Shown here: one piece after another, positions 1 through 64,000 of the stretch
Layout: every line of letters starts with the position of its first letter
How positions within the stretch are numbered: the stretch's first letter is position 1
Source: Octopus vulgaris
Lineage: Eukaryota
Direction: 5' to 3'
Assembly (NCBI GenBank): GCA_951406725.2
Contig: OX597821.1
Span: 34,410,001-34,474,000 of the forward strand
DNA length: 64,000 nucleotides
Made by a program: the position numbers and the translations under genes
The notes under the pieces: model-generated
Databases searched by the model: none
Seen by the model: only the letters and a program-made list of their open reading frames with translations
Told to the model about the DNA's origin: nothing

Positions 1-212
1 TGTGTGTCTGTGTTTGTCCCCCCCAACATCGCTTGACAACCGATGCTGGTGTGTTTACGTCCCCATAACTTAGTGGTTTGGCAAGAGAGACCGATAGAAT
101 AAGTACTAGGCTTACAAAGAATAAGTCCTGGGGGTCAATTTGCTCGACTAAAGGCGGTGCTCCAGCATGGCCACAGTCAAATGGCTGAAACAAGTAAAAG
201 AGTAAAGAGTAA
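1..212 (+). mobile_element. SINE family A, 3' part (window edge)
   Basis: Matches the 3' half of full copies at 29662-30060 and 55882-56290 (GACCGATAGAATAAGTACT...CCAGCATGGCC...GAAACAAGTAAAAGAG). Confidence 0.9.
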
Positions 213-511
213 GCATTTTGCTCGGCATGTTAACAATTCTGCCAGCTCACCGCCTTGAATGTATAAACACACAGTGACTAACTCTTGTGCTCAATACTGC
301 TGTAATATGTGTCAGATAATTTTTGAATGCATTTGCTGCTGGATACAGTTTCACCTTCTTTCTGGTTGATTACTTGTTAAAATATAGTGTAGCTCACTTT
401 CAACAACCAAATGGTTGTTTCTGCTTTATGATTTGAATTTGTATTTTGAATTTATGTCTAAGTGAATTAAAGAAATAAGTTAGCTGGAACATCTAACTTG
501 AAGACATAGAG

Positions 512-515
512 TATA

Positions 516-574
<59 letters not shown>

Positions 575-627
575 ATATATATGTATATATATGTGTGTAT
601 ATATATATATGTATATATATATATATG

Positions 628-694
<67 letters not shown>

Positions 695-721
695 GTATAT
701 ATATATATGTATATATATATG

Positions 722-783
<62 letters not shown>

Positions 784-859
784 TGTATATATATATGTAT
801 ATATATATGTATATATATATGTATGTATATATATGTATATATATATATATATATGTATA

Positions 860-946
<87 letters not shown>
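512..946. repeat. (TA)n/(TATG) microsatellite
   Basis: About 430 bp of TA dinucleotide with interspersed G; source of the YIYI ORFs. Confidence 0.98.
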
Positions 947-1340
947 TGAGGGAATAAAATCCAAAACTTACAAGGAAAAAAAATTCAATTTAGGAGTACT
1001 AAATCAAATTTCACACAATATAATATATATATATAAAAAATTAGAAAAAACCTACCTTTTATCAATTCAAAATGAACAATTAAATTACATCATCCAGAAA
1101 ATTACATATAATAGAAATATTAACATTAAAATAATAAGCAAATGTCAAAGATTAAGTAAATTGCAAAATATAATAATAATAATAACTTATATATATACTG
1201 GAGTAAGCACATAAATGTGAAACAAGGTGGAAAAAAGAGTACCAGAGATAGACTAATATGCTTTATTTAAAAGCAGCAGAAATATAACAAAAGCTGTTAC
1301 TCAGAGTTTCACATTCCCGTTCGTCGGACAGTTTTGTTTT
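946..1340 (-). mobile_element. Non-coding Penelope-like terminal-repeat-type element carrying a hammerhead
   Basis: Abuts (TA)n at TTGAGGG; contains a hammerhead fold; a second, rearranged copy lies at 44631-45051. Confidence 0.6.
1290..1335 (-). ncRNA. Type I hammerhead ribozyme, minimal, core variant CCGACGA
   Basis: Minus strand reads ctgt-CCGACGA-ac[gggaat]gt-GAAA-ctc[t]gag-TA-acag; stems I, II and III are all present. Confidence 0.7.
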
Positions 1341-1813
1341 GTAGACCATACTCACTTAATTACACAAAGAGGAGTCAGAGTTGGAATCAGGGGTGCCAAT
1401 GGTGTTGGAGTTGGAGTCAGGGGTGCCAATGGTATCGGAGTTGGAGTTGGAGTTGAAATATTTTGTTTCAACTCCACAGTCCTGCTCTCTTTGTGTGAGG
1501 CTTCTTCACATAAGCAATTTTGTATGCATCAATGTATGAAGCCTACTGTATTGCACTGGTGTTATTTTCATAGAAAGCTTTTGTGGAGTCGAAATGCTGT
1601 TAATTTGAAACTGATAACAGAGATAATCTTCATCCCATTTGGCTAAATTTGGATGATATCTTTGTAAACGAGGTTTATATTTCGCAGGGTTAATTAAGTC
1701 ATTAGCCAGCGTTTGCAACATAGCAATGCAGCCTTGTCTGTACTCAACTATAATAACCATGCATACACAAACTTGTACACACATGTACACACTCTCACAC
1801 GCAAACACATTAA

Positions 1814-2035
1814 CCCTTTAGTGTTCACATTATTCTGCCAAAATTAATGCTTCTTCATCTACATTGTTTTGAACTAATCATGCATTATCTTGTAGCTATG
1901 AGATTTTGATGAGGTAGCTGTTAATTTTTTTAAACAATATTGTAGAGTTGGTGTGAGAGACCAGATAGGGCTAGTTTGAACATAAAACAGGTAGAATATT
2001 TTTGGCCGGATATGGCCGGTTTAAATGCTAAAGGG
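1814..2035. mobile_element. piggyBac-like MITE
   Basis: TTAA on both flanks (1810-1813, 2036-2039); TIR CCCTTTAG...CTAAAGGG. Related pieces at about 9618-10000 and 13407-13499. Confidence 0.8.
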
Positions 2036-2615
2036 TTAACACACATGGTTACCTTTGGCACAAAACATGCATAATGTTTACTGATCTGAAGACTCATTTC
2101 AACTGTACTCTGCTGATGATATGAGAGAAGCCAAAACCTATACTCATGGCTCTCATTTACATATGAAACAGAAATCAAGCTGTCCTATCCCCAGTGTATG
2201 GAAGTTAAGTCCTAAATTTCTGAGGAAAGTATCTCCCACTATTTTTGAGAGATACTAACGGTTGCCGCTAAGTTTTTGTCTGCCTTCTCTAACGCAAGAG
2301 GAAATTTCATTGAATTAAAAGCTTAAAACAATCTATTGCATACAGCGTTCAGTATATCCACTTTAATGAATATGCACGTACACACACACGTGTGTGTATG
2401 TGTGTGTGTAAGAAAAGAGAGATAGGGGGTGGGATGGGAGTGGAGAAATTTGAAGGCAAAGAGAAATCGTTTAAGAAACGTTAGATAAAATGCAAAAGTA
2501 AACACGAAAGCAAAACCATTCATGTCTTTGAAGAGATGAGTTGTAAAAGACAATCTAGGCAATGTATTTGTGCAATTAACTTTTGTGAAAAGATTTTCTT
2601 CTGCCTTTTACCCAG

Positions 2616-2617
<2 letters not shown>

Positions 2618-2694
<77 letters not shown>

Positions 2695-2743
2695 ATATGT
2701 ATGTATATATATATATGTATATATAAACATATATATATATGTA

Positions 2744-2793
<50 letters not shown>

Positions 2794-2810
2794 TACATAT
2801 ATATATATAT
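2618..2810. repeat. (TA)n microsatellite
   Basis: Direct inspection. Confidence 0.97.
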
Positions 2811-3249
2811 AAAAATTAGCATTTGTCAGTCGGTAATTAAGTTTTTTGTTAACTTTTTTTTGCTACAGTGTAATTCATTAAATGTAAACATGTAATTAAA
2901 TTACCTTTATACAGCTAACAGTCTACTATTTTTCAACACTTCAGCTTTAATCATTCGCATCAGTCCGACTCTTCCGTTTCGAAAATTTTTCTTCTCCGCT
3001 CAACTCTTTTTTTTCCTTCTTTCTTTCTTTTCTCGTTTTTTTTTTTAGATTTTTTTTCTGTTATTTTGGCATTTTTTTTTGTAGTTGCCTAACCATCTAG
3101 TGAGCTTTACCTTCAAGGGAGAGAGCATGTTTCATATAAACATTATTTATGCTTCAGCACAAATTTAATGTAGATACAGGTGTACGCGTGCACACACATA
3201 TACGTGCATGCACGCACACACACACAGGTTCACATGTGTATGCGTTCAT

Positions 3250-3281
3250 GTATGTATGTATATATATATGTATATATGTAA

Positions 3282-3343
<62 letters not shown>

Positions 3344-3411
3344 ATAAATGCATATACTTATAATATATATGTATATATATATATATATATTAAATATATA
3401 AATGTATATAC

Positions 3412-3462
<51 letters not shown>

Positions 3463-3482
3463 TATATATGAATGTATATATG

Positions 3483-3548
<66 letters not shown>

Positions 3549-3665
3549 GTCTATATATATATATACATATATAAAGATATACATATCTGTATACATAGAT
3601 ATATATATATTTATATATGTCTATATATATTTTTATATATATATATATATATACATGTGTATGTA
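3250..3665. repeat. (TA)n-rich microsatellite
   Basis: Direct inspection. Confidence 0.95.
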
Positions 3666-4319
3666 TCCACACTGAAAGAAATAAAAGATTATATTCCTAG
3701 AGACCTATGGAATTGAATAAAATAAAAATAAAAACAGAATTTTAATGACTTTAGCATAAATGAATGCCGCAAGAATGTGGTAATTGAAGATATAAAAGAA
3801 TAAAACAAATAAGTGACAAAGAACTAACAAAAATAATAGCAAAAAGTAAGAAAAGACCAATGAAAAAAAATCATGTTTTTAATGATGGGAGGAGAAAGAA
3901 GAGAACATCAGTGAATGAATAGCTTTGAGGTTATGACATATAACCTAGGATTCATATGGGTGTGTATGTGCCTCCTTTATAGGAGCGTGCCCTAAACTAG
4001 AAAGGGTTGGTAACAGGAAGGGCATATGGCCATAGAGAATCTGCTTTGATGAATCTTTTACGATCCATACAGGCCTGGAAACATGGCTGATAAAACAATA
4101 ATGATGGTGGTGGTGGTGGTGATGGTAACGATGATGGTGATGTTGATGATGCTGGTGAGGATGATGGTGATGGTGACGATGATAGATTTACATGAAATAA
4201 GTTGATGATTCAGATAATCCCATGGAGATATTTAAACACCGAGAGTGCAACAGCGACTCATTCATTCAGTCAGTACTTTGAATTTATGTCTAACTGAATT
4301 AAAGAAATGTGTTAGCTGG

Positions 4320-4384
<65 letters not shown>

Positions 4385-4421
4385 TTATACATACATATAT
4401 ATATATATGTATATATGTATG

Positions 4422-4464
<43 letters not shown>

Positions 4465-4481
4465 ATATGTATAAATGTATA

Positions 4482-4520
<39 letters not shown>

Positions 4521-4744
4521 GTTTAATGTCCGCTTTCCATGCTAGCATGGGTTGGACAATATATATATATATATATATGGATATGGATACGTGTGTGCGT
4601 GCATGCATGCATGTATGTACTATGTGTGTGTATGTATGTATAGATGTATACATTCAAGTTTATATATATCTCTGTGTGTATGTGTGTGTGTAGTTACACA
4701 AACCGCGCACACGCACACACACACACACATTTACAGAACCACAC

Positions 4745-4975
4745 ATATTCACGAAAGTTCCATTATACATTCCAAAAATCCAGACGACTTATTTCTTCTC
4801 TCTTCAGTTTGTAGCCAGAAGGGACAAAATCATAAAACGACTGAACTAGATATCTCTTTGTACTGCAGTACATCCAGCAACTGAAGCAACTTATTAAAAT
4901 CTTTTGACATTCTGTCATATGTCCAGCCACCTTTGAGTAGCCTTGGTCACTCTTGACTACCAGACATTTTCTAAC
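4745..4975 (-). pseudogene. Highly decayed CR1-like LINE ORF2 C-terminal fragment
   Basis: Frame-shifted translation ENVW*SRVTK...DLVQSF...GYKLKREE...WN loosely resembles the CR1 C-terminal LE.VQRRATK...GDLI...WN pattern. Confidence 0.35.
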
Positions 4976-5276
4976 AATTCTCTCTCTCTCTCTTTCTCTC
5001 TCTCTCATATGTATGTATGTTTACATGTATATATATATATTATATCTATATACATACAAACACACACACACACAGACCTATATATATATATATATATATA
5101 TAGATACATATAAGGGGTGAAATATAATTAATTTAATGAAATTAATAAATTTCACCTAGTAGTTTTTGCGGTATGGAAATGACCATATTCAGTAAGGATT
5201 ATACCTTATATTAGAAATATTTTCTAATATTTTCAGTATGTGGTTTAAGCAACTTGTTGCAAATAACCCTTTATTA

Positions 5277-5314
<38 letters not shown>

Positions 5315-5317
<3 letters not shown>

Positions 5318-5560
5318 TCATCATCATCATCATCGTTTAACGTCCGTTTTCCACGCTAGCACAGGTTGGACAGTTCGACCAGGGTCTGGGAAGCCAGGGG
5401 CTGCTCCAGGCTCCAGTCTGATCTGGCAGAGTTTCTACGGCTGGATGCCCTTCCTAACGCCAACCACTCCGCGAGTGTAGTGGGTGATTATTACGTGCCA
5501 CCTGCACAGGCGCCAGGGGGTGGGGTCCGGCATCGGCCACGATCGGTTGGAGCTTTTAAT
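5315..5560 (-). mobile_element. RTE-tail element (family D), 3' end
   Basis: Reverse complement of ...GGAAGGGCATCCAGC...GGACGTTAAAC(GAT)n; more than 10 copies in the window. Confidence 0.85.
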
Positions 5561-5599
5561 ATATATATTTATGTATATGTATATATATATATATTTATG

Positions 5600-5658
<59 letters not shown>

Positions 5659-5733
5659 TTAGATATGTTTCGACCAAAGATTGGTCCAGGCCATGTCTAA
5701 CTTAATAGCACCACCTGATATGCAAAGGTTATT

Positions 5734-5786
5734 TGAGAACGTACGTTTCAAGATTAGTCAAACTCGACATTTCTATCATCAGCTCA
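5734..5786 (-). ncRNA. Type I hammerhead ribozyme-like fold with extended stem II
   Basis: Minus strand reads tgag-CTGATGA-(tagaaatgtcgagtttgactaatctt)-GAAA-cgtacg-TT-ctca; palindromic stem III ACGTACGT; first stem II pair is U.U (imperfect). Confidence 0.55.
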
Positions 5787-6006
5787 GAACTCCCTGGTTT
5801 GGATTTGAAAACACTGAAAGTGGGAGCATACCCTTTCGGCTTCCCATCGCTTCTGAAACTAACTACTCGAAACTAACAGTGCCAGCAAATTCAAATATGC
5901 AAGCGAAGAATTTCTGCTCTCCCCTTTCCACCAGCGTGGGTTAAAATCAGTAAACACTATGCTTTTTTTCGGTAAAATCCGAGGCATTAAATAGAGAGAG
6001 ATGAAT

Positions 6007-6402
6007 TATAATTTCAACAATTGAGGGTAAAATTAATTAATTAATCAATTTCACCAAGTATTCAGTATGCAAAGGGACCATTTAAGGCGAATTCAAATTA
6101 TTACATTATATAAAAGGGCTTAGTAAAATAAATTACTTTGCCGCATACTGAACTCATTAGAAATAGCAGCTAAAAAAACTTTTTAAAACTATTTCCAATA
6201 CTTTAAGTATTGGAAATAGTTTTAAAAAAGTTTTTTTAGCTGCTATTTCTAATGAGTTCAGTATGCGGCAAAGTAATTTATTTTACTAAGCCCTTTTATA
6301 TAATGTAATAATTTGAATTCGCCTTAAATGGTCCCTTTGCATACTGAATACTTGGTGAAATTGATTAATTAATTAATTTTACCCTCAATTGTTGAAATTA
6401 TA
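6007..6402. repeat. Near-perfect palindrome, about 197-bp arms, 1-nt centre at 6204
   Basis: Arms are reverse complements except for one homopolymer indel; the right end runs into (TA)n. Confidence 0.95.
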
Positions 6403-6635
6403 TATATATATATATATATCATACATACATACACACTACATACTCTCTCATACACACACACACCCTTATGTTGGGGCGTTGGTCATTTGACCCTGTTATC
6501 TCCCCTATTTTCGCTCTTGCGTCTCACGTTTGATCTTTGACTTCTGGCCGGAATCAGATCGCCATGTTGATTCGCTAGCTTCTGCATGCATTTTTTTTTC
6601 TCTCCTTGTTTCTTTCCGTGTTTCTTTTCTGTGTA

Positions 6636-6673
6636 TCTTTCTGTTGAAGAGTGTAGGCTCGAAACGTAAAAGA
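6636..6673 (+). ncRNA. Minimal Penelope-type hammerhead motif, core variant CTGTTGA
   Basis: tcttt-CTGTTGA-a-gag[tgtagg]ctc-GAAA-cg-TA-aaaga; stem III reduced to the ACGT palindrome typical of dimer-forming minimal hammerheads. Confidence 0.6.
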
Positions 6674-6802
6674 CTTGTTTTATTTATATTCCTGAGCGCT
6701 ATACTAATACAATTGTTTGTTTGTATTCCACCTGCCTTCGTCTTTTGTTTATTTTCATAAAGCTTCCCGTTATATATATATATATATATGTATGTATATA
6801 TT

Positions 6803-6990
6803 CTTTTATTTGTTTGTATCATTTGACTGTGGCCATGCTGGAGCACAGCCTTTTAGTTTGAACAAATCGATCCCAGTACTTATTCTTTCTAAGCCTAGTA
6901 CTTATTCTATTGGTTTCTTTTGCCGAACTGCTAAGTTACGGGGACATAAACACACCAGTATCGAATGTCAAGTGATGTTGTGGGTACAAA

Positions 6991-6995
<5 letters not shown>
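6803..6995 (-). mobile_element. SINE family A, 3' part
   Basis: Reverse complement of the family A 3' half. Confidence 0.85.
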
Positions 6996-7044
<49 letters not shown>

Positions 7045-7452
7045 TACACACACACACATACACACACACACATATACATTGATATAATATATGTGTGTGT
7101 TGGTGTGTGTGTGTGTGTGTATATATATATTTACATATACATATATGAGTTTATGTATAAGTGTATACACATATGTACATGTATGTTTATATTACATGTG
7201 TGTGTGTGTGTGTATAGTTTCATGGTTTACCTCTGGCTACTGTTATAAATCACTTTATGTTATAGACTATTACTGTGTTTTTTAATTTTGGTTTGTACTT
7301 GGCTTTCAATAAAACCTCTATAGCTAATCTTGTTGTTATTGGGGGTGGTGGGTGGGGAGGATGTGGGTAATTGTGTATAAGATGGTAGCTCTATCGCTTA
7401 ATGTACTTTTTCTATTTAGTTTTATTTTGTATTCTGTATTTCTGCTGTGTTT

Positions 7453-7850
7453 TTATAGCTTCTTGTTGTAAGTGCATTGTTTGTCGCTGGAAAATATCAT
7501 ACGTGTCTGTCCGATTTTGATGGTTTGACTCATAAAGTTTATAGTGGTTTTGTTTACATTGCAATTTGTACATATTACATTGGTTTCCAGTTGTACTTTC
7601 TGCAGATTGTAGGTTTGTGGTTTCGTGTTGATATAAAGGATTTTTCTTTTTTTTTTTATCAATTAGTTATGATTTTATTCAACTTATTCTTCTTTCGGAT
7701 TTACATAATTATTGCAGTGGTCCCTCAGTTTTCTAAGATGTGTAAAGAACTTGGAAGGATTGGATCTCCAACCAGGACTTTTGTGATATCCTTAAAGCTT
7801 AGGAACTTTTCAGTACCCACTGAAAAGTTCAGTATCAAGAACAACATCTG
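7453..7850 (-). pseudogene. Possible decayed Penelope GIY-YIG endonuclease fragment
   Basis: ORF 7453-7662 contains NVICTNC...KIGQT, reminiscent of the PLE NVIY..C..C...YIGQT motif; heavily degenerate. Confidence 0.3.
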
Positions 7851-7989
7851 GTCATAGAATACTGCTTCTATAAATCTCGTCCAACCTTTCTGAGGAAAAA
7901 AAGTAGACATAAAAACGAAGATGATGATGATGATATTTGTGTGTGTGCATAAGTGAGTATATACGCATACATATATGCATACATGCATA

Positions 7990-8157
7990 GAGGTGCAGGC
8001 ATGGCTGTGTAATTAAGAAACTCATTTTGCAACCCTGTGCTTTTTGGTTCGGTCTCACGTGTGGCACTTTGGTCAAATGACCTCTACTATTGCCCTAGAT
8101 GAACCAATGCCCTGTAAGTGAATCTGGTGAATGGAAACTGTGGAAGTCTGTCGTGTG
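7990..8157 (+). mobile_element. SINE family A, 5' part (diverged)
   Basis: tRNA-like head GGTGCAGGCATGGCTGTG... plus CORE-like segment. Confidence 0.75.
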
Positions 8158-8205
8158 TAGAGTAGGCAGGCCTAGGCATGGCAGCTGCTGAGAAAATTCT
8201 GCTCT

Positions 8206-8505
8206 TGTTGTTGTTTGTTCCTTCTCGAGGCATGGCTGGCTCATAAGGGCCTGTTTCTTGACGTATAGGTTCCCCACCTGGATGGGACGCCGGTCCATCA
8301 CAGGTGAGCTGCAAGATGCAGGAGGAAAGAGTGAGAGAAAGTTGTGGCAAAAGAGTCAGCAGAAGTTCGCCATTACCTTCTGCCGGAGCTGCGTGGAGCT
8401 TAGGTGTTTCGCTCATAAACACACACATCACCCGGTCTGGGACTTGAACTCGCGATCCCTCGACCGCGAGTCCGCTGCTCTAACCACTAGGCCATGTGCC
8501 TCCAC
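8206..8505 (-). mobile_element. tRNA-derived SINE family B, tail type 1
   Basis: Head GTGGAGGCACATGGCCTAGTGGTTAGAGCAGCGGACTCGCGG with A/B boxes; 13-bp TSD AAAATTCTGCTCT. Confidence 0.92.
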
Positions 8506-9371
8506 AAAATTCTGCTCTCGGCTCAACATTCCTATATAATGGTTCTTCTTCCAACTAATTTTGTCCCTAAAAACCATGCCTATGTTTACCCTTGTACATA
8601 TGTGTGTTTCTTTCCATGTATAGCTGTATAGAAAGAGAAGTTAAAAGATACACTTGTTAATACAGCAAACGTTGGAAAATTCAGTAAAAAAATATAATGC
8701 TTTTCTATCTGTCTTTCTATTCATCCATCCACTCTGAATTACCATCCTGTTTATTTTTTTGAAAAATCTTTGCTCATTTTCCTTTTCTTTATATTTTACC
8801 ATCTTTTAAATTCAAATCGAAGTTGATGGAAAGCACTCACATGATATCTGTAATAGAACAGCCAATTGCAAGGTAAAGACACGTTTCCTCTGCATAGGGA
8901 TTGAGAGGGTAGGTGGGTGGATGGGGTGGTGGTAGGCCTTCATAAGCAACAACTACTATAACAACAAAAGTGATAGTAGGAATAGTAATGTTGATAACAA
9001 CAACAGTGACAGCAATAACAACATCAACAACAATAATAAGAATAAGAATAAGAATAAGAACAATAATAATGATATAGAAATGGCTTCTGTAATAATAATA
9101 GAAACACTCAACTGATAAAATATAACTATTGATATGCGATGGGAAGTAGTTGCGTTGGCAATGATTAGGTGGTGGTGGTGGTGGTGGTGGTGTTGGCTGT
9201 GGTGGCTGTGGCAGCAGTGGTTTTCTAACTAAGAAGGAAAATAAACTGCTCCTATTCATAAAAGACAGGGGCTTTTAAGAATTCCTTAAGTCCTGTCTCT
9301 CAAGAAACATGCACTTTGGAGATGTTTACAAATAATAGATCTCTCTGGAACTTTTAAGCATGGAGGCAAAC

Positions 9372-9409
<38 letters not shown>

Positions 9410-9723
9410 TACGTACATAATACACACACACATACAGATACATACACAATACATACACACATACAACCATAGAAACATGTAATGTAAATGGAATGAGCAG
9501 AAAAGAAATTCAGATGTGCATATCAAAATATGACGTATATATTTCCTAGTCCTTTCATATTGCCATATTTCTTGTGTTTCTGTGAGAGAGAATTCATATG
9601 AAGCAATACACTTCTATTTAACTGTTTACCATTCAGATTTCTCTGTCAAATGTAATGCTTATTTATTCACATTGTTTTGGATTAATCATGTATTAACTCG
9701 TAGCTTTGAGAATTTGATTATGT

Positions 9724-9977
9724 AGCCAAAATAATCTGTTTTATCTTCAGACTGGCCAGATCCAGCCTCTCATGCATACCCTACAATATTTTTCTAAAAG
9801 TAAACAAACATCATCATCATCATCATCATCATCGTTTAACGTCCGCTTTAATGGAAAGCGGACGTTAAACGATGATGATGATGATGATGATGTTTGTTTA
9901 CTTTTAGAAAAATATTGTAGGGTATGCATGAGAGGCTGGATCTGGCCAGTCTGAAGATAAAACAGATTATTTTGGCT
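9724..9977. repeat. Fold-back palindrome (about 125-bp arms, 5-nt loop) built from MITE plus RTE-tail sequence
   Basis: Arms identical except for one CAT unit; loop AATGG at 9850-9854. Confidence 0.95.
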
Positions 9978-12900
9978 GGATATGGGTGGTTTGAATGCTA
10001 ACACACCATACCTGCACCTATGAACAACCATGCTAAAAAAGGCATAAATGGTTGATTGCTATGCTTTCTTATGAACCTCTTTGTAACGATTCAGCAATTA
10101 ACATTGCAAATATTATAATTTCCTCTCTTTATTTAAAAACTGGATTGTTTTCTGAAAGTTGTCTTAAATAAAGCCTGAGTTATTTCTCCAAGTATTTTAG
10201 CTAAAAAATCACTGTTGTTAAAAAGCTGTTCATGTGTGGAGGAGTCTCTCCTTCACATGATGCGGTTCTGTTAATTCCTGAAAGTCTTCATGTGTGAGGC
10301 GGGTGGAGGTTTGTTATCAGCGTGTAATGAATTCTAAATATTATCTACATGTACAAGGCTTATTACTGATTGCAACTGTTTTATCATCACTTCTTCTTCT
10401 TCGACTACATTTGATCATCATTTTTTTTTTTTCTCAAACAACACTGAGACACATATGTTCAGCATCCTGTGCATCTTTGATGCTTTTATGGCTTGCATAA
10501 TGTTGTAATTTCTCCTAATTTTTTTTACAGACTGATGTTTATCATTATTCACTGTAATCTGTGGACTTGGTGCTTCTTAGATAATATACCTTGAAAACGG
10601 AAATAACTCTCTGGCATGTGGTTGAATGAAAATGAATTTAACTGTTACACACAGTTGAGTGTAATTGAGAAATGAAGGTTGTCCAAAAACCACAATTCCC
10701 TGGGCTTGAAATTATGGTTTTCACAATAATATCTTACTGCTAGACATAATGAACCATAATATATCATAATATGCCCAATGTTGTAATAATCATATGTCAC
10801 AATATGTCCAATGAACCATAATATGTCATACTCAAAATTATGATATCATGTCTCCACTTCATTACATTGTATGATAGTGTAATACACCATGCCATAACAT
10901 ACCGTAATGATACTACATTGTATCACCCTGAATGTACCACAACAGAGACTACACTTCCATAACACAACCTCCTGCACCGCACAAGCCACTGATAAAGCCT
11001 CTACTTGTTCATTCAATCTGCAATAACACCCCGCAGACTGCGATCTATAATAACAAACATGAAATTCTGTCTGTCTGGGACCCCTGTAACTCAGCCTACA
11101 TTTGCTCTACATAGACATATTTTGCTCTTTTGGAACCAGGATGATCCCAGGATTGAAAATCTGCCCTTCATTTGATTCTTGAACATGCAGCATTGGGATC
11201 AGGTCTGCATGAAGATTTGTTATGTGCTAACAATTGAAAATTCAAATTTTTAAAGAACTCCCAAAATATGTGAACTTACAAGTTTTGCATCTAAACTGAA
11301 CTTAAAGTAACATCATATTGGTAGGGTACTAATAAATGCTTTATTGTTATTGCTCTCCTTAGTTTTGGGCCTGGGGCCCAGTTAACCCTTCGCAGGAGCC
11401 AACTCAAAAGTCCACACAGAATGCGGCTTTTAAGCATGTCATAAACATTTCATCATCTCCATTTAGTCTCACAAGTCACACATCATATTTTGTGACCCTC
11501 GTTTACACTGTACCACAATACACCAGGCTGCAAAGCGTCCCTACGAGGATGTTTAGTCTACTACTAAAAATAGTTGACAAACTTTTCTCAAATTACATTC
11601 AACTATCTTTAAAAAAAAAACAAAAAAAAAAACTGTCTGGAAAGAAGAGAGGATGGTCATAATTGGAAAGTTTTTAATTTTTTTTTTTTTATCATAGGTT
11701 TGCTTAATTAGACCTGACCTGAGGTTTAAATGATAACAGTGATGATAACAACAATAGCAACAATACATCCATTGTGCTAAATCTAGTCAACCTTGTCTGT
11801 GAATACCAGGTTACTTTCATAACTAAACCACACTAATATGACACCATGCTCACGAAACCCATACTAGTAAGAGAGGTGAAAAAGAGGGGGAGAGGTGGGG
11901 AGGGAGGGAGAAAGAGAGTTTCTGTTCCTTATTTCTCTTTCACCTTCTCTTCTACAAGGCCTGCAGTGTATGTTATCTATATAGTATTGCAAATCAATAT
12001 ACCTTATTCTCTGCCCCACCACCAGCGCCACCACCACCACCATCAGCAACAACAACTACAGCTGCCTTCAGACCCCTCCCATCTCCTCAACTACCGCTTT
12101 CTCCCACCTCCAACCACCACCACCACCACCACCACCGCTGCCGCCGCCGCCACCGTGACTACTACCAACAAGGTATTCAGATATTCACTGATGTGTGTCA
12201 GCCTCATCTCCTCTGTTAGGTATCAGGCTAACAATCTGTGACAGACAACCATTAGCTTTCATAAAACATTACTTTCACTTTCATTCCCCGTTCAGCTTCT
12301 TTATCTCTGTTTCTTTGTCTCCCTCAGTCTCTCTCTCTCTCTCTCTTTCTCTCTTTCTCCTTCTTTCTGCCTGTCTATCTCTCTGTGATTGCTTCTGCTT
12401 CTCTACTTGTTTTTTCTACTCCTGTGTCTCTATCTTTTCTATATCCTTTCTGCTTCTTTCTCTCTTTTTTTCTAGTCCCCACACCCCTTATCTCTCTCTA
12501 TTTCGTTCTCTCTTTCTCTGTCTTTTTTTCCTCTTTGTCTTTCTGTCTCACTTTCTCTCTATTCTTTTATATATCCCTATCTTTCTTTTATTCTTTTATA
12601 AGTTTTAGCCCTGAGGCTGTGGCCATGCTGGGAGCAGTTGTTATTGTTATTAAATATCCAGTAAACCCTGATTGAGCATGATTTAATGATCAGAGGCAAT
12701 CCAGCTGTGACCATACTGTCTTATTAAGAGTATACAGAAAGCTGTGTATCTGGTGCATCTTATCCTTAAGAAACTGGTACAATGTGATTCACAGTATATA
12801 ATTGCTTTACAGAGCAGTTTCCTTGTAGGCTTGGATGGGGATAGTCCATTGAATAGATCCAGTATATTACTGGTACTTAATTTATCAATCCACTGGAGGG

Positions 12901-13001
12901 AAAATGAAGTTGATACTGATGAGTAGGCCTTGACTGATTAGACCTAGGATTAAAAGCACTTCAACCATGATGGTCATGTCTATAATATTACATGGGTAAC
13001 A

Positions 13002-13380
13002 ACTCGATTCCGTTGGTCACGAATGACCATGGGTGCACCTAAGAGGTTCCCCTCCGGGGTACAAGTCTGGGTGGAAAGTTGCCTCACTGACAAACGCACA
13101 GCCTAGGGTTGCTTTTATGGAAGACCAGCAGTCGCCCATGCATACCGGCTTCCCCTCTCCACGCCACCGATGTTATCCAAGGGAAAGGCAAAGGCTGATA
13201 TAGCTTGGCACCAGTAACATCACAACTCATTTCTACAGCTGAGTGAACTGGAGCAATGTGAAATAAAGTGTCTTGCTCAAGAACACAACATGCAGCTCGG
13301 TCTGGGAATTGAACTCACAACTTTACGATTGTAAGCTCGATGTTCTAACCACTGAGTCATGCGTCTTCACATATTTTTTC
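13002..13380 (-). mobile_element. tRNA-derived SINE family B3
   Basis: Head GTGAAGACGCATGACTCAGTGGTTAG; flanking direct repeat ATTACATGGGTAACA. Confidence 0.88.
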
Positions 13381-13518
13381 ATTACATGGGTAACATCTTT
13401 TTTTAACCATTTTGATACATATACACTTTAAACTACTTCTGGTTCTCATAAAAATGTCTCGATTTTAGTTAAATCCTGGCGAGTTTAAATGCTAAAGGGT
13501 TAAAATACTATTTTAAAT

Positions 13519-13720
13519 CCTCAATTTACTTTTTTTTTGTGCGGATCCTAAAATTCTTATACGGCCCATAAGGGTCCATATAAAATCGTATATGGCCCCT
13601 ATGGGGCCATATAAGATTTTTGGGGGTTCACACAACAAAATAATAAATTGAAGATTCTCAACTGGTGATCCTTAAGGGGCCAGATATGGCCCTTTAGGGA
13701 TCCCTGGTTGAGAACCACTG
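13519..13720. mobile_element. hAT (Charlie-type) MITE remnant with internal imperfect palindrome
   Basis: Terminus GGTTGAGAACCACTG followed by CTCTAG; internal inverted repeat at about 13519-13654. Confidence 0.65.
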
Positions 13721-14321
13721 CTCTAGAAGCTGCTGTAGAAACTGCTGTGTTGGCAAAAGTGCTTTGATGTAGGGGATCCAGTTGAAATTGCTGTTAAGGC
13801 TGCTGTAGAGTGTACTATAATGTAAACACTACTGAAGAGGTTGTCATGCAGTAAGACAGCTAGGCTTCCATACAGGCTTCTCTAGAGATACTGTAGATGT
13901 TGCAGTAGGGGCTTCCATAGAAGTGCCCTTGATGACTGGAGGATGTGAAGGTAGATTGGAGGCATGAAGAGACTCAAGCATAAAATGGTTTCGAAACCAA
14001 AAGCAAACTAACAAACTACACCTCACCTCCACACCCATACTCTGGTCTGATTCTGATCCTTCTCTCTTATGTTCCTTCTCCTGTTCCTTATCTTGGGGCC
14101 CCAATATCCTCCTGCACCCCCCCCACCGTCTCATGTCTCAACCATCACCAGTTTCCATCTCAGTCAGACAACATGAAATCTCTTAGTTATTAAACAAAAC
14201 AGCCGTGGTCACAGTCCACAGGTTTTGGTTTATTCAATATTGTGTTGTTGTCAGTTGTAATATGTTCGGTGTATCGGAAAATACACAACCGCACTCGCAT
14301 GTTCTCACTCGTACATGCACA

Positions 14322-14663
14322 GCCACCACCACCACCACCACCACCACCACTACCACCCCCACTACCACCACCACCACTACCACCACCCACCACCACCACC
14401 ACCACTACCACCACCACCACCACCACCACCACCATCACCACCACCACCACCATCACTACCACCACCACCACCACCATCACCACTACCACCACCCACCCTC
14501 ACCACCACCACCACCAACACTACGACGACGACCACCACTACCATCACCACTACCACCACCCACCACCACCACCACCACCACCACCACCACCACCACCACC
14601 CACCACCACCACCATCATCACCACCACCACTACTACCACCACCACCACCACCACCACCACCAT
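14322..14663. repeat. (ACC)n microsatellite
   Basis: Direct inspection; explains the poly-P/T/H/G/V ORFs. Confidence 0.97.
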
Positions 14664-15251
14664 TACCTTTACAATCTTTGTCATCATCATTGCTGTTGTC
14701 ATCGGCAGTATTGTTGTCGTTGTCGGCATCATCATCATCATCATCATCAACAGCAGCAGCATTTCTTTCCTGTCTCAGTTTTTTGTTATCATTATATTTC
14801 ATATAATCAATCGTCTTTACTTCCTTAACCACACTTGTGTACACTTGCATGTATGCTCCCTCTCCCTCTCTCTCTCTTTTTATCACACACACACATACAT
14901 ACATGGACATCCATACACATGCTTTTCTCTCTGTCTGTTTTTCTCTCTTTATGTCTGCTTTTCTCTCTTTATCTACCTCTCTCTCTCTCTGTATGTATGC
15001 ACATACACATCAAGGCAGTGCTCCAGCATGACTGAGACGAGTAAAAGAAAGCCATACTTGCAGTAGTTGCTAGTGAGACTATAAGTCCAGTTTCACTCAC
15101 AAGTCTTGAGTTAACCCAGAGTAAGTGCAGAAAACACTAACTTTAATGGGCAATGCATTGGAACCAAACTAGTAGCAATGGGATTGCCTGAGTACAACTA
15201 AATATCTGCAAAGCATTTTGTTTAGTGCAGAATAGATCTGAATTATAGGTA

Positions 15252-15773
15252 CCGAAAATCCTCGAGTATAACCTGCATTTTTTTCCCCAAATTTAAAGGT
15301 CAAAATCCCTAGTGCATACTATATACGAGGTTAAAAATGAAAAATATTTTCTAAGCAATGTCCGAGTCTCTATTTGCTGTCCGGCAATGTTTATTCAGAC
15401 GTATTTTGTGATGTCGGGCGTGAAAATACCTTAAGCTAAGCCTGAAAGCGATGAAGTCATAAAAGAATCATTCATAACTTGCAGTAAGCAACATTTATTA
15501 AAATAAAAGTATTCAGAACACAGAATAACATGTAACAAAAACAATTTGCAAACATATTTACATTCCCATATAATAGTTAAGAACACCACCATTATTGTAT
15601 TACGCACGTGCGGAAGCATTTGTTCAACTAGGTGCTGCTGACTTAATTACACACGACTCAAGTTAGAGAAGGGGTGCATATTATACACAAGGTTTAGGCT
15701 TTTTAGAGGTACATCCCCCTAAAAATCCCCTGCGTATTATACTCAAGGGCGGATTATACTCGAGGATTTATGG
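15252..15773. mobile_element. pogo/Tigger-like MITE
   Basis: TA flanks; TIR CCGAAAATCCTCGAGTATAA / TTATACTCGAGGATTTATGG. Confidence 0.8.
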
Positions 15774-15824
15774 TACTAGGCTACAAACTTATGGAAAGGG
15801 AACAGTCAACTATCAGATAACTGG

Positions 15825-16050
15825 TATTGGGAAGGCATCCAGCCATAAAAACCATGCTAAAACAGACCTTGCCAGTGCTGGTGCCACATCAAAAAGCACT
15901 CAGTTCAATCTGTTAGGAGGCTGGCATTAGGAAGGGTGTCCAGCTTTAGAAACCATGTCAAAACAAACGATGAAGGCTGGTGCAGTCTTTTGGCTTGCCA
16001 GCTATCATCAAACTGTCCATCCTCTGCCAGCATAGAAGATGGATGTTAAG

Positions 16051-16080
<30 letters not shown>
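15825..16080 (+). mobile_element. RTE-tail element (family D), diverged
   Basis: GGAAGGGTGTCCAGC...GGATGTTAAG(TGA)n. Confidence 0.75.
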
Positions 16081-16082
<2 letters not shown>

Positions 16083-16581
16083 CCATCTGTGAATTGCATA
16101 AAGGTTACAAAATACTCACCTTCTTACTCTATAATTTGGTGCATAAGTAGTTTTATTAACCAATCAATGCAATTATTCGTTGTTGAAGCTACTGAAGGGG
16201 TCATTTGCTTTTTATCTCTGTATATGTGTTTGTGTGTGTGTGTTTGTGTGTGTGTGTTTGTGTGTGATGTATGAGTGGGTGGATGTATGGGTGGATGTAT
16301 GGGTGTGTATGCCAAAGAGAAAGAAGTGATTTGATGAAGAGATTATCTTTCCGATTGATACTGGAATATAGGTTTTGTTTATATATACACTCACCACTGT
16401 GTGGGTGTATATGAGACCATTGAAGCACATCTACATTGAGTGAAAAAGCGTGTGGGTGTGTGTGTTGGGGTGGTGAAGAAAAGATGAGATGATGAAATGT
16501 TTGACTTCAGAGAGTCACATCTGTTTCTGTATGGATAGAGGAGAGTGGTTGGTAGGGAAAGTTGTGATTTAATGTTCAAAT

Positions 16582-16623
<42 letters not shown>

Positions 16624-16689
16624 GGAGAGGGCTAAGAGAAGAGAGAGAGAAAGTTATTGAGATCTTTGGCTTCAGAAATGATTAGAGAT

Positions 16690-16800
<111 letters not shown>

Positions 16801-16988
16801 CACATACATATATATACATATATATATAATGTGTGTGTGCGTGTGAAAGAAGAGAGAATATGATTAATGTGTATATATAGAGAGAGTGAGGAAGATGAGG
16901 GAGATAAGATGATTTTTTTGATTTCAAAGACTGCAGTAGTAGAGTTGAAGGAAGAGACAGGAAGATACCAAGATAGAGTATTTGTTTT

Positions 16989-17040
<52 letters not shown>

Positions 17041-17410
17041 CGTGTATGAAGGAGAGAGGGAAATAGCCGGATGCAGAGATACACAGATAGAAGTTAAATT
17101 TTTTTTTTACTTTAAAATGACGCCTGTATCACTTTGTGGGAAGGAAGAAAAGCAGAGAAAGATATTTGATAAGAAGGAAGGAAGAAAATAAGGATAGAAG
17201 GAGAGAGATTTATAATTAATGAAGGACGAAAGGGGTACAGAAAGGGAGACAAAAGGGATTCATTGACAAAGTTTTCCATATGTATTTAATGACATCAGTG
17301 ACGTTATTAGAACTGTACCCTTCATTTCAATTCATATCTACATGTTTACAAGTCAATGATATACACTTCTGTGGACTGTTGTTCTGTTGGCAATGTCTAT
17401 TAGCAATTAT

Positions 17411-17822
17411 GGATCTTTTCGGTTTGAACGGCAGTTTTTTCTAGCGGTGTCATATGAAATTGTCACCCATAATTATGACCCTAGTATCGATCTATTGCAT
17501 TTCAATCTGTTTTAGGGTTAGGGGTGAGGAGAAGGGTGTCTTTTTTTCTTCACAAATGTAAATAAACCCAATCTGTTTCTTACATGAGGGACATATTCAT
17601 ATGGCACAGAATGTTTTTTACCTCAATAGACGTCAGTGATTGGTTGAAATTGCAGAAATTGAAGAAGAAAAAACAACAACTATCTTACAAACTATAGAAT
17701 TTTCTCAATAAAGCCAAGAGAAAAAGATGTTTTATAAACACATTCTACTAGTATATGAAGTTTAAAATGTTTTAGTTACCTAGAAATTATGTTAAAAACT
17801 GCCATTCAAACCGAAAAGATCC
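17411..17822. mobile_element. MITE with 8-bp TSD and GG-start TIRs (Merlin-like)
   Basis: TIR GGATCTTTTCGGTTTGAACGGCAGTTTTT; perfect TSD GCAATTAT at 17403-17410 and 17823-17830. Confidence 0.85.
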
Positions 17823-17907
17823 GCAATTATATACACATTAGTTACTGAATCATGTCATGCTTTTTTCTTTGTCTCCAATCAATGCTATAATATCTAATAT
17901 ATACCAA

Positions 17908-18640
17908 TCATCATCATTATCATCTTTAAGCCATTTTATCCATGTTTGCATTGATCCCACTAACAAACATTCCTCCTCTTGTTACATTCGTTTGTCATCT
18001 TCTCTGTGACTTTCAGTATCTTGAGATCCATTTTTACCTTTTCTGCCCATGTCTTCCTTGGTCTTCATCTTCTGCTTGTTCTTCTACATGGAACTCCAGG
18101 TACTTCTTACTCTTCGGTCATCCTCCATATGCATTAAATATCCATGCAAAAATTGTCGTCTCTCTTACCCACTAAAACTACTGCATTTTAGCATGTATAA
18201 GGAACCCTTTTTTGTCAAAAAATTAGGTTAGAAAAATATGGGAGTTTCTTATACATGGATAGTATTATAATCCCTTACAAAACCTTTTTTACAAATTTTA
18301 AGCGCCAAAAATTCAGAAGTTCCCCATACACAAGGATTCCTTATACATGTTAAAATACTGTAATTTTGCTTATATTCAGTTTGGTTTTTTTTTCCTCTCT
18401 TTTTATCTATGCTTCATTGCTTATGTACACTAGCATTACACAGCTGGCAGATCATGCTTGCTTTCCAATCTTTGCACATAATCTGCATCCGGTGCCTATG
18501 TTTCACTGCCTTACAGCATCACAGTTTGTATACAAACATCATACAATCTATTCACTGCTTGGTAAAAGAATCTCCTGGCTGTCAACGAAAATTAGCTCTC
18601 TGAACTTTTCCCGCCTTTTCCTAATCCTGGTTACATGCTT
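17908..18640 (-). pseudogene. Old RTE LINE 3' fragment interrupted by a MITE
   Basis: Translations ...VML*GSET*... and RPRKTWAEKV (RTE YGSETW and GRPRKTW motifs); ends in a (GAT)n tail. Confidence 0.65.
18181..18360. mobile_element. pogo/Tigger-like MITE
   Basis: TA flanks; TIR CTGCATTTTAGCATGTATAAGG / CCTTATACATGTTAAAATACTG. Confidence 0.7.
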
Positions 18641-18655
18641 TTACTAGGTGAATAA

Positions 18656-18993
18656 CTCTTTACTCTTTTACTTGTTTCAGTCATTTGACTGCGGCCATCC
18701 TGGAGCACCGCCTTTAGTCGAGCAAATCGACCCCGGGACTTATTCTTTGTAAGCCCAGTACTTATTCTATCGGTCTCTTTTTGCCGAACCGCTAAGTGAT
18801 GGGGACGTAAGCACACCAGCATCGGTTGTCAAGCGATGTTGGAGGGACAAACACAGACACACAAACACACACACACATATATATATATATACATATATAC
18901 GACAGGCTTCTTTCAGTTTCCGTCTACCAAATCCACTCACAAGGCATTGGTCGGCCCGGGGCTATAGCAGAAGACACTTGCCCAAAATGCCAC
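18656..18993 (-). mobile_element. SINE family A (lacks tRNA head)
   Basis: High identity to 55882-56290. Confidence 0.9.
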
Positions 18994-19704
18994 GTTATTT
19001 TTTATTAAACATAACTACTCCTGGAACTTTTTGATACTACCTTATAGAAGCCCTTCTCTGCTGCTTATTAGCTCGTCTAGGTGACAGAAACTATCAACTA
19101 TTTACGTGGAGCATTCCCAGCCTTTGCAAGGATTTATTTTATTGGCACTCTGATTACTAGTTACTCTTGCACATCTACAAGCGGGCACAGTCTTTAATCA
19201 CTGCCAACCTGCTTTTGATTCCACTACACCTCTTCTGAACCCATGGATTTCATTGGGTACCCAATATGGAACTTCTTTCTGCTCCCTTTGGCAAAATTTA
19301 ATAGATCTGTGTCTCTTTACAATCTGCATTCAAATCCTGCCTAGGCTAACTTTGCTGATTACAGTTAAATTCACCACCATCAATTCACTGCAGGGAAAGA
19401 TCACCAACATCAATTCACCATGAAGAAAGTTGTTATTTAGCACTTGGTTAGTCCTGATCGAGTAGACCTATAATCAAAGACATTCCAGTGGTGACTGCCC
19501 AGTTTCAATATTTCTTTTTTTGTTCTGTACTGGGAATCCTGACCCATATTCAATGTGTGTGTGTGTATGTATGTGTGTGTGTATAAGAGAGAGAGAGAGA
19601 GAGTGTGAAAGTCTTTGTGTTCATGTGTATGTTTGTATATGAGTATCTGTGTTATGTAAATATTTATATGAAAGTCTTAGTGTTTATGTAGTAAAGGTGT
19701 ATGA

Positions 19705-20010
19705 CTTTGTGGTTAGGGCATTTGGCTCCCTATCATAAGGTTGAGTTTGAAACGGGGCAGAGCATTGTGTCCTTAAGCAAGACATTTCATTTCACATTGC
19801 TCCAGTCCACTCTGTGGGCAAAAATAAATAGTGCCTGTATTTCAAAGGGCCAGCCTTGTCACATTGTGTCATGCTGAATATCTCTGAGAACTAGGTTAGA
19901 GGTTTGCGTGTCTGTGGAGTACTCAGCCACTTGCACATAAATTTCACAAACAAGCTGTTCCATTGATCAGATCAACTATACACCTTGTCATCGTAACTGA
20001 CGGAGCGCCA
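19705..20010 (+). mobile_element. Chimeric SINE: B3-type head with type-3 tail
   Basis: Head CCTTAAGCAAGACATTTCATTTCAC as in B3; tail GGGCCAGCCTTGTCAC...GACGGAGCGCCA as in 38541-38925. Confidence 0.75.
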
Positions 20011-20862
20011 GTGTTTATGCGCATGTGCGAATCAGCCGTTTTCCAAATAACACCATACACACACATGCATACATACATACATACAGACAGACACACTTAG
20101 CTATTCCTCGAATGCCAAAGTTTGTTGGCTCATGAGACATCTCTAAAACACACCGCATGCATTGCCTTACAGAACAAGATCAATTAAAAACACAATAAAG
20201 TCAAGCTGATCTACATAAACCGACACAACAAAATCTATTACACAGTGTATGTGTGCACGTATGTGTGTGTGTGTGTGTGTGTGCATTGCATACATGTATG
20301 TATATATATATGTGTGTGTGACTATGTGCATATTTTCAAGTGTGTTTATGCATGCGTTAACCAAATTGATTTCTTCCTTCATCTGAAATGCCCCAAACTG
20401 AAGCTAATAAGATTCCCTTTTGTGGAAAAAAAAAATCCCAGGTCATGTATTATTCACACACACTCAAGAACTTAACTACTCAATGGCAACTGCAACAACA
20501 ATTTATAACAATAGCAACAACAACAATAGCAACAACAAAATTATTCCCTGTTTGATTGATTTATCTGTTTTATGTTTGCTTTTTTGCTATTTATATTTGT
20601 GTTTATGCATTTGTTTTATTTATATTATTCTCATTTTTTTATATATACATGGCTGTTTTGTGCATATATCCACCGTGTTTATACAGCTGTCATGTTTATA
20701 CAACTGTATATCTGTTATGTTTACATATCTGTCATGTTTAGACATCATTTTATTATACATCCTTCTTGTTTATACATCTCTCCTTTTAATACGCCTATCT
20801 TGTTTAGAGATTTGTCTCTTCTATACATCTATCTCATACATTTATCTCATTTGTTTTGTTTA

Positions 20863-20899
<37 letters not shown>

Positions 20900-20903
<4 letters not shown>

Positions 20904-22210
20904 TCATCATCTTCATCATTATCACCATCATCATTTAATATCCGCTTTCCATGATGGTATGGGTAAGAGGGTTTGACTGGAACTGGTAAGCCAGGAGTAT
21001 AATGGGTTCTTTTTGTGTGCCACCAGCATGGGTGCCATTTTCATGACACCAGTAATAGCCACAATTATGATTTCATGGGTGCCATTTACATCACACTGCT
21101 AACAGCCATGACTACAATTTCACTTGGCTTGATGTCTTGTCTGTTGTGGAGGCACGTGGCTTAGTGGTTAGGGCGTCAGCATCATGATCGTAAGATTGTG
21201 GTTTCGATTCCTGGACCGGGTGACGTGTTGTGTTCTTGAGCAAAACACTTCATTTCATGTTGCTCCAGTCCACTCAGCTGGCAAAAATGAGTAACGCTGC
21301 GATGGACTGGCGTCCTGTCCATCTGGGGAACACATACGCCATTGAAACCGGTAAACCGAGCCTATGAGCCTGGCTAGGCTTTAAAAGGGTGCATTTATTA
21401 TTTGTGGAGGCACATGGCCTAGTGGCTAGAGCAGCGGACTCGTGGTCAAGGGATCGCGGGTTCAAATCTCAGACCGGGCGATGTGTGTGTTTATGAGCGA
21501 AACGCCTAAGCTCCACGTGGCTCCGGCAGAAGGTAATGGCGAACTTCTGCTGACTCTTTCACCGCAACTTTCTCTCACTCTTTCCTCCTGCATCTTGCAG
21601 CTCACCTACGATAGACTGGCGTCCAGTCCAGGTGGGGAACCTATGTGCCAAGAAACCGGGAAAGCGGCCCTTATGAGCCAGGCATGGTTCGAGAAGGAAC
21701 AAACAAACAAAAAAGGCCATTGTCTCTGTGATGCCCAACATTATTCATAGATCATGCTACTGGCAACGGCCATGATTACGGTTTCATGGGTGCTGGTCAC
21801 ATGACACTGGCAACAGCCACAACTATGACTTCACCTGACTTGCCGAGTCTTCTCATACACAACATATCACCAAAGATTTTGGGCACTTATCATCACCTCT
21901 GTTAGGCTCAACATTCAAAGATCATGCTTCACCACCTCACCCCATGTCCTCCTGGGTCTACCTCTTCCACAGGTTCCCTCTACAGTTAGAGATTGGCACT
22001 TCTTTACACAACTGTCCTCGTCCATATGCATCACATGACTATACCAGCACATTCATCTCTCTTGCACACCAGATGCCTCTTATGCCCATTTTCGTCTCAC
22101 AACATCTACACACTGACATTGCACATCCAGTGAAGCATATTGGCTCTATTTCTTTCAAGCCTTTGCACATCCTCCGCGATCACAGTCCATGTTTCACTGC
22201 TGTGGAATAT
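20900..22210 (-). mobile_element. RTE LINE 3' portion (ORF C-terminus, 3' UTR, family D tail), split by a SINE dimer
   Basis: 21880-22210 translates ...MHMDEDSCVKKCQSLTVEGTCGRGRPRRTWGEVV (RTE C-terminus); the UTR continues to a (GAT)n tail at about 20900-20940. Confidence 0.75.
21147..21710 (+). mobile_element. Head-to-tail dimer of two tRNA-derived SINEs (21147-21400 and 21403-21710)
   Basis: Two GTGGAGGCAC...TAGTGG heads; the second copy matches 8206-8505. Confidence 0.88.
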
Positions 22211-22526
22211 GGCTATTTACACACAAATATCACGCAATCATGCATTGTTGTATTTAAGCAGCTTTTGGCTATATATCCATCTTCTGTAGACTACTGTTTT
22301 GTTTATACATCCATCCCATTAATACATTTGACTTTGTACGTTTGTCTTGTTTATACGTTTTTTTACACTCTGTGTCACGCTGAATCTCCCCGAGAACTAC
22401 GTTAAGGGTACATGTGTCTGTGGAGTGCTCAGTCACTTGCCCATTAATTTCGCGAGCAGGCTGTTCTGTTGATTGGGTCAACTGGAATCCTCGTCGTCAT
22501 AACTGACGGCATGCTATGATATATAT

Positions 22527-22837
22527 CACCGAGATCACCGTGACAGACCAGGCTATCAGATATTGCTACACATCACTGGTCACAATGCGCTTCGCATTGT
22601 TTTATCCTTCAAATGATGCCACGCTGCTGGCTAAGTGAGCTGGCCAACAGAAGAAAGAGTGAGAGAAAGTAGTGGCGAAAGAGTACAGCAGGGACCGCCT
22701 CCACCCCCTACCGGAGCCTCGTGGAGCTTTAGGTGTTTTCACTCAATAAACACTCACATCGCCCGGTCTGGGAAACAAAACCGTGATCCTACGTCTGCAA
22801 GTCCGCTGCCCTAACCACTGGGCCATTGCGCCTCCAC
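22527..22837 (-). mobile_element. SINE family B, tail type 2
   Basis: Same as 62533-62846; TSD ATGATATATAT. Confidence 0.9.
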
Positions 22838-23210
22838 ATGATATATATATGTATAAAAAATAGGAAGACGGTAAAGAAAATCCTTAAACACATCTTTAAT
22901 GATTTGTTCCAATTGTTTCTGTTCCAATTCTATTTGCGATGCCTGCCCACGCATTCCAAGGTCACAGAGCAGACCCACCAGCTGGGAGGCGAATACATAT
23001 CCTACTGTATGTGTGTATTCTTTAGTAATGAAGTGTATGTAGATATATATGTATGTATGTGTGTTGAGAATGAAATTTTAGCGATAGATAATGCTTTACC
23101 CTTCCAAATAAGATAGAAGACAAACACACACACACACGAACACGCACACACACACATACACACACACAAACATACACACAAACATACACAAACACACACA
23201 CACACACACA

Positions 23211-23271
23211 CTCACATGTACATATGTTCATATGTATATCACACATAGGTTTATATAAATTCATTCATATA

Positions 23272-23302
<31 letters not shown>

Positions 23303-23487
23303 CACACACATACACACACACTCTCACATGTACATATGTTCATATGTATATCACACATAGGTTTATATAAATTCATTCATATAACACACACACACACTCA
23401 GACACACACAGACACACAGACACACACACTCACGTGCATATGTTCAGATGTATATCACACATAGGTTTATATAAATTCATTCATATA

Positions 23488-23518
<31 letters not shown>

Positions 23519-23588
23519 CACACACACACTCACATGTACATATGTTCATATGTATATCACACATAGGTTTATATAAATTCATTCATAT

Positions 23589-23630
<42 letters not shown>

Positions 23631-23688
23631 CACATGTACATATGTTCATATGTATATCACACATAGGTTTATATAAATTCATTCATAT

Positions 23689-23729
<41 letters not shown>

Positions 23730-23790
23730 GTGCATATGTTCATATGTATATCACACATAGGTTTATATAAATTCATTCATATATAACACA

Positions 23791-23821
<31 letters not shown>

Positions 23822-23880
23822 TCACGTGCATATGTTCATATGTATATCACATAGGTTTATATAAATTCATTCATATATAA
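23211..23880. repeat. Array of seven approximately 62-bp constant units separated by variable (CA)n tracts
   Basis: Unit CTCACATGTACATATGTTCATATGTATATCACACATAGGTTTATATAAATTCATTCATATAA at about 23211, 23323, 23429, 23529, 23629, 23725 and 23821. Confidence 0.95.
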
Positions 23881-23925
23881 CACACACACTCACACACATA
23901 CATGCACACACACACACACATACAT

Positions 23926-23961
<36 letters not shown>

Positions 23962-24357
23962 TCTCTTTATGCAAAAGCCAACCAACAATGAAAGGATTTA
24001 TTTGTAAAAAAAAAAAAACCCATCCTAATTTGTTATATTTTATTGAAATATTTTATAACATTTATCAGGACTTATCTTCATACCCTCTTCCTATGTGCAT
24101 TCCGGTTACTTCCCCTCTCCACCCTGTCCATTCCACACTCTATTTTATAGAATCTATAATGTTTTTAGAAAAAAAGGTAAGGGAATCAATTATAGGAAAA
24201 CAATAGGTTCTAATAAATATTTCCACATGCGTTATTATTTTGCAGTTACTGCCATATCTTTCCCATTTAAATATCTATACACGTATGTGTGTGAGTGTGC
24301 ACATGCACAAGCACGTGTGTATGTGCGTGTGTATGTGTGTGTCTGTGTAAAGAAACA

Positions 24358-24407
<50 letters not shown>

Positions 24408-24519
24408 TACACATTATATGCAGAAATTTCTTTTGTTACAGATTTATATATTTTTGAGTATCTGTACACATGCAGCAACATATATTTGAACAAATGTACT
24501 CTTTTTCTATTCATATATA

Positions 24520-24587
<68 letters not shown>

Positions 24588-24607
24588 CACACACACACAC
24601 ATACATG

Positions 24608-24647
<40 letters not shown>

Positions 24648-24776
24648 AGTGCACATTTATATTTTACAATTTTTATTTATATGTGTGCATGTTTGCGTAT
24701 ACATTGTTTATTAAATTTTTCTATATATCTTTACATTTTAATGTATATGTTGTTTATAAATGAGCACAGAGTAATC

Positions 24777-25257
24777 CTCCATGTGTGTTTGTGTCTTCAT
24801 GTGTGTTTGTGTGTCTCCATGTGTGTTTGTGTCTCCATGTGTGTTTGTGTGTCTCCATGTGTGTTTGTGTCTCCATGTGTGTTGGTGTGTCTCCATGTGT
24901 GTTTGTGTGTCCATGTGTGTTTGTGTGTCTCCAAGTGTTTGTGTGTCTCCATGTGTGTTTGTGTGTCTCCATGTGTGTTTGTGTGTCTCCATGTGTGTTT
25001 GTGTCTCCATGTGTGTTTGTATGTCTCCATGTGTGTTTGTGTCTCCATGTGTGTTTGTGTCTCCATGTGTGTTTGTGTCTCCATGTGTGTTTGTGTGTCT
25101 CCATGTGTGTTTGTGTCTCCATGTGTGTTTGTGTGTCTCCATGTGTGTTTGTGTCTCCATGTGTGTTTGTGTGTCTCCATATGTGTTTGTGTCTCCATGT
25201 GTGTTTGTGTGTCTCCATGTGTGCTTGTGTCTCCATGTGTGCTTGTGTCTCCATGTG
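24777..25257. repeat. 18/20-bp minisatellite CTCCATGTGTGTTTGTGT(GT)
   Basis: Roughly 25 tandem units. Confidence 0.95.
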
Positions 25258-25295
25258 AGTGTCTGTATCTCTCTCTCTCTCACTCTATCTATCTG

Positions 25296-25334
<39 letters not shown>

Positions 25335-26174
25335 CAATATATGTATATGTGTGTATATATATGTGTGTGTGTATGTATGTAGATATGTATGTGTGTGTGT
25401 ATACTTACATAAACACACATACATATAAATTTATTCATATATATATATATATATACACACACAATAAAATATCTGGATGTACAAATAGGAACTAGAGCAA
25501 GATAAATATATGCATGGCAAAAATGAAGAAAATATACCCGATTCTCCTGCAAAAGTATTGTCATGCACAGTGTGTGTATGTGTATGTTTGTGTGTGCATC
25601 ATCATCATTCTCTTCATCATCTTATATATATATATATATACATACAAACATACATACACACACATATTTATATATGTGTATATATACATTTACATATCTA
25701 CACTCACACACACACGTATATATATATATATATATATATACATATGCAGGATCCAATACCTCTACTCCTACATTCCTTAATCTCTATGAAGCAAATTCTT
25801 TTATAGAGCTGGGTTTTTTTCTTTTCTTTTCCCCTCCCACTGTTTACAGGTGTATTTTGCTTTTGTTGTTCTGATTGTTTCCATTTTTCTCTCCTCTTCT
25901 GCTCAATGCCACCGTTGTAACGTTCTCAAATGGATTCCATCTTTTATTGTAAGCTTTTCCAATCTACAATCTAATAAGATTGCAGAAAATCTGCATCGGT
26001 TGAGTATTACTTGAAAGAAAATGGAACTACTTAGGTCACCTGCTATTAAAAATCAAGTGTACTTGTGTGTGTGTGTATAAGCATGGCCACTGTCCAGTGG
26101 CTGAAATGAGTAAGAGGGAAAAAGAGAATAATGTGTATGGGTGTATAAAAAGTGTATGTGTATATATGAGGTGA

Positions 26175-26377
26175 CCCCCTTCGGTCATGAATGACCATGG
26201 GGTTACACCTAGAAAATTACTCTCCGAGGCACAAGTCCGGGCAAGGTTGCTTATGGAAGACCAGTAGCCGCCCATGCATGCCAGCCTCTCCTCTCCATGC
26301 CAGCGATGTTATCCAAGGGAAAGGCAAAGACCAAAACAGCCTGGCACTAGTGATGTTGCAACTCATTTTCACAGCTG
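26175..26377 (-). mobile_element. SINE family B3, 3' part
   Basis: Matches 13002-13380 and 37375-37707. Confidence 0.8.
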
Positions 26378-26483
26378 AGTCAGCGTCGGAATCAGAGTTG
26401 GTGTCGGAGGTGCCAACTAGTACAGGAGTCTGATTCAGAGTCAGAGTCGAAGTTTTTTGTTTCACCTCCACAGACCTGATTCT

Positions 26484-26635
26484 TATGAAGACACATCTGT
26501 GCTAGGCAGGGCATGTCTCCAGAACGGTGGACCATTGCCTGTCAAAGATTGTACCCTATGGAGAATTGTCTTCTGGCTGTTGAAACTGTGGTGCCCCCAA
26601 GAAGCAGCATAAGGATATGCTACAAACGACCCCGA
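26484..26635 (+). pseudogene. RTE (BovB-like) ORF C-terminal fragment
   Basis: Translates LC*AGHVSRTVDHCLSKIVPYGELSSG...GAPKKQHKD, matching the RTE LRWAGHV.RM...RLPK..LYGEL...G.PKKRYKD motif. Confidence 0.7.
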
Positions 26636-26903
26636 AAGATTTACACATTGAAACCTGCTGCATAGGTTGCATGCTTTGACAGGAACTGGTAAGCCGTAGG
26701 GTTGCACTGAGCTCCAGTCTCAGCCTTGGTCTGCTCTCTACGGTTGGATATCCTTCTTATCACCAACCAGCTTACAGTGTGCACCGGGCACAATATTTTT
26801 GTGCCACTGGCACCATGAAGTTACCGAGTAAGTTGCAAGACAGAAGAAAACAAGAAAGAAAAAAGCCCTCAAGGCTAAGTGTGTGTGTGGGTGGTATTAG
26901 GAA

Positions 26904-27134
26904 GGCGGCGAGCTGGCTGAATCGTTAGCACACCGGGCGAAATGCGTAGCCGTACTTCATCTGCCATTACATTCTGAGTTCAAATTCCACCGAGGTCGAC
27001 TTTGCCTTTCATTCTTTCGGAGTTGATAAATTAAGTACCAGTTACACACTGGGGTCGATGTAATCGACTTAATCCGTTTATCTGTCCTTGTTTGTCCCCT
27101 CTGTGTTTAGCTCCTAGTGGGCAGTAAAGAAATA
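26904..27134 (+). mobile_element. SINE family C (core GCCTTTCATCCTTTCGGGGTCGATAAATTAAGTACC, Meta-SINE-like by recollection)
   Basis: tRNA-like head GGCGGCGAGCTGG; TSD GGTATTAGGAA(GG). Confidence 0.9.
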
Positions 27135-28769
27135 GGTATTAGGAAGGGGTTGCATAAGAATGTGAGGGGAGAGTAACAGATGGTCAGAGAGTAGGGCAGA
27201 GGAGGATGTATTGAATGCTGTGAAAAAAAGGAGGAGCAGTTGGGATGAAATTTATCAGTGAGTAAGGTGAGGGAGAGATAGCAGTTGCTCAAGGAGGACG
27301 ATAGATCATAAGGTGGAAGGTTGATGTGTAAGATATAGGAGCACAGTGAAGGTGATGTGAGGGTAGCTCAGGGTGTGTATAGTGGGTGGGTATGATAGTA
27401 GATGTGAAAGTGCATTGAAAATAATAGCAGGCATGCAAGAGGATAAGATGGAGTACGGTGGAAGGAGAGAGCTATCTGGAAACACATGAAGGCAGTGTCT
27501 GGTGTTAATAGTGTGGGAGAACAAGGGAGGTTAAGAATAAGGGATGGGAAGTTCCGAGGTGAAGAATACATACATACATACATCTGTCTCTTTCCATTCC
27601 AACACAGTCACTCCTGACCCATCTTTTATAATGTGAAAAGCTGTGTAGTTCCCCTACTGCAAGAAGAAACTCATTCTGTTCTGGCCCCTTCTCTTACATT
27701 TTAACCTCTCTTCTCGTAGTGTAAAGCTGCCTCCTTCTCTTCTCAGAAAAAGGGGATCTTAGTCTTACAGGCTGTATAGTGAGCTCTCTTGTGCTGGTGT
27801 CACATAAAAAGCACTTAGTACATGCTATAAAGTGGTTGGCATTAGGAAGGGCATTCAGCAGTAGAAACGATGCCAGAGCAGACACTGGGGCAAGGTGCAG
27901 TCTTTGGAAATGCTGGATCCTGTCAAACCATGTAACCTTTGTCAGCATGGGATATGGATGTTAAGTGATGATGATGATGATGATATATGTATATGCATTA
28001 AAAAATATTTAATTTTAGTTCTGTATATTTAAGCATTTCTTTAATACCGTTATTGTTGCGGTGCTGGTTTGTGTAATATTTGTGGTTAACCTGTTTAAGA
28101 TGACTAAGTTCAATGATCTGTCAGCCAACCATTTTGTAATAGACAGATTGAAAGACTGATCTATTTTAAGAACACACACACACACATGCACATGTTTGAA
28201 GGTGCATACACATATGCACGCACAAATGCACACACATGTATGAAAGCACACATACATACATGCACACACACCACACACAGATACACACACACACACTTTT
28301 CTGGGTTTAAGCAAGTTTCAGACATTTTCTTGTATAGAATTTTGTATAGAATTTTATGATTACTCATTCTTTATATATCACAGAAAAATATTTCCTTCTT
28401 GTTCAGTGAAGAAGCATAGTTGGTTTCTTCTCCACTAATGGTTTAATATTGGTTGTAAATCTATTGTTATTGTTGCCTAGCTCCAGGTCAGTAATTATTG
28501 GGCAGACCTACAATGAATGACATTCTAACCATGATCATCCCACCAATTTTCTGACATAATATATCTATATATATGTCATAATATTCTGACATAGTATATC
28601 TGACATAATATATCTAGGATTACATTATACAATGTAGGGTTCTTTTTTAAGACAAAGGACCAAGATACCTGGCTCCTGGCTGTACTCAAGAAGACCTGTA
28701 CTCTGTAGAAGTATTAAGACTGTGCTTGCAGGTGGTGTAAAGTACTTATGATGGTGTTACAAAAAAGCA

Positions 28770-29035
28770 CCTGTGCAGTGCCACGTAAAAATGCCCATGT
28801 GGTGCTATGTAAAAGTGTCCATGTGGTACCATGTAAAAGTGTCCATGTGGTGCCGTGTAAAAGTGTCCATGTGGTGCCATGTAAAAGCGCCCATGTGGTG
28901 CCACATAAAAGTGTCCATGTGGTGCTATGTAAAAGTGTCCATGTGGTGCCGTGTAAAAGCGCCCATGTGGTGCCACGTAAAAGTGCCCATGTGGTGCTAT
29001 GTAAAAGTGTCCATGTGGTACCATGTAAAAGCACC
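28770..29035 (+). repeat. 24-bp tandem repeat (about 11 units) inside a family D element (28740-29205)
   Basis: Unit AAAAGTGTCCATGTGGTGCCATGT, followed directly by the D-family tail. Confidence 0.92.
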
Positions 29036-29173
29036 CAGCACATTCTGTAAAGTGCTTGGTCTTAGGAAAGGCATTTAGCTGTAGAAACCATGCCAAATCA
29101 GACTAGAGTCTGGTGCAGCTCCTCATCTCGCCAGCTCTGGTCAAACTGTCCAACCCATGCCAATGGACATTAA

Positions 29174-29207
<34 letters not shown>

Positions 29208-29661
29208 CAGTTGGGTGTGATTTTAGGAAGATTTTTGACTTGGTTCTTAACTAAATCTGGTTGAATGGTCATGGTATTGATGGTAGAAGGATAGTCTTTG
29301 GTCAGCCCCAGCCAGGAGTGTTTAAGGTAGGGAGACTGGTTTGAAAGAATCTGAAGAATTTGACGAATATTTTTGAATGCTGAACATGCCATTTTCATTG
29401 TGGATTACACCGTTATAAGATCTGAAACTTAAAACTTCAGATCCCCTCATTTTGAAGATGATGGAAAAAGAGGCAAGCATAGCTGTGTGGTTAAGAAGCT
29501 TGCGTCCCATCCGTGTGGTCTTGAGTTCATTCTCTTTTCATGGTACCTTTGGTAAATGTCATCTACTGTAGCTCCAGGCTGGTGTGTGTGCGTGTGTGTA
29601 TATACAGACCTGTATGCGTGTGTATGTGTGTATACAAACATGTATGTGTGTGTGTGTGTAT

Positions 29662-30060
29662 AGGAGTGGCTGTGTGGTAAGTAGCTTGTTTACCAACCAC
29701 ATGGTTCCGGGTTCAGTCCCACTGCGTGGCACCTTGGGCAAGTGTCTTCTACTATAGCCTCGGGCCGACCAAAGCCTTGTGAGTGGATTTGAAAGACAGA
29801 AACTGAAAGAAGCCCGTCGTATATATGTATATATATGTATGTGCGTGTATGTTTGTGTGTCTATATTTGTCCCCCTAGCATTGCTTGACAACTGATGCTT
29901 GTGTGTTTACGTCCCCGTAACTTAGCGGTTCGGCAAAAGAGACCGATAGAATAAGTACTGGGCTTACAAAAAATAAGTCCCGGGGTCGAGTTGCTCGATT
30001 AAAGGCAGTGCACCAGCATGGCCACAGTCAAAATGACTGAAACAAGTAAAAAGAGAAAGA
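29662..30060 (+). mobile_element. SINE family A, near full length (CORE-like segment GCACCTTGGGCAAGTGTCTT)
   Basis: tRNA head with B box GGTTCAGTCCC, internal TA/TG microsatellite, conserved tail; truncated head copy at about 29470-29580. Confidence 0.92.
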
Positions 30061-30822
30061 GAAAGATACACACACACATACATACACACGTGTGTGTGTG
30101 AATGTGTTTGTGTACCATTGTCTAGACATTGTGTGATGGTTGTTAGTGAGCCTCAATATTGTACAAGTAAGATTGTTTGTTTCCAGCCTTCTATGAAAAG
30201 ATATGTGAAAATATGTGAAAATATTCCCTTGCTTGGAAACAGGTGAGGATAGGTGACAGCAAGGGTATCCAGCCATGGAAAACTTTTCTTCTGTCTGACT
30301 CATGCAAGCATGGAAAAGTGAATGTAAAACGATGGTGTAACATTGATGTTATACTGATTCAGTTCTGACATCTACCTGGAGTGTCACCATCGAATATGCT
30401 AATTTCCTTCTTTGTTTGTGTGCAGAAGATTCTTTATGGAGTATGGACACGGGTATTGCTGTATGATTAAGGGTTGTGTGGTAAGAAACTTGCTTTCCAA
30501 TCACATGGTTCAAGATTCAGTCCTACTGTGTGGGACCTTGGGCACTGTGTGGCAACCGTTAGTAAATTTGGTAGACGGAAACTGAAAGAAGCTCTTTGTA
30601 TATGTGTGTGTGTGGATGTGTGTGTGTGTGTGTGTGCTGTATGCGTGTGTATATATATATATGTGGACAATGGCCCAGTGGTTAGGCAGCGGACTCGCGG
30701 TTTTCACGAGGCTTTTTGCTTTCATGTTGTACCTGTATTTCAAGGGCCGGCCTTGTCACTCTCTGTGTCACGCTGAATATCCCAGAGAACTACGTGGCCA
30801 TGCTGGGGCACTACCACATGTA

Positions 30823-30853
<31 letters not shown>

Positions 30854-31094
30854 TATACGTGTGTGTGTGTGTATGTGTGTATATATATATATATATTATA
30901 CATGTGTGTGTGTATGTGTGTTTGTTCTTGTGTGTCTGTGTTTGACCACTACCACCATCACTGCTTGACAACCGGTGTTGGTGTGTTTACATCCCCCCCG
31001 TAACTTAGTGATTCAGCAAAAGAGACCGACAGAACAAGTAAAAAGAACTGGAACTCTCATTGTCATAACCAACAAAGTACCAGTTGTATATATA

Positions 31095-32148
31095 CACAAA
31101 GGGAAGTCAAAAATTACCTTTCACCATAACATACCTTTATTATTGTCACACTGCCTTCTGCACATGCATGCTTATAGTTGGTACTGTTGTGGGCATGTCT
31201 TCAATGTTTGAGCCTGATTGTGCCATTTTCCTTTCTGGCTTTATAGTGTAAGCATGGCTACTCCACTAGTAAATATGGGATCTTTTCGGTTTGAACGGCA
31301 GTTTTTAACACAATTTCTAGGTAACTAAAAAATTTTAAACTTCGTATACTGGTAGAATGTTTTTATAAAACATCTTTTTCTCTTGGCTTTATTGAGAAAA
31401 TTCTATAATTTGTAAGATATTTGTTGTTTTGTTTTTCTTCAATTTCTGCAATTTCAACCAATCACTGATGTCTATTGAGGTAAAAATCATTCTGTGCCTT
31501 ATAAATATGTCCCTTGTTTAAGAAACAGATTGGGTTTATTTACATTTGTGAAGTAAAAAAGATACCCTTCCCCCCACCCCTAATCCTAACCCTAAAATAG
31601 ATTATAATGCAATAGATTGATACTAGGGTCGTAATTATGGGTGACAATTTCATATGACACCGCTAGAAAAAACTGCCGTTCAAACCAAAAAGATCCGCAA
31701 TATGCACCAAAGAAGAACAAAGAGCAGTGATCCGAGAGGTGGTCATGGTGAACTGGTTCACCATTACTGTTTTTTGAGCTTATCGAATCTTCTCGTCAGT
31801 GGTGGAGGTTAATGAGTGCCCTGCTCCATCTTTGTGCACCACAATTGTCTGTCCAATTCTCGATCTACTCATACACACCTGCTATGCAGTAGTGCATTAT
31901 CTCTGCTAAAAGCCTCCAATGAATTTCAGCACCTGACACACCTTCCTACCAGAGAACTCGGATCGCTGCTCTTTGTACTTCTTTGGTGCAGATTGCTAGT
32001 GGAGCAGCCATGCTTACACTGTAATTCCAGAATGAAAAATGGTGATCACATGACCACAATAGTACCAACTACATGCATATGTGCGCAGAAGCCAGTGTGA
32101 CAATAATGAAGGTATGTTATGGTGAAAGTGCAGGTAACTTTTGATTTA
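31095..32148. mobile_element. Mariner-derived fold-back element made of two inverted 5' ends
   Basis: About 200-bp inverted arms; the minus strand translates MAAPLAICTKEVQRAAIRVLW*EGVSGAEIH...GHSLTSTTDEKI (mariner transposase N-terminus). Confidence 0.8.
31278..31696. mobile_element. Merlin-like MITE, second copy (opposite orientation), nested in the mariner element
   Basis: Same TIRs as 17411-17822; imperfect TSD TAAATATG/GCAATATG. A terminal fragment of a third copy is at 58201-58250. Confidence 0.85.
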
Positions 32149-32154
32149 TATATA

Positions 32155-32408
32155 TCATCATCATCATCATCATCATTGTTTAACGTCCGTTTTCCTTGCT
32201 AGCATGGGTTGGACGGTTCAACTGGGGTCTGGGAAGCCAGAAGGCTGCGCCACGCCCAGTCTGATCTGGCAGTGTTTCTACAGCTGGATGCCCTTCCTAA
32301 CGCCAACCACTCCGTGAGTGTAGTGGGTGCTTTTTACATACCAACTGCACAGGTGCCAGACGAGGCTGGCAAACGGCCACAATCGGATGGTGCTTTTTAC
32401 GTGCCACC
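32155..32408 (-). mobile_element. RTE-tail element (family D)
   Basis: High identity to 47737-48016. Confidence 0.88.
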
Positions 32409-32409
32409 G

Positions 32410-32463
<54 letters not shown>

Positions 32464-32470
<7 letters not shown>

Positions 32471-32505
32471 CACAGACCTTTGAAAATTTGTTCTCTTTAT
32501 CTTGG

Positions 32506-32543
<38 letters not shown>

Positions 32544-32585
32544 CCAAGATAAAGAGAACAAATTTTCAAAGGTCTGTGTTCATAT
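32464..32585. repeat. Perfect palindrome centred on a (TA)n tract
   Basis: ATATGAACACAGACC...CTTGGCTT (TA)n AAGCCAAG...GGTCTGTGTTCATAT. Confidence 0.95.
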
Positions 32586-33039
32586 TCACTCAATATATTT
32601 CAAAGCATCGGAATACCTCACAGCAGACATTGGGTGCACTCATATACACATGATATAATATAAAAATAACATAAAAATATAAAAATATATAAATATATAA
32701 TTACATAAATGTACTTGTGAGGTTGTATGTCTGTATTAAAATCAATAAGGATATTAGAATATGAGGACGGTGAATGAATAGCAGTTATCCAAATAGATGA
32801 GAATGTTGGTATAAAATGATTTTAAGAAGACTACAAGTATCTTCAGCAGGTACAAGATTCTGAGAAAATTTTGGCTGATCTGGGTGAGTTAATTCCAGTC
32901 ATAACAATCATCTACATTTCTCTCGTCAGATTTAATCTAAAAAAGGATTTAGAAAAGAGTTATCTAAATCTTAAAGTTTTAAGCAACATGAGAAATATAT
33001 ATATATATCATCATCATCATCATCATATATATTCATACA

Positions 33040-33077
<38 letters not shown>

Positions 33078-33078
<1 letters not shown>

Positions 33079-33435
33079 CAATTAAGGACAACTTCTTAAT
33101 AAGGACAACTTCTTATTCCGAAAAAAACTTTTCTTCCCCGAAATGCAATTCGTAAAAGTCTGCCATTTACCGGATGTAATATATGTAAACTCACCCATGT
33201 GCTTCGTTGATGTTGATCAGTTAGCTGCTCGGCTCAGACGAGGTAGGGTCATTTATTTATGATACGTCCAGACTTGCTGATGAATACAGAGGTATGAAAT
33301 CACAGGTGATACAAGTCTATATTTTTAAATGTCTTACTTTGAAAAATTGCATTCGGTGGGATTAGTAAAATTTTTGGTAGTAATGACTAATTTTGTCCCT
33401 CTTAGCGTGTGGCATGTATGTATAATAATGCCCTC

Positions 33436-33437
<2 letters not shown>
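33078..33437 (+). mobile_element. About 360-bp non-coding ribozyme-bearing element embedded in (TA)n
   Basis: Unique sequence with (TA)n on both sides, a canonical hammerhead inside, ending GCCCTC(TA)n. Confidence 0.65.
33270..33318 (+). ncRNA. Canonical type I hammerhead ribozyme
   Basis: agacttg-CTGATGA-atac[agag]gtat-GAAA-tcac[ag]gtga-TA-caagtct; all core nucleotides and three perfect stems; predicted cleavage after A33311 (AUA). Confidence 0.9.
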
Positions 33438-33486
<49 letters not shown>

Positions 33487-33685
33487 ATGTGTATATGTAT
33501 GAATATATATGTATATGTATATATATATACATACATATACATACATACATACATGCATATATATATATACATACATATATATATACATATATATATATAC
33601 ATACATATATATAGGTATATGTATATGCATGTATGTATATCATATATATATTTATACAAGCACACATACGCACATATATATATAC

Positions 33686-33718
<33 letters not shown>

Positions 33719-33750
33719 TATATATACATGTATATACCTATAGCTATCTA

Positions 33751-33838
<88 letters not shown>

Positions 33839-34519
33839 CTATTTCCCGTTGCTCCAGTCTACTCAGCTGGAAAAAATGAGTAGTACCTGTAATTCAAAGG
33901 GCCAGCCTTGTATATTTTTTGTTATACTGAATCTCCCAGAACGTTAGGGGTACACATGTCTGTGGAGTGCTCAGCCACTTACACAGTAATTACCTGAGCA
34001 GGCTGTTCCATTGATCAGATCAGCCGGAACTCTTGTGTCATAACCGACAGAGTGCCATTAGTAGGGGTAGGGATGGTCAATGTAATTGAATAAAACCCTT
34101 AAAGGTTTAGCTCCAGCATGGCCATTGTCCAGTGACTGATGCTAGTAGAATAATGAGAATATAAAAGATGAAGAATAGAATGTGACACTTGGGTACACAG
34201 ATAGGTGGGGCCCAACCAGTTTGACCAGTTTGATAAACAGGTTTGTACACATCGATGCTGACATGTTTGGTTGCTACCTCATTATTTTTTTGTCAATTGT
34301 TAGGAGGATCAAAGTCAAAATCGACATTCATCATCGTTCGAACCACTGATGGTTGTAGTGGTGATAGTGGTGGTGGTGGCGGTGGTGGTCATTGTCGTCG
34401 TCGTCGTCATCATGGCTGTAGGTTGAAACAGCAGAACAATGTAGTGATTAAAAATCATCCCCCGTTTTTCATCGTTTATCATAACGATGAAGATCAACAT
34501 CATTATCGTTTATTGTTCA

Positions 34520-34556
<37 letters not shown>

Positions 34557-34999
34557 ACAGCAACAGAAGCAGTAGCCGCTTCATCATCATCATCATCATC
34601 ATCAGTCATCATTGTTCATCATCGTTATTGTCCATCATCATCATTCATTCAACATCATTGTTCATCTTCATTTGTTGTCGTTGTCATCATCATTATCACC
34701 ATCATCACTGTTCTCCATCATTGTTCTTTGTTTTTTGCCCCCACCCCCCGTTTTTTTCATTCACCTTCAGTTTATTAGTAAATTTCTCACAGTATTTGCT
34801 TAATTGTTAGTTGTTGTTGTACAGCCACCAGTCATCACATGTCATGTTTAAGCTGCATTTAGGATTGGCGACATGAGGACTTTACTGTCTCTATTTTGTT
34901 TATACATATGTATATACATATATATACATATACATACATATATATACATATATACATATATACACATATATATATATACATATATATATATTCATATAA

Positions 35000-35230
35000 G
35001 GCGGCGATCTGGCAGACACGGTAGCGCGCCGGGCGAAATGCTTAGTGGTATTTCGTCTGTCGTTACGTTCTGAGTTCAAATTCTGCCGAGGTTGACTTTG
35101 CCTTTCATCCTCTCGGGGTCGATAAATTAAGTACCAGTTATGCACTGGGGTCGATGTAATCGACTTAATCCCTTTGTCTGTCCTTGTTTTTCCCCTCTAT
35201 GTTTAGCCCCTTGTGGGCAATAAAGAAATA
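35000..35230 (+). mobile_element. SINE family C, full length
   Basis: Matches 26904-27134; flanked by duplicated TATACATATATATATATTCATATA. Confidence 0.92.
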
Positions 35231-36421
35231 TATACATATATATATATTCATATATACATATATTCTATGTGTTTGTAGATTATGTAGGGGTTTCTAGAAG
35301 ACTCTCAGTTGTTGCATAGCCCAGGTCGGTCCCGATCCAAGAAACCTATGTTCAAATTTATTCCATTATCTTCCTGTTATATTGTTCATGTGTTGTATTC
35401 CTTCTCTTTAAATTCAGTGCTTTTTCTGTATAAATCTTCCAGTAATCTTGTTAGAAGCTAGAGCTTTTGATGAAATGCAATTAGCTCAGTATTAGGTGAA
35501 ATTTATAAAAATATAGCAATTTCAAGAGTTTGGATAACATTTGCTAATACTATTTAATGAACATTGGTGTACATTGTGAACCTGGTTTTTATCTGTTGTT
35601 GATTTTTACCTGTTGTCATGTCACTTTCACCGGTAAAGATAGGTTGAATAGTGTTACGTATTAAGTTAATTACAAATTGGTGATTTCTCATATATTTTAC
35701 AAGATATCAATTTCTGGGCATTGATTTCTTGACACAGGACCTAAATTTGTTCTGCAATTAGTCTATGTAACTTAGAAGGGGCACTACCCCCATTAGAAAA
35801 ACAATTTTGCTATATGCCTTCATCTCCTCCATTCAGAGGTTTTGTAAAGCTCAACAAATTAGTGTTATTTACTCTTATTACAATAATTATGCTCTCCTCA
35901 TAAATCCATTAGTATGCAGAGATCCTACATATAAAATACATCAGTGAATTAATGTTTTTCTATTTAATCTTTACCATTCGTTAATGAAAGCTTCAATGCA
36001 GTATCAACTTCATGAGAGCTCCATTCCTGCTCGGAATCAATATTACTTAACTGGGTTTTTATAGATGACACTAAAATATCACTCCAGTTCCAAACTGTAT
36101 TTGCTATTATATCATTAATAAATAATATCACCTAATTCTAACTCATCACTTTATGTATTAAATACCATAATGCTCAGAAATCAAAGGGAGGAAAAAGCAC
36201 GGAGAATCTCACTCAATAAAACACAAATAAGTGTACACTGTGCAAACAAGAAATTTTCTGAGAAGGGTTCCTAATGAAAAATGGCTAAATATTGTTCATC
36301 ACACATAAGAATTCTTAGTTCTAGTTTTTGGCTCTAAACAACACTACTATTGGAACTGCAGTTTTGTGCAGTTTAGGATTTGGCAGCAGTTGCAGATAAT
36401 TGCATAAAAACATTACTCATT

Positions 36422-36813
36422 TACTTATTTACTTGTTTCAGTCATTTGACTGTGGCCATGCTGGAGCACCACCTTTAGTCGAGGAAATCGACCTCAGGAC
36501 TTATTCTTTGTAAGCCTAGTACTTATTCTATCGGTCTCTTTTGCAGAACCGCTAAATTACGGGGACGTAAACACACCAGCATCGGTTGTCAAGTGATGTT
36601 GGGGGGATAAACACAACACACAAACATACACATATGTATATATACATATATATGACGGGCTTCTTTCAGTTTCTGTCTACCAAATCCACTCACAAAACAT
36701 TGGTCGGCCCGAGGCTATAGTAGAAGACACTTGCCCAAGGTGCCACGCAGTGGGACTGAACCCGGAACCATGTGGTTGGTAAGCAAGCTACTTACCACAC
36801 AGCCACTCCTATG
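36422..36813 (-). mobile_element. SINE family A, full length
   Basis: Reverse complement of 55882-56290. Confidence 0.92.
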
Positions 36814-37374
36814 CCATTAGGATATGATTTGAGGGAGATTAGGCTGCTATTGTTTCTGCAGAACACATTATCACGTGGAAGCTCTCTTTTGAGTTGATCC
36901 TTTTGCCTGCTTAAAATGACCATATCAAGAGAATCGATTATCCAGATTAATAAGGTTTCCATACCAAACACCTTCAATATTTCTAGTTCCAAGTTTTCTT
37001 ACTTGTGTATCTTTTGTGGGATGGGGGATACTGCCTTAGTTGTATAGAAAATCTTTGATAAATTATCGGTTTTGGGTTAAAGGACAAATGTTGTTGTTAT
37101 TGTAAGGGCAGTGGATTGGCAAAATTTTTAGAACACTTGACAAATACCTTGCAGTATTTGTTTCAGATCTTCATATTGGGAGTTCAAATCCTACCGAGGT
37201 CACCTTTGCCTTTCATCCATTCAAGGCTGATAAAATAAAGTACCAGTTGACCACTGATGCTGATTTCAGTGTCTACTAATCTCTCCTCTGAGATTTGTGG
37301 TACTCAATCACTATTAGAAATTGTTATTAACATTGTTATCATTATTATACTAAAAAGTGAAGGTAAAGGTAAAC

Positions 37375-37707
37375 ACTCCCTTTAGTCAGAAATGACCATG
37401 GGATTGCACTTAGAAATTTCCTCTCTGAGGCACAAACCAGGGCAAGGTTGTTTATGGAAGACCAGCTGTCGCCTGTGCATACCAGCCTCCCTTCTCCGTG
37501 CTACCGATGTTATCCAAGGGAAAGGCATAGGCTGATACAGCTTGGCACCGGTGACGTCGCAACTCATTTCTACAGCTGAGTGATCTGGAACAACATGAAA
37601 TAAAGTGTTTTGCTCAAAAACAAAACACACAGCCTGGTTTCGGAATCGAACTCACAACCTCATGATTGTGAGCCTGATGCTCTAACCACTGAGCCATGTG
37701 CCTTCAT
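37375..37707 (-). mobile_element. SINE family B3
   Basis: Head TGAAGGCACATGGCTCAGTGGTTAGAG on the minus strand. Confidence 0.88.
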
Positions 37708-38051
37708 ATTATTATAATAGTCATATATGTATCATACTTAATGTATATATGTATATGTATCATTGGCAAGCATGTTACATTGGTTTTCATCTGTGATAAA
37801 ATTTCTTACAGACATGCTGTGCTTAAAAAACACAATATATATCAGGACACAAAATTATCTTCCTGGTAGTGGCTCGTGCAGACCACCAGATGTATTTCAG
37901 TCTCGTTGAGTCTTGTCAGCATCATGATCTCACAGCCAGCCACACACTTAGATGAGATATGTCACCTCTGATATAAAAAACATTGAATAATACACTCACT
38001 TGTATTGTGAATAGCAGCTAGGCTGAATAGATAATCCAGTATACACAATAT

Positions 38052-38393
38052 GTGAAGGTGCATGGCTCAGTGGTTAGAGTGCCAGGCTTACAATCACGAG
38101 GTAGCGAGTTTAATTCTAGGACTGGGCTGTGTGTTGTATTCTTGAACAAGACACTTTATTTCATGTTGCTCTAGTTCACTCAGCTATAGAAATGAGTTGC
38201 AACGTTACTGGTGCCAAGCTATATAAGCGTTTGCCTTTCCCTTGGATAACATTAGTGGCGTGGAGACGGGAGACTTGTATGCATGGACCACTGTTGGTCT
38301 TCCATAAACAACCTTACCTGGACTTGTGCCTCGAAGGGGAACTTTCTAGGTGCAATCCCTTGGTTATTCATGACCAAAGTGGGTCTTTACCCT
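38052..38393 (+). mobile_element. SINE family B3
   Basis: Head GTGAAGGTGCATGGCTCAGTGGTTAGAG; inverted relative to 37375-37707. Confidence 0.88.
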
Positions 38394-38540
38394 TAGTCTT
38401 TTCTACCCAATTGAAGCAGTATTAAATTGAAATAGTCAGTTGTTTTATGCGAGTTTTTACTGTGCAACTAACTACACTTCTATGATACTGAGGTGTGTGC
38501 AGTATTGCCTTGTGGGAATGTGAAATTCTGTTGGTATACT

Positions 38541-38925
38541 GGAAGCACTCCGTCGGTTACGACGACGAGGGTTCCAGTTGATCCGAATCAACGGAACAGC
38601 CTGCTCGTGAAATTAACGTGTAAGTGGCTGAGCACTCCACAGACACGTGTACCCTTAACGTAGTTCTCGGGGATATTCAGTGTGACACAGAGAGTGACAA
38701 GGCCGGCCCTTTGAAATACAGGTACAACAGAAACAGGAAGTAAGTGTGAGAGAAAGTTGTGGTGAAAGAGTACAGCAGGGATCACCACCATCCCCTGCCG
38801 GAGCCTCGTGGAGCTTTTAGGTGCTTTCGCTCAATAAACACTCACAACGCCCGGTCTGGGAATCGAAACCGCGATCCTATGACCGCGAGTCCGCTGCCCT
38901 AACCACTGGGCCATTGCGCCTCCAC
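38541..38925 (-). mobile_element. SINE family B, tail type 3, full length and young
   Basis: Intact CpG-rich tRNA head; TSD GTTGGTATACT. Confidence 0.93.
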
Positions 38926-39331
38926 GTTGGTATACTACATCAGTTTCGCATTTTTTCTGCGATTTAAAAAAATGTTTTTGTTGTTTGTTGTGTATAAAAT
39001 ATGCTATGTCAATTTCGATGTTTTATTGTGTTTGTGTCACATCTGTCTTATGTGTTTTAGTTTCAGGTAGTTATTACACAGAGTATGTACTGTACAGATT
39101 GTGTTTTATTTACTGGCTTGAAACTGTTGAATGTGTGCTTTGTGAATCGTTGGTGTTATAGCAACAGATATTGATTATGTAAGAGTATTTGTTGTCTTGT
39201 TATAATTAAGTGTTGATTGTATAGACTATGTGGGCTGTGGTTTGTGTTGTGCTGTGTGACATTTGCTTATCATTTGAGTTATATAAGTTGCTGGTTGTTG
39301 CTTAGATCTGTTGTCATCGTCATCATCATTG

Positions 39332-39371
<40 letters not shown>

Positions 39372-39379
39372 TGTCATCA

Positions 39380-39635
39380 TCATTTTAACTTTCACTTTTC
39401 CATTCTTGCATGGGTCAGACAGAATTCATTGAGGCAGCGTTTCTATGTCTGGATTCACTTCCCGTTGCCAACCCTTACCTGTCTCCAAGCGAAGTAATAT
39501 TTCCCTGTGGCTGGACTTGTTTGTTTGTTTGATTTTTTTTTTTTGTGAGGGAAGATTGGAAGTGAAAACACTGTATGACGGCGACACTCATTTTACTACT
39601 ATCTCGTGATGTCAAGAAAAGGAGGCACAAACACA
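39380..39635 (-). mobile_element. Older RTE-tail-like repeat (family F)
   Basis: Homologous to 30100-30340 and 53070-53315 (CATGCAAGCATGGAAAAGTG...AAAATGATG). Confidence 0.65.
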
Positions 39636-39665
39636 CCCTCCACACATACATACATATTTACACAC

Positions 39666-39721
<56 letters not shown>

Positions 39722-41014
39722 CTTCCTTCAGTCTCTGCCTACCAAATCTAGTCACAAAATTTTGGTCAGCCTGGATATATATATAATAGAAGACACTTCC
39801 GCAACATACCATGCAGAGGGATTGAACCAGAAACCTACTGGTTGGAAAGCAAACTTCTTAGCCACACAGCAATGCCTGTGTTGTGTTATTTTATTGGGTA
39901 GTGGCTGCTATAACAGAGTATGTCTTTGTGTGGGTTGTCGTATACTTTTGAGTGATGATTGTACTTTTTTATGGGATCTGTGAATGATGCTTATGTTGCT
40001 TTAGTGACAAGTGATGAATACGTAAGGTATTTACCGCGTTTTGTTGTATTATTTATTAAGTGGCAATTTTACAGAAGATGAGTCGCTGGTTTTTATAGTG
40101 CCGGGGAATTGAATGTGCAACGGTGTCTGTTATTTTATTGGGTATACGCTATTTTATCGAGAGGTGGTTGTGTGGCGTAGGTGTTGTGTAGGCTGTGTTA
40201 TGCTGTTTGGTAATGTTTCTGTTGTGCTTGTGTTGTGCGATATCTGATACTGTGAAGCATTATCATGTTGGGTGTTGATTATCTCAGCGCATGTGTTGTG
40301 CATTTTATCGAACGCTTGTTATGTAACGTATACGTCTGTTTTGTTTGCTGTGCAGAGAGTGTGCTGTGTTAATTAACGGTGGTTTAATAGTGGCATTGAA
40401 TTGAAAGTGTCCTGTATAAAGTGATGGCTGTGTCTAGTAGAATTATTATTTTTCTTTTAAACTGTTTCTAGAAGTGTGAGTCCTGATGCAGTTTTTTTTT
40501 ATTGTTTTGTTCATTCCCCCACCCACCCCACCTAGTGCTCTTTTATCTTTTACTTGTTTCTGCAGTCATGCTGGGGCACCACTTTGCTAGATTTAGTGAA
40601 ATAAATCAACTCCAGTATTTTTCGCACTAATACTTATTATTCTGTTAGTCTCTTTTGCTGCACCACTAAGTTACAGAGATGTAAGCAAAGTATCACTGGT
40701 TGTCAAGTGGTGGTGAGAGACAAACACTAACATAGACACACATACATATAAACAGGTAGAAATATAGAATAAAGCAAAGGTGAAAATGTATTGGAATTCT
40801 TTTAGATATTTTACCTTTTTAATTTTGAAAGATTTCTTGGATTTTTGAAAGGTTTCACAAATTTGTTGGATTTTCAAAAGTTGAGATAGAGAGATGTGGA
40901 GCTATGCTGCAATTGTCTTGCTTCTTAGAAGCAAGAAACTAGTTACGTCTTTAAGAATTTTTAGATAAATGATCTAAATAAATCACAGTGTATTTTCAAT
41001 TTCTTTTATATACC

Positions 41015-41417
41015 CACTGACTGGCCCCCGTGCTGGTGGCACATAAAAAGCACTATCCAAATGTGATTGATGCCAGGACCACCTGACTGGCCCCTGTGCC
41101 GGTGGCATGTAAAAAGCCCCTTCCGAATGTGGCTGATGCCAGTATCCCCTGACTGGCATCTGTGCCGGTGGCATGTAAAAAGCAAAATTCAAATATGATC
41201 GATGCCAGGCCCACCTGACTGGTTCCTGTGCTGGTAGCACATAAAAGGCACCCACTACACTCTTGAAGTGGCTGGCATTAGGAAGGGCATCCAGCTGTAG
41301 AAACATTCCCAGATCAGATTGGAATCTGGTGCAGCTGCTGGCTCTCCAGACATCAGTCAAACTGTCCAACCCATGCCAGCATGGAAAACGGATGTTAAAC
41401 GATGATTATGATGATGA
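41015..41417 (+). mobile_element. RTE-tail element (family D) with about four 60-65-bp internal tandem units
   Basis: Repeated CTGACTGGCCCC.GTGC.GGTGGCA..TAAAAAGC units, then the D tail. Confidence 0.85.
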
Positions 41418-41433
41418 TATATGTATATGTATA

Positions 41434-41663
41434 GGTGGTGAGCTGGCAGAAACGTTAGCACGCCGGGTGAAATGCGTAGCCGTATTTCATCTGCCGTTAC
41501 GTTCTGAGTTCAAATTCCGCCGAGGTCGACTTTGCCTTTCATCCTTTCAGGGTTGATTAAATAAGTACCAGTTACACACTGGGTCGATATAATCGACTTA
41601 ATCTGTTTATCTGTCCTTGTTTGTCCTCTCTGTGTTTAACCCCTTGTGGGTAGTAAAGAAATA
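41434..41663 (+). mobile_element. SINE family C, full length
   Basis: TSD GATATATGTATATGT. Confidence 0.9.
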
Positions 41664-41844
41664 GATATATGTATATGTGCTGGTCGTGCTTCAGCATGGC
41701 CACAACCTTAGGGCTGAAACCTAAAAAAATAAAAGAATATACATATATATGTATGTATGTATTTATGCAATGTAATCGACCAGTCCCAAAATTTCAGGCC
41801 TTGTGCCTATCATAGAAAGTAATATTATCATTAATATTTTTCAG

Positions 41845-42165
41845 TAGTCTTATTTTCATCACGTGCTTTCACTGCACTACCGAGTGCAGCTGTGTGTGCC
41901 TTGGGTATGTGCTTGGGTATGGCTTGTTGTGGTGTTCTTATACTTGCTGTATTGAAAGTATTTTGCATAGGATGTGTGCGGCACCTAGTAGTGCTATGTT
42001 CTCTATCTCATATATACTTGTAATTCCTGGTGTTTTCGTTATGTATTTGTTTGAATGTGTTCTTTTTTAATCATACCCAATGTGCCTACTATGATAGGAA
42101 TTGTTTCTGCTTTTAGACTCCACATTTGAGTTACCTCTATTTCCACATCTTTGTATTTTGTAAGT
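41845..42165 (-). pseudogene. R4/Dong-like non-LTR element, restriction-like endonuclease C-terminus and 3' UTR
   Basis: Translates KYKDVEIEVTQMWSLKAETIPIIVGTLGMIKK...IALLGAAHILCKIL, homologous to 55229-55573. Confidence 0.8.
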
Positions 42166-43681
42166 TGGTGTTGCTTTGGCAGAGGTTTGTGCTCTCAGAG
42201 GGTTCTTGTTGTTGTTGTTGTCGTCGTCAGCATCAGCGTCGGCGTCGGCGTCATCATTATTGAACCTGGAATAGGTTGATTGGCAGAACTGTTAATATGT
42301 TAGACAAAATACCTAGTATTATTTTTTCGGGCTCTTTACTTTCTGAGTTCAAATCTCACCAAAGTTAATTTTACTTTTCATTCTTCCAAGGTTGACAAAA
42401 GAGAATACCAGTTAAAAACTGGAGTTTATGCAATTGACTGGCCCTCTGTCCTTGAAATTGTTGACCCTGTGCTTATTAAAAAGATTGGTAGAATCAGGAG
42501 AGTGTTGGAGAAAATGCCTTGCTATATTTGCTCCTGTCCCTTGGTTCTAAATCAATGTTGCTTTTCATCCTTTCAGGGTCGACAAAATAAAGTCCGAGTT
42601 AAGTTTTGTGGTCAGTGGCATCAACAAAGCTTCTCACTTGGAAATTGCTGGCCTTGTGACTAAATTAGAAAGAATTATTCTACTCATGAGTTCTTACAGA
42701 CACTTGTTGCGATTTTTAATTGAAACCAGCTCTACCTTATTTTGTTATGATATTAGGAAAAGCACGAATACCTTGAATTGTCAGTGTCCGGAATATCATC
42801 ACCCTGACTCCCATCACAACTAATGCCACCACCGCTGCCACCATCACCATTATGTATTAGCAGTGGGAGTGGCAGAATTGGTAAAGTGCCAGACTAAAAC
42901 ACTTGGCTGTATTTAGTTTTGTTCTTTGTCCTTTTGCTTTCATATACCAAAGAAGTCGATTTAGGTTCCTATTGTTTAAAGTTATTGTTTAGCTCCAGGC
43001 CGGACATAATTGATCAGATCTGTGATGAATACCATTCTAGTTGTGACCAGCCTACTTTATTTTATTTTTTTTTCCGCCATAGCATAATCTTGGACTACAT
43101 CATCAAATGTGTGTTATTGTTAAAGATGATGGGGGTGTGGTTTAAGGATGATGTTACTAATGTGTTTAGCTGATTGAGAGGCCATGTAGAGGCTTCCTTT
43201 CATCGCCTTTTGTTCTTGTGCCAATGTAAGAAACCACCACATCAACAACATAATTATTAATGTTATTAAAATTGCCATCTATCTCTCATACCAAATGTAT
43301 AAACACTGTTAGAAAATACAATATATATTGGAATGAATTGAAGATTGTCACTGCAGTGACTCAAGATTGAGAGAGGCATTTCACCTTCGTTGAGGCTTGT
43401 CAATGCTGTGCACCGAATTGTCATCTGCTTAAAAGAAATTTGTGCCTTGATATATAATCACAAGACCCCAAATCTTCAGATCTGTTTCATAATGAATGCG
43501 AGAAAGTTCTCCAAAGAAGTTAACAAGAAATTTTATTTTTTTAAATTCTCCACACCCAAGTTAACAAAGAACTTACTAGATCTACGAACTAAAATTTACA
43601 TTATCAAAAAATTGAAAAATAATAAATTAAACTGATTAGAGCTACCAATGAAGTCATTCTTTTTCTTTTTTCAAATATATA

Positions 43682-44176
43682 TCTATATATATATAAAACT
43701 GTAGTTGTGTGAGTGTCTGTCTCCTTCGATTTAGATTCCTAACTACTCCCACATTTTGCGGTGCAGTTTAACCAAATTCGGGTATCTTATAGTCGTGATT
43801 CATATCGAGCCCGTCTGAGTATTAGCGTGCGTCTACGATGAGTCTACGATTTTAAAAATAATTTAACATCATTTTTTATTCCATTTTAATGCATAATTTT
43901 TCGTGTGTCGATGGCGGCGGAGTTGGCGTCCCTGGTCACCTGTTTGCTTCTCCCCCTTCTTCCCTCCCTCGTGAAGCTGTGGGGAAGGGAGTGTAAGGAA
44001 ATCAACGTCGTTAAGCGTTGTCAAGGAGACCAGCGTTCTTTTAGAACAATGACTTCATGGCTTGAAGACACCAAAACAGAAATGGCTAAGAAAGCCCAAA
44101 TTGGGAAGTAACTCTCTAAAAATGCTTATATAGTTATTTCCCTTACAAACCCGAGCAACGTCGGGCGATACTGCTA

Positions 44177-44177
<1 letters not shown>
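43682..44177 (+). mobile_element. Non-autonomous Helitron
   Basis: 5' TC, 3' CTAG, inserted between A and T; subterminal hairpin CCCGAGCAACGTCGGG at 44150-44165. Confidence 0.85.
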
Positions 44178-44218
<41 letters not shown>

Positions 44219-44220
<2 letters not shown>

Positions 44221-44505
44221 TCATCATCAACATTTAACGTCTGCTTTCCATGCTAGCATGGGTTGGACGATTTTGACTGAGGGCTGGCGAACCAGATGGT
44301 TGCACCAGGCTCCAATCTTGATTTGGCAGAGTTTCTACAGCTGGATGCCCTTCCTAATGCCAACCAGTGTAGTGCGTGCTTTTTAAGTGCCACCGGCACG
44401 GGGGCCAGTCAGGCGGTACTGGCAACGACCTCGCTCGAATCCTTTTACACATGCCACCAGCACAGGTGCCAGTAAGGCGACTTTGGTAATGATTGCGCTC
44501 AGATT
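44219..44505 (-). mobile_element. RTE-tail element (family D)
   Basis: Sequence match to other D copies. Confidence 0.85.
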
Positions 44506-44630
44506 TGATATGTAGATACCGATGGTATCAGGGCATGTATAAGTCTTGAAAAGATTACAAAAATCGATTCCAGGTGAGAATGCAATCAATAAAGCTATGG
44601 GAAATCGTTTTTCTTCGGGATAGAAAAAAA

Positions 44631-45051
44631 GTGAAACTCCAAGTAACAGCTTTTGTTAAATTTCTTCTGCTTTTAAATAAAGCATATTACTCTACCTCTG
44701 GTATTTGAGTACTCTTTTTTCCACCTTGTTTCACATTTATGTGTTTACTCCGGTATATATATATATATATATATATATAATTATTATTTGAGGGAATAAA
44801 ATCCAAACTTACAAGGGAAAAGAATTCAATTTAGAAATACTAAATAAAATTCCACACAATATAATATATATATAAAAAATATTAGAAAAAAACCACCTTT
44901 TATCAATTCAAAATGAATAATTAAATTACACCATCTAGAAAATTACATATAATAGAAAAGTTAAAATTATTTTCTCATGTAATTTTCTAGATGGTGTAAT
45001 TTAATTATTCATTTTGAATTGATAAAAGGTGTTTTTTTCTAATATTTTATA
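44631..45051. mobile_element. Rearranged second copy of the 946-1340 element, with hammerhead 3' half and a fold-back
   Basis: 44631-44757 is the reverse complement of about 1192-1312; 44788-44960 matches 946-1120; inverted arms at 44871-44948 and 44977-45051. Confidence 0.8.
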
Positions 45052-45347
45052 TATATATATATATATATACCATATTCACACGCATCATCATCATCATCAT
45101 GACACATACACTCACACACATATATATAATATTGGTTTCAAATTTTGGCCCAAGGCCAGCAATTTTGGGTGTAAGGGCTTGGTTGATTATACTGACCCCA
45201 GTGCTTAACTGGTACTTATTTTACCGATCCCTAAAAGATGAAAGACAAAGTTGACTTTGGCAGAATTTGAACTCAGAACATAAAGACGGATGGAATGCCA
45301 CTAAGCATTTTTCCTGGAGTGCTAATGATTTTATTCCAGCTCACTGC

Positions 45348-45408
<61 letters not shown>

Positions 45409-45904
45409 ATCACATCACATTAAGAGTACATGTGCCTGAATTACTCAAGCTTTTCTTTATATAGTTCAATAAGTAGACATTTCAGTTGATCAAACAACTG
45501 AGATCCACACCATTGTTGATGTTGTTGTTGATGGCATTGTTATGATTGATGTGAGTGATGTTATTTTTTATGATTGCTATTGGTTTGTTGTCTTTAGTTT
45601 TTAATGCTTCTGTTCTTAGTACTACGGTGGTGCTGGTGGAGGTAGCAGTTGGTATGGTTTTGTAAAAACAAAACATTGAGAGTGATTATAGTGGTGGTTT
45701 GGAGTGTTAGTGAGTCTATAGTGGTAGTAGGAGTAGTGTAGAGTTTTTTGGTTGTGGTGGTGGTGTTGGTGGTGGTGGTGGTGGTGTTTGGTAGTGGTTA
45801 TGTTGTTGTCATTTGTGGTGCGGTGTTGGTGAGTAAGGTCATTATAGCCACCACATCTGCTATTTCATGAAGATTGAACAACTAGGTAAAGCTCTTCATT
45901 TATC

Positions 45905-46912
45905 AGCATCATCATCATCATCATCATCATTGTTTAACTTCCGCTTTCCATGCTGGTATGGGTTGGACAGTTTGACCGAGGACTGGTGAGCCAGATGGCT
46001 GCACCTGGCTCCAATCTGATCTGGTAGAGTTTCTACAGTTGGATGCCCTTCCTAACGCCAACCACTCTGAGAGTGTAGTGGGTGCTTTTTACGTGCCACT
46101 GTCACAAGGGCCAATCAGGTGGTACTGGCAACTGCCACACTCAAATGGTGTTTTTATGTGCCATCTTCCCAGTTAGCCTTCCTTTTGATATTGCTGCACC
46201 TCTTATGTGTCCATAGCTTACACTAGGTACATATAGAGTTTCTACCTACGCCTTTTCTACAGATCAAGCAGGGCCATCTACCTGAAGGGATTTGGGGTTT
46301 GTCTGCCTTCCTACTTATTAAGACTTTGGTTTTAGCTAGGTTGACTCTGAGGGCCTTCAATTCTGATTCTTGCTTCCACACTTGAAACTTCTCCTCTACT
46401 TCTGATAGTGACTCAGCAATAAGAGCAAGGTCATCAGCATAGAGGAGCTGCCAGGGGCGTCATGTCTTGAATTCCTCTGTTATTGTCTGGAGGACAATGA
46501 TAAATAGGAAGAGGCTGAGGACTGAACCTTGGTGGATCCCTACCTCTAACTGGAATTCTTCACTGTACTCGTTGCCAACCCTCACCTTACTGACAGTGTC
46601 CCTGTACATGGCTTGCACAGCTCTCACTAACCATTCATCTATCCCTAGTTTCCTCATTGACCACTAGATAAGGGATTGGAGGACCCTGTCGAAGGCTTTT
46701 TCCATGTTACCGAAAGCCAAGTACAGGGGTTTATCTGTGGCTAGGTATTTCTCCTGCAGCTGTCTTACCTGAAATATAGCATCAGTGGTGCTTTTCCCTA
46801 GCACAAACCCAAACTGCATCTCGTCTAGACTGACCCTCTCCCTAAATAGTTGGGCTACAACCCTCTCCATAACTTTCATTACCTGATCCAACAGTTTGAT
46901 ACCTCTGTAATT
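45905..46912 (-). pseudogene. RTE-clade LINE reverse transcriptase fragment joined to a family D 3' tail
   Basis: NYRGIKLL, QFGF...STTDAIF, KAFDRV, GIHQGSVLS.FLF, PWQLLYADDL and LRVNLAKTKV motifs with frameshifts; the tail occupies 45905-46163. Confidence 0.92.
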
Positions 46913-47033
46913 GATATTATTTTAAAGAACTGATTTCTGCTGAGTTGAATTCCCCACTTTCTGCTGTGATGTTAACACTAATCATGTAGAAGTTCCCTGA
47001 TATAGTTGGCGCCTTGTGGTGGTGGTGGTGGTG

Positions 47034-47325
47034 GTTGTGGCAGAGAGGTAATGATTGTGGTGGTGGCAGTAGTGGTTTCGGTGGTGATAGTGGTGGTGTT
47101 TGTGGTGGTGGTTGTAGTCGTTGTGGCAGAGAAGTAGTGATTGTGGTGGTGGTGGTGTTTTCAGTGGTGGTGGCAGTAGTGGTTTCGGTGGTGATGGTGG
47201 TGGTGTTTGTGGTGGTGGTGGTTGTAGTCGTTGTGGCAGAGAAGTAGTGATTGTGGTGGTGGTGGTGTTTTCAGTGGTGGTGGCAGTAGTGACTTCGGTG
47301 GTGATGATGGTGGTGGTGGTGGTTA
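47034..47325. repeat. GGT-rich tandem repeat, period about 110 bp
   Basis: TTGTGGCAGAGAAGTAGTGATTGTGG recurs at 47121 and 47231, with a variant at 47035. Confidence 0.85.
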
Positions 47326-47736
47326 TTGAGGAGACTGCAGTGATATTTGTATAGTGTTAGCTATTTTTAGTGTGTAGTATGGAAATGAAAGAGGAAATAG
47401 ATGGAGAAGTGAGGAGAGAGTGAAGAAGGAGATAAGAAGACCTGGTGAAAATTATGGAAACAAATGAGAAGGAGAAATTGTAGAGAAAACAAAGAGAGAG
47501 TTTGGGGAGAGAAGGAGAGAGAGAATTAACAGCAGAAGATTCTGGAATGTGAAATTTAGATATGGTTTTCAAGATGAAGTTATAGTTGATTTATTGTCTA
47601 TTTTGTGGGGGCATGTCTTGATGGTGGCAGTGATAGTGGTGTCACCTGGTGGTATGTGTGTGCACGTATGATGTTATAAGGTATGTATGTGTGTGTGTGT
47701 GATTTTCTGAAACGTTTGTGATGCGATGTGTGACTC

Positions 47737-48016
47737 GTGGCCGATGCCAGCACCGCCTCGACTGGCTTCCATGCTGGTGGCACATAAAATACACCAATCC
47801 GACCGTGGCCGTTGCCAGCCTCACCTGGCACCTGTGCAGGTGGCACGTAAAAGCACCCACTACACTCACGGAGTGGTTGGCGTTAGGAAGGGCATCCAGC
47901 TGTAGAAACATTGCCAGATTAGACTGGAGCCTGGTGCAGCCTTCTGGCTTCCCAGATCCCCGGTCGAACCGTCCAACCCATGCTAGCATGGAGAACGGAC
48001 GTTAAACGATGATGAT
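47737..48016 (+). mobile_element. RTE-tail element (family D)
   Basis: Ends GGACGTTAAACGATGATGATG. Confidence 0.88.
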
Positions 48017-48111
48017 GTATAAGGTGGCAAGCTGGCAGAATTGTTACTGTCTCAGACCAATTGTTTTGTGGCATTTCTTTTGAGTCGTTACAACCGTAGT
48101 TCAAATCAGGA

Positions 48112-48648
48112 GTGAAGGTGCATGGCTCAGTGGTTAGAGCAGTGGTTTTCGACCAGGGTTCCGCCAGTACAGTCCAGGGGTTCCGCAAGAAGTTACAAAA
48201 ATGCTAAAATCGACGGTAATTTTTAATTCTCCTGTGCAGATATGTGTGCATAAGACTATTAAATTATTGCAAAGGGGTTCCTCGAGCCAGTGAAATGTTT
48301 TCTTGTGGTTCCGCTCCAGCAAAAAGGTTGAAAAGCACTGGGTTAGAGCGTCAGGCTCGCAGTCACGCGGTAGTGAGTTTGATTCTTGAGCAAGACTCTT
48401 TATTTCTTTATTTCTTGTTGCTCCAGTTCACTCAGTTATAGAAATGAGTTGCGACGTCGCTGGTGCCATGCTGTATCGGCCTTTGCTTTTCCTTTGGATA
48501 ACAATGGTGGCATGGAGAGGGAAGTCCGGTATGCATAGGTGACTGCTGGTCTCCCATAAAAATTAAATCTTGCCCAGGTGTGTATCTCGGAGGGGAACTT
48601 TCTAGGTGCAATCCCATGGTCATTCATGAGCAAAAGTATCTTTACCCT
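48112..48648 (+). mobile_element. SINE family B3 interrupted by a hAT MITE; another B3 copy follows at 48671-48995
   Basis: The head resumes after the duplicated GGTTAGAG. Confidence 0.85.
48140..48340. mobile_element. hAT MITE
   Basis: TIR CAGTGGTTTTCGACC / GGTTGAAAAGCACTG; perfect 8-bp TSD GGTTAGAG. Confidence 0.9.
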
Positions 48649-49034
48649 ACATACATATGTGTGTGTGTGTGTGAAGACGAATGGCTAAGTGGTTAGAGTG
48701 TTGCAGTCACAATCATGAGATAGTGAGTTCAATTTCTGGACCGGGTTGTGTGTTGTGCTCTTGAGCAAGACACTTTATTTCACGTTGCTCCAGTTTACTC
48801 AGCTGCAGAAATGAGTTGCAATGTATCGGCCTTTGCCTTTTCCTTGGATAACATCGGTTGCATAGAGAAGAGGGGCTTGTGTGTGTGGGCAACTGCTGGT
48901 CTTCCATAAACAACCTTGCCTGGACTTATGCCTCAGAAGGTAGCTTTCTAGGTGCAATCCCATGGTCATTCATGACTGAAGGGGTTTGTTACCCTCTACC
49001 TTTAGTTTAAATTCTACTAATGTTGACTTTGTCC

Positions 49035-49066
<32 letters not shown>

Positions 49067-50566
49067 GTGATGGTGCTGGTGAAGGTAATGGTGATGGTGA
49101 TGGTGTTGGTGTTGGTGTTGGTGTTGGTGGTGCCGCTACTGCCACTGATGATGATAATGATTGCAATTAGAGCATATTTCTTCATAGGTCTTCTTAATCA
49201 GGATTGACCTCAGAACTAAACGACTCATACTGACACAAATATTGGTTTCTAGCAGTTGACACAATATCAGACCCCATACATGAGCAGTAGGCTGGATTCA
49301 ACCACAAGAAATTAAAGGGATATAACAAAATAAAGAAAGAAAGAAAGGAAAGAAAGGACTGTCTGTTTAACCCATGACAACATGGAAAACAGACATGAAG
49401 TAAAAATAACAGTCATGATGATGATGTTGTATCTCTCTCTGTAGCCCATGTCTTTTATGATGTCAACAAGTGTGGCCTCTTTGTGGTCATTTGATCTGCT
49501 AGAAATAGCAGTGAGATCTCTTGAGTCACATACTGCTATGTTTAGAAGAACATATTAGCTATTGTAATCTTAGACACCCCTACAAAGACAAAATAATCAG
49601 GGGTTAGAATGCCTGTCATCATGAATTCACTCAGAGTTGACTTGGGCTAAATAACAACAACAACAGCAGCAACAACAACAACAACAACAACAACAACACC
49701 AACACGATGATGATGATGATGATGATGAACAATGTGCCTTTAATTTTCAAAACCACTTTTCACTTCCGACTCATTTCCTTCAATTAAATTAGAAATATCA
49801 GTTTCCATGCAGCCTTAACGAAAACTGTAAACTAAGCTTCTGAATAATTATCATTTAATAAGTCCCAACCTTCAAATATGGAAAATGTAAAATGCAAAAA
49901 AAATAAAAAATAAAAAATAAAAAAATAAAAACAAGCCAGTTCCATGCGTAAACACGTGCACCCTGTATACACACGTGTTATAACATACATACACATGCAC
50001 ATTAACATACATATACTCACGCATATTGTACATACATGCGGATGAAAAAAATAGTAGCTGATAAATCGCAAAAAGAAGAATAAGCTTTTCTAAATTATAT
50101 CAAAATGATTATGTAGAAAGAGTAATTACATGATTTTGATTGGTTAAATTATAATTACCAAAGAAGTTATTGTCTAGTGTGCATGGCATTATAATAAGTG
50201 ACTTATTCATTGCAAAGCTAAACACTCACACACATGCACAGTTGTACACCCATATGGATGTATACACGTGTGTGAGTGTATATATACATATACATGTATG
50301 TGTGAGAGTGTGTGTGTGCATGTGTGTGTGTGTGCATGTGTGTGTGGGATGGATAAAAACTCATGATTAGTGATGGAAGCAGAATTTGGTTCAGAGTGGC
50401 ATTCTGTATATCTTACTTAACATGGATATATTGTTGAAAGCTGCAAAACTACCAAAGCTGTCTTGAGAAAGCTTTTTTGTATAAACCTGTATATACACTG
50501 AAACATGCATTTATGTTTTCCTTAGACTCCCAACTTCTGATAGGGTCATATGGACTCTGTAATGAC

Positions 50567-51131
50567 CAGGGCCGGATTAAGACCTGTAGAGGCCTTAAGT
50601 ACTTAAAAGGTTTTAGTGCCCCCACACACATGTAATCCAAAATATATACAATAATAAACCATAAAATAAATTTTTATTTTTCAAAATGAAACAAAATTAA
50701 CAGTAAGATGGAAAATAATGTTTATTTCTGTATACTTCCTCTTTATTTATATTTGGAAAGTTTTCTCCAGTTTTCTTTAATTGCAAAATCTTTGAACAGA
50801 TCTTCAGAATTAATCTTACGTAATGCATCTGCTTCCCTTCTTAGTGAAAATAAAGCATCCAGCCTGCCTTGCTGCACAGTTGTTTGATGAGATTTTTAAT
50901 ATACTTCAACTGAGAAAATGAATTCTTTGCTGAGCAATTTGTGATCATTAATGTTCAAAATATATGAATGGCAATGTCTACATTTGGATAGGCACACTCA
51001 ATAATGTTTATTTTAGCAAGTTTAAAACGATTTCTAATGTGCCATAAACTATTTACAATTTCTATGGTGCCCATCCTTCCCTTGAAGCCCAAAGCACGTG
51101 CTTATTTTGCTTAAGGGTTAATCCAGTGCTG
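50567..51131 (-). mobile_element. Internally deleted hAT transposon retaining dimerisation-domain coding remnant
   Basis: TIR CAGGGCCGGATTAA / TTAATCCAGTGCTG; TSD GTAATGAC/GTCATGAC; minus translation YPNVDIAI..TLMITNCSAKNSFSQLKYIK...QGRLDAL. Confidence 0.85.
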
Positions 51132-51689
51132 GTCATGACATACTGCATGCCAGGAGCATTTTGGAGTTGGCAGAGCACATCCTTCTCCAGGTCTGACTGC
51201 AATTAATATCTTCCTGAAAGATAGACATATAGGCAAGTGGAAGGAGAGAACGAAAAAGAAGAGTCAGTGACAATACAAGACTGGTACTTTATCTATCAAT
51301 CCTGTGATGATGACAAGCAACATTTACCTGGGCAGTATTTAAAATCAGTGTGCAGAGAGCTAGAACGAATACTGCAGGACAATTTTGTTCAGTGCTTTAA
51401 CAACTCAGCCAGTTTGCCTCCTGGCATTGGCTTTGTCTTTCAAACCCTCTTGTCTCAACAAAATAAATACTGGTTATATACTGATGTTGATTTGATTAAG
51501 TAAAAGTAAAGTTACCTTCTTGATTTGTACCGACACATAATGGCCAGTTGCCCTGGTTTCCCTGGCATATAGATTTCACATGTGGACGGGACGCTGGTCA
51601 GTCGCAGGATGACTCATTTTTGCCAGCTGAGTGGACTGGAGCAACATGAAATGAAATATTTTGCTCTAGAACACAATGTGCCACCCAGT

Positions 51690-51845
51690 CAAAAATTTCC
51701 TGGACTAGTTATGTTTTATAAAAACTAACTTATTCACCTAAGTTTTAACATCATCTCCTTCGAAATAGTCACTCTACACAGTAATATACTGGTCCCAGTG
51801 TTGCTGCCACTTTTGGAATCCAGCCTGGAAGTCATTTCCTGTAAA
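51690..51845 (-). pseudogene. Mariner transposase C-terminal remnant
   Basis: Translates FQAGFQKWQQHWDQYITV*SDYFEGD (mariner RW.KC....GDYFEG). Confidence 0.7.
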
Positions 51846-52172
51846 TGAGTCAAGAACTTATTGTTTGTAAGCCTAGTACTTATTCTATCAGTCTCTTTTG
51901 CCGAACTGCTAAGTTACGGGGATGTAAACACACCAGCATCGGTTGTCAAGTGATGTTGTTGGGACAAACACAGACATACAAACACACACACATATATATA
52001 CATATATACGACGGTCTTCTTTCAGTTTCCATCTACCAAATCCACTCACAAGGCTTTGGTCGGCCTGAGGCTATAGTAGAAGACACTTGCCCTAGGTGCC
52101 ATGCAGTGGGACTGAACCCGGAACCATGTGGTTGGTAAGCAAGCTACTTACTACACAGCCACTCCTGCGCCT
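51845..52172 (-). mobile_element. SINE family A
   Basis: Matches other A copies. Confidence 0.9.
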
Positions 52173-52611
52173 ATTGAACTTCTGAGTATCTTTCCAACTT
52201 CAGTCTGTCATTCAAGCGTATAACCCTTCTTCCTTTGGTAACTTTCGTGAAGTAACATTTTTGAGCAGGTTGTCTTGTAAATTCTGTGCCATTACTGGAT
52301 TTCTTCCAATTTCTGTATGGAGCAAAGTTTTGCTGAAATCTTCTTCAGTCCATTAGCCTGGAAGTTAGTACCACATTAATGTTAATGTTTTTTTTTTCCC
52401 ACTCCTTTCATTTCCCCTCTCTCTCTTTCTCCCTGCTCCTTGCAAATTTTTTTCTTGTATTTGAAGCAGTAGAAGAGTCACATAAAAGCACTGTTTATCT
52501 CTTCAAATAAGGTGTTAAGAAAGTTATGGGAAGTATGAATTTGGAGCAAAGTATTTATTTTACGCTTTATAAAACATTTACATCACTGATGTGCGTATTT
52601 GTGTGTGTGTA

Positions 52612-52790
52612 TCATCATCATCATCATTTAACGTCCGTTTCTATGCTAGCATGGGTTGGACGGTTTTGACTGAGGGCTGGCAACCAGATGGCTGCACCAG
52701 GCTCCAGTCTTGATCTGGCAGAGATTCTACTGCTGGATGCCCTTCCTAACGCCAACCACTCTGAGAGTGTAGTGGGTGCTTTTTACGTGT
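52612..52790 (-). mobile_element. RTE-tail element (family D)
   Basis: Sequence match. Confidence 0.85.
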
Positions 52791-54364
52791 ATGATAATGT
52801 GTAAATGGTTACAATTTAAGCTTATTTGTGGGCACAACACAAGGTGGAAAAATGTTGCTGTGTTTGCTTCCCAACCACATGGTTCTGGGTTCAGTCCCAC
52901 CATGTGATACCTTTGGCAAGCATCTTCTACAATAGCCCAGGGCCAGCCAAAGACTTGTGACTAAATTTAGTAGGTGGAAACTGAAAGAAGCCCATTGTGT
53001 GTGTGTATATATATATATACATATACATACACATACATACACACACACACAGCTATGTGCGTGCACGTGTTAATGCCTCTTTGTCTTGACATCACATGAT
53101 AGTTGTAAACGAGTCTCACAGTTACGCAGGTGATGTCTTTTGTTTTCAATCTTCAGGTGAAAACATTGTGTCTAATCATAGGGAAATATTATCTCACCTG
53201 TAAACAGGTACAGATTGGTGACACGAAGAGCAACCAAATGGATGTAGAGAAAATCTACTTCAACAAATTCCGTCTGCTCCATATGAGCATGGAAAAGCAG
53301 GTGTAAAAATGATGATGAATCATTATTCAAATAATTCATGCCTGTCAAACAATGTAACCAAAGCAACCTGCTGTTGTCATGACTTTCATTGAATTTAGCA
53401 CATGTAAACAATCAACTGGACCAGTAACTGTTGTTTACCAACACCCCACCCCCCGTATCATACAGATTACCTTGTTTTGTTTGATAGCCTCTTAATCCCC
53501 ATCTCATCGGAGGGGTTGTCTCGTTGTTGTCAACATGGTTCTTCCAGCTTTCAAATTTCACTCACGAGGTATAGACTAATGATAGAAGGGCCCTTGTTCA
53601 AGATAGTGTGTAGCAGAATTGAACTTGGAACCATATGGTTGTGGAGCAAACTACTTAAACCAAATTGCCAAGTCTATACGCATTGTTTTTAATTTAATTT
53701 TGTTTCATTTCTTATTACCTGACTTTAATAATGACAATTTAAAAACTGGTCTAAATAGAGATTATGAATAATTGATGAAGTAAAATATCTTTAGGATAAA
53801 TTTATCATCTTAATCATACTTGTTGTTGTTCATGCTGTTGTTGTTGCTGCTGCTGTTGCAGTTGTTGTTGTTAAGGCAAGCAAGCTGGCAGAATCACTAG
53901 AACACAAAACAGAATGTTTAGCTCAAATTCCATCAAGTTTGATTTTACCTTTCATATTTTTGGTGTTAATAAAGTATCAGGTGAACACCGGGGTTGATGC
54001 CATCAACTAACTCCCTTCTTCTAAAACTGATGGTCTTGTACAAAAGCTTGAAGCTGTTTTTATTATTAAGTAGCAGTCGAACACTGGGGGTGGGGCAGGG
54101 GTTTGATGTAATCAACTTTCCCCCTCCTCCAAAATTTCAGGTCTTCTACCTATTGCAGAAAGAATTATTATTATTTGGCGGAGTTGTTAGCATGCTGGAC
54201 AAAACGCTTGGTAGTGTAATTCTTCCCAGGTTTGACTTTGCCTTTCATCTTTTCAGGGTTGATAAATTAAGTACCAGTTTCGCACTGGGGTCAATGTAAT
54301 CAACTCATTTCCTCCTCCAAAATTGTTGCCCATGTGGCAAAATTTGAAACCATTATTATTATCA

Positions 54365-54428
<64 letters not shown>

Positions 54429-54957
54429 CATTGAGTGAGAGAGCAGTGCATGCCGTCAAAGTGGCACTGGGGTAAAATATATGAAGCCCAGCATACCCAT
54501 CATGACTACCCGTCTGATAAGGGTACACTAGGCACATGCATCACGACCATATGTACGTAACATGGTGATCTCATATCAAGATAAACAGCATATGACCTTG
54601 CAGGTGGAGCCCAGTTAGAATGTTCTTCTGTTCGAGTAACCCATCCCGCTCAAAAGGTCCCTGAATAAGGGTTGTTTAAGGATGTTGAATGAAACACTCA
54701 TGTTTCCATGGGTGAATTATTCAAACCCCAAAGAATCCCTCTCAACACATGGCTATGATGCTCCCCAACTACATCTGCTCATGATCAGAGATGCACATAT
54801 CATCAGCCACTAAGGGACATGCTCAAGTGGTTAAGGTCAAACATCTGACAAGGAAATCTGTGGTATTGAGCAGAATATTTGCTGTAGCCCATCTTTTATA
54901 CCAAGACAAGACAATGTACATGATAACACTTTCAATCAGTTAAGATCAGAAGCCATG
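54429..54957. mobile_element. About 530-bp non-coding insert within (ATT)n; possibly an R4/Dong-type 3' UTR
   Basis: Complex sequence with (ATT)n tracts on both sides, adjacent to an R4/Dong-like remnant; single copy in this window. Confidence 0.45.
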
Positions 54958-55014
54958 ATAATTATTATTATTATTATTATTATTATTTTTAGTTTATTTT
55001 ATTTTTTATTTTTA

Positions 55015-55045
<31 letters not shown>

Positions 55046-55057
55046 GTTATTATTATT

Positions 55058-55618
55058 TTGTTTTTTCCTTCTTTCTTCAAATTTTCTTCCGTTTCTCGCC
55101 GAGTGTTTTCCCTACACCTAGGGCAGAGAAGGGCATTGTATGCATTCCCAGATTACATGCGCAAATTCACAGATAAAATATGTATTTAAAAATTAATAAA
55201 TAAATAAATTCATGGATGGATGTTATTTTCACAACAATAGTGCTCTTCTCAGTACATGAGCCGTTCCAGTTAATATGATTTTTTGCACTTCCTGTAGGGA
55301 TGGTAAGCCTGGAATCATTTTCAAATAGGTTTCAGTACCTTTTTTTATCATTCCTAGAGATCCTACAATCACTGGTACAGTAGTCGTCTTGAGATGCCAC
55401 ATTTTTTCAATTTCCATTAGCAGGTCTTTATATTTACTAATCTTGTCAAATTCTTTCGCCGCTATATTGTGATCACAGGGAATACTCATGTCAATTAATA
55501 AACACATCCTTTTTGTTTGATCTTTTATAATGATATCCGGTTTATTGGCTTTTATATTCCTGTCGGTCTGCACGGGGAAGTCTCATAGAATTGACACATT
55601 TTCTCCTTCAGTCACAGA
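55058..55618 (-). pseudogene. 5'-truncated R4/Dong-like non-LTR retrotransposon (REL endonuclease C-terminus and 3' UTR)
   Basis: ORF 55229-55573 QTDRNIKANKPDIII...IDMSIP.D.N...E.DKISKYKDL...VPVIVGSLG (PD..D..K REL motif); 3' end abuts (TAA)n. Confidence 0.85.
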
Positions 55619-55881
55619 AGTCTCCTAAATTGACACCCTCAAATTTGATATGATCTTCAAGATGAGTTAGCAATGGTCACTGGAGTATTATCCCTGCATA
55701 ATCTATTAAAAGCAGGGATGTTTCAAGTCATGTGATTATAGTCATCAGATTTCCAGCAACTGACATTACTTATTTCACTTTCTTTTTTTATGTATATTTG
55801 TGTGTGTGTGTGTGTGGACACGTGGTGTGTGGGAATGTATATATGTATGCGTATATGTGAATCTATCTATATACATACATA

Positions 55882-56290
55882 GGCGCAGGAGTGGCTGTGT
55901 GGTAAGTAGCTAGCTTACCAACCACATGACTCTGGGCTCAGTCCCACTGCATGGCACCTTGGGCAAGTGTCTTCTACTATAGCCTCGGGCCGACCAAAGC
56001 CTTGTGAGTGGATTTGGGAGACGGAAACTGAAAGAAGCCCGTCGTATGTATATATATATATATATGCGTGTGTGTGTTTGTGTGTCTGTGTTTGTCCCCT
56101 AGCATTGCTTGGCAACCGATGCTGGTGTGTTTATGTCCCCGTTACCTAGCGGTTCGGCAAAAGAGACCGATAGAATAAGTACTGGGCTTACAAAAGAATA
56201 AGTCCCGGGGTTGAGTTGCTCGATTAAAAGGCGGTGCTCCAGCATGGCTGCAGTCAAATGACTGAAACAAGTAAAAGAGAGAGTAAAGAG
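55882..56290 (+). mobile_element. SINE family A, full length
   Basis: Head GGCGCAGGAGTGGCTGTGTGG; flanking repeat TATATACATACA. Confidence 0.93.
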
Positions 56291-56834
56291 TATATATACA
56301 TACACACAGAGACATACACACATATCATTTCATCCTCATCATTTAACTTCTGTTTTCCATGCTGAAATTGGTTGGATATGTGTGTGTGTTTGTATGTATA
56401 GATAGATAGATACACATGCACATTACGCTTGTGTGTATGTTTGTATGTATGTATGTATGTATATATATCTATGTGTGTGTGTATATTTTATTTTTCTTGG
56501 TTCAATCATTTGACTGCAGTGACGCTGGAGTACCACAGGACTTGTTTTCTTAAAGCTAGTACTTATTCTATTGCTAAGTTATGGGAACATAAACACACCC
56601 ACACCGGTTGTCAAGCGGTGATGCAGGGACAAGCACAGATACAAAGACACACACACAGATGTATATATATTTTCATCATCATTTAACATCTGCTTTCCAT
56701 GTTGGCGTGGGTTGAATGGTTTGACTGAGACTGATGAGCTGGGAGGTTTCACCACACTCCAATCTGATTTGGCAAGGTTTCTACAGCTAGATACCCCTCC
56801 TAACACCAACCACTCCAAGAGTTTAGTGAGAGTG

Positions 56835-57429
56835 TACTGAGAGTGATAAGAATCAACATCATGATATTTGGAGTGATCACTAGTGAAGCCTCCATTTCTC
56901 TTCCCACATGGCCTCAGACTCAACATGGAAGCCTACATCAAGTATCTGGAGGAGGTAGTGCTGCCTTGGGTCAAGAGGGTGGCTGCTGCAAGGCCCTATG
57001 TCTGGCAACAGGACTTTGCACCATGCCACACAAGCAGGAGAACCCAGTTATGGCAATTTCCGCGACCACATCACCCTTAACATCTGGCCACCTAACTACC
57101 CAGATTGCAACCCCCTTGATTATTATGTGTGGGGTGCAGTTGAGCAAAAGACCAACAAAACTCCTTCTAACACCAAAGATGAACTGAAGGCAAGGATTAT
57201 TGCAGTATTCATCAATTTAAACAGGGAGACTGTCCAGAAGAGTTGCAGGAGATTCCGAAGTTGTCCGGAGATAGTGGCTGAAGCCAATGGCTATTTTATT
57301 AAATAGATTTACTCTTTAGTATTTCAAGATATTTTTACGGAATTTTGGGAAATATATCTGTTAAAATGAGTTGGCAGTGTTATTTTCATTTTTGCATAAT
57401 TTAGATGACAGTTTATTCACTACACCCTG
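56835..57429 (+). pseudogene. Tc1/mariner superfamily (maT/DD37D-like) transposase 3' remnant with TIR
   Basis: YVWQQDFAPCH and WPPNYPDCNPLDYYVWG motifs, frameshifted; terminus CACCCTG. Confidence 0.85.
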
Positions 57430-58138
57430 TGTATATATGTATATATACAACGAGCTTCTCTCAGTTTCTATCTACCAAATCCACTCACAGGGCTTTGTTC
57501 ATTCTGAGGTTATAATAGAGGACACTTGCCTGAGGTACCATGTAGTGGGACTGAACTTGAAACAATGTGGTTTGGAAGCAAGCTTCTTAACACACAGCCA
57601 TACCTGCAGCTATATATACAGACGTGTATATATGTTTATATTTGTTTACATTTGTTTACATATGGATGTGTATGTGTATGTGCGTGTGTGTGTGTGTGTG
57701 TGTAAATCATATTCATATGTAATCATGTATTTGTATATGTATTCGCATTTGGCAGCTGTGTGGCATTTGAAAGTACGTAATTGTACAAATGTCTCCCAGA
57801 AGGATTTTAAAATATGACCAAATTTCCCCTGAGACTTTTTAAAAGTTATCTTGATGTACTGCTCCATAACCAACAAAACCAGCCATCTGCCAAGTGCTAC
57901 AACCTAAACAGGGCAATCGCTTCCGCATTTGTCCACCACATACACTATAAACTCAAACAGAATCATTGGGAATACAATAAACACAGAGCATTCAGTTCTG
58001 AGGGCACTGCTCCAGAATGGCATCAACCATGCTGGCTCAGACTATTTTAAGAAAAAAAAGCAAGAACAAACAGGAAAGAGTGTGTTTGCATGCATGTGTG
58101 TGTGTGTGTGTATTATGCATATATATGTGTGTGTATGT

Positions 58139-58171
<33 letters not shown>

Positions 58172-59207
58172 GTAAAATGATATGTGACAATTATTCAATA
58201 TAGTTACCTAGAAATTATGTTAAAAACTGCCGTTCAAACTGAAAAGATCCCTGAGTTATTGCAGGTCCTCACCATCCAGTCACCCCCTTGGTTTCCACTA
58301 TATATTCTAGTGGTCAGTGATAAATTCCATTATATTCAGTTAGAAAGTACAAGCTAAAAAAATAAAAAAGTATCAGTAAATAATGTTTTCCTCAGTTTTT
58401 GTCTTTAAGACTAATATCTAATGTGAACTACATTTCTCAAGAATGTCACCGATAACTACAGACTTGTGTTTTGTTTACTGTCAAATGTCTATTAACACAT
58501 CAATCACTGCTGTTATCTACACTACTGTCACAACTGCTAGCTATTTATGAGTCATTGCTATTTCTGTAGAGAGGTTCATCTCCACTGCCATCCATTTCTT
58601 TATTGATTCCATATTTTTTATTTTTAAATGCTTTAGCTATCATTTCTCCTCTCATATTAACTCATGCTGTTTTCACCCATTGACATACCTGTGTAATATT
58701 AGAAGGTCGCTTAGAAGTCACCCTGTTACTAAATTCTCTGCAGTCATTCGCTTGTTCCACTCATCTCCCATAAAGCACTTGAATGGCTTGTTGACTGAAA
58801 CATCCAGTCATAACCCTTGGAAATTACTGTCATGAGTCCTAAGACGGACTCATAGGGCTAGCTGAGATCATAATATTTTCCCCCACTGAACAGGATGCCA
58901 GTCCTCCGCAGGTGTACTCATTTATAGGTGAGTGAACTGGAGTGATGTGAAATGGCGTGTTTTACTCAAGAACACAACACACTGCCCGGTCTAGGGATTG
59001 AAAACATGATCTTGCGATTGTGAGTGCAACAGCCTAACTGCTAGGTCATGTGTCTTCACCGGGTTGTATCTGTGATGTCAAATTGTAAGGGATAACTGTT
59101 TGCTAGTTTTCATTTGCCTTTTACCTTTTACTTGCTTCAGTCACTGTAAGCATAAACACCAACACCAGTTGTCCAACAGTAGTAGAAGACAAACAAAAAT
59201 ATGCACG

Positions 59208-59240
<33 letters not shown>

Positions 59241-59694
59241 GTATATAAAGATATATGTATACATACACATAATCACAGACAGACATATATGATGGGTTTC
59301 TTTGAGTTTCCGTCTACCAAATCCTCTCACCAGGCTTTGACCAGCCAGAGGCCATAATAGTAAAAGACACTTGCCCAAGGTGTCACAACAGTAGAACTCT
59401 ACTAGGAACAGTGTGGTTGGGAAGCAAGCCTCTTACCACACAGGCATGTCTACGTCTATATATTTGCTTAGATTCTTTTTATATTTCTTTTTGCTTCTGT
59501 TTAAAGGGACATGAAATAAAGAATTCCTCCCTTATGCTAGTTTCTTCAGCAGATCACCTGGTTGTCGTGGCTTTAGTTTCTCCAACCAATTTCTCACCAG
59601 CTCTTGCCATTTACTCCTTACGTTTAATATGAGCAAGAATATTGGTTGGAATAAGTTCCTTGGGCATTGTCTTTCTTTTGTACCTGAGTAAAGA

Positions 59695-60110
59695 GACAGG
59701 CATGGCTGCATGGTTAAGATGTTTGCTTCCTGACCATGTGCTTTTGGGTTCACTCTCACTACTTGGTACCTTGGGCGAGTGTCTTCTACTATAGCCCTGG
59801 GTCGACCAAAGCCTTGTCAGTGGATTTGGTTGGCAGCAACAGAAAGAAGCCCATCATACCCCCCCCCATGTACAGACACAGATATATATGTATTTATATG
59901 TATGTATTTGCATTGTGTTTGCCCCCACCTACTGCTTCACAACTAGTGTTGGTTTATTTACATCCCTGTAACTTAGCTATTCAGCAAAAAAGGCCGATAG
60001 AGTAAGTACCATGCTCAAAAAATAAGTACTGGGGTCAATTTGTTCAACTAAACCCTTCAAGATGTGAACCCAAAATGGCTGCAGTCCAATGATTGAAACA
60101 AGTAAAAGAT
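59695..60110 (+). mobile_element. SINE family A, diverged; inverted partner at about 59120-59450
   Basis: Similarity to the A consensus seen in this window. Confidence 0.8.
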
Positions 60111-60858
60111 CAAACCCTCTACTTCATTGATTACATATCTATGATTTTTGTCTTCCAGTTGCGAGAATTTTGCTTTAACATATCAGAGCCAATGTTTTTC
60201 CATTCTTGATTTCTTTAACACATCCTGATTTTTCTCCATTTGCAAATTTCTATTCATTCATTTATTTATTCATTTAGTTATTTTGGTCGGTGATGGTCCA
60301 TACCGACTCTCAGCTGCCTGGTTGCCATGTCATTTAGGTTCTTCAGCATCTTGTAACTAATTGTGTACGTCTGTCTTCTCTGCTTAGTTACCATTGTCAT
60401 AGTGTCATAGAGAGTTATTGGCAGATGAATAACTAGCTAAACTGACTGCCAACAGATGGTGTCTACTTCAGCATTTCTCCGCTTGTCTACAAATGGCATA
60501 TGAGATGTCTTCATTGTCGATTCACTGATTCACTGTAACTCAAACAAAACATATGGTATTCTGTTACTAGTATTGGCAAACTATTGCTAACCTTCTACTT
60601 GCCCTCAGTTCATCACAAAGCTAATATGGTAACCATTGTATTGGGATATATGTTTATTACATGTGTATTGTAACTGTAGGCATCTATTTATGAGAAAGTG
60701 GTTTTAGTGAAGACTGGACTTAGCTATCAAATACCTTGCTACAGCCTGACCTTTTAGTAATATGCAGTTGGGTGGATTTGTGGGGTCTCTATTTTAACTG
60801 AAATTTCACACACACACGTGTATATATGCATGTACATAATTATGCACATATATATACA

Positions 60859-60894
<36 letters not shown>

Positions 60895-61120
60895 CAACAA
60901 CAATTGAGGAACGGCTACAATAGGCCGTTCAACCCACTAGAAATAGCAGCCAGGGCTCCAACCGCAAATAGTGGTAATTCCGAAATCAAAGGAAAAATTT
61001 AAAAATTAAAGGAAAAATTAAAGGAAAAATTTCGGAATTACTACTATTTGCGGTTGGAGCCCTGGCTGCTATTTCTAGTGGGTCGAATGGCCTATTGTAG
61101 CCATTCCTCAATTGTTGTTG
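60895..61120. repeat. Inverted repeat, 92-bp arms, 42-bp A-rich spacer, next to (TA)n
   Basis: Arms 60895-60986 and 61029-61120; four mismatches, all transitions. Confidence 0.93.
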
Positions 61121-61217
61121 AATGTATTCATAATCTCTGACTATTTCCTCTTTCTCACTAGACCGCTGGTGGCAAAATAATTTCTATTGAATTTTTTGCT
61201 ACCCTAAATTGATTAAA

Positions 61218-61271
<54 letters not shown>

Positions 61272-61437
61272 TAAATATATTTATTAATTAATGATTTTTT
61301 GGCCAATTTTGAAATTAAATCGGGAGTTTATATTTACTGCTGAGTAAACTGCGCGAATGTGGCGGATTTTGAAAATTTATAGCATATAGACTCGAGGCAT
61401 GCTCATTATCACCTCGTGAATATATGGTAGTCCTTGG

Positions 61438-61538
61438 CTTTTCTGCTGATGAGTGCAACGCCTGTGATAAATAAATTTAATTTAATTAATTTAATTTATT
61501 TACAAAAGATTGCCGAAACTATGCATAGTCCAGAAAGG
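61438..61538 (+). ncRNA. Type I hammerhead ribozyme with long AT-rich stem II
   Basis: cttttctg-CTGATGA-gtgcaa...ttgcc-GAAA-ctatgcatag-TC-cagaaagg; palindromic stem III ACTATGCATAGT; GUC cleavage after C61530. Lies in a TA-bounded element at about 61270-61665. Confidence 0.82.
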
Positions 61539-61676
61539 AAAGGGTAAACGTTTTTATTTCTCTTTCCATTTCAGAATTACAACTATTAGTGGTTTGGAGT
61601 TTAGCTGCTCTTTCTAGTGAGTCGGATGTTCTATTATAGCCATCCCTTATATGTTTGAATATAATATATATATAGT

Positions 61677-61813
61677 TAGAAAACAGAGAGATCCAATGGA
61701 TACAAATTAATTTATTAATTAATCAACATATTAACCAACAATTGTTTCTTGTTGGTTAATATGTTGATTAATTAGTAAATTAGTTTGTATCCATTAGATC
61801 TCTTTGTTTTCTA
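61677..61813. repeat. Hairpin, 65-bp arms, 7-nt loop
   Basis: Arms 61677-61741 and 61749-61813; four mismatches. Confidence 0.93.
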
Positions 61814-61959
61814 TCACAATAAAAATGTCTGATAGCTTATGATATTCTATATAATATATTCATCGAAGGATTTTCTCTTCGTAATTTAATATATTAAACC
61901 AGTGTATCTTGTATTAACATCCCTATAAGAGGTTTGAATATCCTCATTGCGCGCACACA

Positions 61960-61990
<31 letters not shown>

Positions 61991-62161
61991 GCTTATATAT
62001 AAATATATTTCTATGTACCATACATATACACTCATATACAGAGATATTCATTTGCACATGTGTGTAGGAATATGAAAGTGTACCTGTGTGTATGGGTATT
62101 AAAGGTTATATGACCTCTAGGATTCAGTTGTTCAAATGCCTGTTTCTGCAGCAGATAGCAT

Positions 62162-62194
<33 letters not shown>

Positions 62195-62532
62195 CGCATG
62201 GACACATGCACTCATATCTCATCAGTTGGAATGCTGTTATCTCGGCTGCTAAACATTTGTCTTCTCTTCGTTTCAGATATTTTGGGCTGGAATTCTTTCT
62301 TTATCTTTATGATTTCACTAGAACCAATGAAGGAGCCTCTATGTGGTTGCTTGACCTGCTAGAAAATAACTGCAAAGTGTCCTTCAAATCTCAAACTACT
62401 GTTTTCAAATGCAAGAGAAGACACATAATACGTAGTCCAAGATACCTGTATGAAAGCTGGAATGGTAATAGCTAGATTGTCTTTGATTGTAGAACTGATT
62501 GATTATGGTTTACTTGAGGGCTAAACAACAAT

Positions 62533-62846
62533 GATCACCGTGATCACCGTGACCGACCAGGCCATCAGATGTTGCTACACATCGCTGGTCACAATGCGCT
62601 TTGCATTGTTTTAGCCTTCAAATGACACCACCCTGCTGGCTAAGCAAACAGGCCAACAGAAGAAAGAGTGAGAGAAAGTTATGGCGAAAGAGTACAGTAG
62701 GGATCGCCACCACCCCCTGCCGGAGCCGTGTAGAGCTTTAGGTGTTTTTGCTCAATAAACACTCACAACGCCCAGTCTGGGAATCGAAACCACGACCCTA
62801 CGACCGTGACGCTGCTGCCCTAACCACTGGGCCATTGCGCCTCCAC
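62533..62846 (-). mobile_element. SINE family B, tail type 2
   Basis: TSD AAACAACAAT; matches 22527-22837. Confidence 0.92.
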
Positions 62847-63396
62847 AAACAACAATAATTATAGCATGTAAATATTGTGTTGAAAAAATCTTTCTTGATA
62901 GAATAAGTGGGATGCTCCCCACAGAACTCTGTTTCATATAAAAATTATTTCCCATTCTCTGAAAAGTTTATAAATTCTTGTGGCATCAACAATATAAGTT
63001 CTTGCTAGTAAGAGTAGTTTCGAAAAATGGATGGAGAAATTTAGAAGTACTAAATACTAATTTACTTTACCAGTCTCATCATTAGTGATGAGTATGATGG
63101 CAGAATCTGTAGAGCACCAAACAAACTGCTTTGTGCTATTTAGTTATGCTTGTTCACATACACAGGGTTCAATCCCCCATTATTCTCGTGAGAATTTAAT
63201 TGGTAAAATAGTGGCATAAAAAAGTTGGATTGGTCTGGCCAAATTGTCTGTCCAGATGATGCTGATGATGAAGACCAAAGAGCGTATCAAGCTTGACTTC
63301 CTTCAATTTATATCACTGAAAATTCAAGAGAAAGGCATGAATGTCTAATCTTATACTTGCTTCATTGCAAGAGTTCTCAAAGTTCATGATAGTATA

Positions 63397-63607
63397 TATT
63401 TCTTTCCTACCCACAAGGGGCTAAACATAGAGGGGATAAACAAGGACAGACAAACGGATTAAGCCGATTACATCGACCCCAGTGTGAAACTGGTACTTTA
63501 TTTATCGACCCCGAAAGGATGAAAGGCAAGGTCGACCTCGGCGGAATTTGAACTCAGAACGTAACGGCAGACGAAATACCGCAAAGCATTTCGTCCGGCG
63601 GTGCTAA
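63397..63607 (-). mobile_element. SINE family C, 5'-truncated
   Basis: Reverse complement of 35000-35230. Confidence 0.9.
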
Positions 63608-63699
63608 TAGACAAATCATTTCTTCCAAATTAGAGCAGAATAAATAGCATAATTGATGGAGTGTTGGTGCTTTACTGAGTTCGGTTCTTGGCCGTTCTT

Positions 63700-64000
63700 T
63701 AACTTTTTTTTTTTTCATTTCCATTTTTTTCTCTTATTGAACTTTCATCTTTTTCTTCTTTCTTCCTTCTCTTTTTTTTTTCTTTCCTGTTTACCATCTC
63801 TCTTCTTTCATCGTCTCATTTTCTTTTCTCTTTTTTCTCTTTTTCTCCTTTTTATTCTATTTCCTCTATTCTCTCTCTTCACCATTCCCTCTTTCTTCCT
63901 TCCTTTTATTTCTATTTCCTTTGTTCTCTTTTTTTTTCCTCTCCTTTTCTCCTTCTCCCCACCCTTCTCTTACCCAGCTCTTATTTCCTTTCTTTTCTCT
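63700..64000. repeat. CT-rich low-complexity tract
   Basis: Direct inspection. Confidence 0.85.

Follow-up and report, generated by a model that had tools for sequence, protein, structure and literature searches.

What kind of element carries the hammerhead motif at positions 33270 to 33318 of a 64-kb stretch of Octopus vulgaris DNA (the whole stretch analysed, here called the window), and is this copy likely to cleave? The initial annotation, made from the letters of the window, had described a complete and textbook-perfect type I hammerhead ribozyme, the best candidate for an active self-cleaving RNA, lying alone in a TA-bounded unit with no ORF.

The hammerhead motif and its predicted folding

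A type I hammerhead motif was confirmed at 33270-33318 on the plus strand by direct reading and by a descriptor scan. The core (C3-U4-G5-A6-N7-G8-A9, G12-A13-A14-A15.1 and U16.1-H17) is complete, and the three helices measure 7, 4 and 4 bp, with helix I open-ended. Hammerhead numbering puts cleavage 3' of A17, and the predicted cleavage site rests on that numbering. The parts of the motif are as follows.

33270-33276/33312-33318, plus strand: stem I, 7 bp
33277-33283, plus strand: hammerhead core strand CUGAUGA, read directly
33284-33287/33292-33295, plus strand: stem II, 4 bp, with loop AGAG
33296-33299, plus strand: hammerhead core GAAA, read directly
33299-33303/33306-33310, plus strand: stem III, around AG
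33311-33312, plus strand: predicted cleavage site, 3' of A17 (33311), triplet AUA

With stems I, II and III required to be at least 4, 2 and 2 bp, the descriptor scan found this single match on either strand of the window. As a control, 60 windows of 64 kb were generated by a first-order Markov model that keeps the dinucleotide frequencies; on both strands together they contained one loose match (4/2/2), none at 5/3/3 and none at 7/4/4. The complete core and stems I and II of the initial annotation stand. The motif shares its catalytic core and topology with Rfam Hammerhead_1 and other models, yet the Rfam hammerhead models did not report it at the gathering score or at E values up to 10; Rfam-based annotation would therefore miss this copy. 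For the window as a whole, Rfam returned no match at the gathering score and only microsatellite-driven or weak ones up to E 10. Pattern scans that needed exact matches found none in viral contigs, metagenome contigs or prokaryote genomes, all of them non-animal collections. A chance match would account for the silence of the Rfam models and for a bare 71-nt fold that is no stabler than its shuffles (z -0.57). The absence of equal-quality matches from the 60 random windows argues against it, as do a core that is conserved and stems that are kept across the family described below, and we consider the probability of a chance match to be negligible.

The word "textbook-perfect" was nevertheless an overstatement, in view of the AUA triplet, the A10.1-U11.1 pair, the last G of loop II, the 2-nt loop III and the predicted misfolding of the monomer. 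As for the 5-bp stem III, a 2-nt loop is not credible as a monomer hairpin (ViennaRNA requires at least 3 nt), so that stem III as a monomer amounts to 4 bp plus CAGG. The pair 10.1-11.1 is A-U in this motif, and G10.1-C11.1 is termed highly conserved in hammerheads (PMC4209133). Fast hammerheads are described as having a Hoogsteen contact between the last A of loop II and an unpaired U1.7 (PMC11875169). That contact between loop I and loop II is absent from this copy and cannot form as described, because loop II (AGAG) ends in G, without the tertiary A, and U1.7 (33318) is paired with 33270. The AUA triplet occurs naturally; on purified ELVd hammerheads it is reported as the slowest of four triplets, and during transcription as the second best (PMC1636495).

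Thermodynamic predictions, in models that leave out Mg2+ and tertiary contacts, favoured a different structure for the single strand. The best monomer fold pairs core letters 33277-33282 with 33300-33305 and gives stem III a probability of about 0.01, which leaves the claim of a best candidate for an active RNA unsupported. The hammerhead fold was predicted to lie 2.9 kcal/mol above the best fold for the bare motif, by the same amount above it for the full unit, and 3.5 kcal/mol above it in the context 33255-33335. For the construct 33230-33360 proposed in the initial annotation, among the worst contexts tested, it would cost 6.1 kcal/mol, with a stem I probability of 0.01. For two copies of the bare motif, the best predicted fold was a dimeric hammerhead joining the strands by stems I and III (-26.8 versus -20.6 kcal/mol for two monomers); the dimer was best in two of the six contexts, the two shortest. 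On these models, slow or poor cleavage is predicted for the monomer. We regard this copy as a probable passenger.

A high-copy repeat with a conserved core

The solitude noted in the initial annotation holds for the window, where the unit lies single, with no tandem neighbour and no second copy of itself or of its upstream part within the 64 kb, but it does not hold across sequencing runs. The 361-bp unit was matched by 661 contigs of run X2 and 664 of run X3, under two organism labels (a count that is no copy number), by 70 contigs of run X6 and by three of run X13. These contigs, from four of the 24 runs, were aligned to 33076-33436 at 80% likeness; X2 carries label A and X3 label B, both guessed to be DNA, and X6 and X13 carry label A and are guessed to be RNA. 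Part of 33080-33430 was present in 20 of the 24 listed runs, from 11 studies and six organism labels, with the best run containing 58% of the sampled words; no RNA run is on record among them, which says nothing about expression. The motif thus belongs to a non-coding repeat that is very common in this animal genome. Among the papers listed on hammerheads in octopus and in cephalopods, none described this repeat family; the supplements of the compared papers, which list species and families, may already contain it. For the giant squid genome, 235 Hammerhead_1 loci are annotated (PMC6962438).

Variation among the copies was examined for 40 of the 41 listed variants. None of the 12 listed variant sites within 33270-33318 fell on the 12 invariant core positions (P = 0.013), and in the core only position 7 varied. 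A single contig, X13 record 1, has both T>C at 33274 and A>G at 33314, which turn a U-A pair of stem I into C-G. The first pair of stem II changed from A-U to G-C, by A>G at 33284 and T>C at 33295; summed depths and the distances to the ends indicate that these two changes both lie on X6 records 21 and 23. Loop II is GUAA in other family copies, including X13 record 1, in which loop III is one base shorter. The fold is therefore conserved in other copies, a check that the initial annotation had itself named. Over the whole unit, 22 of the 40 listed variants lay on paired positions, where 16 kept the pair and six broke it against 14.7 breaks expected (P = 0.00025), and rescue by a change in the partner was seen at two sites, alone not significant (P = 0.29); these statistics concern variants that share ancestry, contigs filtered at 80% likeness and a structure derived from this copy. 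The unit is predicted to fold into a long rod with 67% of its letters paired (z -4.13) and more stably on the plus strand (-88.1 kcal/mol) than on the minus strand (-66.6 kcal/mol). Together, the core without variants, the few broken pairs, the stronger plus-strand fold and the z value suggest selection on the RNA.

That RNA appears to be non-coding. The initial annotation had reported no ORF, and although a short frame exists, the longest ATG frame downstream of the ribozyme has 36 codons (33329-33436, open to the 3' end) and no Pfam match. Frame-shifting deletions are common in this region, such as the loss of 4 nt at 33388 (depth 26,543 of 73,389 in run X3), which fits a non-coding unit. 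Viroid-like RNAs carry ribozymes on both strands and pass through no DNA stage. The unit is not of that kind, since the descriptor scan found no hammerhead on its minus strand (other ribozyme classes being checked via Rfam alone) and it is abundant in DNA-like runs.

Two other patterns in the contigs were considered and set aside. RNA editing was rejected as the source of an excess of A>G changes, the same excess being present in DNA-like runs. Contig depth falls over 33232-33309 and rises behind the predicted cut site, and one X13 contig begins at 33318 after TA letters; we do not count these as signs of 5' ends defined by cleavage, because depth is no copy number and the loose ends show the middle of the unit to be more divergent.

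We also asked whether this particular copy might be an active ribozyme used by the host to cut a host transcript at 33311. Its core is intact and natural AUA hammerheads do cleave (PMC1636495). At 33235 and 33251, however, all aligned depth shows another letter than this copy, which appears to have private or species-specific changes there, and the change at 33251 breaks a predicted pair. The monomer is predicted to misfold, Pfam revealed no nearby host gene (exons below 65 codons would escape), and X13 record 1, the longest of the RNA-like contigs, is 21 letters and four gaps away from this copy and so represents another one. A host function for this copy is accordingly very unlikely.

Ends of the element and its surroundings

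The unit occupies 33076-33436 (361 bp) between two TA runs, as the initial annotation had noted, and no target-site duplication is readable at these flanks. Its features are as follows.

33050-33075, no strand: left (TA)n run, likely insertion target
33076-33112, minus strand: 37-nt piece, in opposite orientation in other copies just upstream of 33113; putative 5' inversion
33113-33169, plus strand: 5' arm of the long rod; predicted pairing partner 33326-33383
33172-33269, plus strand: predicted long side hairpin abutting hammerhead stem I; listed variants mostly keep or add pairs
33270-33318, plus strand: type I hammerhead motif, from direct reading, scan and conservation
33326-33383, plus strand: predicted 3' arm of the long rod
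33389-33408, plus strand: stretch whose presumed pairing partner is missing here, judged by eye from the upstream letters of other copies
33411-33436, plus strand: hairpin (33411-15/33428-32) at the 3' terminus, where the element ends and where other copies have a repeated 23-nt unit
33437-33472, no strand: right (TA)n run, read directly

The two arms of the rod were recovered as an inverted self-match of 33123-33169 with 33326-33375 (74%, blastn), and the 3' end of the element lies 125 nt downstream of the predicted cut. At that end, among the loose ends listed (23 of 109), contigs in all four runs diverge after 33426 and reach the same end by way of a repeated 23-nt unit, followed in one X13 contig by TA-rich letters. 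At the other end, eight contigs of X3 and two of X6, among the loose ends listed, depart from the window sequence behind 33111, and none of the 27 pieces listed, out of 1407, crosses 33111/33113. In X13 record 1 the letters before 33113 are the reverse complement of 33076-33100 (24 of 25 by eye, with five letters between), and three X6 contigs have similar reversed letters just before 33113. The departures at 33111 and the reversed upstream letters indicate an element of more than 361 bp. The most fitting reading of this copy is a 5' truncation in which the outermost 37 nt have been inverted.

Other copies extend upstream, with loose ends of 68 and 84 nt, and their farther upstream letters, reversed, are complementary by eye to 33389-33397 and 33403-33408; the rod is thus probably longer in full copies. 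What the window contains is one piece of a larger mobile repeat present in high copy, a point that the earlier reader had overlooked. The joints listed comprised two forward skips and two short back steps near the 3' end. There was no circle junction among them and no tail-to-head joint; since the monomer exceeds the aligned stretch and its head lies outside, such a joint may have escaped.

The surrounding window is AT-rich and full of microsatellites and short interspersed repeats, which we take to resemble cephalopod SINEs, and has no long real ORF. Some 500 bp upstream of the unit, at 32468-32581, a perfect 42-bp inverted repeat (32468-32509/32540-32581) surrounds a TA run and represents a fold-back duplication or an assembly artefact. 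Another inverted repeat adjoins a TA run at 6007-6402 (182-nt arms, 99% complementary, 32 nt apart). An inverted pair at 37364-38395, whose 346-nt arms are 81% complementary and separated by 340 nt, has a related copy near 13114-13375 and probably consists of two opposed copies of an interspersed repeat. About eight tandem units of about 100 bp (family D10), all of which contain a CA run and none a hammerhead, lie at 23161-23940, and minisatellites lie at 28704-29085 (24 bp) and 24643-25458 (18-20 bp); a Pfam Cornifin match on the former is likely due to low complexity. On the minus strand at 46226-46921, 13 kb from the unit, there is a broken reverse-transcriptase remnant with three Pfam RVT_1 matches (best E value 2.2e-7), the only reverse-transcriptase matches among the frames tested; its motifs are presumably those of an RTE-type LINE.

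Retrozymes, Penelope-like elements and the origin of the copy

Non-LTR retrozymes are described as tandemly arranged units, non-coding and 150-450 bp long, that contain canonical type I hammerheads, mostly with a stem III of 1-2 bp, and give self-paired circular RNA (PMC7229834). The unit resembles them in being non-coding, a few hundred bases long, low in GC, highly self-paired and present in many copies, and in having a type I hammerhead of canonical size. Retrozymes are defined by tandem arrays and circular RNA, of which the joints listed for the unit gave no sign; the unit also differs in its longer stem III (4 bp as a monomer, 12 bp as a dimer) and in the 5' truncation and short inversion of this copy. 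Solo monomers are nonetheless reported to be common among retrozyme families (Li, Clavereau and Pollet 2026, 10.64898/2026.07.22.740005), which counts for a solo copy of the retrozyme type. A mussel retrozyme family likewise lacks most of the loop 1-loop 2 contact letters and is reported to cleave slowly; axolotl retrozyme hammerheads are reported to cleave better as dimers (PMC7229834).

Insertions of Penelope-like elements (PLEs) are described as having 5' truncation, an adjacent inverted piece, a tail of 30-40 bp and a bias for (TA)n (Craig et al., 10.1101/2021.04.23.441226). This copy has the (TA)n flanks and appears to have the truncation and the inverted 5' piece, a match that counts for mobilisation by a PLE. 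Further likenesses to PLEs are the optional 3' tail, the palindromic stem III suited to dimers and a 3' terminus that falls within a stem-loop some 0.1 kb beyond the cut, although the tail of the unit is 23 nt rather than 30-40 nt and its inverted piece is internal whereas that of PLEs is a copy of the element end. The geometry described for the anole Poseidon PLE is similar: reverse transcription begins on uncleaved RNA at two stem-loop sites downstream of the hammerhead, 111-118 nt into the ORF, the cut falls 26 nt past the start codon, the tail is 30-40 nt, and the hammerhead required protein for cleavage (PMC11167929). A relation to the Naiad elements, with a SECIS, was dropped; Naiads are described as targeting (TA)n and as being without hammerheads (10.1101/2021.04.23.441226), and Rfam gave no SECIS match. 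Animal PLE hammerheads are mostly of the minimal type with a long helix II (PMC4209133); the unit, unlike these, has a helix II of 4 bp without the extra base. Its canonical helix sizes of 7, 4 and 4 bp, as in retrozymes, therefore count for a retrozyme-type reading. The unit thus resembles both a retrozyme and a PLE end and is not firmly fileable under either.

Starting from what is demonstrated (the motif, its family membership, the conserved core, the TA flanks and the reversed 5' piece), our preferred explanation, held with slightly better than even confidence, is that a non-autonomous element of the retrozyme type inserted here as a solo copy truncated at its 5' end, and that PLE enzymes probably did the copying into the TA microsatellite. 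In its favour counts that two strands of the bare motif fold best as a dimeric hammerhead. Against it count the restriction of that dimer to two of the six contexts, the lack of a tail-to-head joint among those listed and the lack of a PLE protein. None of the 211 window frames (210 stop-to-stop frames of at least 65 codons past the complexity filter, plus the 36-codon frame) matched the GIY-YIG family in Pfam, no reverse-transcriptase or GIY-YIG frame was linked to the unit, and no pseudo-LTR pair was seen around it in the window.

The same observations bear on a second reading, in which an autonomous PLE of the Neptune or Poseidon type, equipped with an endonuclease, left its pseudo-LTR end here as a heavily 5'-truncated copy, and in which the hammerhead would process a long tandem transcript. 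Other copies do run further upstream, an ATG frame is open from 33329 to the 3' end, and no tandem joint is listed; the 125 nt from cut to 3' end are close to the anole PLE geometry (PMC11167929), and most single genomic PLE hammerheads have been interpreted as truncated PLEs (PMC4209133). No coding sequence was seen, however, the 36-codon frame being without a Pfam match and shifted by common indels. The helix sizes are canonical rather than minimal, and the rod seems to close upon itself through pairing of 33389-33408 with the upstream letters. We regard a PLE end as possible but doubtful.

Under the preferred explanation, a non-autonomous retrozyme-type element, source copies would be transcribed on the plus strand into a rod-shaped RNA. 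Two hammerheads would then meet, in tandem or on paired transcripts, with the near-palindromic stem III pairing between them, and cleavage after A17 would free a unit-length RNA that is possibly circularised. A PLE reverse transcriptase/endonuclease may nick (TA)n and begin copying in the 3' hairpin, some 125 nt downstream of the cut, leaving the optional 23-nt tail on the copied element. The template would have spanned the cut site and so have been uncleaved or re-ligated. For this copy, copying may have halted near 33113 and the second target strand may have been primed just upstream, yielding the 37-nt inversion. Twin priming with 5' inversion is known from L1, and since the inverted piece is internal, L1-style twin priming fits equally.

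An inversion of that twin-priming type would also be expected of a SINE-like dispersed hammerhead repeat moved by a LINE, for example an RTE, that recognises the 3' hairpin. The repeat is dispersed and has a fixed 3' end with a hairpin and a repeated tail, and the window contains the RTE-like remnant at 46226-46921. Yet blastn found no 3' end in common with that remnant or with any other repeat of the window, there is no poly(A) tail, and TA targeting and hammerheads are documented for PLEs (10.1101/2021.04.23.441226; PMC4209133), which leaves movement by a LINE improbable.

The unit adds a new member to a known class of elements. Repeats of animal genomes contain thousands of type I hammerheads, with over 6000 motifs in a coral and about 5000 in a mussel (Cervera and de la Pena 2020, PMC7229834), so that one more copy is ordinary. 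The modest value of the finding lies in the family, which is seemingly very abundant, is represented here by a copy that Rfam misses, and joins retrozyme traits (the rod and the canonical helices) with PLE insertion traits (the inversion, the tail and the TA target). It bears on the recent proposal, tested there in vertebrates, that retrozymes are PLE terminal repeats that have become independent; in the same account frog retrozymes are tied to PLE pseudo-LTRs and cleavage was obtained for one of nine elements tested (10.64898/2026.07.22.740005). The role of PLE hammerheads is described as still open (10.1101/2021.04.23.441226; PMC11167929). More speculatively, and at odds we consider low, the copies may belong to an undescribed, Rfam-invisible and very high-copy family of TA-targeting hammerhead retroposons, present in several related animal species, cephalopods to judge by their repeats, as dispersed solos without arrays. 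In such a family the 3' hairpin and the optional 23-nt tail would form a minimal landing pad for a PLE-type reverse transcriptase, and the hammerhead would be off in monomers and on when copies pair via stem III. If such a solo-spreading family exists, PLEs would have in it a natural SINE-like partner, and the purpose of the PLE hammerhead could be tested on a small substrate.

What the first reader, a model, noticed from the sequence alone, without database searches (positions are those of the whole stretch)
61438..61538. Hammerhead with a 62-nt AT-rich stem II and 12-nt palindromic stem III
Canonical core and GUC site with an 8-bp stem I, but stem II is extended by a long AU-rich hairpin rather than the short stem II of minimal hammerheads. 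The perfect palindrome ACUAUGCAUAGU in stem III suggests dimeric cleavage (inference from known minimal hammerheads). Standard length-limited searches could miss it.
Basis: partly seen in the sequence, partly recalled or inferred. Interest (0 to 1): 0.72.

Follow-up and report, generated by a model that had tools for sequence, protein, structure and literature searches.

The report
Long-armed hammerhead in Penelope-like repeat
A complete hammerhead (self-cutting RNA) motif, with one arm stretched by an AT-rich loop of variable length, sits near the end of a very common repeat that is likely a truncated Penelope-like jumping gene; this kind of motif is already known and this copy is predicted to misfold, so it is a modest variant and not a new ribozyme.

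Summary
It is far above chance. It lies in a ~390-bp non-coding piece between (TA)n tracts. That piece is a high-copy repeat in runs of three organisms and ends sharply 130 nt past the cut site. This layout matches the 3' end of (TA)n-targeting Penelope-like elements (PLEs), whose hammerheads with palindromic stem III are published; no PLE protein gene is attached here to prove it. The long arm is not fixed. Four contigs bridge it with about 46-58 nt, and most summed depth stops at its edges, so it reads as a slippage-prone AU-rich loop on a 5-bp stem. Plant PLE hammerheads with ~50-nt region II are already in print. This copy carries an extra U (61454), absent from 3 of 4 bridging contigs, that favours an inactive fold (predicted share 0.004 against 0.17). 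Dimer cleavage is plausible for the family, but no partner copy lies in the window and nothing was assayed. Verdict: real, a known kind, minor variant.

The parts
61438..61538 (+). Type I hammerhead ribozyme motif (whole)
   Evidence: sequence; Rfam Hammerhead_1 17.5 bits, below gathering 34; a hit in 0 of 300 shuffles
61438..61445 (+). Stem I, 5' strand (pairs with 61531-61538); predicted to extend by 4 bp (61432-61435 with 61541-61544) after a 2x2 internal loop
   Evidence: G61537A, which turns the U.G pair into U-A, in 15, 25 and 11 contigs of three runs
61446..61452 (+). Catalytic core C3-A9 (CUGAUGA)
   Evidence: the only listed core variant is U7 to C, the free position (40 of 56 rows shown)
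61453..61514 (+). Region II, 62 nt: closing stem (61453-61458 with 61510-61514, U61454 bulged) around a variable AU-rich loop or hairpin
   Evidence: 14-nt period repeat at 61470-61502; bridging contigs 4, 7, 16 and 16 letters shorter
61515..61530 (+). GAAA, 12-nt palindromic stem III (61518-61529) and the GUC cleavage triplet; predicted cut after C61530
   Evidence: 0 of 40 shown substitution rows fall in 61507-61536
61531..61538 (+). Stem I, 3' strand
61270..61660 (+). Host repeat: ~390-bp non-coding, high-copy piece between two (TA)n tracts; likely a 5'-truncated PLE 3' end (pseudo-LTR). The 5' limit is approximate.
   Evidence: summed depth about 20,000 falling to under 700 at 61660 in the two deepest runs; TA-rich loose ends there; 0 of 94 nearby reading frames hit Pfam
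61545..61628 (+). Candidate 73-nt intron (61545-61617) followed 8 nt later by ATG (61626-61628); inferred from sequence only
   Evidence: the same pyrimidine-AG + 8 nt + ATG spacing in this tail, the 33-kb tail and the foldback right arm (3 of 7 stretches examined; about 0.011 expected per 120 nt); no spliced joint seen
60883..61132 (.). Neighbouring foldback of two outward-pointing arms related to the tail of the hammerhead repeat
   Evidence: arms 92% complementary; 74-78% identical to the tail at about 61551-61660; 0 of 2000 shuffles score as well

Best explanation
This is a hammerhead ribozyme motif carried near the end of a high-copy repeat that is likely the truncated 3' end of a (TA)n-targeting Penelope-like retroelement; in active relatives it would cut the element's RNA after the GUC, likely helped by pairing of two palindromic stem III arms, while this lone copy is predicted to fold mostly into an inactive shape. 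Shown: the motif, the repeat, its sharp 3' end at a TA tract 130 nt past the cut site, length variation in region II, and conservation of the GAAA-palindrome-GUC block. Inferred: (1) the repeat is a PLE pseudo-LTR left by 5'-truncated reverse transcription; (2) the family's stem II is a 5-bp helix whose loop has swollen by slippage in an AT-rich tract in one sub-lineage, which the ribozyme tolerates because loop II points away from the core; (3) in tandem or partly tandem transcripts two copies form a 12-bp stem III and cleave, perhaps with help from the element's protein, as reported for an anole PLE; (4) the extra U at 61454 weakens stem II and lets 61453-61457 pair with the palindrome instead, so this copy is probably a weak or dead relic.
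For: Motif far above chance. Repeat family in runs of organisms A, C and D with 785, 804 and 275 contigs laid; depth is highest near the 3' end and drops at 61660. All 3 hammerhead-like sites of the relaxed scan lie 87-134 nt upstream of a (TA)n tract, against a background of 10% of positions. Published Hydra-clade PLEs insert in (TA)n and carry type I hammerheads with 3-5-bp palindromic stem III near the 3' end, including an octopus family; Penelope-1_HM has the same four-base arms as this stem III. Inverted truncated copies next to pLTRs are typical of PLEs, and one related foldback is adjacent. Penelope's pLTR holds a 75-bp 5'-UTR intron; a 73-nt candidate followed by ATG is here. The stem I variant keeps pairing, the core variant is at N7, and 0 of 40 shown rows fall in 61507-61536 against 36 in 275 flanking bases. 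U61454 is absent from 3 of 4 bridging contigs; removing it raises the predicted monomer hammerhead share from 0.004 to 0.17.
Against: No RT or GIY-YIG remnant is linked: 0 of 94 frames near the three hammerhead sites hit Pfam, and the only RT hits among the 150 longest of 359 complexity-filtered frames lie 15 kb away. Four short window motifs were absent from the published Naiad, Chlamys and Hydra consensus files (line breaks could hide a match), so the family is not identified. The unpaired base between A9 and G10.1 typical of metazoan PLE hammerheads is absent. Contigs are short, the tool skipped 61466-61506 as repeat, 16 substitution rows and 1918 pieces were not shown, and summed depth is no copy number. 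Nearest-neighbour folding ignores the core's tertiary contacts and magnesium, so the 'misfolded' call is soft; the natural form that also has C7 drops back to 0.03. Nothing was assayed.
Confidence: 0.72

Rival explanations
1. It is a solo monomer of a non-LTR retrozyme, a short non-coding repeat that spreads through small circular RNAs made by hammerhead cleavage of tandem transcripts.
For: The ~390-bp size is within the 350-390 bp of mussel retrozyme repeats. The core lacks the PLE-type bulge and matches the canonical type I consensus. Helix I has a predicted extension with an internal loop. Solo monomers are common, and retrozymes are argued to be PLE pLTR derivatives, so this rival overlaps the main reading.
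Against: There is no tandem copy in the window. No backward joint is listed in four runs (contigs show presence, not absence). Depth is strongly skewed to the 3' end with a sharp end at (TA)n. Loop II is far too long for the usual loop I-loop II contact.
Confidence: 0.13
2. The long AU-rich arm is a selected functional part of one sub-lineage (a protein-binding hairpin or a folding switch), and this copy or its close kin is an active ribozyme.
For: A long region II is present in contigs of two organisms and in a run guessed to be RNA. The closing 5-bp stem is kept. Region II folds better than most shuffles (23 of 1000 as good). In the form without U61454 the first three bases have two possible partners, 61460-61462 and 61512-61514 (read from the sequence).
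Against: Length differs by 4, 7, 16 and 16 letters among the four bridging contigs. The arm contains a 14-nt period repeat and is 92% AT over 61464-61503, where 46 of 1000 shuffles fold as well. No compensatory change inside the arm could be seen. The run's RNA label is a guess.
Confidence: 0.12
3. It is a chance arrangement of AT-rich sequence with no ribozyme history.
For: Rfam score is below gathering; z for 61425-61550 is only -1.63.
Against: A hit in 0 of 300 shuffled windows; family variants respect the core and stem I; two more such motifs sit in the same kind of context.
Confidence: 0.03

Closest known systems
[quoted passage not shown] 2021, PMC8557442; section 11 and supplementary Files S1, S2 read)
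   Same: (TA)n insertion; hammerhead close to the 3' end; canonical core; 3-5-bp self-complementary stem III; an octopus family (Hydra-1_Obim) is listed
   Different: Their loop 2 is 3-10 nt in the table; the printed Hydra-1_Obim motif is a different sequence; no ORF is attached here, so the clade (Hydra, Neptune or other) is not established
[quoted passage not shown]
   Same: Type I topology, G10.1-C11.1, palindromic 15.2-16.2 and loop 3, mostly solitary truncated copies, proposed dimer cleavage
   Different: Here stem III is longer (12 nt), there is no unpaired base between A9 and G10.1, and region II is 62 nt against a descriptor limit of 7 bp plus a 10-nt loop
Deviant PLE hammerheads PLE-X1_sMoe and PLE-X1_sTam of spike mosses (same File S2)
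   Same: Long region II in a PLE hammerhead: 9 bp with a 35-nt loop (about 53 nt), and about 48 nt
   Different: Plant, endonuclease-less, rDNA-targeting elements; their loops are not AU-rich repeats
Non-LTR retrozymes (Cervera and De la Pena 2020, PMC7229834, passages read; bioRxiv 10.64898/2026.07.22.740005, parts 1-2 of 5 read)
   Same: Short non-coding repeat with a type I hammerhead; similar unit size
   Different: Defined by tandem repeats and circular RNAs; neither was seen here
Rfam Hammerhead_1 (RF00163)
   Same: All core positions and three stems align
   Different: 17.5 bits against a gathering score of 34, with 60 positions of region II collapsed in the alignment

Membership tests
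Hammerhead ribozyme, type I | Core CUGANGA, GAAA and NUH triplet in order | tested here: met
Hammerhead ribozyme, type I | Three helices with helix I open; A15.1-U16.1 and G10.1-C11.1 pairs | tested here: met
   the constrained fold is possible at -15.5 kcal/mol; it is the minimum only for two copies
Hammerhead ribozyme, type I | Rfam RF00163 gathering score of 34 bits | tested here: not met
   17.5 bits
Hammerhead ribozyme, type I | Self-cleavage after H17 | not testable with these tools
   no assay; contigs cannot show RNA ends
PLE pLTR hammerhead | Palindromic stem III and loop 3 | tested here: met
   perfect 12-nt palindrome; no listed family variant in it
PLE pLTR hammerhead | [quoted passage not shown] | tested here: not met
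   A9 is followed directly by G10.1; several Hydra-clade entries are also printed without it
PLE pLTR hammerhead | Helix II of 3-7 bp with a loop of 3-10 nt (published descriptor) | tested here: not met
   62 nt here and about 46-58 nt in bridging contigs; descriptor
PLE pLTR hammerhead | Located near the 3' end of a dispersed high-copy repeat, with (TA)n target and inverted truncated neighbours | tested here: met
PLE pLTR hammerhead | Family linked to an ORF with telomerase-like RT and GIY-YIG endonuclease | tested here: inconclusive
   none beside this copy; no genome held to look at longer copies
Non-LTR retrozyme | Head-to-tail tandem units, each with a hammerhead | tested here: not met
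   single copy in the window; no backward joint listed; the rest of the genome was not seen
Non-LTR retrozyme | Abundant circular RNA of unit length | not testable with these tools
   only contigs were available
Naiad PLE (octopus families, one marked HHR_half_core) | Sequence match to a published Naiad consensus | tested here: not met
   0 occurrences of four window motifs in the supplement; the printed 3' end of Naiad_Obim is unlike this repeat by eye

The most novel reading that the evidence does not exclude
A sub-lineage of an abundant animal PLE family keeps an active hammerhead whose loop II has grown into a 46-62-nt AU-rich arm under selection. The arm acts as a folding switch (two alternative partners for the first bases of stem II) or as a docking site through which the element's protein gates cleavage. 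Such long-armed hammerheads, invisible to Rfam and to published descriptors, would account for some PLE families now scored as lacking a ribozyme or having only a half core.
Probability: 0.12. Interest if true: 0.55.

Novelty: new variant of a known kind. Interest (0 to 1): 0.24.

Why it matters
As it stands, little: PLE hammerheads with palindromic stem III are published and occur by the thousand in animal genomes. The practical point is that loop II can reach 46-62 nt in an animal repeat, beyond Rfam's threshold and the published descriptors (spacer 7-17 nt in Craig et al.), so counts of ribozyme-bearing PLE families may be too low. It would matter more if the arm proved to regulate cleavage, because the role of PLE hammerheads is still open: in an anole element the ribozyme needed the protein to cut and was dispensable for insertion in vitro (PMC11167929, passages).

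Tried and rejected
No whole genome is held for the window, so copies could not be aligned directly. Exact scans for the stem III block found 0 matches in metagenome and viral contigs. A degenerate tail motif gave 2, 0 and 1 loci in metagenome, prokaryote and viral collections; none extended beyond the motif, so they were rejected as chance. Sequencing runs: no RNA holder listed. One run guessed to be RNA holds a bridging contig, which says nothing on strand, level or ends. The contig that joins 61441 to 61517 with 17 other letters first looked like a short-stem-II ancestor. As printed it lacks the C11.1-G12-A13 stretch, so it may be a deletion copy, and it is not counted as a working short form. 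The depth dip across region II is partly an artefact, since the tool skipped 61466-61506. The Naiad idea (half cores at 35-50 nt) was tested against the published consensus files and not supported. A tRNA-derived SINE head was not found (0 genes). A 33-codon frame starting inside the core is trivial and is lost in copies with C7. The bacterial promoter scan is irrelevant to this genome. Similarity between the 61-kb and 33-kb tails is only weak (52 of 2000 shuffles as good), and there is none to the 5.7-kb tail (907 of 2000). The atlas search of an RT fragment did not name the host. Lunse et al. (small PLE hammerheads cleave as dimers) and Arkhipova et al. 2017 are not held; the first is cited only through a review passage, and either may already show long-stem-II cases. 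Seven literature searches listed no paper on this family; bioRxiv supplements are closed and one supplementary file of PMC4209133 was not searched.

Full report
Setting. The window is AT-rich animal-type DNA crowded with microsatellites. Among the 150 longest of 359 complexity-filtered frames, Pfam found only a broken reverse transcriptase at 46226-46921 and four sub-threshold hits. I take the host to be an octopus from repeat motifs that I recall; no call confirms this, and no genome is held.

Observation. A descriptor that allows region II up to 150 nt finds 2 sites in the window and a hit in 0 of 300 shuffled windows (thresholds chosen). A relaxed version finds 3 sites against 0.05 per shuffle. 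Rfam's type I model aligns the core but gives 17.5 bits against a cut-off of 34, and the gathering scan is blank.

Folding. For one copy the predicted minimum (-18.2 kcal/mol) pairs 61453-61457 with the palindrome and destroys the junction. The hammerhead fold is -15.5, with an ensemble share of 0.003-0.004. Stem III alone as a 4-bp hairpin is +0.4 kcal/mol, and as a two-strand duplex -15.9. For two copies the minimum is the hammerhead with a 12-bp stem III, 11.3 kcal/mol below two monomers. That figure is for the standard state. At nanomolar RNA the concentration cost is about 12.8 kcal/mol (my arithmetic), so dimers are credible inside one tandem transcript and marginal between separate molecules. 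The window holds no second copy. These models omit tertiary contacts and magnesium.

The repeat. Contigs of four public runs were laid on 61285-61700 at 80% likeness (4 of the 24 runs listed; organisms A, C, D and A). 785, 804, 275 and 71 contigs fit. Summed depth runs from thousands to 300,000 across 61285-61660 outside region II, peaks near 61610 and falls below 700 after 61662, where loose ends are TA-rich. So the motif lies in a high-copy dispersed repeat whose 3' end abuts (TA)n 130 nt past the cut site; a (TA)n tract also precedes it at 61221-61268. Of 40 substitution rows shown (16 hidden), 24 fall upstream of the motif, 12 downstream and 4 inside. The four inside are U7 to C at the free core position, G61537A converting a stem I wobble to a Watson-Crick pair (15, 25 and 11 contigs in three runs), and two in region II. 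None falls in 61507-61536, where about four would be expected at the flank rate; with hidden rows this is suggestive only.

Is the long arm fixed? Apparently not. At 61463, before the stretch the tool skipped, summed depth is 233 of 5,937 at 61427 in X1, 59 of 8,365 in X4, 0 of 566 in X7 and 41 of 49 in X14. Among 32 listed pieces (1918 hidden), four bridge region II, with 4, 16, 7 and 16 letters fewer; that gives about 58, 46, 55 and 46 nt if the gaps lie there. One further contig matches from 61510 onward with 36 unrelated letters before it, which fits a kept 5-bp stem and a different loop. Three of the four bridging contigs lack U61454, giving an unbroken 5-bp stem II, though one of them also has G61455A. 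Folding the form without that U raises the monomer hammerhead share to 0.17, and to 0.03 when C7 is also present. The arm contains a 14-nt period repeat. The plain reading is a sub-lineage, present in at least two organisms, whose loop II has grown and varies by slippage. Limits: unitigs break at variable sites, summed depth is no copy number, and the contig letters inside the arm were not printed, so covariation could not be tested.

What the repeat is. All three hammerhead-like sites of the relaxed scan lie 87-134 nt upstream of a (TA)n tract, against 10% of background positions. A foldback at 60883-61132 consists of two outward-facing arms 74-78% like this repeat's tail. Craig et al. 2021 (PMC8557442; passages, section 11, supplement parts 1, 2 and 52) describe inverted truncated copies beside pLTRs, (TA)n targeting, and Hydra-clade hammerheads with short palindromic stem III near the 3' end, including an octopus family. 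The tail has a candidate 73-nt intron followed 8 nt later by ATG, a spacing shared by 3 of 7 stretches examined; Penelope's pLTR has a 75-bp 5'-UTR intron. This is inference, and no spliced joint was seen. PLEs make up 6.83% of the Octopus vulgaris assembly in 190 families (supplement row); that paper's text has no mention of ribozymes. Against the reading: no RT or endonuclease remnant is attached (0 of 94 frames), and four window motifs are absent from the published consensus files.

Mechanism. Most likely the motif belongs to the pLTR of a PLE, where it cuts the element's transcript after GUC, best when two copies in a tandem transcript share a 12-bp stem III, possibly assisted by the element's protein (reported for an anole PLE, PMC11167929, passages). 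The long loop II points away from the core and is tolerated. This copy is a 5'-truncated, solitary relic with an extra U that favours misfolding. Confidence 0.72. Rivals: solo retrozyme monomer 0.13, selected regulatory arm 0.12, chance 0.03.

Comparison with what is known. Palindromic stem III and dimer cleavage are published for PLE hammerheads (PMC4209133, parts 1-2 of 4; review PMC6765202, passages; PMC3088659, passages). Long region II is also in print for two spike-moss PLE families, about 53 and 48 nt, flagged as deviant, and very long helix I inserts are known from the Clec2 hammerhead (PMC6155905, passages). The motif works like a PLE hammerhead. It fails two descriptor features (the bulge after A9 and the loop 2 length), and the defining ORF link is untested, so I file it as a variant and not as a proven member of a named clade. 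Seven searches listed no paper on this family or on a long AU-rich loop II in an animal PLE; two relevant papers were not held.

Verdict. Real, correctly described, of a known kind, with a long but variable loop II. Interest 0.24.

Noticed in passing
window 33270-33318 (+): A second, unrelated type I hammerhead: 7-bp stem I, intact core, 4-bp stem II with a 4-nt loop, 12-nt near-palindromic stem III with a central mismatch, AUA triplet. It lies in a ~360-bp piece between (TA)n tracts. Rfam gives no match; the two-copy fold is the hammerhead. Its tail has a branch-point-like motif, a pyrimidine tract, AG at 33405 and ATG 8 nt later.
   Followed up: partly
window 5734-5786 (-): A third, decayed hammerhead-like motif: intact core, 8-nt palindromic stem III, 26-nt poorly paired region II, 4-bp stem I, 87 nt from a (TA)n tract.
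   Followed up: partly
window 6636-6673 (+): By eye: a minimal hammerhead-like motif with 5-bp stem I, a bulged A, 3-bp stem II and a 4-nt palindromic stem III, but with U in place of A6 in the core. Not scored or checked in other copies.
   Followed up: no
window 6016-6393, 60883-61132, 61677-61813 and 32469-32580: Four long foldbacks, each touching or enclosing a (TA)n tract. The first two share a short motif with the hammerhead repeat's tail. They would give long double-stranded RNA if transcribed, and the two near the finding give many sub-threshold Rfam microRNA hits.
   Followed up: partly
window 46226-46921 (-): Broken reverse transcriptase in three frames (Pfam RVT_1, best E 2.2e-07); not linked to the hammerheads, clade not determined.
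   Followed up: partly
window 61453-61462 and 61510-61514: In the natural form without U61454, the first nine bases of region II can close a 3-bp hairpin by themselves, and the same GCC triplet recurs at the far end. The arm could therefore have entered as an insertion with a 3-base duplication. Read from the sequence; untested.
   Followed up: no
PMC8557442 supplement: Eight Naiad families, including an octopus and a squid one, are marked as having the two halves of a hammerhead core 35-50 nt apart. Long-armed or permuted hammerheads may lie behind that label. Not tested.
   Followed up: no
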